A DNA stretch of 57,923 nt from Polyangia bacterium (lineage in GTDB: Bacteria > Myxococcota_A > Polyangia > Fen-1088): contig DATBHU010000095.1 in the NCBI GenBank assembly GCA_036557265.1, positions 1-57,923 of the forward strand, read 5' to 3'. Position numbers and translations under genes: made by a program. This document shows positions 1-57,923 of the stretch, piece after piece. Numbering within the stretch: position 1 is the first letter of the stretch; the number at the start of each line of letters is the position of its first letter. A model generated the notes under the pieces. The model did not search any database and was not told where the DNA came from. It saw only the letters and a program-made list of their open reading frames with translations.

Positions 1-5
1 AGTCG

Positions 6-767
6 GTGACCTTCGGCACGGTCCTCGAGGGCGGGCGCGAGTATCCGCTGCTCGGCCTGACGACGGCCGGAGCGCGCTCCGTCGTCATCACGGCCGGTTT
101 CCACGGCGACGAGAAGGCGGGGCCGCTGACGCTCCTGGAACATGCTTCCGAGATCGTCGCCTACGCCGCCGAGCGGGGCGTCGGCCTCGCGATCTATCCG
201 TGCGTGAACCCTTCGGGTTTCGAGGCGCACACGCGCTACAACGTCACCGGCGAGCGCCCCAACAACGACTTCCTCCGCTACGAGACCGTGCCAGGGACGT
301 GGCGCGGCGAGCTGCGCGACGGCGAGACGTTCCTGCGCGTCGCGCCCGCCGGTGACGGCATCCCGAAGGAGACCGCGGCGCTGGCGCGCGAGCTGGACGC
401 CCAGCCGATGCCGTACGCGGCGCTGGACCTGCACCAGGACAACTTCATCCACGGATCGCTGTTCTACGCGTACATCTTCGGCGACCGCGCCAGCTACCGG
501 CCGCTGGTCGCCCGGTCGGGCGCGCTGGTGCCCGTCCTGCGCAGCAGCATCGTCGATTCCGGACACGAGCCGGGCACCGACGTGCGGGCGGACGCCGAGG
601 GGTTCATCGTCTGCCACGACGGCAGCGTCACCGACCGCTTCCACCGGGCCGGCGTCCCCTATACCGCGGCCATCGAGACGACCACCGAGACCCCCTGGCC
701 GCTGGCCGACGAGATCAACCTGATCTGGATCCGGGGCTTCATCGACCTGGCGGCCGAGGCGGCCTGA
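6..767 (+). CDS. M14-like zinc carboxypeptidase / succinylglutamate desuccinylase-aspartoacylase superfamily protein (5' end may lie off-window)
   Basis: 253-aa ORF with ITAGFHGDEKAGP (HxxE zinc-site context) and LDLHQD further on. The frame is open to the window edge. Confidence 0.5.
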   Translation: MTFGTVLEGGREYPLLGLTTAGARSVVITAGFHGDEKAGPLTLLEHASEIVAYAAERGVGLAIYPCVNPSGFEAHTRYNVTGERPNNDFLRYETVPGTWRGELRDGETFLRVAPAGDGIPKETAALARELDAQPMPYAALDLHQDNFIHGSLFYAYIFGDRASYRPLVARSGALVPVLRSSIVDSGHEPGTDVRADAEGFIVCHDGSVTDRFHRAGVPYTAAIETTTETPWPLADEINLIWIRGFIDLAAEAA

Positions 768-800
768 ACAGCCCTCCTGCACGGCCGGCCTAGGCAAACC

Positions 801-829
801 GGGCACTTTGGGGTAAATACCCGCCCTTC
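801..829 (+). promoter_or_regulatory. candidate sigma70-like promoter (TAGGCA-N17-TAAATA) upstream of the 862-3050 operon
   Basis: AT-rich hexamers with 17-nt spacing in an otherwise GC-rich 95-nt intergenic region. Both hexamers are weak matches. Confidence 0.2.
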
Positions 830-861
830 GCAGTCAAGCGACGAAGGAGAAGCGTGGCCCC

Positions 862-1380
862 ATGGCGGCAGCAGCAGAAGCAGTGAAGACGAGCCCGCTC
901 GCGCGGGTGAAGGAAGAGTTCGGCGGCAAGGACAAGCTGGTCGACAAGATTGTCGGCGTGCTCGATTCGGACGAGAGCAAGGACGAGCTGCGCAAGCGCC
1001 TCCTCGGCGTCGCGAACTCGAAGCTGATCCGGCTGTTCTCGGTCGCGACCAAGACGAAGCAGGCCGGCGGCCACGACAAGCTGGTGGTGGCCACAGCCGA
1101 GAAGCTGAATCGCGCCAAGGACAAGGACTACGTCGCCAAGCTGGGCGAGTACTCGGACGGCCGGCTGCTCGACACGCTGCAGGCGGCGGAGCGCCGCAAC
1201 GGCGGCGGTGCCGCGGCGGCGAAGGCCGACGGCAGCAAGCCGCCGGTGGCGAAGGCGGCCCGGCCGGCGCGGCCTGCGGCGGCGAAGCCTGCCGCCAAGG
1301 CCGAGAAGCCGGCCGCCAAAGTGGATAGGAAGCCCGCGGCGAAGGGCCGAAAGCCGGCCGCGAAGAAGAAGAAGCGCTAA
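862..1380 (+). CDS. hypothetical protein with C-terminal Lys/Ala/Pro-rich histone H1-like tail
   Basis: 172 aa. GAAGGAGAAG Shine-Dalgarno upstream. The C-terminal ~55 aa are AAKP/KPAAK repeats ending KKKKR. It lies 14 nt upstream of the first BMC-P gene. Confidence 0.6.
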   Translation: MAAAAEAVKTSPLARVKEEFGGKDKLVDKIVGVLDSDESKDELRKRLLGVANSKLIRLFSVATKTKQAGGHDKLVVATAEKLNRAKDKDYVAKLGEYSDGRLLDTLQAAERRNGGGAAAAKADGSKPPVAKAARPARPAAAKPAAKAEKPAAKVDRKPAAKGRKPAAKKKKR

Positions 1381-1393
1381 CCGCGGGTCGGGC

Positions 1394-1693
1394 ATGTTCT
1401 TGGGCCGGGTCGTCGGGCGGCTCTGGGCGTCGCGCCAGGCGGCCGGCCTGGCCGGGCGCAAGCTGCTGCTCGTCCGGCCCGAGACGGCGACGGGCGGCGA
1501 GTCGGCGCGGCTGGTGGTCGCCGTGGACGGCCTGGCGGCTGGCCCCGGCGACCGCGTCATCGTCGCGCACGGAACCCGCGTTCGCGACCTGACCGTGGGC
1601 GTCGACGTCGCCGACAAGGACATCGTCATCGGCATCGTCGACGGTCACGACCTCGACGCCGGCAGCGCGGGCAACGTGGGTCGCCAGCGATGA
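1394..1693 (+). CDS. EutN/CcmL-family microcompartment vertex protein (BMC-P) paralog 1
   Basis: Starts MFLGRVVGRLWAS, then KLLLVRP and DGLAAGPGDRVIV. The ATG at 1394 is internal to track ORF 1208..1693. Its stop overlaps the next start (ATGA at 1690-1693). Confidence 0.85.
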   Translation: MFLGRVVGRLWASRQAAGLAGRKLLLVRPETATGGESARLVVAVDGLAAGPGDRVIVAHGTRVRDLTVGVDVADKDIVIGIVDGHDLDAGSAGNVGRQR

Positions 1694-2034
1694 TCCTCGG
1701 GCGCGTGATCGGGGAGGTCTGGGCGACGCGCCGCGATCCGCGGCTGGCGCGGGCGAAGCTGCTGGTGGTGAGGCCGCACGCGATCTACGAGCCGGCGTTC
1801 GCGACCCGCCACTTGGTGGCGACCGACGACGTCGACGCGGGCGTGGGCGACGACGTGGTGATCTGCCTGGGCGCGCCGGCGCGCGCGTCGCTGGGCAGCA
1901 ACGACATGCCGGTCGACGCGGCCGTGCTGGGCGTCGTCGATCGCGTCGAGCTGTCCGCCGAAGCCCAGGCGGCGCCCGGCGCCGCGCCCGGGATCAAGCG
2001 CGCGCTCGGCGTGCCGGGCGGGACGTCGCGATGA
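1690..2034 (+). CDS. EutN/CcmL-family BMC-P paralog 2
   Basis: MILGRVIGEVWATR..KLLVVRP..DDVDAGVGDDVVI..PVDAAVLGVVDRVEL, a close match to the CcmL/EutN pattern. ATGA overlaps on both sides. Confidence 0.9.
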   Translation: MILGRVIGEVWATRRDPRLARAKLLVVRPHAIYEPAFATRHLVATDDVDAGVGDDVVICLGAPARASLGSNDMPVDAAVLGVVDRVELSAEAQAAPGAAPGIKRALGVPGGTSR

Positions 2035-2303
2035 TCCGCGGGACGGTGATCGGGCAGGTGTGGGCGACGCGCAAGGCGCGCGGGCTGGAAGGCCAGACCT
2101 TGCTACTGGTGGCGGCGCGCGACGCGGACGGGCGCGCGACCGGCCGGCTGGTGGTCGCGAGCGACACGCTGGACGCGCGCGAGGGCGAGGACGTCACGGT
2201 CGCGTTCGGCTCGGGCGCGCGCAACGTGCTTCGCCCCGGCCCCGACAACCGCGATCTGCTGTGCGATGCGGCGATCGCCACCATCGTGGAAGGAGCGGGC
2301 TAG
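2031..2303 (+). CDS. EutN/CcmL-family BMC-P paralog 3
   Basis: MIRGTVIGQVWATRK..TLLLV..SDTLDAREGEDVTVAFGSGAR, 90 aa. Confidence 0.85.
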   Translation: MIRGTVIGQVWATRKARGLEGQTLLLVAARDADGRATGRLVVASDTLDAREGEDVTVAFGSGARNVLRPGPDNRDLLCDAAIATIVEGAG

Positions 2304-2304
2304 C

Positions 2305-2646
2305 ATGTTTCTCGGACGCGTCGCGGGTACGGTCTGGTCGACGGTGAAGTGGCCGGAGGCGAAGGGCGTGAAGCTGTTGCTGGTCCGCCCCTACCGGCTC
2401 GGCGATCTGCCGCCCGGCGTGGTCCCCGCCGCGCCACCCGGCGGCGGCGCGCCGTCGGAGCCCACGGACGATCTGGTGGTCTGCGCCGACACGCTGGACG
2501 CCGGCCCGGGCGACGACGTGATCGTCGCGTTCGGGCACGCGGCGCGCGTCGCGGTCAGCGATAAGCTGCCGCCCGGCAGCAAGCCGATGGTGCCGATCGA
2601 CGCGGCGGTCGTGGCGGTGGTCGACCGCGTGGAGATCGCGCGGTGA
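2305..2646 (+). CDS. EutN/CcmL-family BMC-P paralog 4 (with Pro/Gly-rich internal insertion)
   Basis: MFLGRVAGTVWSTVK..KLLLVRP..ADTLDAGPGDDVIVAFGHAAR..PIDAAVVAVVDRVEI. The ATG at 2305 is internal to track ORF 2266..2646. Confidence 0.9.
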   Translation: MFLGRVAGTVWSTVKWPEAKGVKLLLVRPYRLGDLPPGVVPAAPPGGGAPSEPTDDLVVCADTLDAGPGDDVIVAFGHAARVAVSDKLPPGSKPMVPIDAAVVAVVDRVEIAR

Positions 2647-3050
2647 GGGACGCCGATCTGCGCCGCATCGTCGCGGAGATCACCCGCGAGATCACGGCAC
2701 GCGAAGGCACGGCGCGGGAAGGGACCGCGCGGGAAGGGACGGCGCGCGCGAAGGCGACGGCCGCCGACGCACGGCGCGGCGGGCGCGCGGTCGTCACCAC
2801 CACCGGCAAGAACCAGCGCGGCATCGTGGCGCGGATCGCGCAAGCGATCGCCGACGCGGGCGGCGACATCGTCGACATCTCCCAGACGCTGGTGTCCGAC
2901 TACTTCACGATGATCATCATCGTCGACACCAGCGCGCTGTCGGTGCCGTTCGCCGAGTTCAAGGCGCGGCTCGAGCGCACGGTGGCGGCGGCGGGCGCCG
3001 AGTGTCTGGTCATGCACGAAGAGGTCGTGAACGCCCTGCAGCGCGTGTAG
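2643..3050 (+). CDS. ACT-domain protein of the UPF0237 type with a ~47-aa N-terminal extension (amphipathic helix plus (TAREG)x3 linker)
   Basis: The core AVVTTTGKNQRGIVARIAQAIADAGGDIVDISQTLVSDYFTMIIIVD...VMHEEVVNALQRV matches the ~90-aa UPF0237 ACT family. The GTG start overlaps the BMC-P4 stop (GTGA). There is no other in-frame ATG, GTG or TTG before the ACT core. Confidence 0.8.
   Translation: MRDADLRRIVAEITREITAREGTAREGTAREGTARAKATAADARRGGRAVVTTTGKNQRGIVARIAQAIADAGGDIVDISQTLVSDYFTMIIIVDTSALSVPFAEFKARLERTVAAAGAECLVMHEEVVNALQRV
2694..2747 (+). repeat. 15-bp coding tandem repeat, 3.6 units, encoding (TAREG)n
   Basis: acggcacgcgaaggc / acggcgcgggaaggg / accgcgcgggaaggg / acggcgcgc, read directly from the sequence. 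Confidence 0.9.
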
Positions 3051-3213
3051 CGCGACCGCTCCTGCGGCGCGCAGCGGCTAGCGGACAGCCGCGCGGTGTC
3101 CGGGGCTCCACGTCTCGAGCGCGTCGGCCGCCGCGGCAGCCGGTAACGGCCAATCCTTTCCTGATGTTGCGGGGCCCTGCCCGTCGACCTCCGGGATTCT
3201 GGTCGCAATGGTG

Positions 3214-3247
3214 TCCGGACCGGCCCCGGCCGGAGCGGCATTTTTTT
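3214..3247 (+). terminator. possible intrinsic terminator downstream of the BMC-P/ACT operon
   Basis: A GC-rich hairpin (TCCGGaCC...GGCCGGA) is followed after 6 nt by T7 (3241-3247), a tract that is very rare in this GC-rich DNA. The spacer between stem and T-tract is longer than canonical. Confidence 0.3.
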
Positions 3248-3357
3248 GCCGGTCGACCGGCGATCCGTCGCCGGGGGGCCGGGACTGAGCACTTTGCAGC
3301 GCGGGTCTATCGCGCTATCTAGGAAGGACGGACGGACCCGCCGGCAGCCCGGATTCC

Positions 3358-4458
3358 ATGAAATACAGGCTCACGGAAAAGATCGGAAGCGGCGGGATGG
3401 CCGAGGTGTTTCGGGCCGTGGGCATCGGCCCCGAGCGGTTCGAGCGGCCGTTCGTCGTCAAGCGGATCCACCCGCGGCTGTCCGGGGCGCCCGAGTTCGT
3501 GCGCATGTTCGTCGACGAGGCGACGATCTCGGCGCGGCTGATCCACCCGAACATCGTCCAGGTGTTCGAGTTCGCGCTTCACGACGGCGCCTACTACCTT
3601 GTGATGGAGCCGGTCGACGGCATCGACATGGGGTGGTTGCTGCGCCGGCGCATCGAGCGGCCGAGCGAGCAGCTGTCGCCCGCGTTCGTCGCGGAGGTGG
3701 GGCGCCAGGTCTGCCGCGGCCTCGAGTTCGCCCACACGCTGGCGGACACCGACGGCAAGCCGCTGGACATCGTCCACCGCGACGTGACGCCGCCGAACAT
3801 CATGGTGGCCTGGAACGGCACCGTGAAGATCCTGGATTTCGGGCTGGCGCGCGCGGCGGAGGCGCTGCGCCTGCATCAGAGCGACGCCGGGATGATCCGG
3901 GGAAAGATGTCCTATCTGGCCCCCGAGCTGCTGCAGGGGGCGCAGGCGGACGCGCGCTCGGACCTGTTCTCGCTCGGCGTCGTCATGCACGAGCTGCTGT
4001 CGGGCCAGCGGCTGTTCGTCGGCGGCAACGACTTCGAGACGCTGCAGCAGGTGCAGTCGATGGCGATCCCGCGGCCGTCCAGCCGCAACCCGGGCGTCAA
4101 GCCGGCGCTGGACGCGGTCGTGATGCGCGCGCTCGAGCGCGAGCCCGCGCGGCGCTACAAGTCGGCGGCCGAGATGGGGGACGAGCTGGAGGCGCTGGTG
4201 CTGCGCAAGAACTACTCGCCGCGCGCCCTGGCCCGCAAGGCGCTGGAGCTCGGGGAGCAGGACACGCCGGCGCAGAAGGCGCGGCCGACGCCGCTGGCCG
4301 GGGCGGCGCCCGAGGAGATCGGCCGCGAGGACTCGACGGCGGTCGTCGACGAATCGCGCAGCGCCGAGGTGATGGCGGCCGCCCCGACCGGGACGGGCGA
4401 GGCGCGCGCCCAGCGCGGCCTGCGGCGCTGGCTCGCGTTCGGTAAAGCGAAAAACTGA
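3358..4458 (+). CDS. Hanks-type Ser/Thr protein kinase: catalytic domain, low-complexity linker and short C-terminal amphipathic helix
   Basis: GSGGMAEV glycine loop, VVKRI lysine, HRDVTPPN, DFGLAR and SYLAPE motifs are all present, so it is predicted active. No TM or sensor domain. Confidence 0.9.
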   Translation: MKYRLTEKIGSGGMAEVFRAVGIGPERFERPFVVKRIHPRLSGAPEFVRMFVDEATISARLIHPNIVQVFEFALHDGAYYLVMEPVDGIDMGWLLRRRIERPSEQLSPAFVAEVGRQVCRGLEFAHTLADTDGKPLDIVHRDVTPPNIMVAWNGTVKILDFGLARAAEALRLHQSDAGMIRGKMSYLAPELLQGAQADARSDLFSLGVVMHELLSGQRLFVGGNDFETLQQVQSMAIPRPSSRNPGVKPALDAVVMRALEREPARRYKSAAEMGDELEALVLRKNYSPRALARKALELGEQDTPAQKARPTPLAGAAPEEIGREDSTAVVDESRSAEVMAAAPTGTGEARAQRGLRRWLAFGKAKN

Positions 4459-4667
4459 ACCGACGCTGTCCGTCAGGGCGCGACTCGGGGCAGGCCCCGA
4501 CGTCTCTCCTGGTGCGGCGCGGGAGGGTGTGTCTGCTCGCGAGGTCGGTGTGTAACCCCGCGCCGCTTATTTCTCACCGCGCCTTCAGCGGCGCACCGAG
4601 CCGCCGAGTCGAAAGGCGCGCGGCTGAAGCCGGCCGACAGGAGCGGCGCGGGCGGCGTTCGTTCGAC

Positions 4668-4682
4668 TATATAGTGCGCGGA
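4668..4682 (+). promoter_or_regulatory. -10-like TATATAGT element 6-7 nt upstream of the UPF0210 ATG (possible leaderless transcript)
   Basis: gacTATATAGTgcgcggATG. There is no Shine-Dalgarno sequence between the element and the ATG at 4682. Confidence 0.3.
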
Positions 4683-6076
4683 TGCCCGCCGGCCCCCTGC
4701 GCTTCGACGCCACCGAGGTGCGCGAGGTGCTGCGCATGATCGAGAGTGAGAGCCTGGACGTGCGGGCGGTGACCATGGGCGTGTCGCTGCGCGACACGGC
4801 CAGCGACGATCTGCAGCGGACCTGCGGGCGCATCTACGAGAAGCTGATGCGCGCGGCCGAGCGGCTGGTGCCGACCACCAAGGCCGTGCACGACGACTTC
4901 GCCGTGCCGATCACGTCGACCCGGCTGTCGGTGACGCCGCTGGCGCTGGTGACCGAGTCGGCGCGCGCGCCGCGCGTGGTGCCGGCCGCGCTGGCGCTGG
5001 ACCGCGCCGCGGGCGAGCTGGGGGTCGACTACATCGGCGGCTTCTCGGCGCTGGTCGAGAAGGGGATCACGCCCGGCGACCGCGCGCTGATCGATTCGAT
5101 CCCCGAGGCGCTGTCGCAGACGACGCGCGTCTGCTCGTCGATCAACGTGGCCAGCACGCGCGCCGGCATCAACACCGACGCGGTGCTGGAGATGGGCCGC
5201 GTGATCAAGGGCGTGGCCGAGGCGACGGCGGCCGGCGGCGGCATCGGCTGCGCGCGCCTGGTGACGTTCGCGAACATCCCCGACGACAACCCGTTCGTGG
5301 CGGGCGCGATGCACGGCGTGGGCGAGGGCGAGTGCGTGATCAACGTCGGCTGCTCCGGGCCGGGGGTGGTGCTGTCGGCGCTCAAGCGGCTGCGCGCGGC
5401 GGGTGAGGCCTACGACGTCGCGACCATCGCGGAGACGATCAAGCGGATGGCGTTCAAGGTGACGCGCGCGGGTGAGCTGATCGGACGCGAGGTGGCGCGC
5501 CGCCTCGGCCCGCCCGTGCGCTTCGGCGTCGTCGACCTGTCGCTGGCGCCGACGCCGGCGGTGGGCGATTCGGTGGCGGAGATCCTGGAGGCGATGGGGA
5601 TCGAGAAGGCGGGCGCGCCGGGATCGGTCGCGGCGCTGGCGCTGCTGACCGACGCGGTCAAGAAGGGCGGCGTGATGGCGTCGTCGGCGGTGGGCGGGCT
5701 GTCGGGGGCGTTCATCCCGGTCAGCGAGGACGCGGGCATGGTGGCGGCGGCGCGCGCCGGCGCGCTGTCGATCGAGCGCCTGGAGAGCATGAGCGCGGTC
5801 TGCTCGGTCGGGCTGGACATGGTGGCGGTCCCGGGAGACACGACGGCCGAGACGCTGGCCGCCATCATCGTCGACGAGATCGCGATCGGCGTGTTCAACA
5901 ACAAGGCGACGGGCGTGCGCATCATCCCGGTGCCGGGCAAGCAAGCGGGCGAATCCGTCAACTACGGCGGGCTGCTGGGCGAGGCCTACGTGCAGCCTGT
6001 CAGCCGCTTCCGCGGCGACGGCTTCGTGCGGCTGGGCGGGCGCATTCCGGCGCCGCTGCAGGCGCTGCGCAACTGA
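4682..6076 (+). CDS. UPF0210 (DUF711) family protein, the usual partner of UPF0237 ACT proteins
   Basis: 464 aa. The N-terminus EVREVLRMIESESLDVRAVTMGVSLRD and C-terminus GGRIPAPLQALRN are typical of UPF0210. Confidence 0.8.
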   Translation: MPAGPLRFDATEVREVLRMIESESLDVRAVTMGVSLRDTASDDLQRTCGRIYEKLMRAAERLVPTTKAVHDDFAVPITSTRLSVTPLALVTESARAPRVVPAALALDRAAGELGVDYIGGFSALVEKGITPGDRALIDSIPEALSQTTRVCSSINVASTRAGINTDAVLEMGRVIKGVAEATAAGGGIGCARLVTFANIPDDNPFVAGAMHGVGEGECVINVGCSGPGVVLSALKRLRAAGEAYDVATIAETIKRMAFKVTRAGELIGREVARRLGPPVRFGVVDLSLAPTPAVGDSVAEILEAMGIEKAGAPGSVAALALLTDAVKKGGVMASSAVGGLSGAFIPVSEDAGMVAAARAGALSIERLESMSAVCSVGLDMVAVPGDTTAETLAAIIVDEIAIGVFNNKATGVRIIPVPGKQAGESVNYGGLLGEAYVQPVSRFRGDGFVRLGGRIPAPLQALRN

Positions 6077-6080
6077 GTTG

Positions 6081-7877
6081 ATGCCGGCCCGCGCTCTCCT
6101 GCTGCTCGCCGTCGTCGCGGCGACGCCTGCGCCGACGACGCCGGCGCCGCCGCCGCCGGCGACATCCGCGCCGGCGCGCGCGGCCGACGCCGGCGCCGAC
6201 AAGGCGCTGGCGGTCCGCCTCGAGCCGTTTCGCTTCTTCGCGGGCGCGCCGCCCGCCGGCTGGAGCGACCCCGCCTTCGACGATCGCAGCTGGTCCGGCC
6301 CCGCGCCCGGGCCGTTCGTGCCCCGCCAGCCGCCGCTGCCCCAGAACGTGCAGCAGCCCGCCGGCGCGACGAACTTCGACCTGGTCCCCGGCCAGCCGCT
6401 GCTGCTGCGGGCGCGCTTCGCCGTGCCCGACGCGCGGCGCGTGCGCGTGCTCGAGCTGCGCGTCGCCTACAACGACGCGTTCGTCGCCTACGTCAACGGG
6501 CGCGAGGTGGCGCGGCGCGGGATGGCGCCGGGCGGCGCCGCCGCGGCCGTGCCGCACGGCCCCGAGGTGGAGCGCGTCTACGTCGCCGTGCCTGACGTGC
6601 TGCCCGCGCTTTCGCCCGACGGCAACCTGCTCGCGATCGCGATCCATTCGTATCCCGAGCGCAGCACGGTGATCCCGACGGCGCCCGCGGCCATGGTCGG
6701 GCTGGCGGCCGCCAGCGGCGTGCGCATCGTGCGCGGCCCGTACCTGGCGGCGCCGGCGGAGTCCGGGAACAGGGCGCGCGTGAACATCGCCTGGGAGACC
6801 GATCTCCCGTCGCGCGGCCGGGTCGTCGTCGAGCCGGCGCCGGGCGGCGCGGCCACGCCGCCGCCGATGCAGATCCGGACGGGCCCGGCCGCGACGCGCC
6901 AGCTCGTGGCGGTCGACACCCTCGCGCGCGGCGCACGCTACGACTATCGCGTCGAGGTCGAGGCGGGGCCCGGCGACGGCGCGGCGAGCGCGCCGGCGCG
7001 CTTCGAGACGCTGCCGGCGCCGCCCGCGCCGCTGCGCTTCGCGGTCTACGGCGACATGCGCTACTCGGGGCACGAGGCCCACCGCACCATCGTCGACGCG
7101 CTGGTGCGCGAGGCGCCGCCGCTGGTGTTCAACACCGGCGACATGACCGACGAGGGAAGCCAGGAGGCGAACTGGCAGCGCTACTTCGACATCACGGCGC
7201 CGCTCGGCGCGATCGCGCCCGTCATCCCGGTGCTCGGCAACCACGACGCCGCGCGCGCCGGCGCGGGCGCGGCGAAGACGTGGGCGCTGTTCGCCATGCC
7301 GACGCCGGCGCCGCCGTTCTGGACTTCGCTCGATCTGGGCGGCGTCCACTTCGTGGTCCTGGACACCAACGACGCCGCGAACGCGGCGCAGCGCGCGTGG
7401 CTGGCCGACGATCTGGCGCGCGCCCGCCGCCACCACGCGCGCGGCGTGTTCGCCTTCTGTCACGAGCCGCCCTGGTCGCACGGCCTGCACGGCAACTCGC
7501 ATCGCATGATCCGCGACTACGCGCCGCTGCTCGCGGCCGGTCACGTCGACGTCTTCTTCTGCGGTCACGACCACATCTACGAGCGCGGCGTCGGTCCGAC
7601 CAAGCGCGGCAAGCTGGTCTACGTCGTCACCGGCGGCGGCGGCGCGCCGCTCTACAACCCGCGCTGCGAGGTCAAAAGCGTGGGACCCTCCCAGGGGCCC
7701 ACGAACAAAGACGTGCCGGGGCCGCTGCCGCCGTGCCCGCCGACGGTGGCGGCGCTGGCCAAGAGCTACCACTACATCACGGTCAGCGTCGACGACGACG
7801 CCATCACCCTGTGTCCCAAACGGCCCGACGGCTCGGCCGTGGAGCCGTGCGTCCGCCTGCCGCCCCATCGACGCTGA
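6081..7877 (+). CDS. secreted calcineurin-like metallophosphoesterase (purple-acid-phosphatase-like)
   Basis: Signal-like N-terminus. Motifs: FAVYGDMR, NTGDMTDEG, VLGNHD, FCHEPPW, CGHDHIYER. Confidence 0.8.
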   Translation: MPARALLLLAVVAATPAPTTPAPPPPATSAPARAADAGADKALAVRLEPFRFFAGAPPAGWSDPAFDDRSWSGPAPGPFVPRQPPLPQNVQQPAGATNFDLVPGQPLLLRARFAVPDARRVRVLELRVAYNDAFVAYVNGREVARRGMAPGGAAAAVPHGPEVERVYVAVPDVLPALSPDGNLLAIAIHSYPERSTVIPTAPAAMVGLAAASGVRIVRGPYLAAPAESGNRARVNIAWETDLPSRGRVVVEPAPGGAATPPPMQIRTGPAATRQLVAVDTLARGARYDYRVEVEAGPGDGAASAPARFETLPAPPAPLRFAVYGDMRYSGHEAHRTIVDALVREAPPLVFNTGDMTDEGSQEANWQRYFDITAPLGAIAPVIPVLGNHDAARAGAGAAKTWALFAMPTPAPPFWTSLDLGGVHFVVLDTNDAANAAQRAWLADDLARARRHHARGVFAFCHEPPWSHGLHGNSHRMIRDYAPLLAAGHVDVFFCGHDHIYERGVGPTKRGKLVYVVTGGGGAPLYNPRCEVKSVGPSQGPTNKDVPGPLPPCPPTVAALAKSYHYITVSVDDDAITLCPKRPDGSAVEPCVRLPPHRR

Positions 7878-7902
7878 GCGGGTTCCGGGTAACAATGAAC
7901 CG

Positions 7903-8787
7903 ATGCAAGCGCCGCCGTCTCCGCAGCCCGTCAAGCCGGCCGTCGAGGGAGGCCGCCACGTTCTCGCTTGGGACGACGTCCGGGTGGAGATCGACGCGGC
8001 GACGGGCGCCCGCGTCACCGCGCTGCGCCTGGGCGGCCGCGAGCTGCTGAGCGGGCCGGCGGCCGACGCCGGCAACTACGGCTCGACGTTCTGGCCCAGC
8101 CCGCAGAGCGCGTGGGGCTGGCCTCCCGTGTCCGAGATCGATCACGGCCCGTACCGCGCGGAGGTCGAGCCCGCGGCGATCGTGATGCGCGGCGCGACCA
8201 GCCCGACGCTGGGGGTGGCCGTCGAGAAGCGCTTCGCGGCGGACGCGGGCCGCGGCGCCGTCATCTTCGACTTCGCGATCGAGAACCGCGGCGGCGCGCC
8301 GACGCGGCTGGCGCCCTGGCAGATCACGCGCGTCCCGCCCGGCGGGCTGACGCTGTTCCCGACCGGGACCGGCTCCTTTCCGCCTTCCAACCTGGCCGTG
8401 CGCGAGGCGCTGGGCGTCACCTGGTACGCGTTCGACGCTGCGGCCGTCACCGATCACCAGAAGCTGTTCGCCGACGGGCGCGAGGGGTGGCTGGCGCACG
8501 TCGACGGCGACGCGCTGCTGGTGAAGACGTTCGCGATCGTGCCGCGCGCGGCCCAGGCGCCGGGCGAGGCGCAGATCGAGATCTACGCGACGCCCGCCCA
8601 CACCTACGTCGAGGTCGAGGCCCAGGGCGCGTACGAGACGATCGCGCCCGGGGCGGCGCTCGCGTGGCGCGTGGTCTGGCTGGTGCGCCGGTTGCCCCCC
8701 GAGGTTCCGCGCGCGGTCGCCAGCGCGCCGCTGCTCGACTTCATCCGCGGCGCCGTCGAGACGGACCGCGCCGCGGCGCGCGGTTAG
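7903..8787 (+). CDS. hypothetical protein, possibly of galactose-mutarotase-like / DUF4380-like fold
   Basis: 294-aa ORF with protein-like composition. The family call is from memory of the G.R...L..GG.ELL....G..FW.SPQ..W.WP pattern only. Confidence 0.4.
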   Translation: MQAPPSPQPVKPAVEGGRHVLAWDDVRVEIDAATGARVTALRLGGRELLSGPAADAGNYGSTFWPSPQSAWGWPPVSEIDHGPYRAEVEPAAIVMRGATSPTLGVAVEKRFAADAGRGAVIFDFAIENRGGAPTRLAPWQITRVPPGGLTLFPTGTGSFPPSNLAVREALGVTWYAFDAAAVTDHQKLFADGREGWLAHVDGDALLVKTFAIVPRAAQAPGEAQIEIYATPAHTYVEVEAQGAYETIAPGAALAWRVVWLVRRLPPEVPRAVASAPLLDFIRGAVETDRAAARG

Positions 8788-8805
8788 AGTCGAGGGGCAC
8801 CCGCC

Positions 8806-9498
8806 GTGTCGTTCGCGGTGATGTTCCAGCGCGCGCTGCCTGCCGGCGTGTGCGTGGCGGTGTCGCTGCCCGAGATGGACGACTTCGCGACGCCGCCCGG
8901 CCTGCACGCCGACGAGATCGCGTTCGTGCACGCGTCGTCCGCGGGGCGGCGCCGGAGCTTCTTCGGCGGGCGCGTCGCGCTGCGCGCCGCGATGGCAGCG
9001 CTGGGCGCGGGCGCCGCCGACGGCGCGCGCGCGATCCTGTCGACCCCGCGCGGGGCGCCCGCGATGCCGCCCGGCTTCGTCGGGTCGGTCAGCCACAAGC
9101 GCGAGCTGGCCGTGGCGATCGTCGCGCGCGCCGAGCCGACGCCGCAGGTCACCGTCGGCGTCGACGTCGAGGTCGCGCGCGCCTTGCGGGCGGACATCGC
9201 GCCACGCGTGCTGACGCCCGCCGAGCGCGCCGCGCTGTCAGACCTCACGGGCGACGCGCGCGACGCGGCGGTGCTGGTGCGCTTCGCGCTGAAGGAGGCG
9301 ATCTACAAGGCGCTCGACCCCTGGGTGCAGCGCCTGGTCTCGTTCCAGGAGGTCGAGATCGTCGCCGCCCCCGAGGGCGGCGCCTGGCGCGCGCGCCTGA
9401 CGCTGGCGCGCGGCGAGGGGCCGTTCTCGATCGATCTCTACGACGCCAGCGGCGACGGCCTCGTGCTCGTCGTTGCGGCTGTCGAGCGCGGGCGCTAG
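8806..9498 (+). CDS. 4'-phosphopantetheinyl transferase (Sfp/EntD type)
   Basis: GSVSHKRELAVAIV, GVDVE and FALKEAIYKAL motifs. GTG start. Confidence 0.75.
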   Translation: MSFAVMFQRALPAGVCVAVSLPEMDDFATPPGLHADEIAFVHASSAGRRRSFFGGRVALRAAMAALGAGAADGARAILSTPRGAPAMPPGFVGSVSHKRELAVAIVARAEPTPQVTVGVDVEVARALRADIAPRVLTPAERAALSDLTGDARDAAVLVRFALKEAIYKALDPWVQRLVSFQEVEIVAAPEGGAWRARLTLARGEGPFSIDLYDASGDGLVLVVAAVERGR

Positions 9499-10334
9499 TT
9501 GTAGGTCGCGGAGAAGACGAGCGAGAAGGTGACGCCGGACCACTTCGTGGTGGGATCGTTCTTGTCCTTCATGCCGCCCGCCGCCAGGATCTCGGCGGCC
9601 GCGCCCACGCCCCAGTCCTGCGAGACCCACCACTCCTTGCCGAACATCCCTTGAAAGCCGTACCCGATGTCCGATTCGTACGTGTTGCTGCCGTTCGAAT
9701 CCGACGCCTGGAACTGCATGGCGGCGACCGTGCCCGAGATGTACATGTTGTACGGGTCGATGTAATACGCGATCCCGGGCCCGATGCCGCTGATGGTCGT
9801 CGTGCCGCTGGCGCTCCCCTGGTCGACTCCGTTGATCGACAGGGTGGGATCGCTGATCCCCATCGCGAACAGGTTGCCGAAGATGATCAGGTTCGGCGCG
9901 ATGGCGCCGCCGACCGCGAGCCCGAACGACGCGCCAGCGCCCTTGAACTTGGTGTCGTAGCCATTCGAGTTGCCCATCTCGGCGTAGCCGCCGCCGAGGT
10001 GGAGGCGCAGGTAGAAACCGTCGTGCGCGTGCTGCGGCGGCGCGTACTGGGGGGCGTATCCGGGGGCCGGCGCGTAGGCCTGCGGCGGCGGATATCCCGC
10101 CGGCGCCGGCTGCTGGTAGCCGGGCGGCGGCTGCTGCTGGTAGCCGGGCGGCGGTGCTTGCTGATAACCGGGCGGCGGCGCCTGATAGCCGGGCGGCGGC
10201 GCTTGATAGCCGGGCGGCGGCGTGTTGTCCTGCGGCGGCGGCGCGGTCTGCGCCATCGCGGCCGACGAGACACCCACGATCCCCGAGGCGACCAACGCCA
10301 AGGCCGTACGATGAAGAGCGCGAGAGCTGTGCAT
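9495..10334 (-). CDS. secreted protein: signal peptide, PPPGYQ repeat region and C-terminal small beta-barrel (OMP-like) domain
   Basis: The signal peptide ends AAMAQT. It is followed by 5-6 PPPGYQ(Q) units and a ~175-aa Gly/aromatic-rich region with alternating beta-strand pattern. Confidence 0.7.
   Translation of the reverse strand: MHSSRALHRTALALVASGIVGVSSAAMAQTAPPPQDNTPPPGYQAPPPGYQAPPPGYQQAPPPGYQQQPPPGYQQPAPAGYPPPQAYAPAPGYAPQYAPPQHAHDGFYLRLHLGGGYAEMGNSNGYDTKFKGAGASFGLAVGGAIAPNLIIFGNLFAMGISDPTLSINGVDQGSASGTTTISGIGPGIAYYIDPYNMYISGTVAAMQFQASDSNGSNTYESDIGYGFQGMFGKEWWVSQDWGVGAAAEILAAGGMKDKNDPTTKWSGVTFSLVFSATYN
10032..10241 (-). repeat. coding tandem repeats (18-21-bp units) encoding PPPGYQ
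   Basis: Repeated ggcggcggcgc(c/t)tgatagccgg units are visible in the DNA. The translation is PPPGYQAPPPGYQAPPPGYQQAPPPGYQQQPPPGYQQ. Confidence 0.85.
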
Positions 10335-10500
10335 GCTGATCCTTTCTCCAGGCGATTCGAAGTTTCGCTGAGACGACCTGCGCCGAACCGGCGATTCAAA
10401 ACTTCATTGAGAGTTTCTTCTGAGCGTGGCGTTTTGTAAATGCCACGGCTCACATGGAAATGAGCGGATCTGCGACACGTGGGTGTGATTCAATCGTCGC

Positions 10501-11496
10501 ATGCGCGCTATCACGGCATCCCTTTCGATCGTGCTGACGGCCGCGGCTCATCAGGCGATCGCGATCGCGCAGACCGCGCCGCCGGCGGGCCCGGCAGCGC
10601 CGCCGGCCGGGGCGGCGCCGCCACCGGCGTCGGCGCCGGCGTACCCGCCGCCGCCCGCCGGCCAGCAACCGCCGCCCGTCAACCCGCCGCCGCCGCCCGG
10701 GTATCAGCAACCGCCGCCCGGCTATCAACAGCAGCAGCCCCCGCCGGCGTACCAGCCGCCGCCGGGGTATCAGCCGCCGCCGCCCGGTTATCAGCCGCCG
10801 CCACCGGGGTATCAGCAGCAGCCGCCGCCGGGTTACTACCAGCCGCCGCCGGGCTACTACCAGCCGCCGCCGCAGGGCACCTACCAGCAGCCCCCGCCCG
10901 GCTACTACCAACCACCGCCGCCGTCGGGGTACGGCTACCCGCCGCCACCTCCTCCGCCTGCCCCGCGGACGCACGGCTTCCTCGCGTTGCCGTACATCGG
11001 CACCGCGTCGCACGTCGGCTCCAACAGCGCGGACCTCGGCCCCGGGTTCATGATCGGCGCGCTGCTGGGCGGTCGGCTGAACCCGAACTTTTCGATCAAC
11101 GGCGAGCTGCGCGTCGACGTCCTCAACTACAAGAACCTCGCGCCCTCTGACACCCGGACCGCCACCGAGACCGACATCGCGTTCAGCCCGCTGTTCCACG
11201 TTCAGTTCCCGACCGGTGAGTTCGTGGTGGGGCCGAAGTTCGGGTTCTTCTCGTACGACGAGGACGACAGCGGTTCGTCGAACGTCACGTACACGGCCAC
11301 GGGGACCACCTACGGTGTGAACGCGGGCGTCTTCTTCGCGCTCGGTCGCGCCCTGTCGCTGGGCGGGATGATCAGCTACACGGTTCGCGACGCCAGCCAG
11401 CAGTGCACGACGCCGTCGGGCGGGGTCAAGAACTGCACCGACGGCAACTACGCCGCCGAGAACGTGCTCGGCTTCCACGGCGGCATGCTGTTTTGA
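10501..11496 (+). CDS. paralogous secreted PPPGYQ/PPPGYYQ-repeat protein with C-terminal OMP-like beta-barrel domain (terminal Phe)
   Basis: Signal peptide (..AIAIAQT), about 11 PPPGY(Y)Q units, and a beta-barrel-like C-terminus ending GFHGGMLF. Confidence 0.75.
   Translation: MRAITASLSIVLTAAAHQAIAIAQTAPPAGPAAPPAGAAPPPASAPAYPPPPAGQQPPPVNPPPPPGYQQPPPGYQQQQPPPAYQPPPGYQPPPPGYQPPPPGYQQQPPPGYYQPPPGYYQPPPQGTYQQPPPGYYQPPPPSGYGYPPPPPPPAPRTHGFLALPYIGTASHVGSNSADLGPGFMIGALLGGRLNPNFSINGELRVDVLNYKNLAPSDTRTATETDIAFSPLFHVQFPTGEFVVGPKFGFFSYDEDDSGSSNVTYTATGTTYGVNAGVFFALGRALSLGGMISYTVRDASQQCTTPSGGVKNCTDGNYAAENVLGFHGGMLF
10684..10965 (+). repeat. coding tandem repeats encoding PPPGYQ / PPPGYYQ
   Basis: Repeated ccgccgcc(c/g)gg(g/c)ta(t/c)cag units. 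94 aa are almost entirely P, G, Y and Q. Confidence 0.85.
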
Positions 11497-11548
11497 CCGC
11501 GCCGGGGCGCGCCTCCGCCGCGCGCGCCCGTGTTCATCGTGTCAGCCG

Positions 11549-12238
11549 TCAGGCCTTGCGCTTGGCTTCGCGCAGGGCGCGGAACGCCTCGAACGTCGCG
11601 CAGCGCAGGAAGCGGTTCGTGCGCGTCTCGTGTCCGATCGTCGACGTCGCCGTCTCGCCGTAGTTGTGACCGGGGTAGACGCGCGTCTCTTCGGGCAGCC
11701 GCATCAGCCGCTGCAGGCTCTGCCACATCGCCGCCGTGTCGCCGCCCTGGAAGTCGGTGCGCCCGCAGCCGCCCACGAACAGCACGTCGCCCGTGACGAC
11801 GTAGCCGTCGGCGAGGTAGCAGGTGCCGCCCACGGTGTGGCCGCGCGTCTCCAGGGCGCGCACGCCGCGCCGCCCGATGGCGATGTCGCGCCCGTCGACG
11901 GCGTCGGTCAGCGTCCGCCCGGGCGCGCTCACCCGCCCAGCCTCGCGCGGGTTGACCACCACGGCGGCGCCGGTCTTCGCGCAGAGCTCGTCCACGCCCT
12001 CGATGTGGTCGTTGTGCGTGTGCGTGATCAGCGCCAGCTCGATCTTCAGGTCGAGGCGCTCGGCCTCGCGCAGCAGCCGATCGACCTCCCAGGCCGGATC
12101 GACCACCGCGGCGGCGCGCGTCTCCGGGCACCAGAGGATCTCGCAGAAGTTCTGGAGCAGGCCGACCTCGATCTGCACGACCTCGGGCGCGGGCGGGAGC
12201 CCAGCCGTGTCGTCCCCGCCTGCGGTCGCGGTTGTCAT
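11549..12238 (-). CDS. MBL-fold metallo-hydrolase (hydroxyacylglutathione-hydrolase-like)
   Basis: THTHNDHIEG motif, then RGHTVGG and GDVLFVGGCGRTDF. The ATG at 12238 overlaps the upstream stop (ATGA). Confidence 0.8.
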   Translation of the reverse strand: MTTATAGGDDTAGLPPAPEVVQIEVGLLQNFCEILWCPETRAAAVVDPAWEVDRLLREAERLDLKIELALITHTHNDHIEGVDELCAKTGAAVVVNPREAGRVSAPGRTLTDAVDGRDIAIGRRGVRALETRGHTVGGTCYLADGYVVTGDVLFVGGCGRTDFQGGDTAAMWQSLQRLMRLPEETRVYPGHNYGETATSTIGHETRTNRFLRCATFEAFRALREAKRKA

Positions 12239-14352
12239 TTGCCCGGCGCCCGGATCGAGATCGACGCCGCGCCCACGTTGTCGGCGCTGTCCCAGGCGCG
12301 CACCGCGACCGCGTGCGGGCCCGGCGCGAGCGGCGGCAGCTTGATCGTGAACGCCTCGACGAGGTCGTCGCAGATGCCGTCCGCCGCGGACAGGATCTGC
12401 CAGTCGCCGCCGTCCACCGAATACTCCAGCGCCACCAGCGGGCTCTGGTCGTCGCGCGCGCGCCCGGTCACGATCGGGTACTTCACGGTCAGCCCGACCA
12501 CCTCGGGCTTGCGGTTGTCGACCAGGATCGGCGACGACGTGAACGTCGTTTCGAGCGCGCGCTCCCGCGGTTCGGAGCGTTCGTCGCTGGCGATGACGCG
12601 CACGACGTAAGTGCCGTCGGGCAGCCCCTCGGTGTTCCAGTCGTACTCCGTCTTGGTCAGCGGATCGGGGCCGCCCAGCGGGCGCCAGACGGCGTCGTTC
12701 TCCTGGCGGAAGGCGAGCCGGTAGCTCAGCTCGTCGCCGTCCGGGTTCTCGACCTTCCAGCGCAGCTTGATCACGCTCTGGTGCGCGCGCGCCGGCGCGC
12801 CCCCGGTCGAAGTCGCGGCCATCGCGCCCAGCGCGCCGATGGCGGGCGCGGGCGCGCCGCCGTCGGCCGGCCCGAGCTCGGTGATGCGCGCCCGCTGGTT
12901 CTGGGGCAGGTACGCGAGGGTCACCGCCGCGAGCCGGCCCTCGGGCGCGCCGAACGTCGCGCGGTACTGGACGTAGCGGGCGGGCGGGCTGGCGACCTGG
13001 CCGACGCCGCCCTCGGCGGTCGGGTGCGGCCGCTCGAGCGCCGCGAAGCCGGTCCAGGTCGCGTCGGGCTTGGCGGTGTTGCCGGAGCGGCTCTCGATGG
13101 CGACGTCGTGCGTCCCGTGCCAGCGGAACAGGCCCCACTTGGATCGGTACTCGCCGTCGAGCACGCGCGACAGGTAGGTCGCCTGGCGCGGCGCCGCCGG
13201 AACGGCGCGGTAGATGCCGCCCACGTCGCCGGTGCCGACCAGGAAGCCGTTGCCGGCGCGCAACAGCGCCAGCGCCTGGCGCTCGGAGACGTCGATGGCC
13301 AGCGCGGCGGTGCGGTCGGGCGACACGCGCCAGACGCGCCCCTCGCTGCCGGTGCCGACGTAGGCGCGGCCCGCGTCGTCGAACGCCAGCGTCGTGAAGT
13401 AGCCGTCCGGGATCGAGAACATCTGCTCCATCCGTCCGTCGGCGTCGATGCGGTAGAGCGCGGCCTTCGCCTTGCGCTGTCCGGGGCGCGGCAGCGAGCC
13501 CGCCGAGGCCGGCGAGCCCGACGTCGCGGTGGTGATCTTGGTGCCGCGCGGCGCGGCCGCCGCGCCCGCGCCGCCCAGCGCCGCTCCGCCGCCCTTCTCG
13601 AAGTCGTTGACCGCGGCGTAGAGCGAGCCGCCGAAGCGCGCCAGCGCGCGCACCTCCTCGGCGTCGAAGTCGGCGAGCGCCTCGGCGCGGCCGTCGAGGC
13701 CGACCTTGTACAGGATCGCCTCCTCGGACGTGCCGGCGTAGAGGTGCTTGTCGTCGGCCATGATCAGCGACACGACGTGCTTGTCGCCGGAGTCCCAGAT
13801 CGCGCGCGCGCGGCCGCCCGCGTCGATGGCGGCGATCTTGCCCGGCCCGCCGGTGCCGGCGTAGACCGTCCCGCTCTTGTCGAGCGCCAGCGCCCAGACG
13901 TGCTCGGCGGTCAACGTCGCCAGCAGCTTGGACTTGCCGCTCTTCGGATCGATCGTGAACACGCGGCCGCCCGGCGTCGTGCCGGCGACCAGCGTGCCGT
14001 CGGGGCGCACGGCCAGCGCCGTCACCCAGGCCGCCTCCAGCGTCGTCACCAGGCGCGCCTTGCCGCCCGTCGCGCCCGTGTCGACCGCGTAGACGCGCCC
14101 CTGGTCACCGGTGCCGAAGTAGGCGGTCTTGCCGTCGGGCGACAGGGCGCCGCACCAGACGAACGCGGCGTCGAGCGTGATCGGGCTCGACTTCATCCCG
14201 GGCACGACGTCGCCGGTCGGCAGCACCATGCTGGCCGTCGCCTCGCCCTCCTCGAAGTCCTTGGCCGTGGTCTGCCGGAAGGATTTGGTGACGGCGGCCG
14301 TGGCAGTGGCGGCGATCAGCAGTGCGGCGATCAGGATCGGGATGGAGCGCAT
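12235..14352 (-). CDS. secreted beta-propeller repeat protein with C-terminal Ig/FN3-like domains
   Basis: Signal peptide MRSIPILIAALLIAATATA, repeated G..VYAG/DG.LYAG propeller-like units, and a C-terminal beta-sandwich-like region. Start chosen at M11 of the track ORF. Confidence 0.65.
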   Translation of the reverse strand: MRSIPILIAALLIAATATAAVTKSFRQTTAKDFEEGEATASMVLPTGDVVPGMKSSPITLDAAFVWCGALSPDGKTAYFGTGDQGRVYAVDTGATGGKARLVTTLEAAWVTALAVRPDGTLVAGTTPGGRVFTIDPKSGKSKLLATLTAEHVWALALDKSGTVYAGTGGPGKIAAIDAGGRARAIWDSGDKHVVSLIMADDKHLYAGTSEEAILYKVGLDGRAEALADFDAEEVRALARFGGSLYAAVNDFEKGGGAALGGAGAAAAPRGTKITTATSGSPASAGSLPRPGQRKAKAALYRIDADGRMEQMFSIPDGYFTTLAFDDAGRAYVGTGSEGRVWRVSPDRTAALAIDVSERQALALLRAGNGFLVGTGDVGGIYRAVPAAPRQATYLSRVLDGEYRSKWGLFRWHGTHDVAIESRSGNTAKPDATWTGFAALERPHPTAEGGVGQVASPPARYVQYRATFGAPEGRLAAVTLAYLPQNQRARITELGPADGGAPAPAIGALGAMAATSTGGAPARAHQSVIKLRWKVENPDGDELSYRLAFRQENDAVWRPLGGPDPLTKTEYDWNTEGLPDGTYVVRVIASDERSEPRERALETTFTSSPILVDNRKPEVVGLTVKYPIVTGRARDDQSPLVALEYSVDGGDWQILSAADGICDDLVEAFTIKLPPLAPGPHAVAVRAWDSADNVGAASISIRAPGK

Positions 14353-14502
14353 GCCGGGGCCGATATTGTAAAGGACGATCAAGGTTTTCGCCTGTCGGTC
14401 CGTGCTGGCTGCCCTTTGACGTTCCGGAGCTCTGCCAGCGCCTGTCGGGGCCTAGCGTCTAGCCAATGTATCTACTAATCTTCCAAACAGGAGCGGCCGC
14501 TG

Positions 14503-14745
14503 ATGATCGCAAAGGTCCAGAAATGGGGAAATAGCCTCGCCGTGCGGATTCCAAAGCCGCTTGCGAAAGAGGCTCATCTGTCGAATGACGCGGAGGTCGA
14601 GCTTTCAGTCCAGCGGGGCAAGCTGACCGTCGCGCGTTCGCGGCCGCGCCGCTTTCGGCTTGCGGATCTGCTGGCCGACGTTCGCCCGTCCAATCTCCAC
14701 GACGAGGTCAGTTTCGGCGGCCCGGTCGGCCGTGAGCGTCTTTGA
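14503..14745 (+). CDS. mazE: MazE/PemI (AbrB/SpoVT-fold) antitoxin
   Basis: MIAKVQKWGNSLAVRIPKPLAKEA is the canonical SpoVT/AbrB antitoxin N-terminus. AGGAG RBS. Its stop overlaps the toxin start (TTGA). Confidence 0.85.
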   Translation: MIAKVQKWGNSLAVRIPKPLAKEAHLSNDAEVELSVQRGKLTVARSRPRRFRLADLLADVRPSNLHDEVSFGGPVGRERL

Positions 14746-15074
14746 GTTACGTCCCGGAGCGTGGCGACTTCGTGTGGCTGGATTTCGATCCCCAGTCAGG
14801 GCACGAGCAGGCCGGCCACCGGCCCGCGCTCGTGCTGTCACCTCGCGAATACAATCGCAAGGTCGGGTTGGCGCTTTTCTGTCCGGTCTCCACGAAGGTG
14901 AAGGGCTATCCATTCGAGGTGAAGGTCGCGTCAGGGAGAAAAATATCCGGCGTTGTCCTGGCCGACCAGATCAAGAGCCTCGACTGGCGCGCCCGTCGCG
15001 CGACCTTCGTCGAGCGGGCCGCGAACGCCGTCACGACCGAAACGCTCGCGAAGGCCGCAGCGTTACTGGAGTAG
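14742..15074 (+). CDS. mazF: MazF/PemK-family endoribonuclease toxin
   Basis: PERGDFVWLDFDPQSGHEQAGHRPALVLSP...GVVLADQIKSLDWRAR closely parallels Kid/PemK. Confidence 0.85.
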   Translation: MSYVPERGDFVWLDFDPQSGHEQAGHRPALVLSPREYNRKVGLALFCPVSTKVKGYPFEVKVASGRKISGVVLADQIKSLDWRARRATFVERAANAVTTETLAKAAALLE

Positions 15075-15076
15075 CC

Positions 15077-17011
15077 CTACTTTCCCAGAGCGTCGGACTT
15101 CACCAGCAGCTGCAGGTCCTGCTTGCCGCTGACCAGCTGCTTCATCGGGTAGACCGTGCGATCGGCGACCGCGTATGAATCGGCGCGCCGGGTCTGATTG
15201 GACGGGCGCAGCGTGTCCATCGCCGACGCCGGCAGCCCCTGGATCAGCCGCCCGCGCAGCGACGCGCCCGCGTCCGGCGTCTGCAGCGTCACCACGATGG
15301 TCGACGCCGCGTAGTACTTGCGCATGTTGTCGATGTAGACGCGCAGCGACTCCGCCTGCGGCACCTCGGGGCGAACCAGCGAGCCCGACGAGACCTCGAG
15401 CTTGACCACGTCGCCGGCGACGGTGCGCGGGATGACGACCGGAACCGTCTCGACGTACTCGGGCCCGGCGTACGGCCGCAGCGTCACCCGCAGCGGCACC
15501 GTGTCGCCCGCGTGCACCTCTTGCGCGGGCAGCGCCACGCCGACGATGTCGGCGACGTCGCGCCGGTACTCGACGCGCACGTCGACGTCGATGCGGTCGA
15601 GCACGATCGGCTCGAACGGGTTGAACATCAGCTCGCCCATCGCGCGCAGCCCGCGCGACATCGACAGCGCGCGGCTGGAGACGCCCTCGGGCGAGAAGAT
15701 CTGGTCGCGCAGCTCCAGCGGCGAGTAGCCCTTCATCCCGACCTTCGACGTCACCGTGACGACCATGTCGGTGACGTCCGGCTCGGCGTCGGCGATCGCG
15801 TTGCCGACCACCAGCGACGTCAGCATCGGCGTCAGGCGGCGGTTGCGCGCCACCTCGGCGTGGAAGTGGCGCGGCTCTACGCCGGGCCCGCTGACGCGCA
15901 CGTCGACCGGCAGCATCGTGCTGCGCGAGTCGAGATCGCCGATGATGCACGACTGCCGATCCTGCACCAGCGTGCCGACCTCATTCAGCGGCGAGGACAT
16001 CTTGAAGGACTGCGCCAGGCTCGGCATGAACGCGTGGATGGTGGCGTCGACCAGCGGCAGGTAGACCTCGCCGATGCCGAACAGCGGATGCCCGAACGCC
16101 AGCACGCTGCGCCCGTCGACGTAGGTGACCGTTCCGGTCGCGACGGTGCTCATGTCGCCGCGCACCAGCTCGACGCCGATCGCCGAACCCGGCTCGACGT
16201 GGCCGGCGGCTGCCGGACCCGGCTTGCGCCCGCCGCCAGCCTGCAGCGGCACCAGCCCGGTCGGGGCCATCGCGTCGCCCAGCTCGGCGACCGTGCGGGC
16301 GGTGAAACCGGCCACCGACAGCGGCACCGACGCGCGCAGCAGGCGCGGCTCGCCGGCCGGCGTCGTCGGCGCCGTGGGCGGCAGCCCCAGCCCGCGCGCC
16401 AGCGCCGCCGGGCCGTCGCTCTCGGGCGACAGCGACGCGTGCGGCACGCCCGCGTTCACGAAGTGGCCGCCGCCGCCCTTGCCCGACGTGTCGGGCGCCG
16501 ACCAACCGTCGGCGAGCACTTCCTTGCCGGACCGGCGCGGGCGCTGGCGCTCGGACAGCATCGTCTCGATCGGCGTCACGCCGCCCAGCGGCTCCTTCGC
16601 GAAGCTCCACGCGTAGGCGACGGCACCCACCAGCTTGCCGTCGATGTAGACGGGGCTGCCGCTCATGCCGGCGACGATGCCGCTGTGCTCGACGCGCGGA
16701 TCCTCCGCGCGGATCAAGATGACGTCCTGTTTGGGCAGGAAGTTGCGCAGCACCGAGACGACGCGGACCTTGAACGGCTCCGGCTTGGTGCCCTGGAAGA
16801 CGGTCAGCGCCTCGCCGACCATGCCGGCCTTGACGGCCGAAAGCGGCATGATCGCCGGCGGCGGGCCGGAGGGGACGATGGCGCGCAGGCGCACACCGGC
16901 GCCGCCGGCGCCGGACGTCGAGACGGTGGTGGCCGGCGCCGCGTGGGACGACCCCGCCGCCAGCAACGACAAGAAAAGCGCCGTCAGAAGGGAAAAACCA
17001 GCGCGCCGCAC
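15077..17011 (-). CDS. secreted S55 (SpoIVB-like) serine peptidase family protein
   Basis: IVAGMSGSPVYIDGKLVGAVAYAW matches the SpoIVB catalytic-serine context. Signal peptide FSLLTALFLSLLAAGSSHA. The GTG start at 17011 was chosen, so the start is uncertain. Confidence 0.7.
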   Translation of the reverse strand: MRRAGFSLLTALFLSLLAAGSSHAAPATTVSTSGAGGAGVRLRAIVPSGPPPAIMPLSAVKAGMVGEALTVFQGTKPEPFKVRVVSVLRNFLPKQDVILIRAEDPRVEHSGIVAGMSGSPVYIDGKLVGAVAYAWSFAKEPLGGVTPIETMLSERQRPRRSGKEVLADGWSAPDTSGKGGGGHFVNAGVPHASLSPESDGPAALARGLGLPPTAPTTPAGEPRLLRASVPLSVAGFTARTVAELGDAMAPTGLVPLQAGGGRKPGPAAAGHVEPGSAIGVELVRGDMSTVATGTVTYVDGRSVLAFGHPLFGIGEVYLPLVDATIHAFMPSLAQSFKMSSPLNEVGTLVQDRQSCIIGDLDSRSTMLPVDVRVSGPGVEPRHFHAEVARNRRLTPMLTSLVVGNAIADAEPDVTDMVVTVTSKVGMKGYSPLELRDQIFSPEGVSSRALSMSRGLRAMGELMFNPFEPIVLDRIDVDVRVEYRRDVADIVGVALPAQEVHAGDTVPLRVTLRPYAGPEYVETVPVVIPRTVAGDVVKLEVSSGSLVRPEVPQAESLRVYIDNMRKYYAASTIVVTLQTPDAGASLRGRLIQGLPASAMDTLRPSNQTRRADSYAVADRTVYPMKQLVSGKQDLQLLVKSDALGK

Positions 17012-17184
17012 GAAGCCTTGAGCGTAGGGGATGGGTCTGACGCCGTCAACGCGGCCCCCCGGGGTCTTTTCCACATTGTCCACATTGCCGGCTTCCGGCC
17101 GGAGGTTGCGCTGAAAAGCCCAGGGTGGGGAGGGGTCGCACACTTGCTTGACAGCGATACGATGGGCCGACCATCATCGGACGT

Positions 17185-17433
17185 ATGAAGTGGTTCCTGT
17201 CCGTCTGCGCGTTGCTCGCTGGCATAGGCATCATGGCGGCCAGCTGCGGGCCCCAACAGGCTTTTTGCCCGACCGGCAACCCCGATCCGACCGACCTCAC
17301 CTGCCACAGCAACAACGACGCGGTGAGCACGGGCGGCACGTCGGGCGGTGGGCTGTGCGACGGTGCCGCCGAGCACGTCTGCACCGTCGGCGATGCGAGC
17401 GTCCACCAGTGCACGCCCTGCGGCAGCCCCTAG
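17185..17433 (+). CDS. small Cys-rich putative lipoprotein (82 aa)
   Basis: Signal peptide MKWFLSVCALLAGIGIMAAS-C with a lipobox-like AASC, then six further Cys in a ~60-aa mature part. Confidence 0.5.
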   Translation: MKWFLSVCALLAGIGIMAASCGPQQAFCPTGNPDPTDLTCHSNNDAVSTGGTSGGGLCDGAAEHVCTVGDASVHQCTPCGSP

Positions 17434-17480
17434 GCGCGGCGACTGTCGACCGCGCTCGCGGCGCCAAGCGTCCCGGGAGC

Positions 17481-17490
17481 CCTGACAGCT
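17481..17490. repeat. left copy of the 10-bp direct repeat CCTGACAGCT flanking the low-GC insert
   Basis: The identical 10-mer recurs at 19569..19578. Both copies sit at GC-composition breakpoints. Confidence 0.6.
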
Positions 17491-17964
17491 TTGCCCGGGG
17501 CGGGCCGAAGTTTGACAACTTTGGGAGTTTCGGACTTTGCTCGGAGCCGCGCACGCGCAACGCGACCGGGTCGAGGTACAGGTCTTACGAGGTTGAGGTC
17601 GACGAGCAACTGCTTGCGCCGCGTCTCCTACTGGCCGCACATTGTGGCGGCCACAACGGCCCCGTAGATCGTCGCGGTTCCCCTGCCGATAGGTACCTCG
17701 TCGGCGATCGCCTCCTCGAGGGCCACTTCTCGGTGCGCGTCGTCGCCCGTTAATTTCCGCGACGGACGGAGACGCGACCGCCCACGCCAGGTGGCTCCTC
17801 AAGGCCGCCAGAGAATGGTCCAGTCTTGCCGCATTGACCGGCTCACAACGTCGAACCGCCGGCTCTGCCGGGGCCACAGAATTTCTGTCTGGTCAGACTG
17901 CGGCGCGGCGTTGGTCCGCGCCGGTCCTCCCTTGGTGTGCTGGAGCTGGTCGTGCGGACCGACT

Positions 17965-18519
17965 TTAGTAAGCGTAAAGGGTAGTCACCCAAGATGCTCC
18001 GCCACCGGTGTCTCTCGGGACGTTACAGAGGACCCCGTAGTTAGCGGTAACGTATTGGACGTTGTTCGAACCGAGCTCGGTGCTGTTCCACTGGATATTT
18101 TGTGCACCTACGAAGGCCGTCGTCGGATCGACGCTGCCCCCCGCGAGGGAGTAAGTGTATTTTAGAATCGAGTAGGAAACGGTGCCGCCCTGGTATCCCT
18201 GGTAGACCTGGCACCAGAAATAGGCGCTGTCGGTTAGGTCCTTGTACTCGAGGACAACATTGGTGCGACTCACTGAGCTCGCCGACTGCGTACCGAATGC
18301 CAATGGACACATGAAGATTGCATCTTTGGTCGTCGACGGATTCTGGGCGCCATTGACCAGGTGGTAGATTGGGTTGCGGTGGTCCACATCGCCTGGATCA
18401 TCATTCTGCGGCTCGCACGCGCTGCCCGCGCCCGAGGTGTAAGTCGCATAGCTCGTATGACCCGCACAGACGAGGAGCCAGGCGACGAGAATCGAACACG
18501 CGGTTCCGGATCTTTTCAT
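17965..18519 (-). CDS. secreted hypothetical protein (184 aa, beta-rich, 4 Cys in the mature part)
   Basis: Strong RBS (GGAGGAAACC before ATG 18519). Signal peptide MKRSGTACSILVAWLLVCAGH. No recognisable family. Confidence 0.6.
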   Translation of the reverse strand: MKRSGTACSILVAWLLVCAGHTSYATYTSGAGSACEPQNDDPGDVDHRNPIYHLVNGAQNPSTTKDAIFMCPLAFGTQSASSVSRTNVVLEYKDLTDSAYFWCQVYQGYQGGTVSYSILKYTYSLAGGSVDPTTAFVGAQNIQWNSTELGSNNVQYVTANYGVLCNVPRDTGGGASWVTTLYAY

Positions 18520-18678
18520 GGTTTCCTCCGTGCGCCAGTCAGACCGGCGGGTTGAAATGAATGAAAGCCTCAAAGGCTAAGGAGCAGCAGTGAACTGTGC
18601 CGGCCGGAGCCGTGTACCGTCGCCAGTGCCGGATGCGGTAGTCCACCTCGTCCGGATCCGCGGAGGCGAGCATGACTC

Positions 18679-19446
18679 CTACTGCGACTGATTCGGTGTC
18701 GAGGATTTCCGATCCGGTTCCCGGTATAGGATGACGATGGTCTGGACTTGGCCCGACGGGGACCGCATCGGGCCCGATCGAAGTTTGGGACCCTTCCAAA
18801 GCAGAAAATCTTCGGAGCGAATGATTGCGCTGCCTGCGGCGTCCGCTGCTGCTGCGTCCTTGCTAGTTACGGTTACCGCGCAGCCATTTGCGAAGCAGCT
18901 AAAATCGTTGAAGTCAGCTCCAACCAATGCGGGCAATCGCTTCAGAGCCTCGACATGATTCAATGCATTCGAGGTCAGCGTGGAACTCGCTGGACCGGAT
19001 TTCTCCAGCGCGCTCAGCTCATGCTTCATCTGGAGTCTAACTACCTCTTCGGGTGTCAGACTTGGGTCAGTGAGATACGGTTGGTCAGAAGGCGAATCAA
19101 GGGCTGCCGGCTCATTCTGAACTTGCTCGTCTGCAGAAGCGCTGGGCCGGATAGGCAAGGTCAAGTGGAGATGGTCCTGTTGGACCGGCGGTGAATCATC
19201 GGGACGGCTCTCACTCGACGCAGGCGAGGCATGCACTCTCGAGCTTTCGCGCACGAGGAAATACCATACAGATCCCGCTGTCCCGACGGTGATCCCGAGG
19301 AGCAGCGTCAGCCCGACAACAATGCCGTTAGTGCGTAGACCACCCTGTCGACGCCGGTGGGTCTCCGGCGGACGCGAAGCGCTCGACACAGAATACATCG
19401 TCTGCTCGCCGGATCTGGTCGCGTTTATCAACAGGGTGGGAGGCAT
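18679..19446 (-). CDS. single-pass membrane hypothetical protein (alternative start at 19398)
   Basis: TM helix GIVVGLTLLLGITVGTAGSVWYFLV, then a Ser/Pro/Asp-rich linker and a ~110-aa C-terminal domain. The longer track start at 19638 would overlap argC. Confidence 0.45.
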   Translation of the reverse strand: MPPTLLINATRSGEQTMYSVSSASRPPETHRRRQGGLRTNGIVVGLTLLLGITVGTAGSVWYFLVRESSRVHASPASSESRPDDSPPVQQDHLHLTLPIRPSASADEQVQNEPAALDSPSDQPYLTDPSLTPEEVVRLQMKHELSALEKSGPASSTLTSNALNHVEALKRLPALVGADFNDFSCFANGCAVTVTSKDAAAADAAGSAIIRSEDFLLWKGPKLRSGPMRSPSGQVQTIVILYREPDRKSSTPNQSQ

Positions 19447-19568
19447 AGGACTCTCGTTGTTCGCGCCGGAGCGGCGCCCTTGTCGTTTCGCTACGTGATC
19501 CAGCGAGGCGGCACAGTAGGTGGATGCTGCTCGAACGTCCATACACAGGGCACTGGATTTCTCGGCCG

Positions 19569-19578
19569 CCTGACAGCT
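19569..19578. repeat. right copy of the 10-bp direct repeat CCTGACAGCT
   Basis: Identical to 17481..17490. Confidence 0.6.
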
Positions 19579-19596
19579 CCGAGGTGTGGGTAGAAT
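19570..19596 (+). promoter_or_regulatory. candidate argC promoter (CTGACA-N15-TAGAAT) 8 nt upstream of the ATG, a possible leaderless arrangement
   Basis: The -10-like TAGAAT is at 19591-19596 and the ATG at 19604, with no SD between them. The -35-like hexamer lies inside the direct repeat, and the spacing is short. Confidence 0.3.
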
Positions 19597-19603
19597 AGCG
19601 ATA

Positions 19604-20649
<1,046 letters not shown>

Positions 20650-20659
<10 letters not shown>

Positions 20660-21483
20660 GCGCCCCCGGCGTGACGTCCCGTCCGATCGACGCGGTCATC
20701 AAGCTGGGGGGCGACGTGCTGGAGGGGAAGGCGCTGGTGGACGTCGCGGCGGAGATCGCGCGCGCGCGCGCCGGGCGGCGGCTGCTGGTCGTGCACGGGG
20801 GCGGGCCGCAGGCGACCGCGCTGGCGCGGCGGCTGGGCGTCGAGGCGAACATCGTGGGCGGCCGCCGCATCACCGACGACCCGATGCTCGACATCATGAA
20901 GATGGTGGTGGCGGGGCGGCTCAACGTCGACCTGGTGGCGGCGCTGCGCGCCGACGGCGTCCCGGCGTTCGGCGTCTCGGGCGCCAGCGGCGTGATCCGC
21001 GCCCACCGCCGTCCCCCGCGCGTCGTCAGCGGCGCGGGCGACGCGCCCATCGACTTCGGCCTGGTGGGCGACATCGACGGCTTCGACCTGGAGCTGCTCG
21101 ACGCGCTGGACGCGCGCGACGCGCTGCCGGTGCTCGCCTGCCTGGGCGCCGACACCAGCGGCACGGTGCTGAACATCAACGCCGACGTCGTCGCCAGCCA
21201 GCTGGCGGGCGCCGTGCGGGCGGGCGCGCTGGTCGCCTGCACGGCCGTGGGCGGCGTGCGCCGCGACAAGGACGATCCGACGACCCGGCTCGGGCAGCTG
21301 ACCGTCGCCGAGGCCAAGGCGGCCATCGCGGACGGCACGGTACAGGGCGGGATGATCCCGAAGCTGGAAGAGGCGTTCGCGCCGCTGGCGGCGGGGGTGG
21401 CGGCCGTGCACATCGTCGCCCCGTCCGAGATCGCGACGTCGCTGCTGGCGCCCGGCAGCGTCGGCACGCTGCTGGTCCCCTGA
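20650..21483 (+). CDS. argB: acetylglutamate kinase
   Basis: IKLGG..L, VVHGGGPQ, NINADVVA and GGMIPKLE motifs. It overlaps argC by 10 nt. Confidence 0.9.
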
Positions 21484-21488
21484 ACGCG

Positions 21489-21920
21489 TCAGGCGAGCGT
21501 GAGCTGCCGGAGACGCTCCTTGGCGGCGGCGCCGGCGAGGCCGCGATCGGCGCAGACGAAGCATGTCGCCAATCGCGTCTCGCGCGCCCAGCGCAACGCG
21601 GACGCGAGCTGGACGGCATCGTAAGCGCGGAGAGGATGGCGTTCCACCAGATCGGCCGCCAACTGAATGGTCGGCGGCCTTGGCTCGACGGTCGTCAAGA
21701 GGGCCAGGTCTCCCTCGAACCGGGCCAGCAGGCGGCGCGCGTCGGTTGCGGAGAGATCACCCGCGCGGGACCGTTTCCAGATGGCGGCCGGCAGTTCGAC
21801 GGCCGTCAGTCGGGAGATGACGAGCTGGCGCTGGCGTCGTACCAGCGCCTGGATCCGTTCACTCCCCGGCTCCCGCACGTAACGCTTGACCAGCGCGCTC
21901 GCGTCGAGGAAGTAGGTCAA
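21489..21920 (-). CDS. vapC: PIN-domain VapC-type toxin
   Basis: MTYFLDASALVKRY (first acidic PIN residue) ... AYDAVQLASAL. Its ATG overlaps the antitoxin stop. Confidence 0.8.
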   Translation of the reverse strand: MTYFLDASALVKRYVREPGSERIQALVRRQRQLVISRLTAVELPAAIWKRSRAGDLSATDARRLLARFEGDLALLTTVEPRPPTIQLAADLVERHPLRAYDAVQLASALRWARETRLATCFVCADRGLAGAAAKERLRQLTLA

Positions 21921-22189
21921 TCGCGGTCGTCCAGGATGGTCTTGGCGACGGCGCGTCCGCGGACACGCATCGGCTCGATCTCCGTCAGCCCGGAGCCTCG
22001 AGCCGCCGTCACTTCACCCAGCTCGACCAGCCGTGCCAGCCGATCCTTGGCCCGCATCTTGCCGCGCCCGAGCGGCCCGAGCTCTGCGACGGGGCGTCCG
22101 CGATCGGTGACCAGGATCCGTTCCCCTTGACGGGCGCGGCGCAGATAAGCGCTCAGCCGATTCTTGAGATCGCGAACGGCGACGGCCAC
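21917..22189 (-). CDS. vapB: Phd/YefM-type antitoxin (VapB)
   Basis: VAVAVRDLKNRLSAYLRRARQGERILVTDRGRPVAEL is the typical Phd/YefM N-terminus. GTG at 22189 is preferred over the track ATG at 22225. Confidence 0.7.
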   Translation of the reverse strand: MAVAVRDLKNRLSAYLRRARQGERILVTDRGRPVAELGPLGRGKMRAKDRLARLVELGEVTAARGSGLTEIEPMRVRGRAVAKTILDDRD

Positions 22190-22192
22190 GTA

Positions 22193-22215
22193 AATGTAGC
22201 TACCATGGCCACATT
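22193..22215. promoter_or_regulatory. cluster of palindromes immediately upstream of vapB (candidate TA operator/promoter)
   Basis: AATGTAGCTACCATGGCCACATT contains the perfect palindromes GTAGCTAC, CCATGG and TGGCCA, flanked by AATGT/ACATT. Confidence 0.3.
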
Positions 22216-22305
22216 GGGGTCGCAACCCGCGCCGCGCCGGGGCGGAGGGGCGGCAGCCGTCCGTTTTTGGCGCTCCGGGCGATATCGGCGTCTAATCGCA
22301 GGACC

Positions 22306-22902
22306 ATGGGGTGGCTCAAGACGCACGTCCGCAACAAGCTGGTTGCGGGGACGCTGGCCGCCATCCCGGTGGCCGTGACGATCTTCATCCTCTGGTACGT
22401 CGACAGCAAGGCGCGCGAGATCCTGCACGTGCGCACGCCCGTGGTCGGCATCGCGCTCACCATCGCCGTCATCTACGTGCTGGGCGTGTTCGTCACCAGC
22501 GTCGTCGGCCAGTTCATGCTGCGCGCCTTCGACAACGTGATCCGGCGCGTGCCCGGGCTGCGCGATCTCTACCGCTCGTGGAAGCAGGTGGCGCTGACCG
22601 ACACGCAGGACGGCATCTTCGCGCACGTCGTGCTGGTGCCCGACGACGCCGGGCGCGGCTGCGTCCTCGGCTTCACCAGCGGGCACGCCATCGAGGGCGA
22701 TCCGGGACTGTCGTGCGTGTTCGTGCCCGGGTCGCCCAACCCGACCACCGGGCGCCTCTACTTCGTGCCGACCACGCGCTGCATCCGCCTGGAGATCTCC
22801 CCGCAGGACGCGCTCAAGCTGATCATCTCGGGCGGCAACTACGTCCCCGCCGCCGTCGGCAAGGGGACCGTCGGCCGCTACCCGCTGCCCGGACAGTGGT
22901 AG
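22306..22902 (+). CDS. DUF502 family membrane protein
   Basis: Two N-terminal TM helices and the PGSPNPTTG motif. Start at M14 of the track ORF. Confidence 0.7.
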   Translation: MGWLKTHVRNKLVAGTLAAIPVAVTIFILWYVDSKAREILHVRTPVVGIALTIAVIYVLGVFVTSVVGQFMLRAFDNVIRRVPGLRDLYRSWKQVALTDTQDGIFAHVVLVPDDAGRGCVLGFTSGHAIEGDPGLSCVFVPGSPNPTTGRLYFVPTTRCIRLEISPQDALKLIISGGNYVPAAVGKGTVGRYPLPGQW

Positions 22903-22915
22903 CGCCGGCGGCTGC

Positions 22916-23698
22916 TCATTTGTAGGGCAGCACGACGATCTCGGCGGCCGGGCGCGGCTTCATCGGCGACAGCGCGATGGTGTGGGCGGTCTCGCGGCGC
23001 ACGTTCGACTTGCCGTCGAGGAACAGCGCCAGCGGCTCCAGCTCCTTGATCGTCGACGCGTCCGTCTTGTAGTGCATCGGGATCACCATGATGCGCGGCC
23101 GCAGCTGCTCGACCACGCGCGTCGCCTTCAGCCCGTCGATGGTGACCTTGCCGCCCACCGGGACCAGCAGGACGTCGACGGCGCCGATCGCCGCCAGCTG
23201 ATCGTCGTTCAGCACGTGGCCGAGGTCGCCCAGGTGCGCGATGCGCACGCCGCCCACCTCGAAGATGAACACCGTGTCGAGGCCGCGCGCGGCGCCGCGC
23301 TGGTCGTCGTGGTAGACGCCGACGCTCCGGATCGACACGTCCTTCAGCTTCTCGTCGACGCGCGCCCAGCCCTTCTTGTCGGCGGTCAGGCCGCGGATGA
23401 CGCGCGGCTTGCCGGAGACGAAGCCGACGTTGTTGTGGTCGCTGTGCTCGTGGCTGATGGTGACGATGTCCGCCTTGAAGCCCGGCGGCAGGTCGTAGCC
23501 GATCCCCTTCGGGATCGGATCCATGAGGATGCGCGTCCCGGCGGCGGTCTCGAGCAGGAAGCAAGACTGCCCGTACCAGGTCAGCTTGCCGGCGGGCGGC
23601 GCCGCGTGCGCGCGCGCCGGCAGGGCCAGCTGGGCGGCGGCGGCGACGGCGGCGGCGACGGCGCAGAGCCGAGCCGCGCGGCGAACGGAGGGGCGCAT
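22916..23698 (-). CDS. secreted MBL-fold metal-dependent hydrolase (UPF0173-like)
   Basis: Signal peptide, then LTWYGQSCFLLE, SHEHSDH and AHLGDLGH. Confidence 0.7.
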   Translation of the reverse strand: MRPSVRRAARLCAVAAAVAAAAQLALPARAHAAPPAGKLTWYGQSCFLLETAAGTRILMDPIPKGIGYDLPPGFKADIVTISHEHSDHNNVGFVSGKPRVIRGLTADKKGWARVDEKLKDVSIRSVGVYHDDQRGAARGLDTVFIFEVGGVRIAHLGDLGHVLNDDQLAAIGAVDVLLVPVGGKVTIDGLKATRVVEQLRPRIMVIPMHYKTDASTIKELEPLALFLDGKSNVRRETAHTIALSPMKPRPAAEIVVLPYK

Positions 23699-23753
23699 GG
23701 CGCGGCATGATAGCGCCGCATCGCCGGGCGCGCGCGGTATGGTTCTCGTCGGG

Positions 23754-26081
23754 ATGTCGGAAAAAGAGCCGAGCGGCAACGACGAGCCGCAGCCGCTGAG
23801 CCTGCGCGACGCCGAGGTGGCGCCGCCGCGCAAGACGCTGGCCGAGATCCTGGATGGGCTGCCGACCGCGCCGGGCGTCTACATCATGAAGGATGGGCGC
23901 GGGAAGGTGATCTACATCGGCAAGGCGGCGGTGCTGCGCAACCGCGTCCGCCAGTACTTCCAGCCCGCGACCAGCGACATTCGCGACTTCGTCCCGCTGC
24001 TGGAGGGGATCGTCGCCGACATCGAGACGGTCATCACCGCGAACGAGAAAGAGGCGCTGCTTCTCGAGAACACGCTGATCAAACGGCACCAGCCGCGCTT
24101 CAACGTCAACCTCAAGGACGACAAGAACTATCTGGTGCTGCGGCTCGATCCGAAGGCGGAGTGGCCGCGGCTCGAGGTGGTGCGGCGGCTCGGCGACGAC
24201 GGCGCGCACTACTTCGGCCCCTACCATTCGGCGACGTCGTGCCGCGAGGCGCTGCGGGTGGTGAACCGGCACTTCCAGCTGCGCACCTGCACGGACCACG
24301 TGCTGCACAACCGCCGCCGCCCCTGCCTGCAATACCAGATCAAGCGCTGCCCGGCGCCGTGCGTGCTGCCGGTGCCGCGCGAGCAGTACGACGACCAGGT
24401 GCGCGACGTGCGCCTGTTTCTCGAAGGCAAGAGCGACGAGCTGCTGGAGCGGTTGACGGCGCGCATGAAGGACGCGGCCGGGCGCACCGAGTTCGAGCTG
24501 GCGGCGGAGATCCGGGATCAGATCCGCGCGCTGGAGGTGACGCTCGAGGAGCAGCGGGTGGTGTCGAGCGACTTCGTCGATCAGGACGTGATCGGCTACT
24601 ACCGCGAGGGGATCGCGCTGGAGCTGGCGGTGATGTCGATCCGGGGCGGCAAGCTGACCGGGAGCCGCACGTTCTCGTTCACGGGCCAGGAGTTCCCCGA
24701 CGCCGAGCTGCTGTCGTCGTTCGTCGGCCTCTACTACGACATGGGCGCGTCGGTGCCCGACGAGGTGCTGCTGCCGATCGAGATCGAGGACGCGCCGCTG
24801 AAGGCGGAGTGGCTGAGCGAGCGGCGGGCGGCGCTGCCGGGCGCGCGCAAGAAGAAGGTCGAGGTGCAGGTCCCGCAGCGGGGCGACCGCCGCAAGCTCG
24901 TCGAGCTGGCGAACCGGAACGCGGCCGCGAGCTTCGCCACCCGGCGCAACGCGCGCGCCGACACCGAGCTGGCGCTCGGCAAGCTGCAGAAGCGGCTGAA
25001 GCTGGCGCGCCTGCCGCGCGTGATCGAGTGCTACGACGTCTCGCACCTGCAGGGGTTCGCGACGGTGGCGTCGATGGTGGTGTTCGTGGACGGGCGGCCG
25101 GAGAAGGCGCGCTACCGGACGTACAAGGTGCGGGCGCCGGGCGCGGCGGGCAGTCCGCGCCACAACGACGACTTCGCGTCGATGTACGAGGTGCTGTCGC
25201 GCCGCTTCCGGCGCGCCCGACCGGGCGACGGCGGTGACGACGACGCCGCCTGGAAGCTGCCCGACCTGATCGTCGTCGACGGCGGCAAGGGGCAGCTGGC
25301 GATGGCGCTGGCGGCGGCGCGCGACGTCGGCATCGACGTGCGCCCGGGCGTCGGTCTGCCGATCGTGGCACTGGCCAAGGAGCGCGACGTGCTGGCCGAC
25401 GAGGCCGCGGTGAAGACGCCGGCCGCGGTGCCGGCGGCCGTCGCCGAGACACAGGCCGCTGAGACGCCGGCCGCGGCTGCGGCAACGCCGGCCGCGGCTG
25501 CGGAGACGACGGCCGCCGCTGACACGGCGGAGCCGCCGCCTGTCACCGCGGAGACGGCGGTCGAGCCGCCGGCCGCGCCCGCCCCGCCGGCCGCGCCCGC
25601 CCCGCGGGCCCGCGGTCGCAAGGCGGCGGCGAAGGACGCCGGCACGACGCGGCCCGATCGCGTCTTCCTGCCGCAGGCCAAGGACGCGATCCCGATCCGC
25701 CCGAACAGCGCCGAGATGTTCGTGCTGCAGGCGCTGCGCGACGAGGCGCACCGCTTCGCCGTCAGCTTCCACCGCGGACAGCGCCGGCGGCTGACGCTGC
25801 GTTCGGCGCTGTCGGACATCCCCGGCATCGGCCCCGGTCGCCAGCGCCAGCTGCTGCGTCACTTCGGCAGCATCAAGCGCGTGCGGCTCGCCTCCGTCGA
25901 CGAGCTGGCGGCCGTCCCGGGCATCAGCCGCGCCGTCGCCGAGGCCGTCCACGCTCACTGGGCCAGGCAGCCGCTCGATGCGGGCGTCGTCGAACCGCAG
26001 CCGACCGCCGAGGCCGCCGCCGCCGAGCAGCCCCACGCCGAGGAAGAGGCGATCGAGGCCGCTTTCGGATCGGGCGAGTAG
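23754..26081 (+). CDS. uvrC: excinuclease ABC subunit C, with an Ala/Pro/Thr/Glu-rich insertion before the C-terminal HhH region
   Basis: GIY-YIG (GVYIMKDGRGKVIYIGKA..LRNRVRQYF), UvrBC motif, endonuclease domain and C-terminal IPGIGPGRQRQLLRHFGS. An alternative start exists at 23739. Confidence 0.9.
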   Translation: MSEKEPSGNDEPQPLSLRDAEVAPPRKTLAEILDGLPTAPGVYIMKDGRGKVIYIGKAAVLRNRVRQYFQPATSDIRDFVPLLEGIVADIETVITANEKEALLLENTLIKRHQPRFNVNLKDDKNYLVLRLDPKAEWPRLEVVRRLGDDGAHYFGPYHSATSCREALRVVNRHFQLRTCTDHVLHNRRRPCLQYQIKRCPAPCVLPVPREQYDDQVRDVRLFLEGKSDELLERLTARMKDAAGRTEFELAAEIRDQIRALEVTLEEQRVVSSDFVDQDVIGYYREGIALELAVMSIRGGKLTGSRTFSFTGQEFPDAELLSSFVGLYYDMGASVPDEVLLPIEIEDAPLKAEWLSERRAALPGARKKKVEVQVPQRGDRRKLVELANRNAAASFATRRNARADTELALGKLQKRLKLARLPRVIECYDVSHLQGFATVASMVVFVDGRPEKARYRTYKVRAPGAAGSPRHNDDFASMYEVLSRRFRRARPGDGGDDDAAWKLPDLIVVDGGKGQLAMALAAARDVGIDVRPGVGLPIVALAKERDVLADEAAVKTPAAVPAAVAETQAAETPAAAAATPAAAAETTAAADTAEPPPVTAETAVEPPAAPAPPAAPAPRARGRKAAAKDAGTTRPDRVFLPQAKDAIPIRPNSAEMFVLQALRDEAHRFAVSFHRGQRRRLTLRSALSDIPGIGPGRQRQLLRHFGSIKRVRLASVDELAAVPGISRAVAEAVHAHWARQPLDAGVVEPQPTAEAAAAEQPHAEEEAIEAAFGSGE

Positions 26082-26143
26082 GCCGAGCCCGCTCTCCATA
26101 TCCGCGTCTTTCCAGCTAGTTACGCGCGGAAGCGGCGGAAATT

Positions 26144-26172
26144 TTGACGGGTGTCGGGCTAGGTAGTCTGAT
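26144..26172 (+). promoter_or_regulatory. candidate ftsK promoter TTGACG-N17-TCTGAT
   Basis: AT-rich aaattTTGACG stands out in the uvrC-ftsK intergenic region. The match to the -10 consensus is weak. Confidence 0.2.
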
Positions 26173-26209
26173 GTAGGCGTAATCCCACCCTGCATCGAAG
26201 GACGAACCA

Positions 26210-29074
26210 ATGCCCGCCAAGACCGCCCCCTCCGAGTCGACCCGAGGCACCGGACGCCCCCCGCACCGCCGCCGCGAGATCACCGGCATCCTGCTGCTGG
26301 CCGGCGGGCTGTTCACCGGCCTCGCGCTGGTGTCGCGGCAGAGCGGCGACCCGATGATGGGCCCCGGCGGCGAGGCGATCGCCGGCGCGTTCTACGCGAC
26401 CGCGGGCCTCGGCGCCTACCTGATCGTCGCAGGCATGCTGGTCGCGGCGGTGCGCTGCTTCCGCGGGCGGCGGCTGGTCGAGGGCCTGCGCGAGGCGGGC
26501 GGCACGGCGATGCTGCTCGCGTCGGCGGCGGCGCTGCTGTACCTGCCGTTCGCGGACAGCGGCTTCGCGTCGCACGGGCCGGGCGGCCTGCTCGGTGAAT
26601 GGCTGGGCGGCGTCTCCGCCGGGTTCATCGGCAGCGTGGGGGCGGCGCTGGCCGCGACAACGTCGTTGGTCGTCGCGCTGCTGCTGGTCACCGACGTCAG
26701 CACGCGCGAGGTCGCGGTCGTCCTGTCGTGGGCGGGGCGGCACGCGCTCCGCGGCGTCGTCGCCGGGGCGCGCGGGACCTGGCGCGTGATGCGCGCGGCG
26801 TTCCCGGAGAAGGACGACCGCGACGACCGCACCGACCGCCGCGAGCCGGAGGAGGACGTCGAGGACGACTCCGCGTCGATCCAGATCCACCCGGCCGAAG
26901 AGCTGCACGCCGACGCCGACGCCGACACCGACGAGAGCGCGGAGGTCCAGGCGGACGAAGACACGGCCGCGGACGATCGGGCCGCGCGGTCGAAGCGCGT
27001 CGCCGCCCAGATGGACGCCGTCCCCGAGACGGTGGAGGGGGAGGAGAGCGGGGGCGTCCGCGTCGGCGAGGCCCGCTCGGTGCCCGAGAAGGGGGTCGAT
27101 CCGGAGCGCGCCGCCATGGCGGCGATCGTCGCCGAGGTCGCCGCGGTCGAGCGCTTCGCGCCCGATCCGGAGCCCGAGGTCGTCGAGGAGAAGACGGAGG
27201 AGGTGCCGGTCATCGCCGCGCCGCCGGCTCGGCCCGTCGACGCGCCGATCATCGTGGAGTCGGCCTCGATCGCGCGGCTGCGCCAGCAGGAGGTGGCGGA
27301 GGCCGCCGCCGCCGCCGCGGCCGAGGCCGGCGCGCTCAGCGCCGAGGAGGCCGAGCGCCAGCGCGACGAGAAGCGCGGCTTCATCAAGCTGAGCGACGGC
27401 GACTTCAAGCTGCCGGGCGCCGATCTGCTGGAGTACATCCCGCCGGCCGCCCACGAGACCGACAAGCAGCCCCTCTACGACATGGCGGAGCGGCTCGAGC
27501 AGGCGATGTCGAACTACGGCGTGCGCGGCAAGGTGAAGGAGATCCACATGGGTCCCGTCGTCACCATGTTCGAGTTTGCGCCCGCGCCCGGCACGCGCAC
27601 CGGCAAGATCGCCAACCTCGAGAAGGATCTGGCGATGGCGCTGGAGGCGCAGGCGGTCCGCATCGTCGCGCCGATCCCGGGCAAGGCGGTGGTCGGCGTC
27701 GAGGTGCCGAACAAGGCGCGCGAGACCGTGTTCCTGAAGGAGATCCTGACGGACGCCAGCTTCTCGTCGGCGTCGTCGAAGCTGCAGGTGGCGCTGGGCA
27801 AGGACATCAAGGGCGCCCCCGTCAGCGTCAACCTGTCCAAGATGCCGCACCTGCTGGTGGCCGGCACCACCGGCTCGGGCAAGTCGGTCGCCGTCAACGG
27901 CATGATCACCAGCGTCCTCTACAACGCCGGGCCCGAGGACGTCCGCTTCATCATGGTCGATCCGAAGATGCTGGAGCTGTCGATCTACGAGGGGATCCCG
28001 CACCTGCTGCTGCCGGTCGTGACCGATCCGAAGAAGGCGAACCTGGCGCTGCGCTGGGCGGTCGACGAGATGGAGCGGCGCTACGAGCTGCTCGCCAAGA
28101 CCGGCGTGCGCGACATCTCCAGCTACAACGCCAAGATCGAGGGGGCGGCGGCCAAGGAGGAGGCGGCGTCGTCGGCGGCCGGGCGCAAGTCCGACAAGAA
28201 GATCCGCGTGGTCATCGCCGGGCCCGACGGCACCGAGCAGGAGGTCGATCTCGACGCGGACGCCGAGATCACGCTGGCCGAGGGGGCGGACGGCGACACC
28301 GCCGGCATCGTCAACGTCGAGGCGCCGAGCGAAGAGGATCTGTCGGACGCGGCGGCGAAGGTGCAGGCCGAGAAGGAGAAGGCGGCCTCGGAAGACAGGC
28401 CGACCAAGCTGCCCTACATCGTCATCGTCATCGACGAGTTCGCGGACCTGATGATGGTCGCGCCGAAGGACGTGGAGACCAGCGTGGCGCGGCTGGCCCA
28501 GAAGGCGCGCGCGGCGGGGCTGCACCTGATCCTGGCGACGCAGCGGCCGTCGGTCGACGTCATCACCGGGCTCATCAAGGCGAACTTCCCCAGCCGCATC
28601 GCGCTGCAGGTCGCGTCGCGCATCGATTCGCGCACCATCCTCGACCAGCAGGGCGCGGAGACGCTGCTCGGCAACGGCGACATGCTGTTCTCCGACCGCG
28701 GCACCAAGCTCCGCCGCATCCACGGCGCGTTCCTGTCGGACAACGAGGTGCACCGCGTGGTCGAGTTCCTGAAGCAGCAGGCGAAGCCGGTCTACGACAT
28801 GGACATCCTCAAGCCGCGCGAGGAGGACGCCGAGGAGGGCGGCGCTCCCGCCAACGACTTCCACGACGAGTTCTACGATCAGGCGGTCGCGATCGTGTGC
28901 GACACGCGCCAGGCCTCGGTCTCGTACATCCAGCGGCGCCTGCAGATCGGCTACAACCGCGCCGCCCGCATGGTCGAGCAGATGGAGCGCGACGGCATCG
29001 TCGGCCCGACCAACGGCGCCAAGCCGCGCGAGGTGCTGGCGCCGGCCGGGGAGTACCTGCAGGCGGGCGCGTGA
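26210..29074 (+). CDS. ftsK: DNA translocase FtsK
   Basis: N-terminal TM helices, an acidic linker, Walker A VAGTTGSGKS, Walker B IVIVIDEFADL, and the gamma domain SYIQRRLQIGYNRAARMVEQME. Confidence 0.95.
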   Translation: MPAKTAPSESTRGTGRPPHRRREITGILLLAGGLFTGLALVSRQSGDPMMGPGGEAIAGAFYATAGLGAYLIVAGMLVAAVRCFRGRRLVEGLREAGGTAMLLASAAALLYLPFADSGFASHGPGGLLGEWLGGVSAGFIGSVGAALAATTSLVVALLLVTDVSTREVAVVLSWAGRHALRGVVAGARGTWRVMRAAFPEKDDRDDRTDRREPEEDVEDDSASIQIHPAEELHADADADTDESAEVQADEDTAADDRAARSKRVAAQMDAVPETVEGEESGGVRVGEARSVPEKGVDPERAAMAAIVAEVAAVERFAPDPEPEVVEEKTEEVPVIAAPPARPVDAPIIVESASIARLRQQEVAEAAAAAAAEAGALSAEEAERQRDEKRGFIKLSDGDFKLPGADLLEYIPPAAHETDKQPLYDMAERLEQAMSNYGVRGKVKEIHMGPVVTMFEFAPAPGTRTGKIANLEKDLAMALEAQAVRIVAPIPGKAVVGVEVPNKARETVFLKEILTDASFSSASSKLQVALGKDIKGAPVSVNLSKMPHLLVAGTTGSGKSVAVNGMITSVLYNAGPEDVRFIMVDPKMLELSIYEGIPHLLLPVVTDPKKANLALRWAVDEMERRYELLAKTGVRDISSYNAKIEGAAAKEEAASSAAGRKSDKKIRVVIAGPDGTEQEVDLDADAEITLAEGADGDTAGIVNVEAPSEEDLSDAAAKVQAEKEKAASEDRPTKLPYIVIVIDEFADLMMVAPKDVETSVARLAQKARAAGLHLILATQRPSVDVITGLIKANFPSRIALQVASRIDSRTILDQQGAETLLGNGDMLFSDRGTKLRRIHGAFLSDNEVHRVVEFLKQQAKPVYDMDILKPREEDAEEGGAPANDFHDEFYDQAVAIVCDTRQASVSYIQRRLQIGYNRAARMVEQMERDGIVGPTNGAKPREVLAPAGEYLQAGA

Positions 29075-29082
29075 GCCGGGGT

Positions 29083-29114
29083 GGGGTGAGGGAAAGCCTT
29101 GCGAGAGGCGAGCG
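29083..29114. repeat. intergenic GC-rich repeat, motif 2 (GGGGTGAGGGnnAGCCTTGCGAG...) copy A
   Basis: 21 of the first 23 nt are identical to 29948..29970. It starts 9 nt after the ftsK stop. Confidence 0.7.
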
Positions 29115-29165
29115 GGGTCAGCGTGAGGGCGAGCCGCTCGCGGTAGCCTGCGCTAGGATTGCGAC

Positions 29166-29840
29166 GTGATCGGATCGATTGCTTCTCTGGTGATCGCGAT
29201 GGCCCAGGCCGCGGCGCCCGCGCCCACGCCCGCACCGGCGGGCCCGCGCCTGGACGTCAAGGCCGTCGTCGCGGAGGTGCAGAAGCGCTACGACGGCGCG
29301 GCCGACTTTCGCGCGCGCTTCACGCAGACGCTGACCAGCACCGCGCTGGGACGAAAGACCAGCTCGTCGGGCGAGGTGACGTTCAAGAAGCCGGGGCGGA
29401 TGCGCTGGGACTACGAGAAGCCAGACAAGTCCAGCTACGTCACCGACGGCGGCGTGCTGTGGCTGTACGAACCCGACGACAAGCAGGCGTTCAAGCAGGA
29501 CCTCAAGTCGTCGCAGCTGCCGGCCGCGCTGTCGTTCCTGACCGGCAAGGGGAAGCTGGCGGCGGAGTTCGACATCACGTTCGCCGGCAACAAGCCCGGC
29601 CCCGACTACGTGCTGTCGCTGTCGCCCAAGGCGCCGCAGGCCCAGGTGAAGACCATCCAGTTCGTCGTCGATCCGCGCACCTACGACGTGCGCGAGAGCG
29701 TGATCACCGACGGCCAGGGGAACATCAACGACCTCACCTTCGCCGACATCCGCGTCAACACGCGCGTGCCGGACGCGCTGTTCAAGTTCACGCCGCCCGC
29801 AGGCACGCGGGTCATCGACACCGCGAAGCTCGGGAAGTAA
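29166..29840 (+). CDS. lolA: outer-membrane lipoprotein carrier protein LolA
   Basis: FTQ.......G.VTFKKPGRMRWDYEKPDKSSYVTDGGVLWLYEPD is the LolA signature. Synteny with ftsK is conserved. Confidence 0.85.
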   Translation: MIGSIASLVIAMAQAAAPAPTPAPAGPRLDVKAVVAEVQKRYDGAADFRARFTQTLTSTALGRKTSSSGEVTFKKPGRMRWDYEKPDKSSYVTDGGVLWLYEPDDKQAFKQDLKSSQLPAALSFLTGKGKLAAEFDITFAGNKPGPDYVLSLSPKAPQAQVKTIQFVVDPRTYDVRESVITDGQGNINDLTFADIRVNTRVPDALFKFTPPAGTRVIDTAKLGK

Positions 29841-29865
29841 CGGGCCCTCTCTCCTCCAACGCGGG

Positions 29866-29906
29866 CCCCTCTCCCTAACCCTCTCCCCGCTTCGCGGGGC
29901 GAGGGG
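29866..29906. repeat. intergenic palindromic repeat, motif 1 (REP-like hairpin)
   Basis: cccctctccctaaccctctccccgcttcgcggggcgagggg. 39 of 40 nt are identical to the reverse complement of 36959..36998. It forms a 10-bp stem (1 mismatch) around loop CTTCG. Confidence 0.85.
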
Positions 29907-29920
29907 ATCGGATCTGATCT

Positions 29921-29944
29921 CCCTCTCCCGCTTGCGGGAGAGGG
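29921..29944. repeat. second REP-like hairpin (perfect 10-bp stem CCCTCTCCCG/CGGGAGAGGG, CTTG loop)
   Basis: Read directly from the sequence. It is related to the motif 1 stem. Confidence 0.8.
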
Positions 29945-29947
29945 CTT

Positions 29948-29978
29948 GGGGTGAGGGCCAGCCTTGCGAGCGCCAGCG
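29948..29978. repeat. intergenic repeat motif 2, copy B
   Basis: ggggtgagggccagccttgcgagcgccagcg, compared with copy A at 29083. Confidence 0.7.
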
Positions 29979-29987
29979 ACCGTCGGC

Positions 29988-30902
29988 TCAGAAGCGGACG
30001 GTCATCGCGGCGCCGCCACCAGAGGCGGTCGCCGAGGGCGTGAAGATGAACGCGGTCTTCGACTTCTCGCTCGGCCGCAGCACCAGCGGGTAGCCGGCGA
30101 TGCCGGCCGCCACCAGGCCGACCGCGGCCGCCACGATACCGATGTTCGTGGCGAGGGCGTAGTGGTTGCCCTTGGTCTCGAGGTCGTCCTTCTGCGCCTG
30201 GCCGACGGCCTTTTCGTAGTCGCTCTCGGTCTTGAGCTCGAGGATGCCGAACGTCACCGCGGCGACGACGCCCACCGCGGCGACGACGAGCGCGACCTTG
30301 GTGATGGTCATGCGTGTCGGCGTCATCTCGGCGTCGAACATTCCCGGCCCGCTGGCCGCGTGCAGCGACGCCGCGCCGCCCAGGTCGACCGCGGTCTCCT
30401 CGTTCTCGCCGACGCTGACCGGCTTCGACAGCTGCTTGCCGTTCGCATAGACCGCCTCGACGATGTAGTCGCCCTTGGGGACGCTGTAGATGGTGAGCGG
30501 CGCGGTGCCGAAGTAGCGGCCCTCGAGGAAGATCTTGATCTTCGATTCGGGAGCGGCCTTCACGGCGACGCGCCCCAGCCCCTCGGCGTTCGGCGAACCG
30601 ACGTGCACGTGACCGAGGCTGTCGGTCTTGGGCGCTTCCTGCGAGGTGTCGAGGATCGTCTTCGGCTTCTCCGTGTCACCGGCCTGCTCGGCGGGCTTCC
30701 CGGGCTTCTCGACCTGCTCGGCGGGCGGCGACGCTTCGTCGGTCGCCTGCGTCGGCTCGGCGGCCTTCTTCTTCTTGGCCAGCGCGGGACGCGCGCTGAG
30801 CAGGGTGGCGCCACCAAACAGCATCGCGAGGAGGGCGATGCCCCAACCCGAGGTAACGAGACGACCTGGCGACGTCCGGGGACGAACAACTGAACGCGTC
30901 AT
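29988..30902 (-). CDS. PEGA-domain protein with N-terminal signal/anchor and C-terminal TM helices
   Basis: A Lys/Glu/Pro-rich region, then IFLEGRYFGTAPLTIYSVPKGDYIVEA (PEGA-like), and two hydrophobic helices near the C-terminus. Confidence 0.6.
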   Translation of the reverse strand: MTRSVVRPRTSPGRLVTSGWGIALLAMLFGGATLLSARPALAKKKKAAEPTQATDEASPPAEQVEKPGKPAEQAGDTEKPKTILDTSQEAPKTDSLGHVHVGSPNAEGLGRVAVKAAPESKIKIFLEGRYFGTAPLTIYSVPKGDYIVEAVYANGKQLSKPVSVGENEETAVDLGGAASLHAASGPGMFDAEMTPTRMTITKVALVVAAVGVVAAVTFGILELKTESDYEKAVGQAQKDDLETKGNHYALATNIGIVAAAVGLVAAGIAGYPLVLRPSEKSKTAFIFTPSATASGGGAAMTVRF

Positions 30903-31001
30903 GAGTGGGTCCTGGTTGAGGGTGGGAGAAGCAGAAGGCGAGAGTGTACGCCCATTTGAGAAAAAACAAGCGGTACTGTCAACGGCGAATCCGACGGTGA
31001 A

Positions 31002-31664
31002 TCAGCGCGCGAAGCGGCCGACGTACGGGTTCTCCTCGCGCTCCGCCACGACGGAGGTTTCGGGGCCGTGCCCGGGGATCACCAGGGTCGCATCGGGCAG
31101 GGTCAGCAGCCGGTCGCGGATCGAATGCTTGATGTCGGGGAGCGATCCGCCCCACAGATCGGTCCGCCCGATCGAACCCTTGAACAGCGTGTCGCCCGCG
31201 AAAAGCAGCGGCGGTTGCCCCGCTTCCTCGAAGTAGAAGCAGATCGAACCGGGCGTGTGGCCGGGCGTGTGGAGGACGCGAAACTCCTGCCGGCCGAACG
31301 AGATCGCCTCGTCGCCGCGCAGCTCGAGCGTGGGCGCGGGCGGCGGACGATCGCCGGGACGATTGAGGCCGAACATCGCCGTCTGCATCAAGGCGTTGTC
31401 GTACAGCCAGCGGTCGTCGTGGTGCAGCAGCACGTCGGCGCCGGTGTCCGCGGCGACGTCGCCGGTCGCCATCACGTGATCGAAGTGGGCGTGCGTGTGC
31501 ACGAGCTTGACGGCGCGCAGCCCGGCCCGCTTCAGCGCCGCCAGGATCGCGGGCGCCTCGCCGCCCGGATCGATCACCAGCGCCTCGCGCGTCTCCGGGC
31601 AGCTGACGATGGTGCAGTTGCAGCCGAGCGTGCCGACCGGAAACGTCTCGCGGACGAGCGGCAT
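31002..31664 (-). CDS. MBL-fold hydrolase (YcbL / glyoxalase II-like)
   Basis: HTHAHFDH, HTPGHTPGS, GDTLFKGSIGRTD and PGHGP motifs. Confidence 0.8.
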   Translation of the reverse strand: MPLVRETFPVGTLGCNCTIVSCPETREALVIDPGGEAPAILAALKRAGLRAVKLVHTHAHFDHVMATGDVAADTGADVLLHHDDRWLYDNALMQTAMFGLNRPGDRPPPAPTLELRGDEAISFGRQEFRVLHTPGHTPGSICFYFEEAGQPPLLFAGDTLFKGSIGRTDLWGGSLPDIKHSIRDRLLTLPDATLVIPGHGPETSVVAEREENPYVGRFAR

Positions 31665-31698
31665 CGTGGGTCTTCGTCGGGGGGGCGCGCGGCTCCGG

Positions 31699-32226
31699 TC
31701 AGCGCAGGCGCAGGGGGACGCCGCTGACCATCATGACGACCGACTGCGCGCGCTCGGCGAGGATCTGGTTGGCCACGCCGGCGATGTTGATCAGGCGGCG
31801 ATCGGGGACGCTGGCGGGCAGGAAGCCGAGGCCGATCTCCGTCGTCACCAGCACGATCGGCGTCGTCGACCGGTAGAGCTTGTCCGAGAACGCCTCGACC
31901 TCGGCGACCAGGTCGTAGTCCGCCGACGCCTCGGGGGCGGCCGCCAGCCGGTTGGACAGCCAGATCGTGAAGCGATCGATCACGGCGGCGCCGTGGCCCG
32001 CCACGGTCTCGGGCGCCAGCGCCGCCGTGAACTTGGCGGGGGCTTCGTGCAGGTGCCAGGCCGCGTCCTGGTCGCGGCGGTGGCGGGCGAGCCGCGCCTT
32101 CAGCTCGTCGTCGCCCTCGATGTGCGGCGCGACGTAGAGCCACGGCGGTGGCCCCAGCTCCGACGCGCGCCGCAGACCGTACTCCGACTTGCCCGAGCGC
32201 AACCCTCCGGTCACGAACGTGAACAT
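31699..32226 (-). CDS. cobU: bifunctional adenosylcobinamide kinase / adenosylcobinamide-phosphate guanylyltransferase
   Basis: The P-loop VTGGLRSGKSEY at the N-terminus and the ~175-aa size are typical of CobU/CobP. Confidence 0.75.
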   Translation of the reverse strand: MFTFVTGGLRSGKSEYGLRRASELGPPPWLYVAPHIEGDDELKARLARHRRDQDAAWHLHEAPAKFTAALAPETVAGHGAAVIDRFTIWLSNRLAAAPEASADYDLVAEVEAFSDKLYRSTTPIVLVTTEIGLGFLPASVPDRRLINIAGVANQILAERAQSVVMMVSGVPLRLR

Positions 32227-32277
32227 GTCTTCGAGGCTACCGCATTCGCGGCGCCGTTCGCCACTGACTTGGCCGGC

Positions 32278-33060
32278 TCACGCCTGCAGAAACGCGAGCG
32301 CGGCGCGGACGAAGTCGGGGCGGGCGGGCCCGAACACGGCGTCGTGACCCGCGTTCGGGACGACGTGCAGGGCGGCGTCGGGGATCGCCCGATATTGCTC
32401 GACGAAGATCTCGAGCGGGTAGAGTGGGTCGCGATCGCCGGTGACGATCAGCGTCCGCGCCTGGATGGTCGCCAGGTGCGGCGGCGTGAAGGTCATGTCG
32501 TCGTAGCTGTCGGCGAAGCCGGCGGCGGCGCGCCAGAGCGCCCGGATCTGCTCGTCGCCGTGCACGTGCCGGGCGCGCATCATCGCCCAGTCCTCGGCGC
32601 TGCGCGTCTCCGGCGTGAACGACCGCATGATCGCGCGCGCCGGCGCCGGAAAGTAGCTGGGCGCCCCGATCAGCACCATGGCGGCGAGGCGGCCCGGGTC
32701 GCGCGTCGCCAGGTGCAGCAGGGTGTTGCCGCCCAGGCTGAGGCCGATCGCCTTGCAGCGCGCGACGCCCAGGTGATCGCACAGCGCCAGCACGTCGTCC
32801 GCGCACTGCCGGTGGGTGAAGGCGCCGGACAGGTTCGTCGACCGGCCGTGGCCGCGCGCGTCCGGGATGATCAGCCGGTACCGCCCGGCCAGCTCGTCGA
32901 GGTCGAACAGATATTTCCAGTCACCGCCGGCGCCGGTGAACCCGTGCAGCAGGAGCAGCGGCTCGCCGGCGCCGCGCAGCTCGCAGTGGAGCTCGGCCCC
33001 TTCGTGTGAGATCGAGGTGTGGTCGGTCGTCGGGATCGTCGCGGTCGTGTCGTTCGGCAT
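32278..33060 (-). CDS. alpha/beta-fold hydrolase
   Basis: LLLLHGFTG, nucleophile elbow GLSLGG, and a C-terminal His region PNAGHD. GGAGAGGAG RBS before ATG 33060. Confidence 0.8.
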   Translation of the reverse strand: MPNDTTATIPTTDHTSISHEGAELHCELRGAGEPLLLLHGFTGAGGDWKYLFDLDELAGRYRLIIPDARGHGRSTNLSGAFTHRQCADDVLALCDHLGVARCKAIGLSLGGNTLLHLATRDPGRLAAMVLIGAPSYFPAPARAIMRSFTPETRSAEDWAMMRARHVHGDEQIRALWRAAAGFADSYDDMTFTPPHLATIQARTLIVTGDRDPLYPLEIFVEQYRAIPDAALHVVPNAGHDAVFGPARPDFVRAALAFLQA

Positions 33061-33190
33061 GAATGGTCTCCTCTCCGCGACCATCGATAGGCGCGACGCG
33101 ACGCCGTTGATAGCTTCGATCGTTTTCGTTAGAATGGGATCGGTTGTTCGGGGCGAAGGGCAGGCGCGTTTTTCGCCGCCGCGGCCGCCG

Positions 33191-33940
33191 CTAGATCCGG
33201 AACGCGCGCACCGAGAGCGGCCAGTGGACGGGGCGGTCGCCGTGGGCGCCCCACGCCTCGCGCAGGCGCGGGAAGGCGAGCTCGAGCGCGTCCTGGCCGT
33301 GCGCGGCCAGGTACGGCTTGCGCGGCGACCAGGTGCCGAGATAGCCGAGCAGGTGCTCGAAGCTCCACGACAGCTGCATCGCGAAGGCCGGCGCCGCGAT
33401 CGGATTGAACGGGACCGCGATGGTGCGGTAGCCCTGCTCGACCAGCTTCCGCTCCGGCTCCCAGTACGGCCCCAGCAGGTCCTCGTAGTAGTGGTGGACC
33501 GCGGCGTCGACCTCGGGCGAGATGGTCGTCAACCCGTAGCACCAGAAGGCCAGCAGGCCCTGCGGGCGGACGACGCGGCGGACCTCGGCGAAGAACGCCG
33601 GGTGCTTGAACCAGTGGATGGCCTGCGCGACCGTCAGCAGATCGGCCGAGCCGGCGTCCAGTCCGGTCGCCTCGGCCGCGCCGCGCCGGTACTCGACGCG
33701 CGCCGCCGGGGTCGCGTTCGCCAGCTGCCCGTCGCTCGGCTCGACGCCGATGACGCGCTCGAAGTGGGCCGCCAGCGCGACCGCCGCCTGACCGTTGCCG
33801 GTCCCGACGTCGACCGCCAGCCGCCGCGCCGGCGCCTTCGAGGCCAGCCAGGCGTACAGCTCGAGCGGGTAGACCGGGCGAAACCGCGCGTAATCAGCGG
33901 CCTGGAGCGAGAACAGATCCTTGAACGCAGGTGTCGCCAT
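33191..33940 (-). CDS. class I SAM-dependent methyltransferase
   Basis: Motif I VDVGTGNGQAA, post-I VIGVEPS, and LRPQGLLAF-type motif. GGAGGA RBS before ATG 33940. Confidence 0.8.
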   Translation of the reverse strand: MATPAFKDLFSLQAADYARFRPVYPLELYAWLASKAPARRLAVDVGTGNGQAAVALAAHFERVIGVEPSDGQLANATPAARVEYRRGAAEATGLDAGSADLLTVAQAIHWFKHPAFFAEVRRVVRPQGLLAFWCYGLTTISPEVDAAVHHYYEDLLGPYWEPERKLVEQGYRTIAVPFNPIAAPAFAMQLSWSFEHLLGYLGTWSPRKPYLAAHGQDALELAFPRLREAWGAHGDRPVHWPLSVRAFRI

Positions 33941-34122
33941 CGCTTTCGAGTCCTCCGGGCAAAGAAGGGACAGGCACTCCGCGCGCCCTTTGCGATGCTG
34001 GCACGCACGGGCGGTTACGCGGGGGGCGCGAAATTTCCCCGGACGTCCGATTATCGCCGCCGGACGAATACCCTGTGCGGCGCGCTTGTATGCGCCGCCG
34101 ATCGCGATGAACATGTGACGCA

Positions 34123-35724
34123 ATGGAGATGGAGCGCCTGGACGAAATCGCCGTCCGGCTCGCCGGCATCAGCGATCCGGTCCGGCTGCTGCAGGGGATC
34201 TTTGCGTATGCGCCGTTCGGGCTGCAGGTCTACAAGGCCGACGGTCACTGCCTGCTGACCAACAAGGCGTTTCGCGATCTGTTCGGCTCGGAGCCGCCGC
34301 CCGAATACAACGTCCTGCACGACGACATCGCCGAGCGCCAGGGGCTGCTCGGGCTGGTCAAGCGCGCGTTCGCCGGCGAGACCGTGCAGACGCCGACGTT
34401 CTGGTACGACCCGCGCGACCTCGAGCAGGTGCACGTGACGGAGGGGCGGCGCGCGGCCGTGTCGATCACGATGATGCCGCTGTTCGGGGCGTCGGGCGCG
34501 GTCGAGCACGTCGCGCTGGTCATCAAGGACCAGACCGAGGAGACGCTGGCACGCGAGCGGGCGGAGGCGGCGCGCGCCGACGCGGAAGGGCTGGCCGCGC
34601 AGCGCGCCGACCAGGAGCGCTGGCTGCAGACCGTGCTGGACCAGATGCCGCTGCCGCTGCTGTTCGTCGAGCCGGGGACGGCGCGGGTCTTCTTCTCCAA
34701 CGCGGCCGCCCGTCGCATGGCGGGCGGCGCGCCGCCGTACCCGCAGTCGGCGGACGATCACCTGCGGATGTTCGACCTGCGCGACCTCGACGATCGCCCG
34801 CTGCGGCTGGAGGACGTGCCGATCGTGCGGGCGGCGCGCGGGCAGGCGGTCTCGGGCCAGCAGATCCGCTGGTACACGCCGGCCGGGCCGAAGGTGATCA
34901 CCGTCGACGCCGCGCGCATCCCCGCCATCCTCGGCCATCCGGAGACGGTGCTGATCGCCTTCGACGACATCACGGCGTTGAAGGACGCGCAGGGGCAGCT
35001 GGAGGAGGCGGTGCGCGTGCGCCAGGACTTCCTGTCGATCGCGGGCCACGAGCTGAAGACGCCGCTGACGTCGGTGATGCTGAACGTGCACACCATCGAC
35101 AAGGGGCTGCAGGCGGGCGGGCGCGCCGACGATGCGCGCATGAAGGGGCGCTGGCAGGCGCTGACGCGGCAGATTCGCCGTCTCGACGGGCTGGTCGATC
35201 AGCTGCTCGACGTTTCGCGCATCACCGCCGGCAAGCTGGCGCTGATGCCCGAGCGCATCGATCTGGGCGAGCTGGCGCGCGAGGTGGCGGGCCGCTTCGC
35301 GCCGCCCTCCGCCGAGGCCGGCGCCATCGAGGTGCAGGTGACGGGCGCCGTCCAGGGGTTCTGGGATCGCCTGCGCCTCGAGCAGATCCTGACGAACCTG
35401 CTGTCCAACGCCGTCAAGTACGGGGCAGGGCGGCCGATCGCCATCGACGTGGGCGCGAGCGGCCCCGAGGAGAACGCCCAGCTGTGGATCGCCGTGCGCG
35501 ATCGCGGCATCGGCATGTCAGCGGACGATCTGGGGCGCATCTTCGGCCGCTTCGAGCGCGCGGTCTCCGAACGCAACTACGGCGGCCTCGGGCTCGGCCT
35601 CTGGATCGTGCGGCAGGTGGTCGAGGCGATGGGCGGCAGCATCTCCGCCGACAGCCAGCCCGGGCGCGGGTCGACCTTCACGGTGCGGCTGCCGCGGCGG
35701 TCGGCGCCGTCCGGGCAGTTGTGA
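34123..35724 (+). CDS. cytoplasmic PAS-domain sensor histidine kinase
   Basis: Two PAS-like regions, H-box FLSIAGHELKTPL, N-box LLSNAVKYG, and G-boxes DRGIGM / GGLGLGLWIV. No TM segment. Confidence 0.9.
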   Translation: MEMERLDEIAVRLAGISDPVRLLQGIFAYAPFGLQVYKADGHCLLTNKAFRDLFGSEPPPEYNVLHDDIAERQGLLGLVKRAFAGETVQTPTFWYDPRDLEQVHVTEGRRAAVSITMMPLFGASGAVEHVALVIKDQTEETLARERAEAARADAEGLAAQRADQERWLQTVLDQMPLPLLFVEPGTARVFFSNAAARRMAGGAPPYPQSADDHLRMFDLRDLDDRPLRLEDVPIVRAARGQAVSGQQIRWYTPAGPKVITVDAARIPAILGHPETVLIAFDDITALKDAQGQLEEAVRVRQDFLSIAGHELKTPLTSVMLNVHTIDKGLQAGGRADDARMKGRWQALTRQIRRLDGLVDQLLDVSRITAGKLALMPERIDLGELAREVAGRFAPPSAEAGAIEVQVTGAVQGFWDRLRLEQILTNLLSNAVKYGAGRPIAIDVGASGPEENAQLWIAVRDRGIGMSADDLGRIFGRFERAVSERNYGGLGLGLWIVRQVVEAMGGSISADSQPGRGSTFTVRLPRRSAPSGQL

Positions 35725-35768
35725 ATATCCGCTCAGGCGAGCGTTAGTAGGGCGAGGGAGAGTCCACG

Positions 35769-36113
35769 TTGAAGCTGCCCAACGTCTTCGCGGAACAGAC
35801 GCCCGCCCGCAGGTTTCGCGCGGGTCAGATGATCTTCGCGGCCGGGGAGCCGGCCGATTGCATGTACGTCGTCAAGGCCGGCCGCGTCGACATCGTCAAG
35901 GGCCAGGAGATCATCGAGACCGTCGGTCCAGAAGGGTTCTTCGGCGAGCTCGCGCTGGTCGACGCCGGCCCGCGGGCCGCGGCGGCGCGCGCCCAGACCG
36001 ACTGCGAGCTCGCCCCGATCAACGACGAGCAGTTCCAGTTCATGGTCGCCCAGACGCCGTCCTTCGCGCTCGTCGTCATGCGCGCGCTGGCCACCCGCCT
36101 GCGCCGCGCCTAG
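35769..36113 (+). CDS. stand-alone cyclic-nucleotide-binding domain protein
   Basis: FFGELALVD....RAAAARA is the phosphate-binding-cassette pattern. 114 aa, TTG start. Confidence 0.7.
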   Translation: MKLPNVFAEQTPARRFRAGQMIFAAGEPADCMYVVKAGRVDIVKGQEIIETVGPEGFFGELALVDAGPRAAAARAQTDCELAPINDEQFQFMVAQTPSFALVVMRALATRLRRA

Positions 36114-36173
36114 GCGGCAGCGGGCCGGATCTCGGGGGCGCGAAGCGGCCCGCCGTGTGGTAGTGCATTCGCC

Positions 36174-36905
36174 ATGGGACGCATCTTCGAGACGCGCAAG
36201 GCCACCATGTTCAAGCGGTGGGACAAGATGGCCAAGGCGTTCACGCGCATCGGCAAGGACATCGCGATCGCGGTGAAGGCCGGGGGCCCGAGCCCCGACA
36301 GCAACCCGGCGCTGCGGCGCATGGTGCAGAACGCGCGCGCGGCGAACATGCCGAAGGACAAGATCGAGAACGCCATCAAGAAGGCGTCGGGGCAGGGCGC
36401 GGAGAACTACGACATCGTCATGTACGAGGGCTACGCGTCGCACGGCATCGCCGTGATGGTCGAGACCGCGACCAACAACGTCGTGCGGACGGTGGCCAAC
36501 GTGCGGTCGGCGTTCAAGACGTACGGCGGCGCGCTCGGCACGGAGGGGAGCGTCGCGTTCCAGTTCAAGCGCATGGGCGTCTTCCGCCTGGCGCCCGACG
36601 CACTGGCCGGCAAGGACCCGGAGGCGCTGGAGCTGGATCTGATCGACCACGGCCTCGAGGAGATGGGCGAGGGGACCAGCGACAAGGGCGAGCCGCAGAC
36701 CATCATCCGCGGCGCCTTCGCCGACTTCGGCAAGCTGCAGGCGGCGATCGAGGCGCGCGGCGTCGCCGTCCAGTCGGCCGAGTCCGAGTACGTCGCCCAG
36801 AACCTCGTGTCGCTCGACGACGACAAGGCGAAGGACGTCCTGGAGCTGGTGGACGCGCTCGAACAGGACGAGGACGTCCAGCGCGTCTTCCACAACCTCG
36901 GGTGA
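36174..36905 (+). CDS. YebC/PmpR family DNA-binding regulator
   Basis: [41 protein letters not shown]...[13 protein letters not shown] is the canonical YebC N-terminus. Confidence 0.9.
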
Positions 36906-36958
36906 GGAAGCACAGAGTCCGGGCGAGTGACTGAGCCGGAGTCCCTGCTCGCCGTTTG

Positions 36959-36998
36959 CCCTCGCCCCGCGAAGCGGGGAGAGGGTCAGGGAGAGGGG
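36959..36998. repeat. intergenic palindromic repeat motif 1, inverted copy
   Basis: Its reverse complement matches 29866..29905 at 39 of 40 positions. It lies 54 nt after the yebC-family stop. Confidence 0.85.
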
Positions 36999-37006
36999 CT
37001 CGTCTG

Positions 37007-37489
37007 TCAGTCCGCGCTCTTGCGGACGCCGCAGCCCTTCATCTGCCAGCCGCCGCCGGGCTGACGCTCGCGGAACTCGGGGCGGTACTCGCTGCGCGCA
37101 TCCTCGGTCAACAGTCCGCACGGCTCGAACCAGTGAACCGTCCGCGCCTGGCCGAGCACGGGCGGCAGCTCGCCGCTGAACTCCGGCGACGTCGGGCAGC
37201 GGTGGTGCCAGAGCGCCTCCTCGCCCGGCGGCGTGGCGAAGGACAGCACCTCCTTCACGCCGCCGTTGCAGTTCGTCGCCACCACCAGCACCGGCCCCGG
37301 CAGCTGCCCCTTCGGCTCGACCCGCAGCAGCAGGTCGTGATGGAACTCGCCGCGCTGCCAGTGGTCGAGGATCTCGTACCCGCCGAATTTATCGGTCAGG
37401 TCCGCGAGCAGCGACCCCAGACCCAGATTGCGCGCCAGCGCTGCGACGCCCATGGCCTTCATCCTGTCATAACGGTGTCCGCTCGCCAT
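37007..37489 (-). CDS. hypothetical protein, probably co-transcribed downstream of nrdJ
   Basis: 160-aa ORF with protein-like composition, starting 53 nt after the nrdJ stop on the same strand. No family recognised. Confidence 0.5.
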   Translation of the reverse strand: MASGHRYDRMKAMGVAALARNLGLGSLLADLTDKFGGYEILDHWQRGEFHHDLLLRVEPKGQLPGPVLVVATNCNGGVKEVLSFATPPGEEALWHHRCPTSPEFSGELPPVLGQARTVHWFEPCGLLTEDARSEYRPEFRERQPGGGWQMKGCGVRKSAD

Positions 37490-37542
37490 CTTCCCGGCTC
37501 CCTCTCCCCACGCTGCCGCCGGCGCGGGGAGAACGGCTCAGG

Positions 37543-40473
37543 CTACGAACAGCCGCTGGTCGTGCCGCAGTTGACGCACTTGTGGCAGCTGCCGTTGGGG
37601 ATCATGATCGATCCGCATTCGGGGCAGGTGGGCGCGTCGGTGCGGGCGATGAAGCTGTAGTTGCCGTTGCCCGTGTGGCTGCTGCCGCCGTTCTTGTGGC
37701 CCGACGTTCCATTGCTGCCGTTGCGCGGGATGGCGCGGCGGTCGTCCAGCACCTCGATCTTCTGCGCGGCCGCCACCACCTCGGCGACGCGCTGGATCTC
37801 CTCGGTGGCCGGCGCGGGCGGCGCTTCTTCCGCCGCCGCGGGCTCCTGCTTCACGAACTTCGAGGCGAGGTACCGGAACAGGTAGTCCATGATCGAGCTC
37901 GCCCGCGGGATGTCCGGGTTCTCGGTGAAGCCGTAAGGCTCGAAGCGCGTGCGCGAGAACTTGTCGCACAGCAGCCGCACCGGCACGCCGTGCTGCAACG
38001 CCAGCGAGATCGCCGTCGCGAAGCTGTCCATCAGGCCCGAGATCGTCGAGCCCTCCTTGGCCATCTTCACGAAGATCTCGCCCGGCTCGCCGGTCTCGTA
38101 GAGGCCGATGTGGATGTAGCCCTCGTGCCCCGCGATCGAGAACTTGTGCGTCAGCGACTGCCGCTCGTCCGGCAGCTTCTTGCGCACCGCCGCCGGCGGC
38201 CCGCTCCGCGGCGCCTCCGTCACGGCGCCTGCCGCGCTCTTGCCCAGCCCCGGGTCGGTCTTGCTGGTCGACAGCGGCTGGGTCCGCTTGCAGCCGTCGC
38301 GGTAGATCGCGACCGCCTTCAGCCCCTGCTTCCACGACTCCATGTAGGCGTCCTGGACGTCTTCGATGGTCGCGTCGGCCGGCAGGTTGACCGTCTTCGA
38401 GATCGCGCCCGAGATGAACGGCTGCGCCGCCGCCATCATGCGGATGTGCCCCTGGAAGTGGATCGACCGCGTGCCGTTCGCCGCGCGGAACGCGCAATCG
38501 AACACCGGCAGGTGCTCCGGCTTCAGCCCGGGCGCGCCCTCGATCGTCTCCTCGGTGTCGATGTAGTCGACGATCGCCTTCACCTGGCCCTCGTCGTACC
38601 CCAGCTTGGCCAGCGCCTCGGTGATCGTGTTGTTCACGATCTTGATCATGCCGCCGCCCACCAGCCGCTTGTACTTGATGAGCGCGATGTCCGGCTCGAT
38701 GCCCGTGGTGTCGCAGTCCATCATGAAGCCGATGGTCCCGGTCGGCGCCAGCACCGTCGCCTGGCCGTTGCGGTAGCCGAACTCTTTACCGATCGACAGC
38801 GTCTGGTCCCAGGCGTCGCGCGCGGCGTCCATCATGTTGGCCGGCACGTGGTCCGCCTCGATCTTGTCGACCGCGCGGCGATGCTTCTGCATGACGCCGA
38901 TGAACGGCTCGCGGTTCTCGGCGTAGCCGTCGAACGGGCCGGTCACGTCGCGCGCGATCACCGCGCTGGTCCGGTAGGCCCAGCCGGTCATGATCGACGT
39001 GATGGCGCCCGCGTAGGCGCGCGCCGGCGCGCTGTCGTAAGGCAGCCCGCGCGACATCAGCAGCGCGCCCAGGTTGGCGTAGCCGAGGCCGAGCGGCCGG
39101 AAGCGGTGCGAGTTGTCGCGGATCCGCTCGGTCGGGTACTTCGCGTTGCCGACGATGATCTCCTGCCCGATGATCGTCGTCGCGACCGCCTGCCGGAACG
39201 ACTCGACGTCGAACTCGCCGGCGTTCGGGCTGCCCTCGGGGCTCACGAACTTGCGCAGGTTCAGCGACGCCAGGTTGCACGCCGAATCGTCGAGGTACAT
39301 GTACTCGCTGCACGGGTTGGACGCGTTGATGCGCGCCGTGCCCGACGACGTGTGCCAGGCGTTGACCGTCGTGTCGTACTGCAGGCCGGGATCGCCGCAC
39401 TCCCAGGCTGCGGTCGCGATGTCGCGCCACAGGTCGCGCGCCTTCACCGTCTCCACGACGCTGCCGTCGCGCACCGCGCGCAGCGGCCAGTCGCGGTCTT
39501 TCTGCACCGCCTCCATGAAGTCGTCGGTGACGCGCACCGAGTTGTTGGAGTTCTGGAAGAAGACCGACTTGTACGCTTCGCCGTCGAACGACCCGTCGTA
39601 GCCGGCGTCGATCAGCGTCCAGGCCTTCTTCTCCTCCTTCGACTTGCACTGGATGAACTCGTCGACGTCGGGGTGGTCGACGTTCAGGATGACCATCTTC
39701 GCCGCGCGGCGGGTCTTGCCGCCCGACTTGATGACGCCCGCGAACGCGTCGAAGCCGCGCATGAAGCTGACCGGGCCGCTCGCGGTGCCGCCGCCCACGA
39801 GCAGCTCCTTCGACGACCGGATCGGCGACAGGTTCGTCCCCGTGCCCGAGCCGTACTTGAACAGCATGCCTTCCGTCTTCGCCAGCCCGAGGATCGACTC
39901 CATCGTGTCCTGCACGCTGTTGATGAAGCAGGCCGAGCACTGCGGGTCGGCCTCGATGCCGACGTTGAACCAGACCGGCGAGTTGAACGACATCTTCTGC
40001 TGCACCAGCAGGTGCTTCAGCTCGGCGTTGAACACGCGCGCCGACTCGTCGTCGGCGAAGTAGCCGTCCTTCTTGCCCCAGCCCGTGATCGTGTCGGCGA
40101 CGCGCGAGATCAGCTGGCGCACCGACCGCTCGCGCTCCGGCGTTCCAATTACGCCGCGGAAGTATTTCTGGACGACCACGTTCGTCGCGGTCTGCGTCCA
40201 GCTCTTCGGCACCTCGACGTCCTTCTGCTCGAACACCATCTTGCCGTTCTCGCCGGTGATGGCCGCCGTGCGCAGCTCCCACTCGACGTTGGCGAAGCCG
40301 TCGTCACCCGGAGCCGTGAAGTAGCGCGTCAGCTTGAGGCCGTACGGCGCGCCGGCGGGTGTTTTGCCCGCGGTCGGCTTGGCCGGCGAGATCGTCCCCG
40401 CGGGTTTGGCGGACGCGACGGTCCCATTCGAGCGGACGTTGCGGCTTCTCTTGGCGTCGTGCTTTTCCAGCAT
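37543..40473 (-). CDS. nrdJ: adenosylcobalamin-dependent (class II) ribonucleotide reductase with C-terminal CxxC...CxxC zinc ribbon
   Basis: 976 aa with VQKYFRG, SPVWFN, NPCSEY and TGIEPD motifs. C-terminus CPECGSIMIPNGSCHKCVNCG. AAGGGGAGGG RBS. Confidence 0.9.
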   Translation of the reverse strand: MLEKHDAKRSRNVRSNGTVASAKPAGTISPAKPTAGKTPAGAPYGLKLTRYFTAPGDDGFANVEWELRTAAITGENGKMVFEQKDVEVPKSWTQTATNVVVQKYFRGVIGTPERERSVRQLISRVADTITGWGKKDGYFADDESARVFNAELKHLLVQQKMSFNSPVWFNVGIEADPQCSACFINSVQDTMESILGLAKTEGMLFKYGSGTGTNLSPIRSSKELLVGGGTASGPVSFMRGFDAFAGVIKSGGKTRRAAKMVILNVDHPDVDEFIQCKSKEEKKAWTLIDAGYDGSFDGEAYKSVFFQNSNNSVRVTDDFMEAVQKDRDWPLRAVRDGSVVETVKARDLWRDIATAAWECGDPGLQYDTTVNAWHTSSGTARINASNPCSEYMYLDDSACNLASLNLRKFVSPEGSPNAGEFDVESFRQAVATTIIGQEIIVGNAKYPTERIRDNSHRFRPLGLGYANLGALLMSRGLPYDSAPARAYAGAITSIMTGWAYRTSAVIARDVTGPFDGYAENREPFIGVMQKHRRAVDKIEADHVPANMMDAARDAWDQTLSIGKEFGYRNGQATVLAPTGTIGFMMDCDTTGIEPDIALIKYKRLVGGGMIKIVNNTITEALAKLGYDEGQVKAIVDYIDTEETIEGAPGLKPEHLPVFDCAFRAANGTRSIHFQGHIRMMAAAQPFISGAISKTVNLPADATIEDVQDAYMESWKQGLKAVAIYRDGCKRTQPLSTSKTDPGLGKSAAGAVTEAPRSGPPAAVRKKLPDERQSLTHKFSIAGHEGYIHIGLYETGEPGEIFVKMAKEGSTISGLMDSFATAISLALQHGVPVRLLCDKFSRTRFEPYGFTENPDIPRASSIMDYLFRYLASKFVKQEPAAAEEAPPAPATEEIQRVAEVVAAAQKIEVLDDRRAIPRNGSNGTSGHKNGGSSHTGNGNYSFIARTDAPTCPECGSIMIPNGSCHKCVNCGTTSGCS

Positions 40474-40544
40474 GGAGGGCCCTCCCCTTAAAAACCTTGG
40501 CGCCGAAACGGCGCCTGCAGACTTCTAAACTAGGCGCGCCCGAA

Positions 40545-40591
40545 ACACAAGATATTGAGCAATCGATGCCGCGAACCACAACCTGTTGTGG
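40545..40591. promoter_or_regulatory. two NrdR-box-like 16-bp palindromes upstream of nrdJ
   Basis: ACACAAGATATTGAGC (40545-40560) matches the acaCwAtATaTwGtgt consensus at 13 of 16 positions. CCACAACCTGTTGTGG (40576-40591) has perfect 7+7 arms. The centres are 31 bp apart, and the boxes lie 72-118 nt upstream of the ATG. Confidence 0.55.
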
Positions 40592-40909
40592 ACTGGCGGT
40601 GGGAAACGAGTGGACAGCCTGTGGGCACCGCCGCGGAAGCTAAATGGTTGCGCGGGACAGGGGCGCGGACCCGTGATTATCCACCCGCTGTGGCCAAAAG
40701 CAAGTACATTGCACCACGTGACAATGCATATATGGTCATGCGATACGATTTTTACGCGCAGCGGCGTTTTTTGAGATGCCGGTAGCGGGCGCGCGTGCCC
40801 GGTTGGGCTGACCCTCGATCGGAATCGCACGGGGCTCCCTTGTCCTGCCCCTGCTCTCCCAGCGGATCGGATTTCGCGGTGTGCGAAACTGGGGCCCCGA
40901 GGTGAATCG

Positions 40910-42202
40910 ATGTCCCAGCCCGTCCGCCGTGGTCGCACCGTCCTGCTCGTGCTCGCCGCCTTCGCCGGCGGGTTGATCTTCGCGCGGCCGCTCGCCGCCG
41001 GCCGCTTCAACCCGTATCAGAAGCTGGGCGTGTTCACGAAGGTGCTCTCGTACATCGAGAGCCACTACGTCGAGGACATCTCCGAGACCGATCTGACGTA
41101 CGGCGCGGCGCGCGGCCTGACGGACGTGCTGGATCCGCACTCGCGCTTCATGGACCCCGACGAGTACGGCCGCCTGAAGAAGGAGACCGAGGGCAACGAG
41201 GAGATCGAGGGCATCGGCATCGACGTCGAGAAGCGCAAGAACCGGTTCGTGATCATCTCGCCGATCGAGGGATCTCCCGCCGCCAAGGCGGGCGTCGAGC
41301 CGGGAGACATCATCAAGCGCGTCGACGGCGTCGACATCGCGACGCTGGAGTTCGACGAGGCGGTCGCGCGCATGCAAGGGCCGGGCGGCAGCGAGGTGAC
41401 GCTGGTGGTGGAGCGCCGCGGCCGCGATCTGACGTTCCGCATTCGCCGCGCGAAGTACGAGGTGAAGACGGTCGAAGGCCACCTGCTGGACGAAGGCGTC
41501 GGCTACGTCAAGGTGCGCGTGTTCGCCGCGGGCGTCGACGACACGATGAAGACCCTGCTCGAACAGATGTCCGCCAAGAGCCCGGGCAAGGCGCTGAAGG
41601 GGCTGGTGCTGGACCTGCGCCGCGACCCGGGCGGCCTGCTGGACCAGGGGATCCGCGTGGCCGACCTGTTCATCAGCGACGGACTGATCGTCAAGACCGT
41701 GGGCAAGGGCGGGAAGACGATCGACGAGGCCAAGGCGCACAGCCACGGCACCTGGTCGGGATTTCCGATGATCGTGCTGGTCGACGGCGCCACCGCGTCG
41801 GCCGCCGAGATCGTCGCGGGCGCGCTGCAGGACCACAACCGCGCGGTGGTGCTCGGGACGCAGACGTTCGGCAAGGGGTCGGTGCAGACGGTGATCGACG
41901 TCGACGGGTGCGGGGCCAAGCCGTGCGGCCTCAAGCTGACCGTGGCGCGCTACTACACGCCCAACGGGCGGTCGATCCAGGGACAGGGCATCACCCCCAA
42001 CGTGGTGGTCGAGGCGACGGCGCCGCCCGGCGACGCGTCCGACGCCGACCTGCCGCGCGAGCGCGACCTGCACAAGCGCCTCAAGAACGAACAGGGCGAC
42101 AAGGCGATCGTCGCCAGGCGGCTGGACGACTACCAGCTGCAGATGGCGCTGGATTACCTGCACTCCTGGTCGCTGTTCTCGCAGCAGATAGGGAAACGTT
42201 GA
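40910..42202 (+). CDS. ctpA: S41 family C-terminal processing peptidase
   Basis: PDZ region (GIGIDVEKR..VIISPIEGSPAAKAGVEPGDIIKRVDG), then LVLDLRRDPGGLL and GATASAAEIVAGALQD. Confidence 0.9.
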   Translation: MSQPVRRGRTVLLVLAAFAGGLIFARPLAAGRFNPYQKLGVFTKVLSYIESHYVEDISETDLTYGAARGLTDVLDPHSRFMDPDEYGRLKKETEGNEEIEGIGIDVEKRKNRFVIISPIEGSPAAKAGVEPGDIIKRVDGVDIATLEFDEAVARMQGPGGSEVTLVVERRGRDLTFRIRRAKYEVKTVEGHLLDEGVGYVKVRVFAAGVDDTMKTLLEQMSAKSPGKALKGLVLDLRRDPGGLLDQGIRVADLFISDGLIVKTVGKGGKTIDEAKAHSHGTWSGFPMIVLVDGATASAAEIVAGALQDHNRAVVLGTQTFGKGSVQTVIDVDGCGAKPCGLKLTVARYYTPNGRSIQGQGITPNVVVEATAPPGDASDADLPRERDLHKRLKNEQGDKAIVARRLDDYQLQMALDYLHSWSLFSQQIGKR

Positions 42203-42343
42203 TTCCGAACCGCCGGATCGACGCGCGCGCCTGAGCTTGCTTTTGACGGCGAATTAGGGTTTTCTCCGACGACTGACGACGGCGCCGCGCGAGGCGCCTC
42301 GCGACCCGACCTCGACGTCGACTTTCAAGTTCAAGGAGGACAC

Positions 42344-43411
42344 ATGTCGTTCGGAGCAGCCCCCCCCGGCGGTGGTATGGACGAATACCAGCGGATCATG
42401 GCCGCGCAGAACGCGGCGGCCAAGAAGAAGCGGATGGTGTTCGGGCTGATCGCGATCGCCGGCCTCGCCGCCGTCGGCTACTACGTGATGACGAACCGGA
42501 AGAAGAACGAGGCCGCGCAGAAGATTCTCGACGCCGGCGGCCGCTTCGCCGAACGCGACAAATCGGACATGGGCGCGTTCTGGACCTGCCTCATGGGCAC
42601 CGACACCGACGTCGGCATGTTCCAGAACGCCGATCAGATCCAGCAGCGCGTCGAGAGCGCCTACTTCACCCAGCAGAAGACCTACTCGGAGCACCTGACG
42701 ACCGAGTGCGTGCCGAAGCTGGAGGGGGCGCGCGGATCGCTCTCCGGTCTGGTCGGCGAGATGCCCGCCGAGCTGAAGCCGCCGCTGGAGAAGTACGTGG
42801 CGGCGCTGCCGAAGATGCAGGAGGGCCTGGAGAGCTACGCCGAGAAGCTGAAGTCGCGCGGCGCCACCAAGGACGTCGACGGCAGCATCCAGGAGGTCGG
42901 CGGCGCGTTCACGGCCGACCCGACCCCGGAGTCGGTGGCGTTCGAGAAGTTCATGGTCTGCGCGATCCCGGGCCTGGACAAGATGAAGGACATCCAGGCG
43001 GTGCTCGAGTTCCTCGCCGACACCTGCAAGAAGGATCCGGTCCCGTTCATGACCAAGGTGCGGGCCGACTGCGGCAACCTGGTGCAGAACGTCGACAAGG
43101 ACGCGAAGCCGGCGCCGTCGAAGACGTTCAAGGCGAACGTGAAGAAGTTCTACGAGGAGCAGCAGCGCCAGCTGCAGGCCTGGGAGTGGTGCGGCAAGAA
43201 GTCGCGCAAGGGCAAGAAGGTGCTGGACCTGGAGGCCTTCCTGACCGCGGCCGGCGACTACATCGAGGCGCGCGGCGAGGTCGTCCAGACCGCGCGCGAG
43301 CAGGCGGCGATCATGACCGGCCAGCCCTTGCCGAAGGATAAGAAGGGGGGCGCGGCTGAAGGCGAGGGGGCCGAGGCTCCCGCTCCCGGCGCGAAGAAGT
43401 CCGCGAAGTAG
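42344..43411 (+). CDS. membrane-anchored hypothetical protein (Lys/Glu-rich, 6 Cys)
   Basis: AAGGAGGA RBS, one TM helix (MVFGLIAIAGLAAVGYYVM), and a ~300-aa extracytoplasmic part. No family recognised. Confidence 0.6.
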   Translation: MSFGAAPPGGGMDEYQRIMAAQNAAAKKKRMVFGLIAIAGLAAVGYYVMTNRKKNEAAQKILDAGGRFAERDKSDMGAFWTCLMGTDTDVGMFQNADQIQQRVESAYFTQQKTYSEHLTTECVPKLEGARGSLSGLVGEMPAELKPPLEKYVAALPKMQEGLESYAEKLKSRGATKDVDGSIQEVGGAFTADPTPESVAFEKFMVCAIPGLDKMKDIQAVLEFLADTCKKDPVPFMTKVRADCGNLVQNVDKDAKPAPSKTFKANVKKFYEEQQRQLQAWEWCGKKSRKGKKVLDLEAFLTAAGDYIEARGEVVQTAREQAAIMTGQPLPKDKKGGAAEGEGAEAPAPGAKKSAK

Positions 43412-43727
43412 ATGTGGAAGTAAGGCCGGGCCGCTCGCGCGCGGACGGCGCTCGCTCGCCGAGCCGCTGCGCCGCGCGCGCGTAGAGCGCGTCCGGACCC
43501 TCGTCGACCATCCACCGCCCGCTCATCATCCCCGCCCCCGCTGCGCGTCCCGCCCGGCGCGGCGCCGAAACGTCGGACGCCGCCAGCTTGAATCTGGCGC
43601 CGGCGACGGTCGCGGACAAGCTCTGCCCGCGCTGAACGTCGCCGGCGCGGCCGCGGGCGGCCCGTCGCCGGGGTTCGCTTTCGTGGTTACCTTTTGCGGG
43701 AAACCCGATGAAAGCGGACGACTGAAC

Positions 43728-44876
43728 GTGCGGATCGCGCAGATTTCACCGTTGCACGAGAGCGTGCCGCCGAAGCTGTACGGCGGCACCGAGCGGGTCG
43801 TGCATTTTCTGACCGAGGCGCTGGTCGACCTCGGGCACGACGTCACCCTGTTTGCCAGCGGCGACTCGACGACCCGCGCAGAGCTGGTCTCGTGCGCGCC
43901 GACCGCGCTGCGCTTGAACCGGTGTGTCGACCCGATCGCCCCTCACGTCGCGATGATGGAGGAGGTGTTCGCGCGCGCCGACGACTTCGACGTGCTGCAC
44001 TTCCACACCGACTACCTCGGCTACCCGCTGGCGCGCCGCCACACCGTCCCGTACGTCACGACGATGCACGGCCGGCTGGACACGCCGGAGCTGGAGCCGA
44101 TCTTCAGCACCTTCGCGGACGCGCCGCTGATCTCGATCTCCGACGCCCAGCGCGCGCCCCACCCGCGCGCCAACTGGCAGGGGACCGTGTACCACGGGCT
44201 GCCGGCGGATCTGTACCGGCTGGTGCCGGGGCCCGGCTGCTACCTGGCGTTCCTCGGGCGGATCTCGCGCGAGAAGCGGGTCGATCGCGCGGTGGCGATC
44301 GCGCGCCGGCTGGGCATGCCGCTGAAGATCGCCGCCAAGATCGACGGTAAGGATCGCGACTACTACGAGAGCGAGATCAAGCCGCTGTTCGACGATCCGC
44401 TGGTCGAATTCGTGGGCGAGATCGGCGAAGACGGGAAGAACGCGTTCCTCGGGGGCGCCGCGGCCCTGCTGTTCCCGATCGACTGGCCGGAGCCGTTCGG
44501 TCTGGTGATGATCGAGGCGATGGCGTGCGGCACGCCGGTGGTGGCGTTCCGCCGCGGCTCCGTGCCGGAGGTGATGCGCAACGGCGTGTCGGGCTACGTC
44601 GTCGACGATCTCGACGGGGCGGTGGCGGCCACGGCGCGCGCCGTCGAGCTGCCGCGCGCCGGCGTGCGCGCCTACTTCGAGGAGCGCTTCCTGGCCCCGC
44701 GCATGGCGGAGGACTACGTCGCGATCTTCGAGGCGATGATCGCGGGCGAGCGGCTGCGGCGCGGGCGCGGGCGGACCGCGTTCGGGCTGGCGGCGATCGA
44801 CGCGGAGGGCGACGGCGGGGAGGGCGGTCACGCCGTCGACGGACTGGGCGGCGAAGCAGGTGTAGGGATGGAGTAG
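43728..44876 (+). CDS. GT4-family glycosyltransferase
   Basis: GGTERVV N-terminal motif, and the C-terminal EPFGLVMIEAMACGTPVVA (E-x7-E region). GTG start at 43728. Confidence 0.85.
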   Translation: MRIAQISPLHESVPPKLYGGTERVVHFLTEALVDLGHDVTLFASGDSTTRAELVSCAPTALRLNRCVDPIAPHVAMMEEVFARADDFDVLHFHTDYLGYPLARRHTVPYVTTMHGRLDTPELEPIFSTFADAPLISISDAQRAPHPRANWQGTVYHGLPADLYRLVPGPGCYLAFLGRISREKRVDRAVAIARRLGMPLKIAAKIDGKDRDYYESEIKPLFDDPLVEFVGEIGEDGKNAFLGGAAALLFPIDWPEPFGLVMIEAMACGTPVVAFRRGSVPEVMRNGVSGYVVDDLDGAVAATARAVELPRAGVRAYFEERFLAPRMAEDYVAIFEAMIAGERLRRGRGRTAFGLAAIDAEGDGGEGGHAVDGLGGEAGVGME

Positions 44877-44881
44877 CCGCC

Positions 44882-47098
44882 ATGCCGACGTTCGGAACGG
44901 CGGCCGACGACGAGGTCGTCAGCCTTCACGAGCAGTTCTACATCCAGGCCACCTCGTCGCGCGCCGACGATCGCACGCGCGTCCTGAAGCACGGCGACAC
45001 CTTCGCGGTGTTCGACCGCTTCGGCGACGTGCAGCCGGTCGGTCTGGGCGAGCAGGGCGTCTACCACGACGGCACGCGCTTCCTGTCGCGGCTGGAGCTG
45101 CGCATCGGCGGGCGCCGCCCGCTGCTGCTGTCGTCGACGGTCAAGAAAGAGAACGATCTGCTGACCGTCGATCTCGCGACGCCCGACCTCAAGGATCAGA
45201 CCGGGCAGATCGTGCTGCCGCGCGGGACGCTGCACGGGTTCCGCACCAAGTTCCTGTGGCGCGGCTGCTGCTACGAGCGGCTGCGCGTCACCAACTTCGC
45301 GACCACGGCGGTCGACGTCGAGCTGGCCTTGAGCTTCAACGCCGACTACGCCGATATCTTCGAGGTGCGCGGCTCGAAGCGCGAGCGCCGCGGCACGCGC
45401 CACGAGCCGGTGGTGCTCGACGGCCGGCGCGTCGAGCTCTCCTACGAAGGGCTGGACCGGGTGGTGCGGCGGACGCAGCTGGCGTTCGATCCCGCCCCCG
45501 ACGAGCTCGCCGGCGGGCAGGCCCGCTATCACCTGCGGCTGCCGCCGCGCGGGACCGAGACGATCTACGTGACGCTCAGCTGCCGCGCGGGCGGCGACGA
45601 CCCCACCTGCGCCGAGCTGGACTACGACCGCGCCGGGGCGGCCCTGACGGCAGCGGTCTCGGCCGGCCAGCTGTCGCGCTGCCGCGCGCGCGCGCCCGGC
45701 TCGGAGCTGGACGAATGGATCGGCCGTTCGGTGTCGGATCTCGAGATGATGATCTCGACCACGCCGCAGGGCCCGTACCCCTACGCGGGCGTTCCGTGGT
45801 TCAGCACGCCGTTCGGGCGGGACGGCATCATCACGGCGCTGGAGCTGCTCTGGCTGTCGCCCGACGTCGCGCGCGGCGTGCTCGGCTTTCTGGCCGCCAC
45901 GCAGGCGACCGAGAGCGAGCCGGTGCGCGACGCCGAGCCGGGCAAGATCCTGCACGAGTGCCGGGGCGGCGAGATGGCGGCGCTGGGGGAGGTGCCGTTC
46001 GGGCGCTACTACGGCAGCGTCGACTCGACGCCGCTGTACGTGATGCTGGCGGCGGCTTACTACCGGCGCAGCGGCGACGGGGCGTTCCTGCGCACCATCG
46101 CGCCCGCCGTGCAGCGCGCGCTCGACTGGATCGAGCGCTACGGCGACGCCGACGGCGACGGCTTCGTCGAATACGCGCGCCGGACGCCGACCGGGCTGGT
46201 GCAGCAGGGCTGGAAGGATTCGCACGACTCGGTCTTTCACGAGGACGGCGCGCTGGCCGAAGGCCCGATCGCGCTGGTCGAAGTGCAGGCGTACGTGTTC
46301 GGCGCCTGGCTGGCGGCCGCCGAGATCGCGATGGCGCTCGGCGACGGCGGCCAGGCGGTCGCGCGCGCCGAGAGCTACCGGCGCAAGGCGGAGGCGCTGC
46401 GGGCGCGCTTCGAGGCGGCGTTCTGGGACGAGGCGCTGGGCAGCTACGTGCTGGCGCTGGACGGGCACAAGCGCCCCTGCCGCGTGCTGAGCTCGAACGC
46501 GGGCCACGCGCTGTGGACCGGGATCGTCGCCGATCGCGGGCGCGCGCGTCGGGTCGCCGACGGCCTGATGAACGACGACGCCTTCTCCGGGTGGGGTGTC
46601 CGCACCATCCCGACCTCGCAGGTGCGCTACAACCCGATGGCGTATCACAACGGCTCGGTGTGGCCGCACGACAACGCCATCATCGCCGACGGGTTTTCGC
46701 GCTACGGGTTCCGCGACCTGGTCGTGCGCCTGTTCGAGGGGATGAAGGACGCCAGCGTCGCCGTCGACATGCGGCGGCTGCCCGAGCTGATCTGCGGCTT
46801 CCCGCGGCGGCCGGGGGAGGGGCCGACCCAGTACCCGGTCGCGTGCGCGCCGCAGGCGTGGGCGTCGGGGGCGGTGTTCATGTTGCTGTCGGCGGCGCTG
46901 GGGCTGTCGGTCGACGGGTGCAACGGCGAGGTCACCATGTCGCGCCCGGTGCTGCCCGCGTCGATCCCGACGCTGCGGCTCACCAACCTGCTGGTCGGGG
47001 GCGGCAGCATCGACCTCCTCCTGGAGAATCAGCCCCACGACGTCGGCATCACGGTGCTGCGCCGCGACGGCGACATTCGCGTCACGGTGGTGAAGTAG
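44882..47098 (+). CDS. amylo-alpha-1,6-glucosidase / glycogen-debranching-enzyme-like (GDE_N plus GDE_C) protein
   Basis: 738 aa. N-terminus VLKHGDTFAVFDRFGD, and (alpha/alpha)6 region GVPWFSTPFGRDGIITA...WKDSHDSV...YHNGSVWPHDN. Starts 5 nt after the GT4 stop. Confidence 0.8.
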   Translation: MPTFGTAADDEVVSLHEQFYIQATSSRADDRTRVLKHGDTFAVFDRFGDVQPVGLGEQGVYHDGTRFLSRLELRIGGRRPLLLSSTVKKENDLLTVDLATPDLKDQTGQIVLPRGTLHGFRTKFLWRGCCYERLRVTNFATTAVDVELALSFNADYADIFEVRGSKRERRGTRHEPVVLDGRRVELSYEGLDRVVRRTQLAFDPAPDELAGGQARYHLRLPPRGTETIYVTLSCRAGGDDPTCAELDYDRAGAALTAAVSAGQLSRCRARAPGSELDEWIGRSVSDLEMMISTTPQGPYPYAGVPWFSTPFGRDGIITALELLWLSPDVARGVLGFLAATQATESEPVRDAEPGKILHECRGGEMAALGEVPFGRYYGSVDSTPLYVMLAAAYYRRSGDGAFLRTIAPAVQRALDWIERYGDADGDGFVEYARRTPTGLVQQGWKDSHDSVFHEDGALAEGPIALVEVQAYVFGAWLAAAEIAMALGDGGQAVARAESYRRKAEALRARFEAAFWDEALGSYVLALDGHKRPCRVLSSNAGHALWTGIVADRGRARRVADGLMNDDAFSGWGVRTIPTSQVRYNPMAYHNGSVWPHDNAIIADGFSRYGFRDLVVRLFEGMKDASVAVDMRRLPELICGFPRRPGEGPTQYPVACAPQAWASGAVFMLLSAALGLSVDGCNGEVTMSRPVLPASIPTLRLTNLLVGGGSIDLLLENQPHDVGITVLRRDGDIRVTVVK

Positions 47099-47101
47099 CG
47101 T

Positions 47102-47491
47102 TCAGAGGGCGAACGCGTCGGGGAGGAGGGCGCCCAGCGTCGTGGCGCGGGGCGCGCCGCGCGGGCCGGCGAGCAGGACGTCCGTGGTCGGGTCGCCGAG
47201 CTCCGCCAGCACCTGGCGGCAGGCGCCGCACGGGGTGACCGCGCCGTCGGAGGCGACGGCGACGGCGCGGAGCCGCTTCGCCCCGGCGGCGACGGCGGCG
47301 GCGACGGCGTTGCGCTCGGCGCAGACGGTCAGGCCGTAGGAGGCGTTCTCGACGTTGCAGCCGGCGTGGACGCGCCCGCGCTCGTCCAGCACGGCCGCGC
47401 CGACGCGAAACTTCGAATAGGGCGCGTGGGCCCGGGCGCGCACGGCGCGCGCCGCCGCCAGCAGCTGCCTCTGCTGCGCCGCCGCGATCAC
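47102..47491 (-). CDS. cdd: cytidine deaminase
   Basis: YSKFRVGAAV, CAERNA and PCGACRQ zinc motifs. The GTG start overlaps the punA stop (GTGA). Confidence 0.85.
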   Translation of the reverse strand: MIAAAQQRQLLAAARAVRARAHAPYSKFRVGAAVLDERGRVHAGCNVENASYGLTVCAERNAVAAAVAAGAKRLRAVAVASDGAVTPCGACRQVLAELGDPTTDVLLAGPRGAPRATTLGALLPDAFAL

Positions 47492-48330
47492 GTCGGCAGC
47501 GCCGCCACGAAGGCGACGATCAGCTTGCCGAGCGCGTCCGCGCCGGCGTTCGCGGCCCGCGTGACGTCCTCGTGTCGCAGGGGGCCGGGGTTGACGCCGG
47601 CGGCCGGGTTGGCCACCAGCGAGAGCCCGAGCACCGGCACGCCCGCGTGGCGCGCGGTGATCACCTCGTGCACGGTCGACATGCCGACCAGCCCGGCGCC
47701 CAGCGTCCGCAACAGGCGCACCTCGGCCGGCGTCTCGTAGGCGGGGCCGGCCATGCCCGCGTAGATCGCCTCGCGCAGCTGGCGTCCGATCGCCGCCGGG
47801 GCGGCCACGGCGGCGATGGCGCGCAGCGACGGGTCGTACGCGTCGGACATGTCGACGAAGCGCGGGCCCAGGCGCTCGTCGTTGGGCCCCGACAGCGGCG
47901 AGGCGCCCGTCAGATTGATGTGATCGGAGATGGCGACGATGTCGCCGGCCACGAACGACGGATCCACGCCGCCCGACGCGTTGGTGACGATCAGCGTGCG
48001 CACGCCCAGCGCCGCGACGACGCGGACGCCGAAGCCGATCTCGCAGGGCGGGTAGCCCTCGTAGCCGTGGACGCGGCCGCACAGCAGGAGGGCGGTCTTG
48101 CCCCCGATGGTGCCGGCCACGAGCCGGCCCGGGTGACCGGCCACGGTGGTCTCCGGAAAACCGGGCAGCGACGCGTAGGGGACGCTGCGCGCGCCCTCCA
48201 GGCGATCGGCGACGCCGCCCAGCCCCGAGCCGAGCACCACCGCCACGTCGGCGCCGTCGATGGCCAGCTGCTCGGCGGCGGCGTGGGCCGACCCCTGCAC
48301 GCGATCGAAGAACGTCGCGTCCAGCTTCAT
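47488..48330 (-). CDS. punA: purine nucleoside phosphorylase (PunA / inosine-guanosine type)
   Basis: VLGSGLGG, GHPGRLVAG..GGKTALLLCGRVHGYEG, VTNASGG and GMSTVHEV motifs. The ATG overlaps the upstream stop. Confidence 0.85.
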   Translation of the reverse strand: MKLDATFFDRVQGSAHAAAEQLAIDGADVAVVLGSGLGGVADRLEGARSVPYASLPGFPETTVAGHPGRLVAGTIGGKTALLLCGRVHGYEGYPPCEIGFGVRVVAALGVRTLIVTNASGGVDPSFVAGDIVAISDHINLTGASPLSGPNDERLGPRFVDMSDAYDPSLRAIAAVAAPAAIGRQLREAIYAGMAGPAYETPAEVRLLRTLGAGLVGMSTVHEVITARHAGVPVLGLSLVANPAAGVNPGPLRHEDVTRAANAGADALGKLIVAFVAALPT

Positions 48331-49115
48331 CTGTCTTGCCGCTCCGCCGTCGCGTCCAGGAACGTCCCGACCGCGTGCAGGAAGGCGCCGGGCGCCTCGA
48401 CATGCGCCAGGTGGCCCGCGCCAGCGAGCGGGACGAAGCGCGCGCCGGCGATCGCGTCGGACATCTGCTTCATCTCGGTGGCCGGCGTCACCTGGTCCAG
48501 CGCGCCGCACACGACCAGCGTCGGGCAGGCGATGGCGCCCAGCTCGCCGGAGCGGTCGGGGCGATCGCGCAGCGCCACCACGCCGGCGCTCAGGCTGGCG
48601 GCGCGGTGCTCGGCGCGGGCGGTGACGTGGGCGACCAGGGCGGGCGGCGCCTGCGGCGACAGCAGGCGGGGCAGGGAGGCGGCCAGGTAGGTGGCCGGGC
48701 CCGGGCCGGCGATGGCGGCCAGCGCGGCGGCGCGGCCGGCGCGCGTCTCGGCGCTGTCGGCGGCGGCGCGCGTGTCGGCCAGCACCAGCGCCGACAGCCG
48801 CTCGGGGTGGCGGGCCGCGAACGCCAGCGCCGCGTAGCCGCCCATCGACATGCCGAGGACGGTCGCGCGCGCCACGTCCAGCCGGTCGAGCAGCGCCGCC
48901 AGATCGTCGGCGAGGTCGGCGATCGTGAACGGCCCCGCGGCCGGCGATTCGCCGAAGCCGCGCGCGTCGACCGCGATCACGCGGCGGCGCGCCGCCAGCG
49001 CGTCGGCGATGCCGGCCCAGATCGTGCGCGTGAGCGGGAACGGGTGCAGCAACACCAGCGCGGGGCCGCTGCCGCGGTCGTCGCAACCGATGGGTGTTCC
49101 CCCCGAGATCGTCAT
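48327..49115 (-). CDS. alpha/beta-fold hydrolase
   Basis: LVLLHPFP, nucleophile elbow GMSMGG, and C-terminal AGHLAHVE. Confidence 0.8.
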   Translation of the reverse strand: MTISGGTPIGCDDRGSGPALVLLHPFPLTRTIWAGIADALAARRRVIAVDARGFGESPAAGPFTIADLADDLAALLDRLDVARATVLGMSMGGYAALAFAARHPERLSALVLADTRAAADSAETRAGRAAALAAIAGPGPATYLAASLPRLLSPQAPPALVAHVTARAEHRAASLSAGVVALRDRPDRSGELGAIACPTLVVCGALDQVTPATEMKQMSDAIAGARFVPLAGAGHLAHVEAPGAFLHAVGTFLDATAERQDR

Positions 49116-49170
49116 GGCTCGACGAACGTTACCGTAGTGCCGCGGAGAAGGAAATCCAGCGCGGGCGCGG

Positions 49171-50892
49171 CTATTTCGCGGGCGTCGCGCCGCGCGCGGC
49201 CAGCAGCTTGTCCGCGGTGACGAAGCGCGGCTCGATGTCGACCGGGATCTTGCCCAGGCGATCGAGGGCCGCCTTCACCTCGGGCCGGACGGCGGCGCGC
49301 GCCCGCAGCAGCTCGGCGGCCTTCGCGCCGTCGCCGGACGCCTGCAGGGTCATCAGCTCGGCGGTCAGGTCGCGCACCGCCTGCTTGATCTTGGCGGGAT
49401 CGACCGAGAACGTCCCATCCTTGGCGACGCGGACCGCGCCGGCGTCGAGCAGCGTGTTCAGCTGCAGGGCCATGCCGACGGCGTGGGCGTCGGTGCCGAA
49501 CCGCAAGGTCCGGAAGGCCGACGCCAGGAACGTCACGTAGACCGTCTTCTCGAGCGCGCGGTCCAGGACGCCCTTGTCGATCAGGAACTGCAGCGCGAAC
49601 AGGCCGGCCACGTCGGCCTTCGCCTCCTCGAGCGCGCCGTAGCTCTGCTGCAGGGCCGCGCGCACGGTGATCGGCTTGCCGCCCGGACCGGCCGCCATGT
49701 GCGGGCCGAGGCCGTGCGTCAGCTCGTGCATCAGGATGTGCGTGAAGAAGGCGTCGAAGGCGACGGCGCCGCGGTCGCGGGGCGCCAGCACGACGCGCGT
49801 GATCGGCAGCAGCACCCGATCGAACTTGGCGCGCTGCACGTTCTTGAGCATGGTGCGCTTGCTGCCGACCTCCTTGATGGTGCGCTCGTCGTTGGGGAGG
49901 TTGAACGCGGCCGTCTGCACCGTCTTGTTGGCGTCGCCCGCGCCGTAGAGCTGGTTGACGACGCGGATGGGCGAGGTCGCGCCGAGCTTCGGGTTGCGCA
50001 GCTTCGCGTCGATGGGGAGGTTGTTCTCGATCTCCTGCAGCTCGCCGGCGAGCCGGGCCAGCTTGGCGGTCTCGGCGTCGTCGCGCACGCAGACGAACGC
50101 CTCGAACGACGCCTTGGCGCTGAACCAGCCGTCCTCGTAGACCTCGTAGGGGCCGATGGTCGGCTCGATGCTGGCGTCGAGCTTCATCCAGGCGATGTCG
50201 CTGTCGTGATAGTCGTTGGACAGGAACGCGGCGGCGCGCGCCTCCAGGAACGCGCGCAGCGTCGGCTGCTGCGTCAGCGAGGCCGCCTGCCGGAGCATCC
50301 CGGCCGCGATGGCCAGCTCGCCCTGGTACTCGACGCTGTAGGGGATCGCTTGCAGCTTGCCGTCGGGCCCGCGCCGGATGGTGGTGAAGAACCCCTCGGC
50401 GGCGGCGCGCGCCGGCCCGGGCAGGGCGCGCATCCAGCTCTCCACCTCCGCCTTCGTCGCGCCGGCGGGATAGAAGTTCGCCTCCGGCGGCTTCGGGCCG
50501 ACCTCGGGCAGAAACGGCCGCTCGCCGTCCAGGCGCAGCCACGGCCCCTTGTTCTGCAGGAACGCGTGCAGCCGCGCCTGGCCGAGCGGCGAGCGATCGC
50601 GCGTCAGATCGAGGAGCACGGTCTCGTTGCCCGCCCAGACTTGCCGGAGGGCCAGCGTGTCCATGAACTTCGAAGCGGCGATCAGCTCGGCCAGCGCGGC
50701 CCGCTCGCCGGCCGGCAGCGCCTGGACGTCGACCACGAGATCGACGGGCGCGAGGCGGGCGGACAGCTTGTTCAGCGCCGCCGCGTCGGGGAGGGGCGCG
50801 CGCGCGGCGGCGTCGCCAGGCGCGGCTTCGCTGCCGGACCCCAGGGTGGCTGTCAGGACTGCGATGCCGCCGATGCGCGCGACCTTGAGCAT
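49171..50892 (-). CDS. secreted M49 (dipeptidyl-peptidase III-like) zinc metallopeptidase with HExxH variant motif
   Basis: Signal-like N-terminus, HELTHGLGPH, and the downstream ALEEAKADV (EExxAD second zinc motif). Confidence 0.6.
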   Translation of the reverse strand: MLKVARIGGIAVLTATLGSGSEAAPGDAAARAPLPDAAALNKLSARLAPVDLVVDVQALPAGERAALAELIAASKFMDTLALRQVWAGNETVLLDLTRDRSPLGQARLHAFLQNKGPWLRLDGERPFLPEVGPKPPEANFYPAGATKAEVESWMRALPGPARAAAEGFFTTIRRGPDGKLQAIPYSVEYQGELAIAAGMLRQAASLTQQPTLRAFLEARAAAFLSNDYHDSDIAWMKLDASIEPTIGPYEVYEDGWFSAKASFEAFVCVRDDAETAKLARLAGELQEIENNLPIDAKLRNPKLGATSPIRVVNQLYGAGDANKTVQTAAFNLPNDERTIKEVGSKRTMLKNVQRAKFDRVLLPITRVVLAPRDRGAVAFDAFFTHILMHELTHGLGPHMAAGPGGKPITVRAALQQSYGALEEAKADVAGLFALQFLIDKGVLDRALEKTVYVTFLASAFRTLRFGTDAHAVGMALQLNTLLDAGAVRVAKDGTFSVDPAKIKQAVRDLTAELMTLQASGDGAKAAELLRARAAVRPEVKAALDRLGKIPVDIEPRFVTADKLLAARGATPAK

Positions 50893-50906
50893 GCGGCGAC
50901 TGTAGC

Positions 50907-51422
50907 TCAGCGGATGAGCATCTTCACGACGACACCGCTCTCGTAGGTGAGCGCGGGGCTGCCGTAGCTCATGAGGGTGCCGCCGTGAAACGGCGTGGCG
51001 TCGACGTGGTAGCCGTCGATCGAGCCGTGAACGTAGAGGGCCCCGTCGCTGCCGAGCTGCATCTCGAGCGGCAGGCCGGAGTAGGCCGACCAGACGTGGC
51101 GGCCGGCGCCATCCAGCTCGAGGAAGAACAGACGGCTCTGCCCCTGGGTGTCGGCGGGCGGCGGCTGGCTGCCCGCCAGCGTCAGCTCGCCGCGGCCGCC
51201 GAGCAGCACGTTCCCGTCTGCGAGCGGCACGACAGTGGAAGCCTCGTCGGCGCCGAGCAGCGTCAGCCAGCGGATCGTGCCGTCGGGGTTCAGCGCGGCG
51301 GCGAACGCGTCGGATTGATCGGCGGCGGTGATCGCGCCTCCCGCCGTGTCGATGGTGCCGCCGAAATACCCCGCCACGTAAACCGTCCCATCGTCGGCGA
51401 CGGCGACGTCGTCCAGCCAGTG
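50907..51422 (-). pseudogene. possible 5'-truncated remnant of a beta-propeller (SBBP/YVTN-like) repeat protein, or alternatively a 156-aa CDS from GTG 51377
   Basis: The repeat-like sequence HWLDDVAVADDGTVYVAGYFGG spans the only available start codon. There is no signal peptide, and the ORF begins mid-repeat 76 nt after the deoA stop. Confidence 0.35.
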
Positions 51423-51453
51423 CGGTCGCCCCGGCGCGAAACGAACTTCCGTT

Positions 51454-52809
51454 TCACAGCGTCTGCAACACGAGCGGCCGGCGTGACGGAGATCGCGCGC
51501 CGACGGTAAAGGCGCGCTCGATCAGCGGGCCGGCGGCGTGCGCGCGGGCGGCGTCGTCGAATTCGACGGTGGCCAGCGCGTCGCCGCGCCCGACCGGCGC
51601 GCCGGCCTTCGCGTGCAGCAGGATGGCGGCGCCCGGCGCGATGCGGTCCTCCTTGCGCAGCCGCCCCGCGCCGAGCAGCGTCGCCGCGCGTCCCAGCAGG
51701 CCCGCGTCGACGCGCGCCACCACCCCGCGGCGCGCGGCGCGGACGACGCGGGCGTGGCGCGCGCGCGGCAGCCGGCGCGGATCGTCGATGGCGCGCGGGT
51801 CGCCGCCCTGCAGCCGGACGCCGAGGCGGAACCGCTCCAGCCCGGCGCCGCTCGCGATCGCGGCCTCGATGCGGCGCGCGCCGTCGCGGCGGTCGCGCGC
51901 GACGCGGCCGAGCACCAGCATCTCCGCGCCGAGGCGAACGGTCAGCGCGCGCACGTCCGGCGGCCCGCCGCCCCGCAGGACGTCGATCGTCTCGCGCACC
52001 TCGGCGGCGTTGCCGATCGCCTCGCCGAGCGGCTGGTCCATGTCGGTCAGCACCGCGCGCACGGGCAGGCCGAGCCGCCGGCCCAGCGCGATCAGCGCGC
52101 GCGCCAGCGCCCGCGCCTGCGCCGCCTCCGGCAGGAACGCGCCGCTGCCGACCTTGACGTCCATCACCAGCGCCCGCGCGCCCTCCGCCACCTTCTTCGA
52201 CAGGATCGACGACGCGATCAGCGGGATCGACTCGACCGTGGCGGTGGCGTCGCGCAGCGCGTACAGCGCGCGGTCGGCCGGCACCAGGCGCGCGGTCTGG
52301 CCGGCCAGCACGAAGCCGGCGCGCGCCAGCACGCGCCCGATCTCGGCGGTGGTCAGCGCGGTCCGGTATCCGGGGATCGCCTCCAGCTTGTCGAGCGTGC
52401 CGCCGGTGTGCCCGAGCGCGCGCCCCGCGATCATCGGGACCGTCAGCCCGCAGGCGGCGGCCAGCGGCGCCAGCGCGAGCGAGATCTTGTCGCCGACGCC
52501 GCCCGTCGAGTGCTTGTCGACGACCGGCGTGCCGAGCCGGTCCCAGCGCAGCCGCTCGCCCGAATCGATCATGGCGGTGGTCCAGGTGGTCAGCTCGCGC
52601 GTGGTCAGGCCGCGCCAGACGATCGCCATCAGCAGCGCCGACAGCTGGTAGTCGGGGATCTCGCCGCGGGCCGCCCCGCCGATGAGGGCCCGGATGTCGT
52701 CGTCGCCGAGCTCATGCCCGTCGCGCTTGGCGGCGATCAGCGACGGGACCGCGATCGGCGCGCGCCCCGGGCGCGTCGCGCGCGTCGATTGACGACGCGC
52801 CCGCGTCAT
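51454..52809 (-). CDS. deoA: thymidine (pyrimidine-nucleoside) phosphorylase
   Basis: KRDG..L, DKHSTGGVGDK, GRALGHTGGTLDKLE and SIPLIASSILSKK motifs. Confidence 0.9.
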   Translation of the reverse strand: MTRARRQSTRATRPGRAPIAVPSLIAAKRDGHELGDDDIRALIGGAARGEIPDYQLSALLMAIVWRGLTTRELTTWTTAMIDSGERLRWDRLGTPVVDKHSTGGVGDKISLALAPLAAACGLTVPMIAGRALGHTGGTLDKLEAIPGYRTALTTAEIGRVLARAGFVLAGQTARLVPADRALYALRDATATVESIPLIASSILSKKVAEGARALVMDVKVGSGAFLPEAAQARALARALIALGRRLGLPVRAVLTDMDQPLGEAIGNAAEVRETIDVLRGGGPPDVRALTVRLGAEMLVLGRVARDRRDGARRIEAAIASGAGLERFRLGVRLQGGDPRAIDDPRRLPRARHARVVRAARRGVVARVDAGLLGRAATLLGAGRLRKEDRIAPGAAILLHAKAGAPVGRGDALATVEFDDAARAHAAGPLIERAFTVGARSPSRRPLVLQTL

Positions 52810-53999
52810 GCCGGGCCCTGCAGCGCGCTCAGGAAGCTCTCGCCGTGGGCCAGCGGCGCGACGCCGAGGCCCTCGGCGATGGTCTGGCCGAGGTCGCAGA
52901 ACGACGCGCGCGCGCCGAGGCGGGCCGGGCGGACTCCCGGCCCGAACGCCAGCAGGGGCACCTGCTCGCGCGTGTGGTCGGTCCCGGGGGTGGTCGGATC
53001 GTTGCCGTGATCGGCGGTGATGAACGCGACGTCGTCGGCGCGCAGCGCCGCCTCGAACGACGGCAGCCAGCGATCCAGCTCGACCAGCGCGCGCGCGAAG
53101 CCGGCGCTGTCGTTGCGGTGGCCGTAGAGCATGTCGAAGTCGACCAGGTTGACGAACAGCAGGCCCCGGTCCAGCGTCGCCAGCGCCTCCAGCGTCAGGT
53201 GCAGGCCGTCGGCGTTCCCCTCGCTGTGCACCGAGAAGCCGACGCCGCGCCCCGCGAAGATGTCGGAGATCTTGCCGATGCCGACGACCGACTGGCCGGC
53301 GTCGCGCACGTGGTCGAGCAGCGTCGGCGCGGGCGGCACCAGCGCGAAGTCGCGCCGGTTGTAGGTGCGCTTGAACGCGCCCGGCTGGCCGACGAACGGC
53401 CGCGCGATCACCCGCCCGATCTGGTGGCGGTCGGCGATCTCCCGCGCCGCCTCGCAGATCCGGTAGAGCTCACGCAGCGGGACCACCTCCTCGTGGGCGG
53501 CGATCTGGATGACCGAATCGGCGGACGTGTACAGGATCAGATCGCCGGTCGCCATGTGCTGCGGGCCGAGCTCGTCGATGATCGCCGTGCCGGAGGCCGT
53601 CTTGTTGCCGAGCAGCCCGCGCCCGGCCGCCGTCGCCAGCGGCGCGGTGATCTCGCGCGGGAAGCCGTTCGGGAACGTCGCCAGCGCGCGCGTCGTCACC
53701 AGGCCCGCCATCTCCCAGTGGCCGGTGATGGTGTCCTTGCCGGCCGACGCCTCGCGCATCACGCCCCAGGCGGCGCGCGGCGCGGCGGCCTCGCGCACGC
53801 CGGCGATCGCGGTCAGGTTGCCGAGGCCGAGCGCCTGCAGGTTGGGCAGCGAGAGCCCGCCCACGGCGCGCGCCAGGTTGCCGAGCGTGTCCGCCCCGGC
53901 GTCGCCGTAGTCCGCCGCGTCGGGCGCGCCGCCGCAGCCGACGCCGTCGGCGACGAGGATGATCGCGCGCTTGAATCCACTCACCGGTCCAGGATACAT
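52806..53999 (-). CDS. deoB: phosphopentomutase
   Basis: KRAIILVADGVGCG, GHWEMAG, LYTSADSV, DFDMLYGHRND and ADHGNDPT motifs. Start at M73 of the track ORF (alternative 54020). Its stop overlaps the deoA start. Confidence 0.85.
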   Translation of the reverse strand: MYPGPVSGFKRAIILVADGVGCGGAPDAADYGDAGADTLGNLARAVGGLSLPNLQALGLGNLTAIAGVREAAAPRAAWGVMREASAGKDTITGHWEMAGLVTTRALATFPNGFPREITAPLATAAGRGLLGNKTASGTAIIDELGPQHMATGDLILYTSADSVIQIAAHEEVVPLRELYRICEAAREIADRHQIGRVIARPFVGQPGAFKRTYNRRDFALVPPAPTLLDHVRDAGQSVVGIGKISDIFAGRGVGFSVHSEGNADGLHLTLEALATLDRGLLFVNLVDFDMLYGHRNDSAGFARALVELDRWLPSFEAALRADDVAFITADHGNDPTTPGTDHTREQVPLLAFGPGVRPARLGARASFCDLGQTIAEGLGVAPLAHGESFLSALQGPA

Positions 54000-54018
54000 C
54001 GACCGGGTGCGTGCGCTC

Positions 54019-54510
54019 ATGGCATTGATGGCCGTCGTCGCCGTCGCGGGCGCGGGCGCCGCATCGGCGGCGCGATCGGGTCCGGCGCTGCCGATCGCGA
54101 GCCTGAAGATCGAGACGACGATGGGCGGCGAGCCGGTCGTCCTGGAGCTGGGCGAAGACGGCCGGATCAGCGGGCGGGGGGCGTTCCAGCAGCACGCGCA
54201 GCTCGTCGGTCGCATCGACGGCCCGCGCGTGCTGACCGGCGAAGGTCAGCCGCTCGCCACGCTGGGGCCGGGCGGCCGGATCGACGCGGCCGCCTTCGAG
54301 CGGCCACTGCGGGTGCGCGGTTGCACGCTGATCGACGATGAAGGCGCCGAATACACCGTCAGGCGGAACGGCGACTTCTGGTTGAAGCCGGCCGGTCAAA
54401 AACGGTTCCCGCTCCCGGCGCACGTCGACGGCGACGTCAGGCGCGCGTGCCCGACGGCGCTGCTTCTCTATCGGATGCTGCCGTTCTTTCTCCGTTCAAA
54501 CGCGCGGTGA
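54019..54510 (+). CDS. small secreted hypothetical protein (163 aa)
   Basis: Signal peptide MALMAVVAVAGAGAASAA. Protein-like composition. Divergent from deoB. Confidence 0.4.
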   Translation: MALMAVVAVAGAGAASAARSGPALPIASLKIETTMGGEPVVLELGEDGRISGRGAFQQHAQLVGRIDGPRVLTGEGQPLATLGPGGRIDAAAFERPLRVRGCTLIDDEGAEYTVRRNGDFWLKPAGQKRFPLPAHVDGDVRRACPTALLLYRMLPFFLRSNAR

Positions 54511-54586
54511 TCCTCGGCGGCGCGCCGCCAGCGCGAGGCCCAGCGCCATCAGCCCGAGCGCCAGCGCCGGCGCGTGGCGCGCCAGC

Positions 54587-56038
54587 TCAGTCGCCCCAGC
54601 CGGACTCGGGCTCGTCGGCGTAGTTCTCGAAGCGCGTGTACTCCTTGATGAACGTCATCTTGACGGTGCCGGTGCCGCCGTTGCGGTGCTTGCCGATGAT
54701 CACCTCGGCGATGGCGGTGGGCGCCGCGCCGTCGGGCGTGTCGCCGCCCGCCATGTCCTCGCGGTGGATGAACAGCACCATGTCCGCGTCCTGCTCGATG
54801 CTGCCCGATTCGCGCAGGTCCGACAGGCGCGGCTTGCCCTCGCGCTTCTCGACCTCGCGGTTCAGCTGCGAGATGGCGATGATCGGGATCTTCAGATCCT
54901 TGGCCAGCGCCTTCAGCCCCCGCGAGATGTCCGCGATCTCCTGCTGGCGGTTGTCGTCGCGCCGCGAGGCGCCGCCGCGCGCGAGCTGCAGGTAGTCGAC
55001 CACGATCAGCCCGAGCGGCGGCGCGGGCGGATGTCCGTCGGTCACGGGCGCCGGGGGCGAGAAGTACTTCGGATCGGCGCGGAAGCGGCGCGCCTTGGCG
55101 CGGATCTCCATGATCGAGATCGCCGACGAATCGTCGATCAGGATCGGCGCCGACGCCAGCCGCCCCGAGGCCGGGTGGATCTTGTTTTTCCAGTCGGCGT
55201 ACTCGAGGAAGCCGCGCTTGATGCGCGACGAATCGATGCGCGCCTCGCCGGCCAGCATGCGCTCCATCAGCTCGTACTTCGACATCTCCAGCGAGAACAG
55301 CAGCACCGGGATCTTGTGCTGCAGCGCCGCGTGCATCGCGACGTTGACCGCCCACGAGGTCTTGCCGCCGCCCGGGCGCGCCGCCACGATGATCAGGTTC
55401 TCGCGCTGCAGCCCGGCGGTCAGCTCGTCCAGCTTGGTGAACCCGGTCGGCACGCCGGTCACCGCGCGCCGCTCGGCGGTGCGCACCTCGAGGTTGTGCA
55501 GCACCTCCTCCATCATGTCGCCGGTGGAGCTGTACGTCTCGCGCCGGTTCAGCTGCGCGACCTTGAAGATCTTGGTCTCGGCCTCGTCGAGGAAGGCCTC
55601 GAACTCGCCGAAGTCGCCCTGGGCGGTCGACTGCACCTCGGCGCACGTCGCGATCAGCCGCCGCAGCGTCGACTTCTCGCGCACGATGCGCGCGTAGTGC
55701 AGCACGTTCTCGGCGGTCGGGACGCCGTTGGCCAGATCGTTCAGGTAGCTCTGGCCGCCGTCGAGGCGCGCCAGCATGCCGTGCACCTTCAGCTCGTCGG
55801 CGACGGCGATGATGTCGATGGGCTGGCGGCGCTTGTCGAGCGCCAGCATCGCCTCGTAGATCTCGCGGTGGGCGGGCAGAAAGAAGTCGTCGGTGGCGAG
55901 GTTGGTCCCGACCTCGTCGAACGCGGTCGGCTTGATGAACACCGACCCCAGCACCGACCGCTCGGCTTCGAGGTTGTGCGGCGGCGTCCGCCCCGCTCCC
56001 GCCCCCGAGTTCGAGCTCACGACCTCGAGCACCGACAT
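54587..56038 (-). CDS. dnaB: replicative DNA helicase DnaB
   Basis: PPHNLEAERSVLGS N-terminus, Walker A ARPGGGKTS, IVVDYLQL, and SQLNREVEKR. Confidence 0.95.
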   Translation of the reverse strand: MSVLEVVSSNSGAGAGRTPPHNLEAERSVLGSVFIKPTAFDEVGTNLATDDFFLPAHREIYEAMLALDKRRQPIDIIAVADELKVHGMLARLDGGQSYLNDLANGVPTAENVLHYARIVREKSTLRRLIATCAEVQSTAQGDFGEFEAFLDEAETKIFKVAQLNRRETYSSTGDMMEEVLHNLEVRTAERRAVTGVPTGFTKLDELTAGLQRENLIIVAARPGGGKTSWAVNVAMHAALQHKIPVLLFSLEMSKYELMERMLAGEARIDSSRIKRGFLEYADWKNKIHPASGRLASAPILIDDSSAISIMEIRAKARRFRADPKYFSPPAPVTDGHPPAPPLGLIVVDYLQLARGGASRRDDNRQQEIADISRGLKALAKDLKIPIIAISQLNREVEKREGKPRLSDLRESGSIEQDADMVLFIHREDMAGGDTPDGAAPTAIAEVIIGKHRNGGTGTVKMTFIKEYTRFENYADEPESGWGD

Positions 56039-56089
56039 CGCGCGCGATTCTACGCCGGCCGCATCCGACCGGCGATCGATTCGCGCCGA

Positions 56090-56539
56090 CTACTCTTCTT
56101 TTTTGACGATCGCGACCTTGATGGTCGCGTTGAAACCGCGTCCGAGCTTCACCACGACCTCGAAGTCGCCGAGCGCCTTGAGCGGCTCGTCGAGGTGGAT
56201 CTTCTTCGAGTCCACGTCGACGCCCTTCTCGTGCAACGCCTCGGCGATGTCGCGGCTGGTGACGGACCCGTAGAGTTTGTCCTCTTCACCCACCGCGCGC
56301 ACGATCGAGACTGACACCTTCGACAGCCTGTCGGCCGCGGCCTGCGACTCTTTCGCCAGCTTGGCGGTGCGCGCCGCGATGACGCGCTTCTCGTGCTCGA
56401 CGCGCTTGATGTCGCCCGCGGTCGCCTTGATCGCCAGCCCGCGCGGCAACAGATAGTTGCGCGCGTAGCCCGGCTTGACGTTGACCACCTCGCCCGACTT
56501 GCCGAGGTTGTCCATGTCGTCTCGCAGAATGACCTGCAT
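56090..56539 (-). CDS. rplI: 50S ribosomal protein L9
   Basis: MQVILRDDMDNLGKSGEVVNVKPGYARNYLLPRGLA. Confidence 0.95.
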   Translation of the reverse strand: MQVILRDDMDNLGKSGEVVNVKPGYARNYLLPRGLAIKATAGDIKRVEHEKRVIAARTAKLAKESQAAADRLSKVSVSIVRAVGEEDKLYGSVTSRDIAEALHEKGVDVDSKKIHLDEPLKALGDFEVVVKLGRGFNATIKVAIVKKEE

Positions 56540-56541
56540 GG

Positions 56542-56820
56542 CTAGGCTCCCGTCACCGCGAACGGCATCAGCGCGATCATCCGCGCCCGGTTGACCGCCG
56601 TGGAGATCTCGCGCTGGTGCTTGGCGCAGTTGCCCGTCAGCCGCCGCGGCACCAGCTTGCCGCGATCGGTGATGAAGTACTTCAGCAGCGAGGCGTCCTT
56701 GTAGTCGATCTTGATCGCCTCGTCCGCGCAGAACTTGCACTGCTTGCGGCGTCCGACCGGACGCTTCTTGTCGCGGTCGCCGCGATCACCCTTGGCTTCA
56801 ACAGCTCCATCGGCGCTCAT
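56542..56820 (-). CDS. rpsR: 30S ribosomal protein S18
   Basis: [43 protein letters not shown]. Confidence 0.95.
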
Positions 56821-56871
56821 GAAATGGTCCTTTCAAAAAAGTAGCCGCACACCTCGCTTCGCGAGGAGCGG

Positions 56872-57471
56872 CTAATCCTTTCCTCCGCGGCGCGACGGTT
56901 CATCCACACCGCCGAACACCGCCTCTTCGAAGTCGAACGCGCCCTCTTCCTCGTCGAACGGCGAGCGCACGTTGGCCTGGCCGGTCGCGATCTCTTCCTC
57001 GTCCGGTCCGGGCGTGGCGGCCTTGGTGAACGCCTCCTCGGTGAACTCCGAGGGGCGCGCGGCCGGGTCGACGTTCTCGGCGATCTTCACCGAGTAGTAG
57101 CGGATGACCGAATCGGTCAGGCGCAGGTTACGCTCGACCTCTTCCAGCAGGCCGGCGGTGCCGAGGTACGAGAAGAACAGGTAGATCCCCTTGAGCTGCT
57201 TCTTCACCTCGTAGGCGAGCTTGCGCTTGCCCCAGTTGTCGATCTTCAGCAGGTTGCCGCCGCCCGCCTCGATCACGCCGCGCACCTTCTGGTTCACCTG
57301 CGCGATCACGTCGCTGGTGCTGTCGGGGCGGAGGATGTAGATGGTCTCGTACTCGCGCTTGCGGCCCGCCATGTCGCGGGACGAGCCGAGACGCTGCTGC
57401 TGCGAGGCGGCCGCCGCCGGCGCCGTCGGCGCCGCGCTGCCGCGCGTGGGTTCCGTTCCTGTGGTGCTCAT
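56872..57471 (-). CDS. rpsF: 30S ribosomal protein S6 with N-terminal (~33 aa) and acidic C-terminal extensions
   Basis: Core REYETIYILRPD...NWGKRKLAYEV. The strong RBS AAGGGAGA sits before ATG 57471, while the internal ATG at 57372 has no SD. Confidence 0.85.
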   Translation of the reverse strand: MSTTGTEPTRGSAAPTAPAAAASQQQRLGSSRDMAGRKREYETIYILRPDSTSDVIAQVNQKVRGVIEAGGGNLLKIDNWGKRKLAYEVKKQLKGIYLFFSYLGTAGLLEEVERNLRLTDSVIRYYSVKIAENVDPAARPSEFTEEAFTKAATPGPDEEEIATGQANVRSPFDEEEGAFDFEEAVFGGVDEPSRRGGKD

Positions 57472-57582
57472 GTTGTCTCCCTTTGGACGTTCAGGCCCGT
57501 GTCGCCACGGACAAGGAGGTACTTCGTGAAGGGGCGGTGTCTACCACGACTCGGCCCCGCTGTCTCGCCGGTTTTTTTCGGG

Positions 57583-57923
57583 CTATTTCGCCTTGCCGTT
57601 GAAGCGGTTCATGGCGGTGGTCAGGCCCTCGCGCACGATCGCCTCGACCGCGTCGGCGGCGCGGGCGATGACGTCGGGCAGCACGGCCGCCTCGGCGCGC
57701 GAGAAGTCGGCGAGGACGTAGTCAGCCGGGTCGCGGCCCGGCGCGGGGCGGCCGATGCCGACGCGCACGCGCGGAAAGCCGGGGTCGCCGAGCGCCGAGA
57801 TGATCGACTTCACGCCGTTGTGCCCGCCCGGGCCGCCGCCCGCGCCCAGCTTGAGGCGCTCGAACGGCAGGTCCAGCTCGTCGTGGACCACGAGCACGTC
57901 GGCGCGCTCGACCTTCCAGAAGC
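57583..57923 (-). CDS. pth: peptidyl-tRNA hydrolase (3' part only; the 5' end is off-window)
   Basis: [30 protein letters not shown] and RVRVGIGRP motifs. The frame is open to the window end. Confidence 0.85.

Follow-up and report, generated by a model that had tools for sequence, protein, structure and literature searches.

Four tandem microcompartment vertex genes beside an ACT-DUF711 module in uncultured soil Polyangia

Described systems closest to the locus

A main locus of a bacterial microcompartment (BMC) carries BMC-H and BMC-P genes, and a satellite locus holds a single kind of shell Pfam in contiguous shell genes, with the main locus elsewhere in the genome (Axen 2014; Sutter 2021). 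The main locus of the MIC3 type comprises two BMC-H, BMC-Ts, BMC-Tdp, two BMC-P of one clade and an aldehyde dehydrogenase (AldDh) with a linker and a four-Cys C-terminal domain, and three of the five MIC3 pentamer genes reside at a satellite locus (Sutter 2021). According to the same catalog, no encapsulation peptides are detectable in MIC3, an ACT HMM ('acimic3') serves the ACI and MIC3 types, and the BMC-P triplet consists of the gray, the orange and a third clade (Sutter 2021). Shell genes of the FRAG types are spread over up to six places, and FRAG4 has an ACT protein whose N-terminal domain is BMC-specific (Sutter 2021). A BMC of the Haliangium ochraceum (HO) type with two BMC-P genes at a satellite locus, mentioned in the preliminary description of the present DNA, is indeed on record (Sutter 2021). 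EutQ attaches to the EutM/EutL shell through its H1/H2 region (residues 9-41) and to the encapsulation peptides of cargo through H3/H4 (PMC12487888).

Four BMC-P paralogs and their neighbours

The window, the whole 57,923-nucleotide (58 kb) stretch of DNA that we analysed, contains four consecutive, translationally coupled BMC-P genes at 1394-2646, all on the + strand (P1 to P4; Table 1). This agrees with the preliminary description, except that the first protein has 99 aa and not 100; the lengths of 114, 90 and 113 aa given for the other three were right. The N-terminal motif M-[FI]-[LR]-G-[RT]-V-x-G-x-[VL]-W-[AS]-[ST] and the loop D-x-[LV]-[DA]-A-x-x-G-[DE] that it had listed are seen in all four translations, and the P[IV]DAAV..VVDRVE ends in those of P2 and P4. 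Each proposed junction was verified in the sequence, namely ATGA overlaps of P1 with P2 (1690-1693) and of P2 with P3 (2031-2034), a 1-nt gap between P3 and P4 (TAG-C-ATG, 2301-2307), and a GTGA overlap of the P4 stop with the start of an ACT-domain gene (2643-2646).

Table 1. Features of the BMC-P locus in the window.
Feature	Position (nt)	Strand	Description
up172	862-1380	+	helical N-terminal domain; Lys/Ala/Pro-rich, histone-H1-like tail; ends 13 nt before P1
P1, BMC-P paralog 1	1394-1693	+	99 aa; PF03319 E 9.9e-18, profile 1-83/83; most divergent; without PxDAAV
P2, BMC-P paralog 2	1690-2034	+	114 aa; PF03319 E 3.6e-23; C-terminal tail of ~27 aa
P3, BMC-P paralog 3	2031-2303	+	90 aa; PF03319 E 1.2e-19
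P4, BMC-P paralog 4	2305-2646	+	113 aa; PF03319 E 1.1e-18; loop insertion rich in Pro/Gly
ACT-domain protein (UPF0237)	2643-3050	+	core residues 48-135; 47-aa N-terminal extension
ACT amphipathic helix	2649-2702	+	residues 3-20; followed by disordered (TAREG)n linker
Ser/Thr protein kinase	3358-4458	+	PF00069 E 7.6e-37; between ACT and DUF711
Terminator-like hairpin	4546-4565		3' of kinase gene
DUF711/UPF0210	4682-6076	+	PF05167 E 1.2e-174; usual genomic partner of UPF0237 ACT
Calcineurin-like phosphoesterase	6078-7877	+	PF00149 E 4e-16

P1-P4 matched PF03319 (EutN_CcmL) with 65-82 bits (cut-off 25) over the entire 83-position profile, upholding the fold proposed earlier, and their precomputed JGI Pfam assignments were PF03319 too. 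They are genuine BMC-P paralogs. The closest PDB structure for each was the H. ochraceum shell vertex pentamer 5V74 (E 1.6e-6, 1.3e-12, 1.4e-10 and 4.4e-8 for P1 to P4, respectively), followed for P3 by MSM0273 (5L37; gray clade), and by this similarity all four probably form pentamers. Against the named BMC-P equivalogs of NCBIfam (CcmL, EutN and CsoS4A/B), the best scores were 31-50 bits, below the cut-offs of 89-125, indicating that P1-P4 belong neither to the carboxysome nor to the Eut vertex proteins. Position 11 is Trp in all four, and Val in EutN, HO-5814, the BMC-P of Polyangia HO main loci and the ACI paralogs. Homologues of P2 formed 374 database clusters at E<=1e-5, the best 120 of these 374 showing 75-95% identity.

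The upstream gene, up172, gave no Pfam or PDB match, and its sole NCBIfam match fell far under the cut-off. A single-sequence AF2 model was all-helical with a disordered tail, at a low confidence (pLDDT 56) that made it unsuitable for a fold search. This gene lies directly 5' of P1 in every Polyangia locus, and directly 5' of the ACT gene in two relatives that have no BMC-P genes (L110 and L117).

Downstream of the ACT gene, the kinase gene is a lineage-specific insertion and not a conserved part of the locus: it is missing in L004-L008, L101 and L112, where ACT abuts DUF711, and in other subclades it stands between ACT and DUF711 either alone or with WD40 and RCC1 genes. DUF711 matched NCBIfam NF003700 at full length (662.8 bits, cut-off 440), and is 86-89% identical to its orthologues with a dN/dS of 0.15-0.19. 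We take this family to belong to the barrel superfamily of ribonucleotide reductases and glycyl-radical enzymes; in a literature search, no publication connected DUF711 or UPF0210 with microcompartments. Adjacency of ACT and DUF711 was seen in 20 generic metagenome loci, in the Planctomycete MIC3 loci and in both Myxococcota lineages described below; in the window both proteins score above their cut-offs, and the adjacency interrupted there by the kinase is intact in orthologous loci. The phosphoesterase gene is syntenic in L004-L007, L101 and L112, and MeaB takes its place in the second lineage. Being conserved downstream only in the Polyangia lineage, it is a doubtful member of the system. 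No Rfam elements, tRNAs or sigma-70-like promoters were found in the window, and terminator-like hairpins on either strand occurred only just 3' of the kinase gene, in a number similar to that in shuffled sequence.

Conservation of the cassette and the search for facet genes

The preliminary description proposed a search for the arrangement in other Myxococcota, and we found four BMC-P genes with an ACT gene and no BMC-H/T at 42 distinct loci (466 kb of soil metagenomes and MAGs, with flanks of up to 10 kb on each side). They belong to two deep lineages of Myxococcota whose flanking genes are unrelated. The array is not peculiar to this contig: dozens of soil contigs and a second deep lineage share the cassette, which is conserved in uncultured soil myxobacteria. 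Amino-acid identity is 75-96% within a diversified clade of dozens of contigs, and the second lineage retains the four-gene order at 41-55% identity. Each paralog has a one-to-one orthologue in the other lineage, the position-4 gene of the second lineage scoring 118.8 bits against the position-4 profile. P1-P3 also have one-to-one orthologues in BMC-P arrays of three genes that stand alone in other Myxococcota, P4 being the extra member. A neighbour-joining tree placed P4 by the MIC3 pair (waterblue clade), but profile scores do not single it out, a point against a MIC3-like compartment, and we do not assign P4 to that clade. The idea that P4 occurs only where ACT-DUF711 follows was refuted by L017, where up172 lies 5' of four BMC-P genes without ACT.

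Against six orthologous loci, dN/dS was 0.14-0.31 for P1, 0.23-0.42 for P2, 0.05-0.22 for P3 and 0.06-0.15 for P4, the constraint on P4 being that of DUF711. All four genes are under purifying selection (0.05-0.42). It is therefore very improbable that the array is a decaying, non-functional relic of a lost microcompartment locus. Such a relic would fit the missing facet genes nearby, and close relatives without BMC-P genes indicate that the array can be lost, but the selection analysis contradicts decay, as do the intact, translationally coupled reading frames, the identity maintained across the diversified clade and the gene order retained in the second lineage.

We looked for facet genes in the window in three ways, and the earlier statement that it holds no PF00936-like sequence was sustained by each. 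A tblastn search with five canonical BMC-H proteins gave a best E of 0.9; an HMM built from the same five proteins had no match in the window, and as a control detected BMC-H/T in every Planctomycete and Acidobacteria control locus; and a Pfam scan of ~45 window genes returned no PF00936, PF00171 or PF00596. Neither an aldehyde dehydrogenase nor a class II aldolase was found within the 58 kb. Four contiguous PF03319 genes without PF00936 in 58 kb correspond to the single shell Pfam and the contiguity of a satellite locus. BMC-H/T genes were likewise absent from 42 complete and 21 truncated cassette loci within the 10 kb or less inspected per side; at the BMC-P loci that this search recovered from Planctomycetes and Acidobacteria, by contrast, BMC-H almost always lay within 1-4 kb. 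An apparent BMC-H gene beside P4-ACT in L094 was rejected as a probable assembly chimera: nt 1-483 have a GC content of ~0.6 and resemble no other fetched sequence, and from nt 484, a point within the codons for PIDAAV, L082 and L123 match it at 100% identity. Among the best 120 of 7,978 matches to the BMC-H protein HO-5815, none was traced to a cassette-carrying MAG; within these 120, the BMC-H-bearing MAGs (DATFWX01 and CAYMOR01) differ from the cassette MAGs (DATMZL01 and DATFXS01). HO-type main loci are present in Polyangia MAGs.

One explanation of this absence is that P1-P4 in this lineage no longer cap a shell and work independently of one, together with ACT-DUF711. They might, for instance, bind the ACT helix as scaffolds or regulators of homo- or hetero-pentameric form. 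We consider this explanation unlikely. The lack of BMC-H/T at so many loci, set against their proximity in Planctomycetes and Acidobacteria, favours it, as do the strong purifying selection on all four paralogs, the Trp-11 that replaces the Val of other BMC-P proteins, and the loss from the ACT protein of a domain resembling the part of EutQ that binds hexamer/trimer interfaces, with retention of the helix. The catalog method, moreover, labelled BMC-P-only genomes of such a kind 'incomplete (sat) (omitted)' and would have set them aside (Sutter 2021). On the other hand, the MIC3 pair shares the Trp and yet sits amid BMC-H/T genes, BMC-P genes at satellite and FRAG loci are often far from BMC-H, Polyangia MAGs do hold HO-type main loci, and the related loci were inspected to at most 10 kb per side. 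We know of no role for PF03319 besides that of a shell vertex, which also speaks against a shell-free function. The fuller proposal, that an abundant soil Polyangia lineage has no BMC-H/T at all and that its Trp-11 P1-P4 work shell-free with a helix-tagged ACT protein and DUF711, seems to us rather improbable.

The ACT extension and the place of the locus among known types

Residues 48-135 of the ACT protein matched positions 3-90 of the 90 in NCBIfam NF001220 (76.8 bits, cut-off 74), and this core also matches PDB 1ZPV. In the AF2 model, the core had a pLDDT of ~97, the N-terminal helix (residues 3-20) ~69 and residues 22-41 <50. The helix, DLRRIVAEITREIT, has a hydrophobic moment of 0.75, which 11% of shuffles reach. 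In alignment it coincides with a helix conserved among 23 proteins of the sister lineage. A terminal amphipathic helix on a flexible linker, as the model predicts here, is the architecture of an encapsulation peptide. No N-terminal extension is found on generic UPF0237 proteins, and one is present on those that are BMC-linked. In MIC3 and the sister lineage, the extension can be aligned with residues 2-45 of E. coli EutQ (31-36% identity). In alignments this H1/H2-like domain is present in the MIC3 and L012-like ACT proteins and absent from that of the window; the window lineage has lost the domain and kept the helix. Many of the extensions contain a CxxC motif. The ACT proteins of the BMC-P-less relatives L110 and L117, which occupy separate positions in the ACT tree, lack exactly this helix. 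A strict coupling of the helix to BMC-P genes is, however, weakened by L107, L122 and L124, which have a helix-bearing ACT without adjacent BMC-P genes.

The latter loci bear on a further explanation, to which we give little credence, namely that P1-P4 serve a compartment encoded elsewhere and that the array was inserted by chance in a housekeeping up172/ACT-DUF711 operon, in which the ACT extension may have another purpose such as oligomerisation or CxxC redox sensing. In keeping with it, up172-ACT-DUF711 occurs without BMC-P genes in L110, L117 and L122, and the four BMC-P genes occur without ACT in L017; the ACT-DUF711 pair is widespread and unrelated to BMCs, and CxxC, frequent in the extensions, has no known BMC role. 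Chance insertion, though, does not sit well with the recurrence of BMC-P/ACT-DUF711 adjacency in three settings with unrelated flanks (Planctomycete MIC3 and two Myxococcota lineages), nor with a predicted EutQ-like shell-binding domain exactly in the BMC-linked ACT versions. The overlap of the P4 stop with the ACT start codon and the loss of the helix in two BMC-P-less relatives also argue against it, and speak for a dispersed compartment.

Among the described types close to the locus is MIC3. The gene order of the Planctomycete loci is BMC-H, AldDh (Cys-rich C-terminal tail), BMC-H, BMC-Tdp, P, P, BMC-Ts, small protein, ACT, DUF711, and judging from sequence they fit MIC3 as catalogued, down to the five pentamer genes with a satellite triplet. 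The window resembles MIC3 in having a BMC-P gene directly 5' of an extension-bearing ACT gene, followed by DUF711 (P4 abuts ACT, and DUF711 comes after the kinase), in its many pentamer paralogs, some of which are encoded apart from BMC-H in MIC3, and in Trp-11, common to both. It differs in phylum, in the contiguity of its four BMC-P genes and in an ACT protein without the EutQ-H1/H2-like domain. Furthermore, the two BMC-H, BMC-Ts, BMC-Tdp and four-Cys-tail AldDh genes of MIC3, which are present in the Planctomycete control L033, are missing from the window and from every cassette locus.

With the HO type, the locus shares its occurrence in Myxococcota and the possession of several pentamer genes, some of them at a locus that lacks BMC-H. 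The HO type I satellite, however, has two BMC-P genes and a PF00596 aldolase, and the window has four, no aldolase among its ~45 scanned genes, and ACT-DUF711; the canonical VV(S/A)T/GSSAR pattern of the HO main-locus pentamers (L050, L152) is found in none of P1-P4. The FRAG types likewise have dispersed shell genes and several BMC-P paralogs, and in FRAG4 the sole BMC-typical non-shell protein is the ACT protein with the BMC-specific N-terminal domain, but these types belong to Ignavibacteriae and relatives, Gemmatimonadetes, Planctomycetes, Marinimicrobia and candidate phyla, and DUF711 is not described for them. The EutQ linker of the Salmonella Eut BMC is paralleled by the MIC3 and sister-lineage ACT extension, in which an H1/H2-like part is followed by a linker and an H3/H4-like amphipathic helix; EutQ itself is a cupin acetate kinase and not an ACT fusion, and the window protein keeps only a single helix and a linker. 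The generic UPF0237/UPF0210 pair (Firmicutes, Actinobacteria and others; 1ZPV; SP0239-like family) has the same core domains and adjacency, but its ACT protein has no N-terminal extension and its neighbours are not BMC-P genes. No type combining four BMC-P genes, ACT and DUF711 appears in the text or HMM table of the 2021 catalog, and PF05167 is absent from its main text, type descriptions and HMM name table. The suggestion of an undescribed type stands for the combination, but the neighbours are not entirely non-canonical: the ACT protein is catalogued ('acimic3', FRAG4) and ACT-DUF711 directly follows the MIC3 shell genes.

We favour, with a probability of roughly 0.57, the reading that the locus is a fragment of a dispersed MIC3/FRAG-like metabolosome, comprising vertex genes and an ACT-DUF711 cargo or adaptor module. 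The conserved cassette without facet genes within ~10 kb on either side would then be an undescribed variant of a known organelle system, and not a new kind of system. The uncultured soil Polyangia lineage would host a dispersed ('fragmented') BMC of the metabolosome type with P1-P4 as vertex pentamers, P1-P3 being the three-paralog array and P4 an extra, and the hexamer/trimer and aldehyde dehydrogenase genes would lie elsewhere in the genome. ACT (UPF0237) and DUF711 (UPF0210) would be recruited to the compartment through the N-terminal extension of the small ACT subunit, which in the window lineage may be an encapsulation-peptide-like amphipathic helix on a flexible linker, and in the sister lineage and Planctomycete MIC3 would additionally hold the EutQ-H1/H2-like shell-binding domain. 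Attached to the shell in this manner, the ACT-DUF711 complex may be an adaptor between shell and cargo, or may itself be cargo and possibly the signature enzyme that is missing. Several observations count against a dispersed compartment: the lack of BMC-H/T in 58 kb of window and 466 kb of related loci; the finding that DATFWX01, the sole Polyangia MAG with a BMC-H locus among the best 120 of 7,978 matches, is not a cassette MAG; the loss of the EutQ-H1/H2-like domain; the looser coupling seen in L017, L107, L122 and L124; the kinase, WD40 and RCC1 genes that split ACT from DUF711; and the catalog's failure to find encapsulation peptides in MIC3.

BMC researchers call the reason for multiple BMC-P paralogs unknown, given a shell that is capped by just 12 pentamers, and describe many metabolosomes (MIC, HO, FRAG) as having no known signature enzyme. 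The separate constraint on each paralog of a compact, conserved array argues against redundancy. ACT-DUF711, with DUF711 unnamed in the catalog, is a specific candidate partner that recurs beside pentamer genes in two phyla, and presumed membership of the ribonucleotide reductase/glycyl-radical barrel superfamily makes DUF711 a testable candidate enzyme or adaptor of MIC3-like compartments. The fusion of a EutQ-like shell-binding module to a different protein suggests that the EutQ linker mechanism may be used beyond Eut compartments. If the genomes do lack hexamers, the array would represent a new use and the first shell-independent role of the pentamer fold, which could in turn explain the retention of several BMC-P paralogs in many bacteria.

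The pentamer array

Translation of the open reading frames upheld the four tandem BMC-P genes of the preliminary description, all on the forward strand at the coordinates it gave; only the length of the first, put at 100 residues, had to be corrected to 99. A metagenome contig of identical sequence, called independently by JGI, has the same gene boundaries, and the junctions (ATGA, ATGA, TAG-C-ATG and GTGA) are coupled as proposed. The translations also bear the common N-terminal motif in all four, the loop D-x-L/V-D/A-A-x-x-G-D/E, and the PxDAAV..VVDRVE ends of paralogs 2 and 4. Each protein matched PF03319 across the whole profile (E 9.9e-18 to 3.6e-23; 65-82 bits, with a cut-off of 25 bits), in agreement with the proposed BMC-P identity. 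The nearest PDB chain was the H. ochraceum shell pentamer 5V74 (E 1e-12 to 2e-6), and scores against the NCBIfam CcmL, EutN and CsoS4 models were all far under the cut-offs. Trp-11 (V-W-A/S-T), common to P1-P4, is also found in both pentamers of Planctomycete MIC3 loci; this position is Val in E. coli EutN, in HO main-locus pentamers of Polyangia MAGs and in Acidobacteria ACI paralogs. A neighbour-joining (NJ) tree grouped P4 with the MIC3 pentamer pair; P4 does not stand out in group profiles, and we therefore make no clade assignment.

Features of the window and their coordinates
Feature	Position	Strand	Description
up172	862-1380	+	Unannotated, 172 aa; helical domain, histone-H1-like Lys/Ala/Pro tail
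P1	1394-1693	+	BMC-P, 99 aa
P2	1690-2034	+	BMC-P, 114 aa
P3	2031-2303	+	BMC-P, 90 aa
P4	2305-2646	+	BMC-P, 113 aa
ACT	2643-3050		UPF0237
Ser/Thr kinase	3358-4458	+	366 aa, in ACT-DUF711 slot
DUF711	4682-6076		UPF0210/PF05167
Two ORFs	17965-19638	-	202 aa (signal-peptide-like start) and 319 aa; GC dip
PF00591 and PF01676 genes	51457-54215	-	Thymidine/pyrimidine-nucleoside phosphorylase and adjoining metalloenzyme

Conservation of the cassette and search for facet genes

P2 matched 374 database clusters at E<=1e-5; the 120 listed were 75-95% identical, and several among those listed are named as Polyangia MAGs. Among GTDB species, each represented by one genome, a scan recovered the same gene order in seven Polyangia MAGs (up172, P1, P2, P3, P4, ACT, DUF711, Metallophos, DUF4380, PPTase), and dozens more soil contigs with the cassette came from contig look-ups and a scan of metagenomes. 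With duplicates removed, 42 loci (466 kb) contained four BMC-P genes and ACT and zero BMC-H/T, and 21 additional truncated contigs were consistent with this. A distant sister lineage (labelled Myxococcales, GC 0.60-0.66) retains P1-P2-P3-P4-ACT-DUF711 followed by MeaB, among neighbours completely unlike those of the Polyangia lineage and with BMC-H/T absent from the 10 kb that flank it on each side. The four positions are one-to-one orthologous between the lineages, with diagonal profile scores of 70, 105, 79 and 119 bits as against 19-54 bits off the diagonal. For positions 1-3 the orthology extends to three-gene arrays that stand alone in Anaeromyxobacteraceae-like and other MAGs (L009, L010, L011, L013, L016). 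Neither BMC-H nor ACT/DUF711 lies within 10 kb of the three arrays with full flanks (L009, L010, L016), the last of which neighbours a pseudouridine synthase and an FG-GAP lipoprotein.

Calculated against six orthologous loci, dN/dS was 0.14-0.31 for P1, 0.23-0.42 for P2, 0.05-0.22 for P3, 0.06-0.15 for P4 and 0.15-0.19 for DUF711. The P1-P4 values indicate, at the level of sequence, that all four paralogs are functional genes under separate constraint, and a decaying remnant is contradicted by these selection data.

The reported lack of PF00936 in the window held: tblastn with five canonical hexamers, among them HO-5815 (an exact match to PDB 5DJB), gave a best E of 0.9, and an HMM built from the five gave no hit in the window; in the Planctomycete and Acidobacteria control loci it detected hexamers/trimers without exception. 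Pfam scans of ~45 genes of the window likewise agreed with the absence of a signature enzyme, giving no PF00171 aldehyde dehydrogenase or PF00596 aldolase; the genes scanned show housekeeping functions (argC, argB, uvrC, ftsK, lolA, cobU, class II RNR, dnaB, rpsF, rpsR). In protein look-ups for BMC-H, HO-type main loci occurred, among the matches listed, only in Polyangia MAGs other than those in which the cassette was found.

One contig (L094, JGI Ga0134123_10053587) would, if real, carry the sole BMC-H adjoining the cassette; over nt 1-620 it is probably chimeric, misjoined during assembly within a conserved motif. Its first bases (GC ~0.6) encode the C-terminus of a BMC-H and the 5' portion of a canonical BMC-P gene; the switch falls at nt 484, inside the PIDAAV codons, after which the sequence (P4 3' end, ACT, kinase) is 100% identical to Polyangia contigs L082 and L123.

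Elsewhere in the window, the PF01676 metalloenzyme looks by sequence like a phosphopentomutase, and together with the PF00591 phosphorylase makes up a nucleoside-to-deoxyribose-phosphate route. Nucleic-acid sugar degradation has been speculated for HO/SPU compartments (Sutter et al., 2021); the pair lies ~50 kb from the array, and its proximity is probably coincidental. The two ORFs at the GC dip (0.62 versus ~0.72) may be acquired DNA.

Known compartment types and the ACT extension

The genome scan also returned ~20 Planctomycete loci with the order BMC-H, AldDh, BMC-H, BMC-Tdp, P, P, BMC-Ts, small protein, ACT, DUF711, in which AldDh carries a long Pro/Ala linker and a four-Cys C-terminal domain. 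These match the MIC3 type of the BMC catalog, whose five pentamers are split between a same-clade pair in the main locus and a satellite triplet; the catalog HMM table includes an ACT model, 'acimic3' (Sutter et al., 2021). PF05167/DUF711 is absent from the catalog paper, its type descriptions and its HMM table (Sutter et al., 2021), and a literature search found no link between DUF711 and BMCs. By profile, the cassette genes are members of PF03319, UPF0237 and UPF0210. Their shell genes are contiguous and of one Pfam, as in that part of the satellite-locus definition, but the locus differs from the HO type I satellite (two BMC-P and an aldolase) and from the MIC3 main locus. The cassette of four pentamers and ACT-DUF711 is not described in the catalog, in keeping with the claim that this is not a described locus type. 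A Planctomycetota locus with the order P, RpiB (PF02502), P, P, DeoC (PF01791) and no BMC-H within 10 kb (L020) resembles an SPU/FRAG5 fragment and not a MIC3 satellite; a second (L026) has the same three BMC-P genes at the same spacing.

The ACT start codon overlaps the P4 stop codon. NCBIfam NF001220 (UPF0237, 90 residues) matches residues 48-135 only, above its cut-off, leaving a 47-residue extension at the N-terminus; PDB 1ZPV also matches. AlphaFold2, run with 23 homologues, predicted a helix at residues 3-20 (pLDDT ~69), disorder at 22-41 (pLDDT <50) and a core at pLDDT ~97. The helix, DLRRIVAEITREIT, is strongly amphipathic (hydrophobic moment 0.75), and as modelled the helix, disordered stretch and core are arranged as in an encapsulation peptide. 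Generic ACT genes of gut and digester metagenomes (26 loci, 20 of them with DUF711 visible alongside) begin right at the core (MKAVITVTG).

The sister-lineage extension is longer, comprising a ~45-residue domain and a linker, after which comes a helix of conserved sequence, [DE]-L-A-R-[LI]-I-E-x-[IV]-V-x-x-E, alignable with that of the window. The ~45-residue domain also opens the Planctomycete ACT protein and a separate 111-aa Planctomycete protein, and aligns to E. coli EutQ residues 2-45 (31-36% identity). EutQ attaches to the EutM/EutL shell through H1/H2 (residues 9-41) and to cargo encapsulation peptides through H3/H4 (2025 study, PMC12487888).

Many ACT extensions (L004-L007, L098-L122) conserve a CxxC motif just before the core (e.g. 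LCASCAEEARRRG), which the window's subclade lacks. In MAG DATMZL01 and ENA contigs of one cluster (L002/L054/L055) the extension and the core lie in different reading frames, and the annotated product has only 86 aa; sibling contigs of the cluster are intact, and the shift is either genuine or an error common to these assemblies.

We favour, at a probability of about 0.57, a fragment of a dispersed MIC3/FRAG/HO-like metabolosome: P1-P4 would be its vertex genes, the ACT-DUF711 module would join the compartment through the ACT extension, and facet genes and AldDh would be located elsewhere in the genome. The main rival, which we consider unlikely, is a hexamer-free lineage whose pentamers would work independently with ACT-DUF711. 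Consistent with it, though no proof, are the lack of BMC-H/T close to any copy of the cassette and the loss of the H1/H2-like domain.

Possible coupling of the array with ACT-DUF711

In two soil contigs, L110 and L117, up172 is followed directly by ACT-DUF711 with no BMC-P genes, and the ACT extension has no helix: L117 retains MVKRDVDD and then jumps to the CxxC segment, and L110 ACT begins after the helix. They fall at separate places within the BMC-P-bearing clade of an NJ tree of the ACT core (a short alignment, no bootstrap), which suggests two array losses, each with helix loss. Counting against a strict link, in one locus (L017) up172 and four BMC-P genes are succeeded by unrelated genes in convergent orientation, three (L107, L122, L124) have a helix-bearing ACT without adjoining BMC-P, and a kinase sits between ACT and DUF711 in the window's subclade, joined elsewhere by WD40 and RCC1 genes. 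That the array and ACT-DUF711 are unrelated neighbours seems improbable to us.

The ACT-DUF711 slot takes insertions and is empty in some subclades; in L063-L067 it holds a 544-aa kinase, a WD40 protein and an oppositely oriented RCC1-repeat protein. up172 accompanies the BMC-P array, ACT-DUF711 or both, depending on lineage, and might anchor the assembly to DNA or partition it there. In the sister lineage (L012, L015, L156-L162) a MeaB/ArgK-type G3E GTPase (PF03308) always directly follows DUF711, with PilZ, CAP and lipoate-protein-ligase genes after it. MeaB is a chaperone of B12-dependent mutases, and its adjacency is a possible clue to a cofactor of DUF711.

The neighbours of the BMC-P array are the informative part of the locus. 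The cassette offers a convenient setting in which to ask why BMC-P paralogs multiply, DUF711 is put forward as a candidate BMC-associated enzyme or adaptor, and the EutQ-type linker would extend past Eut compartments.
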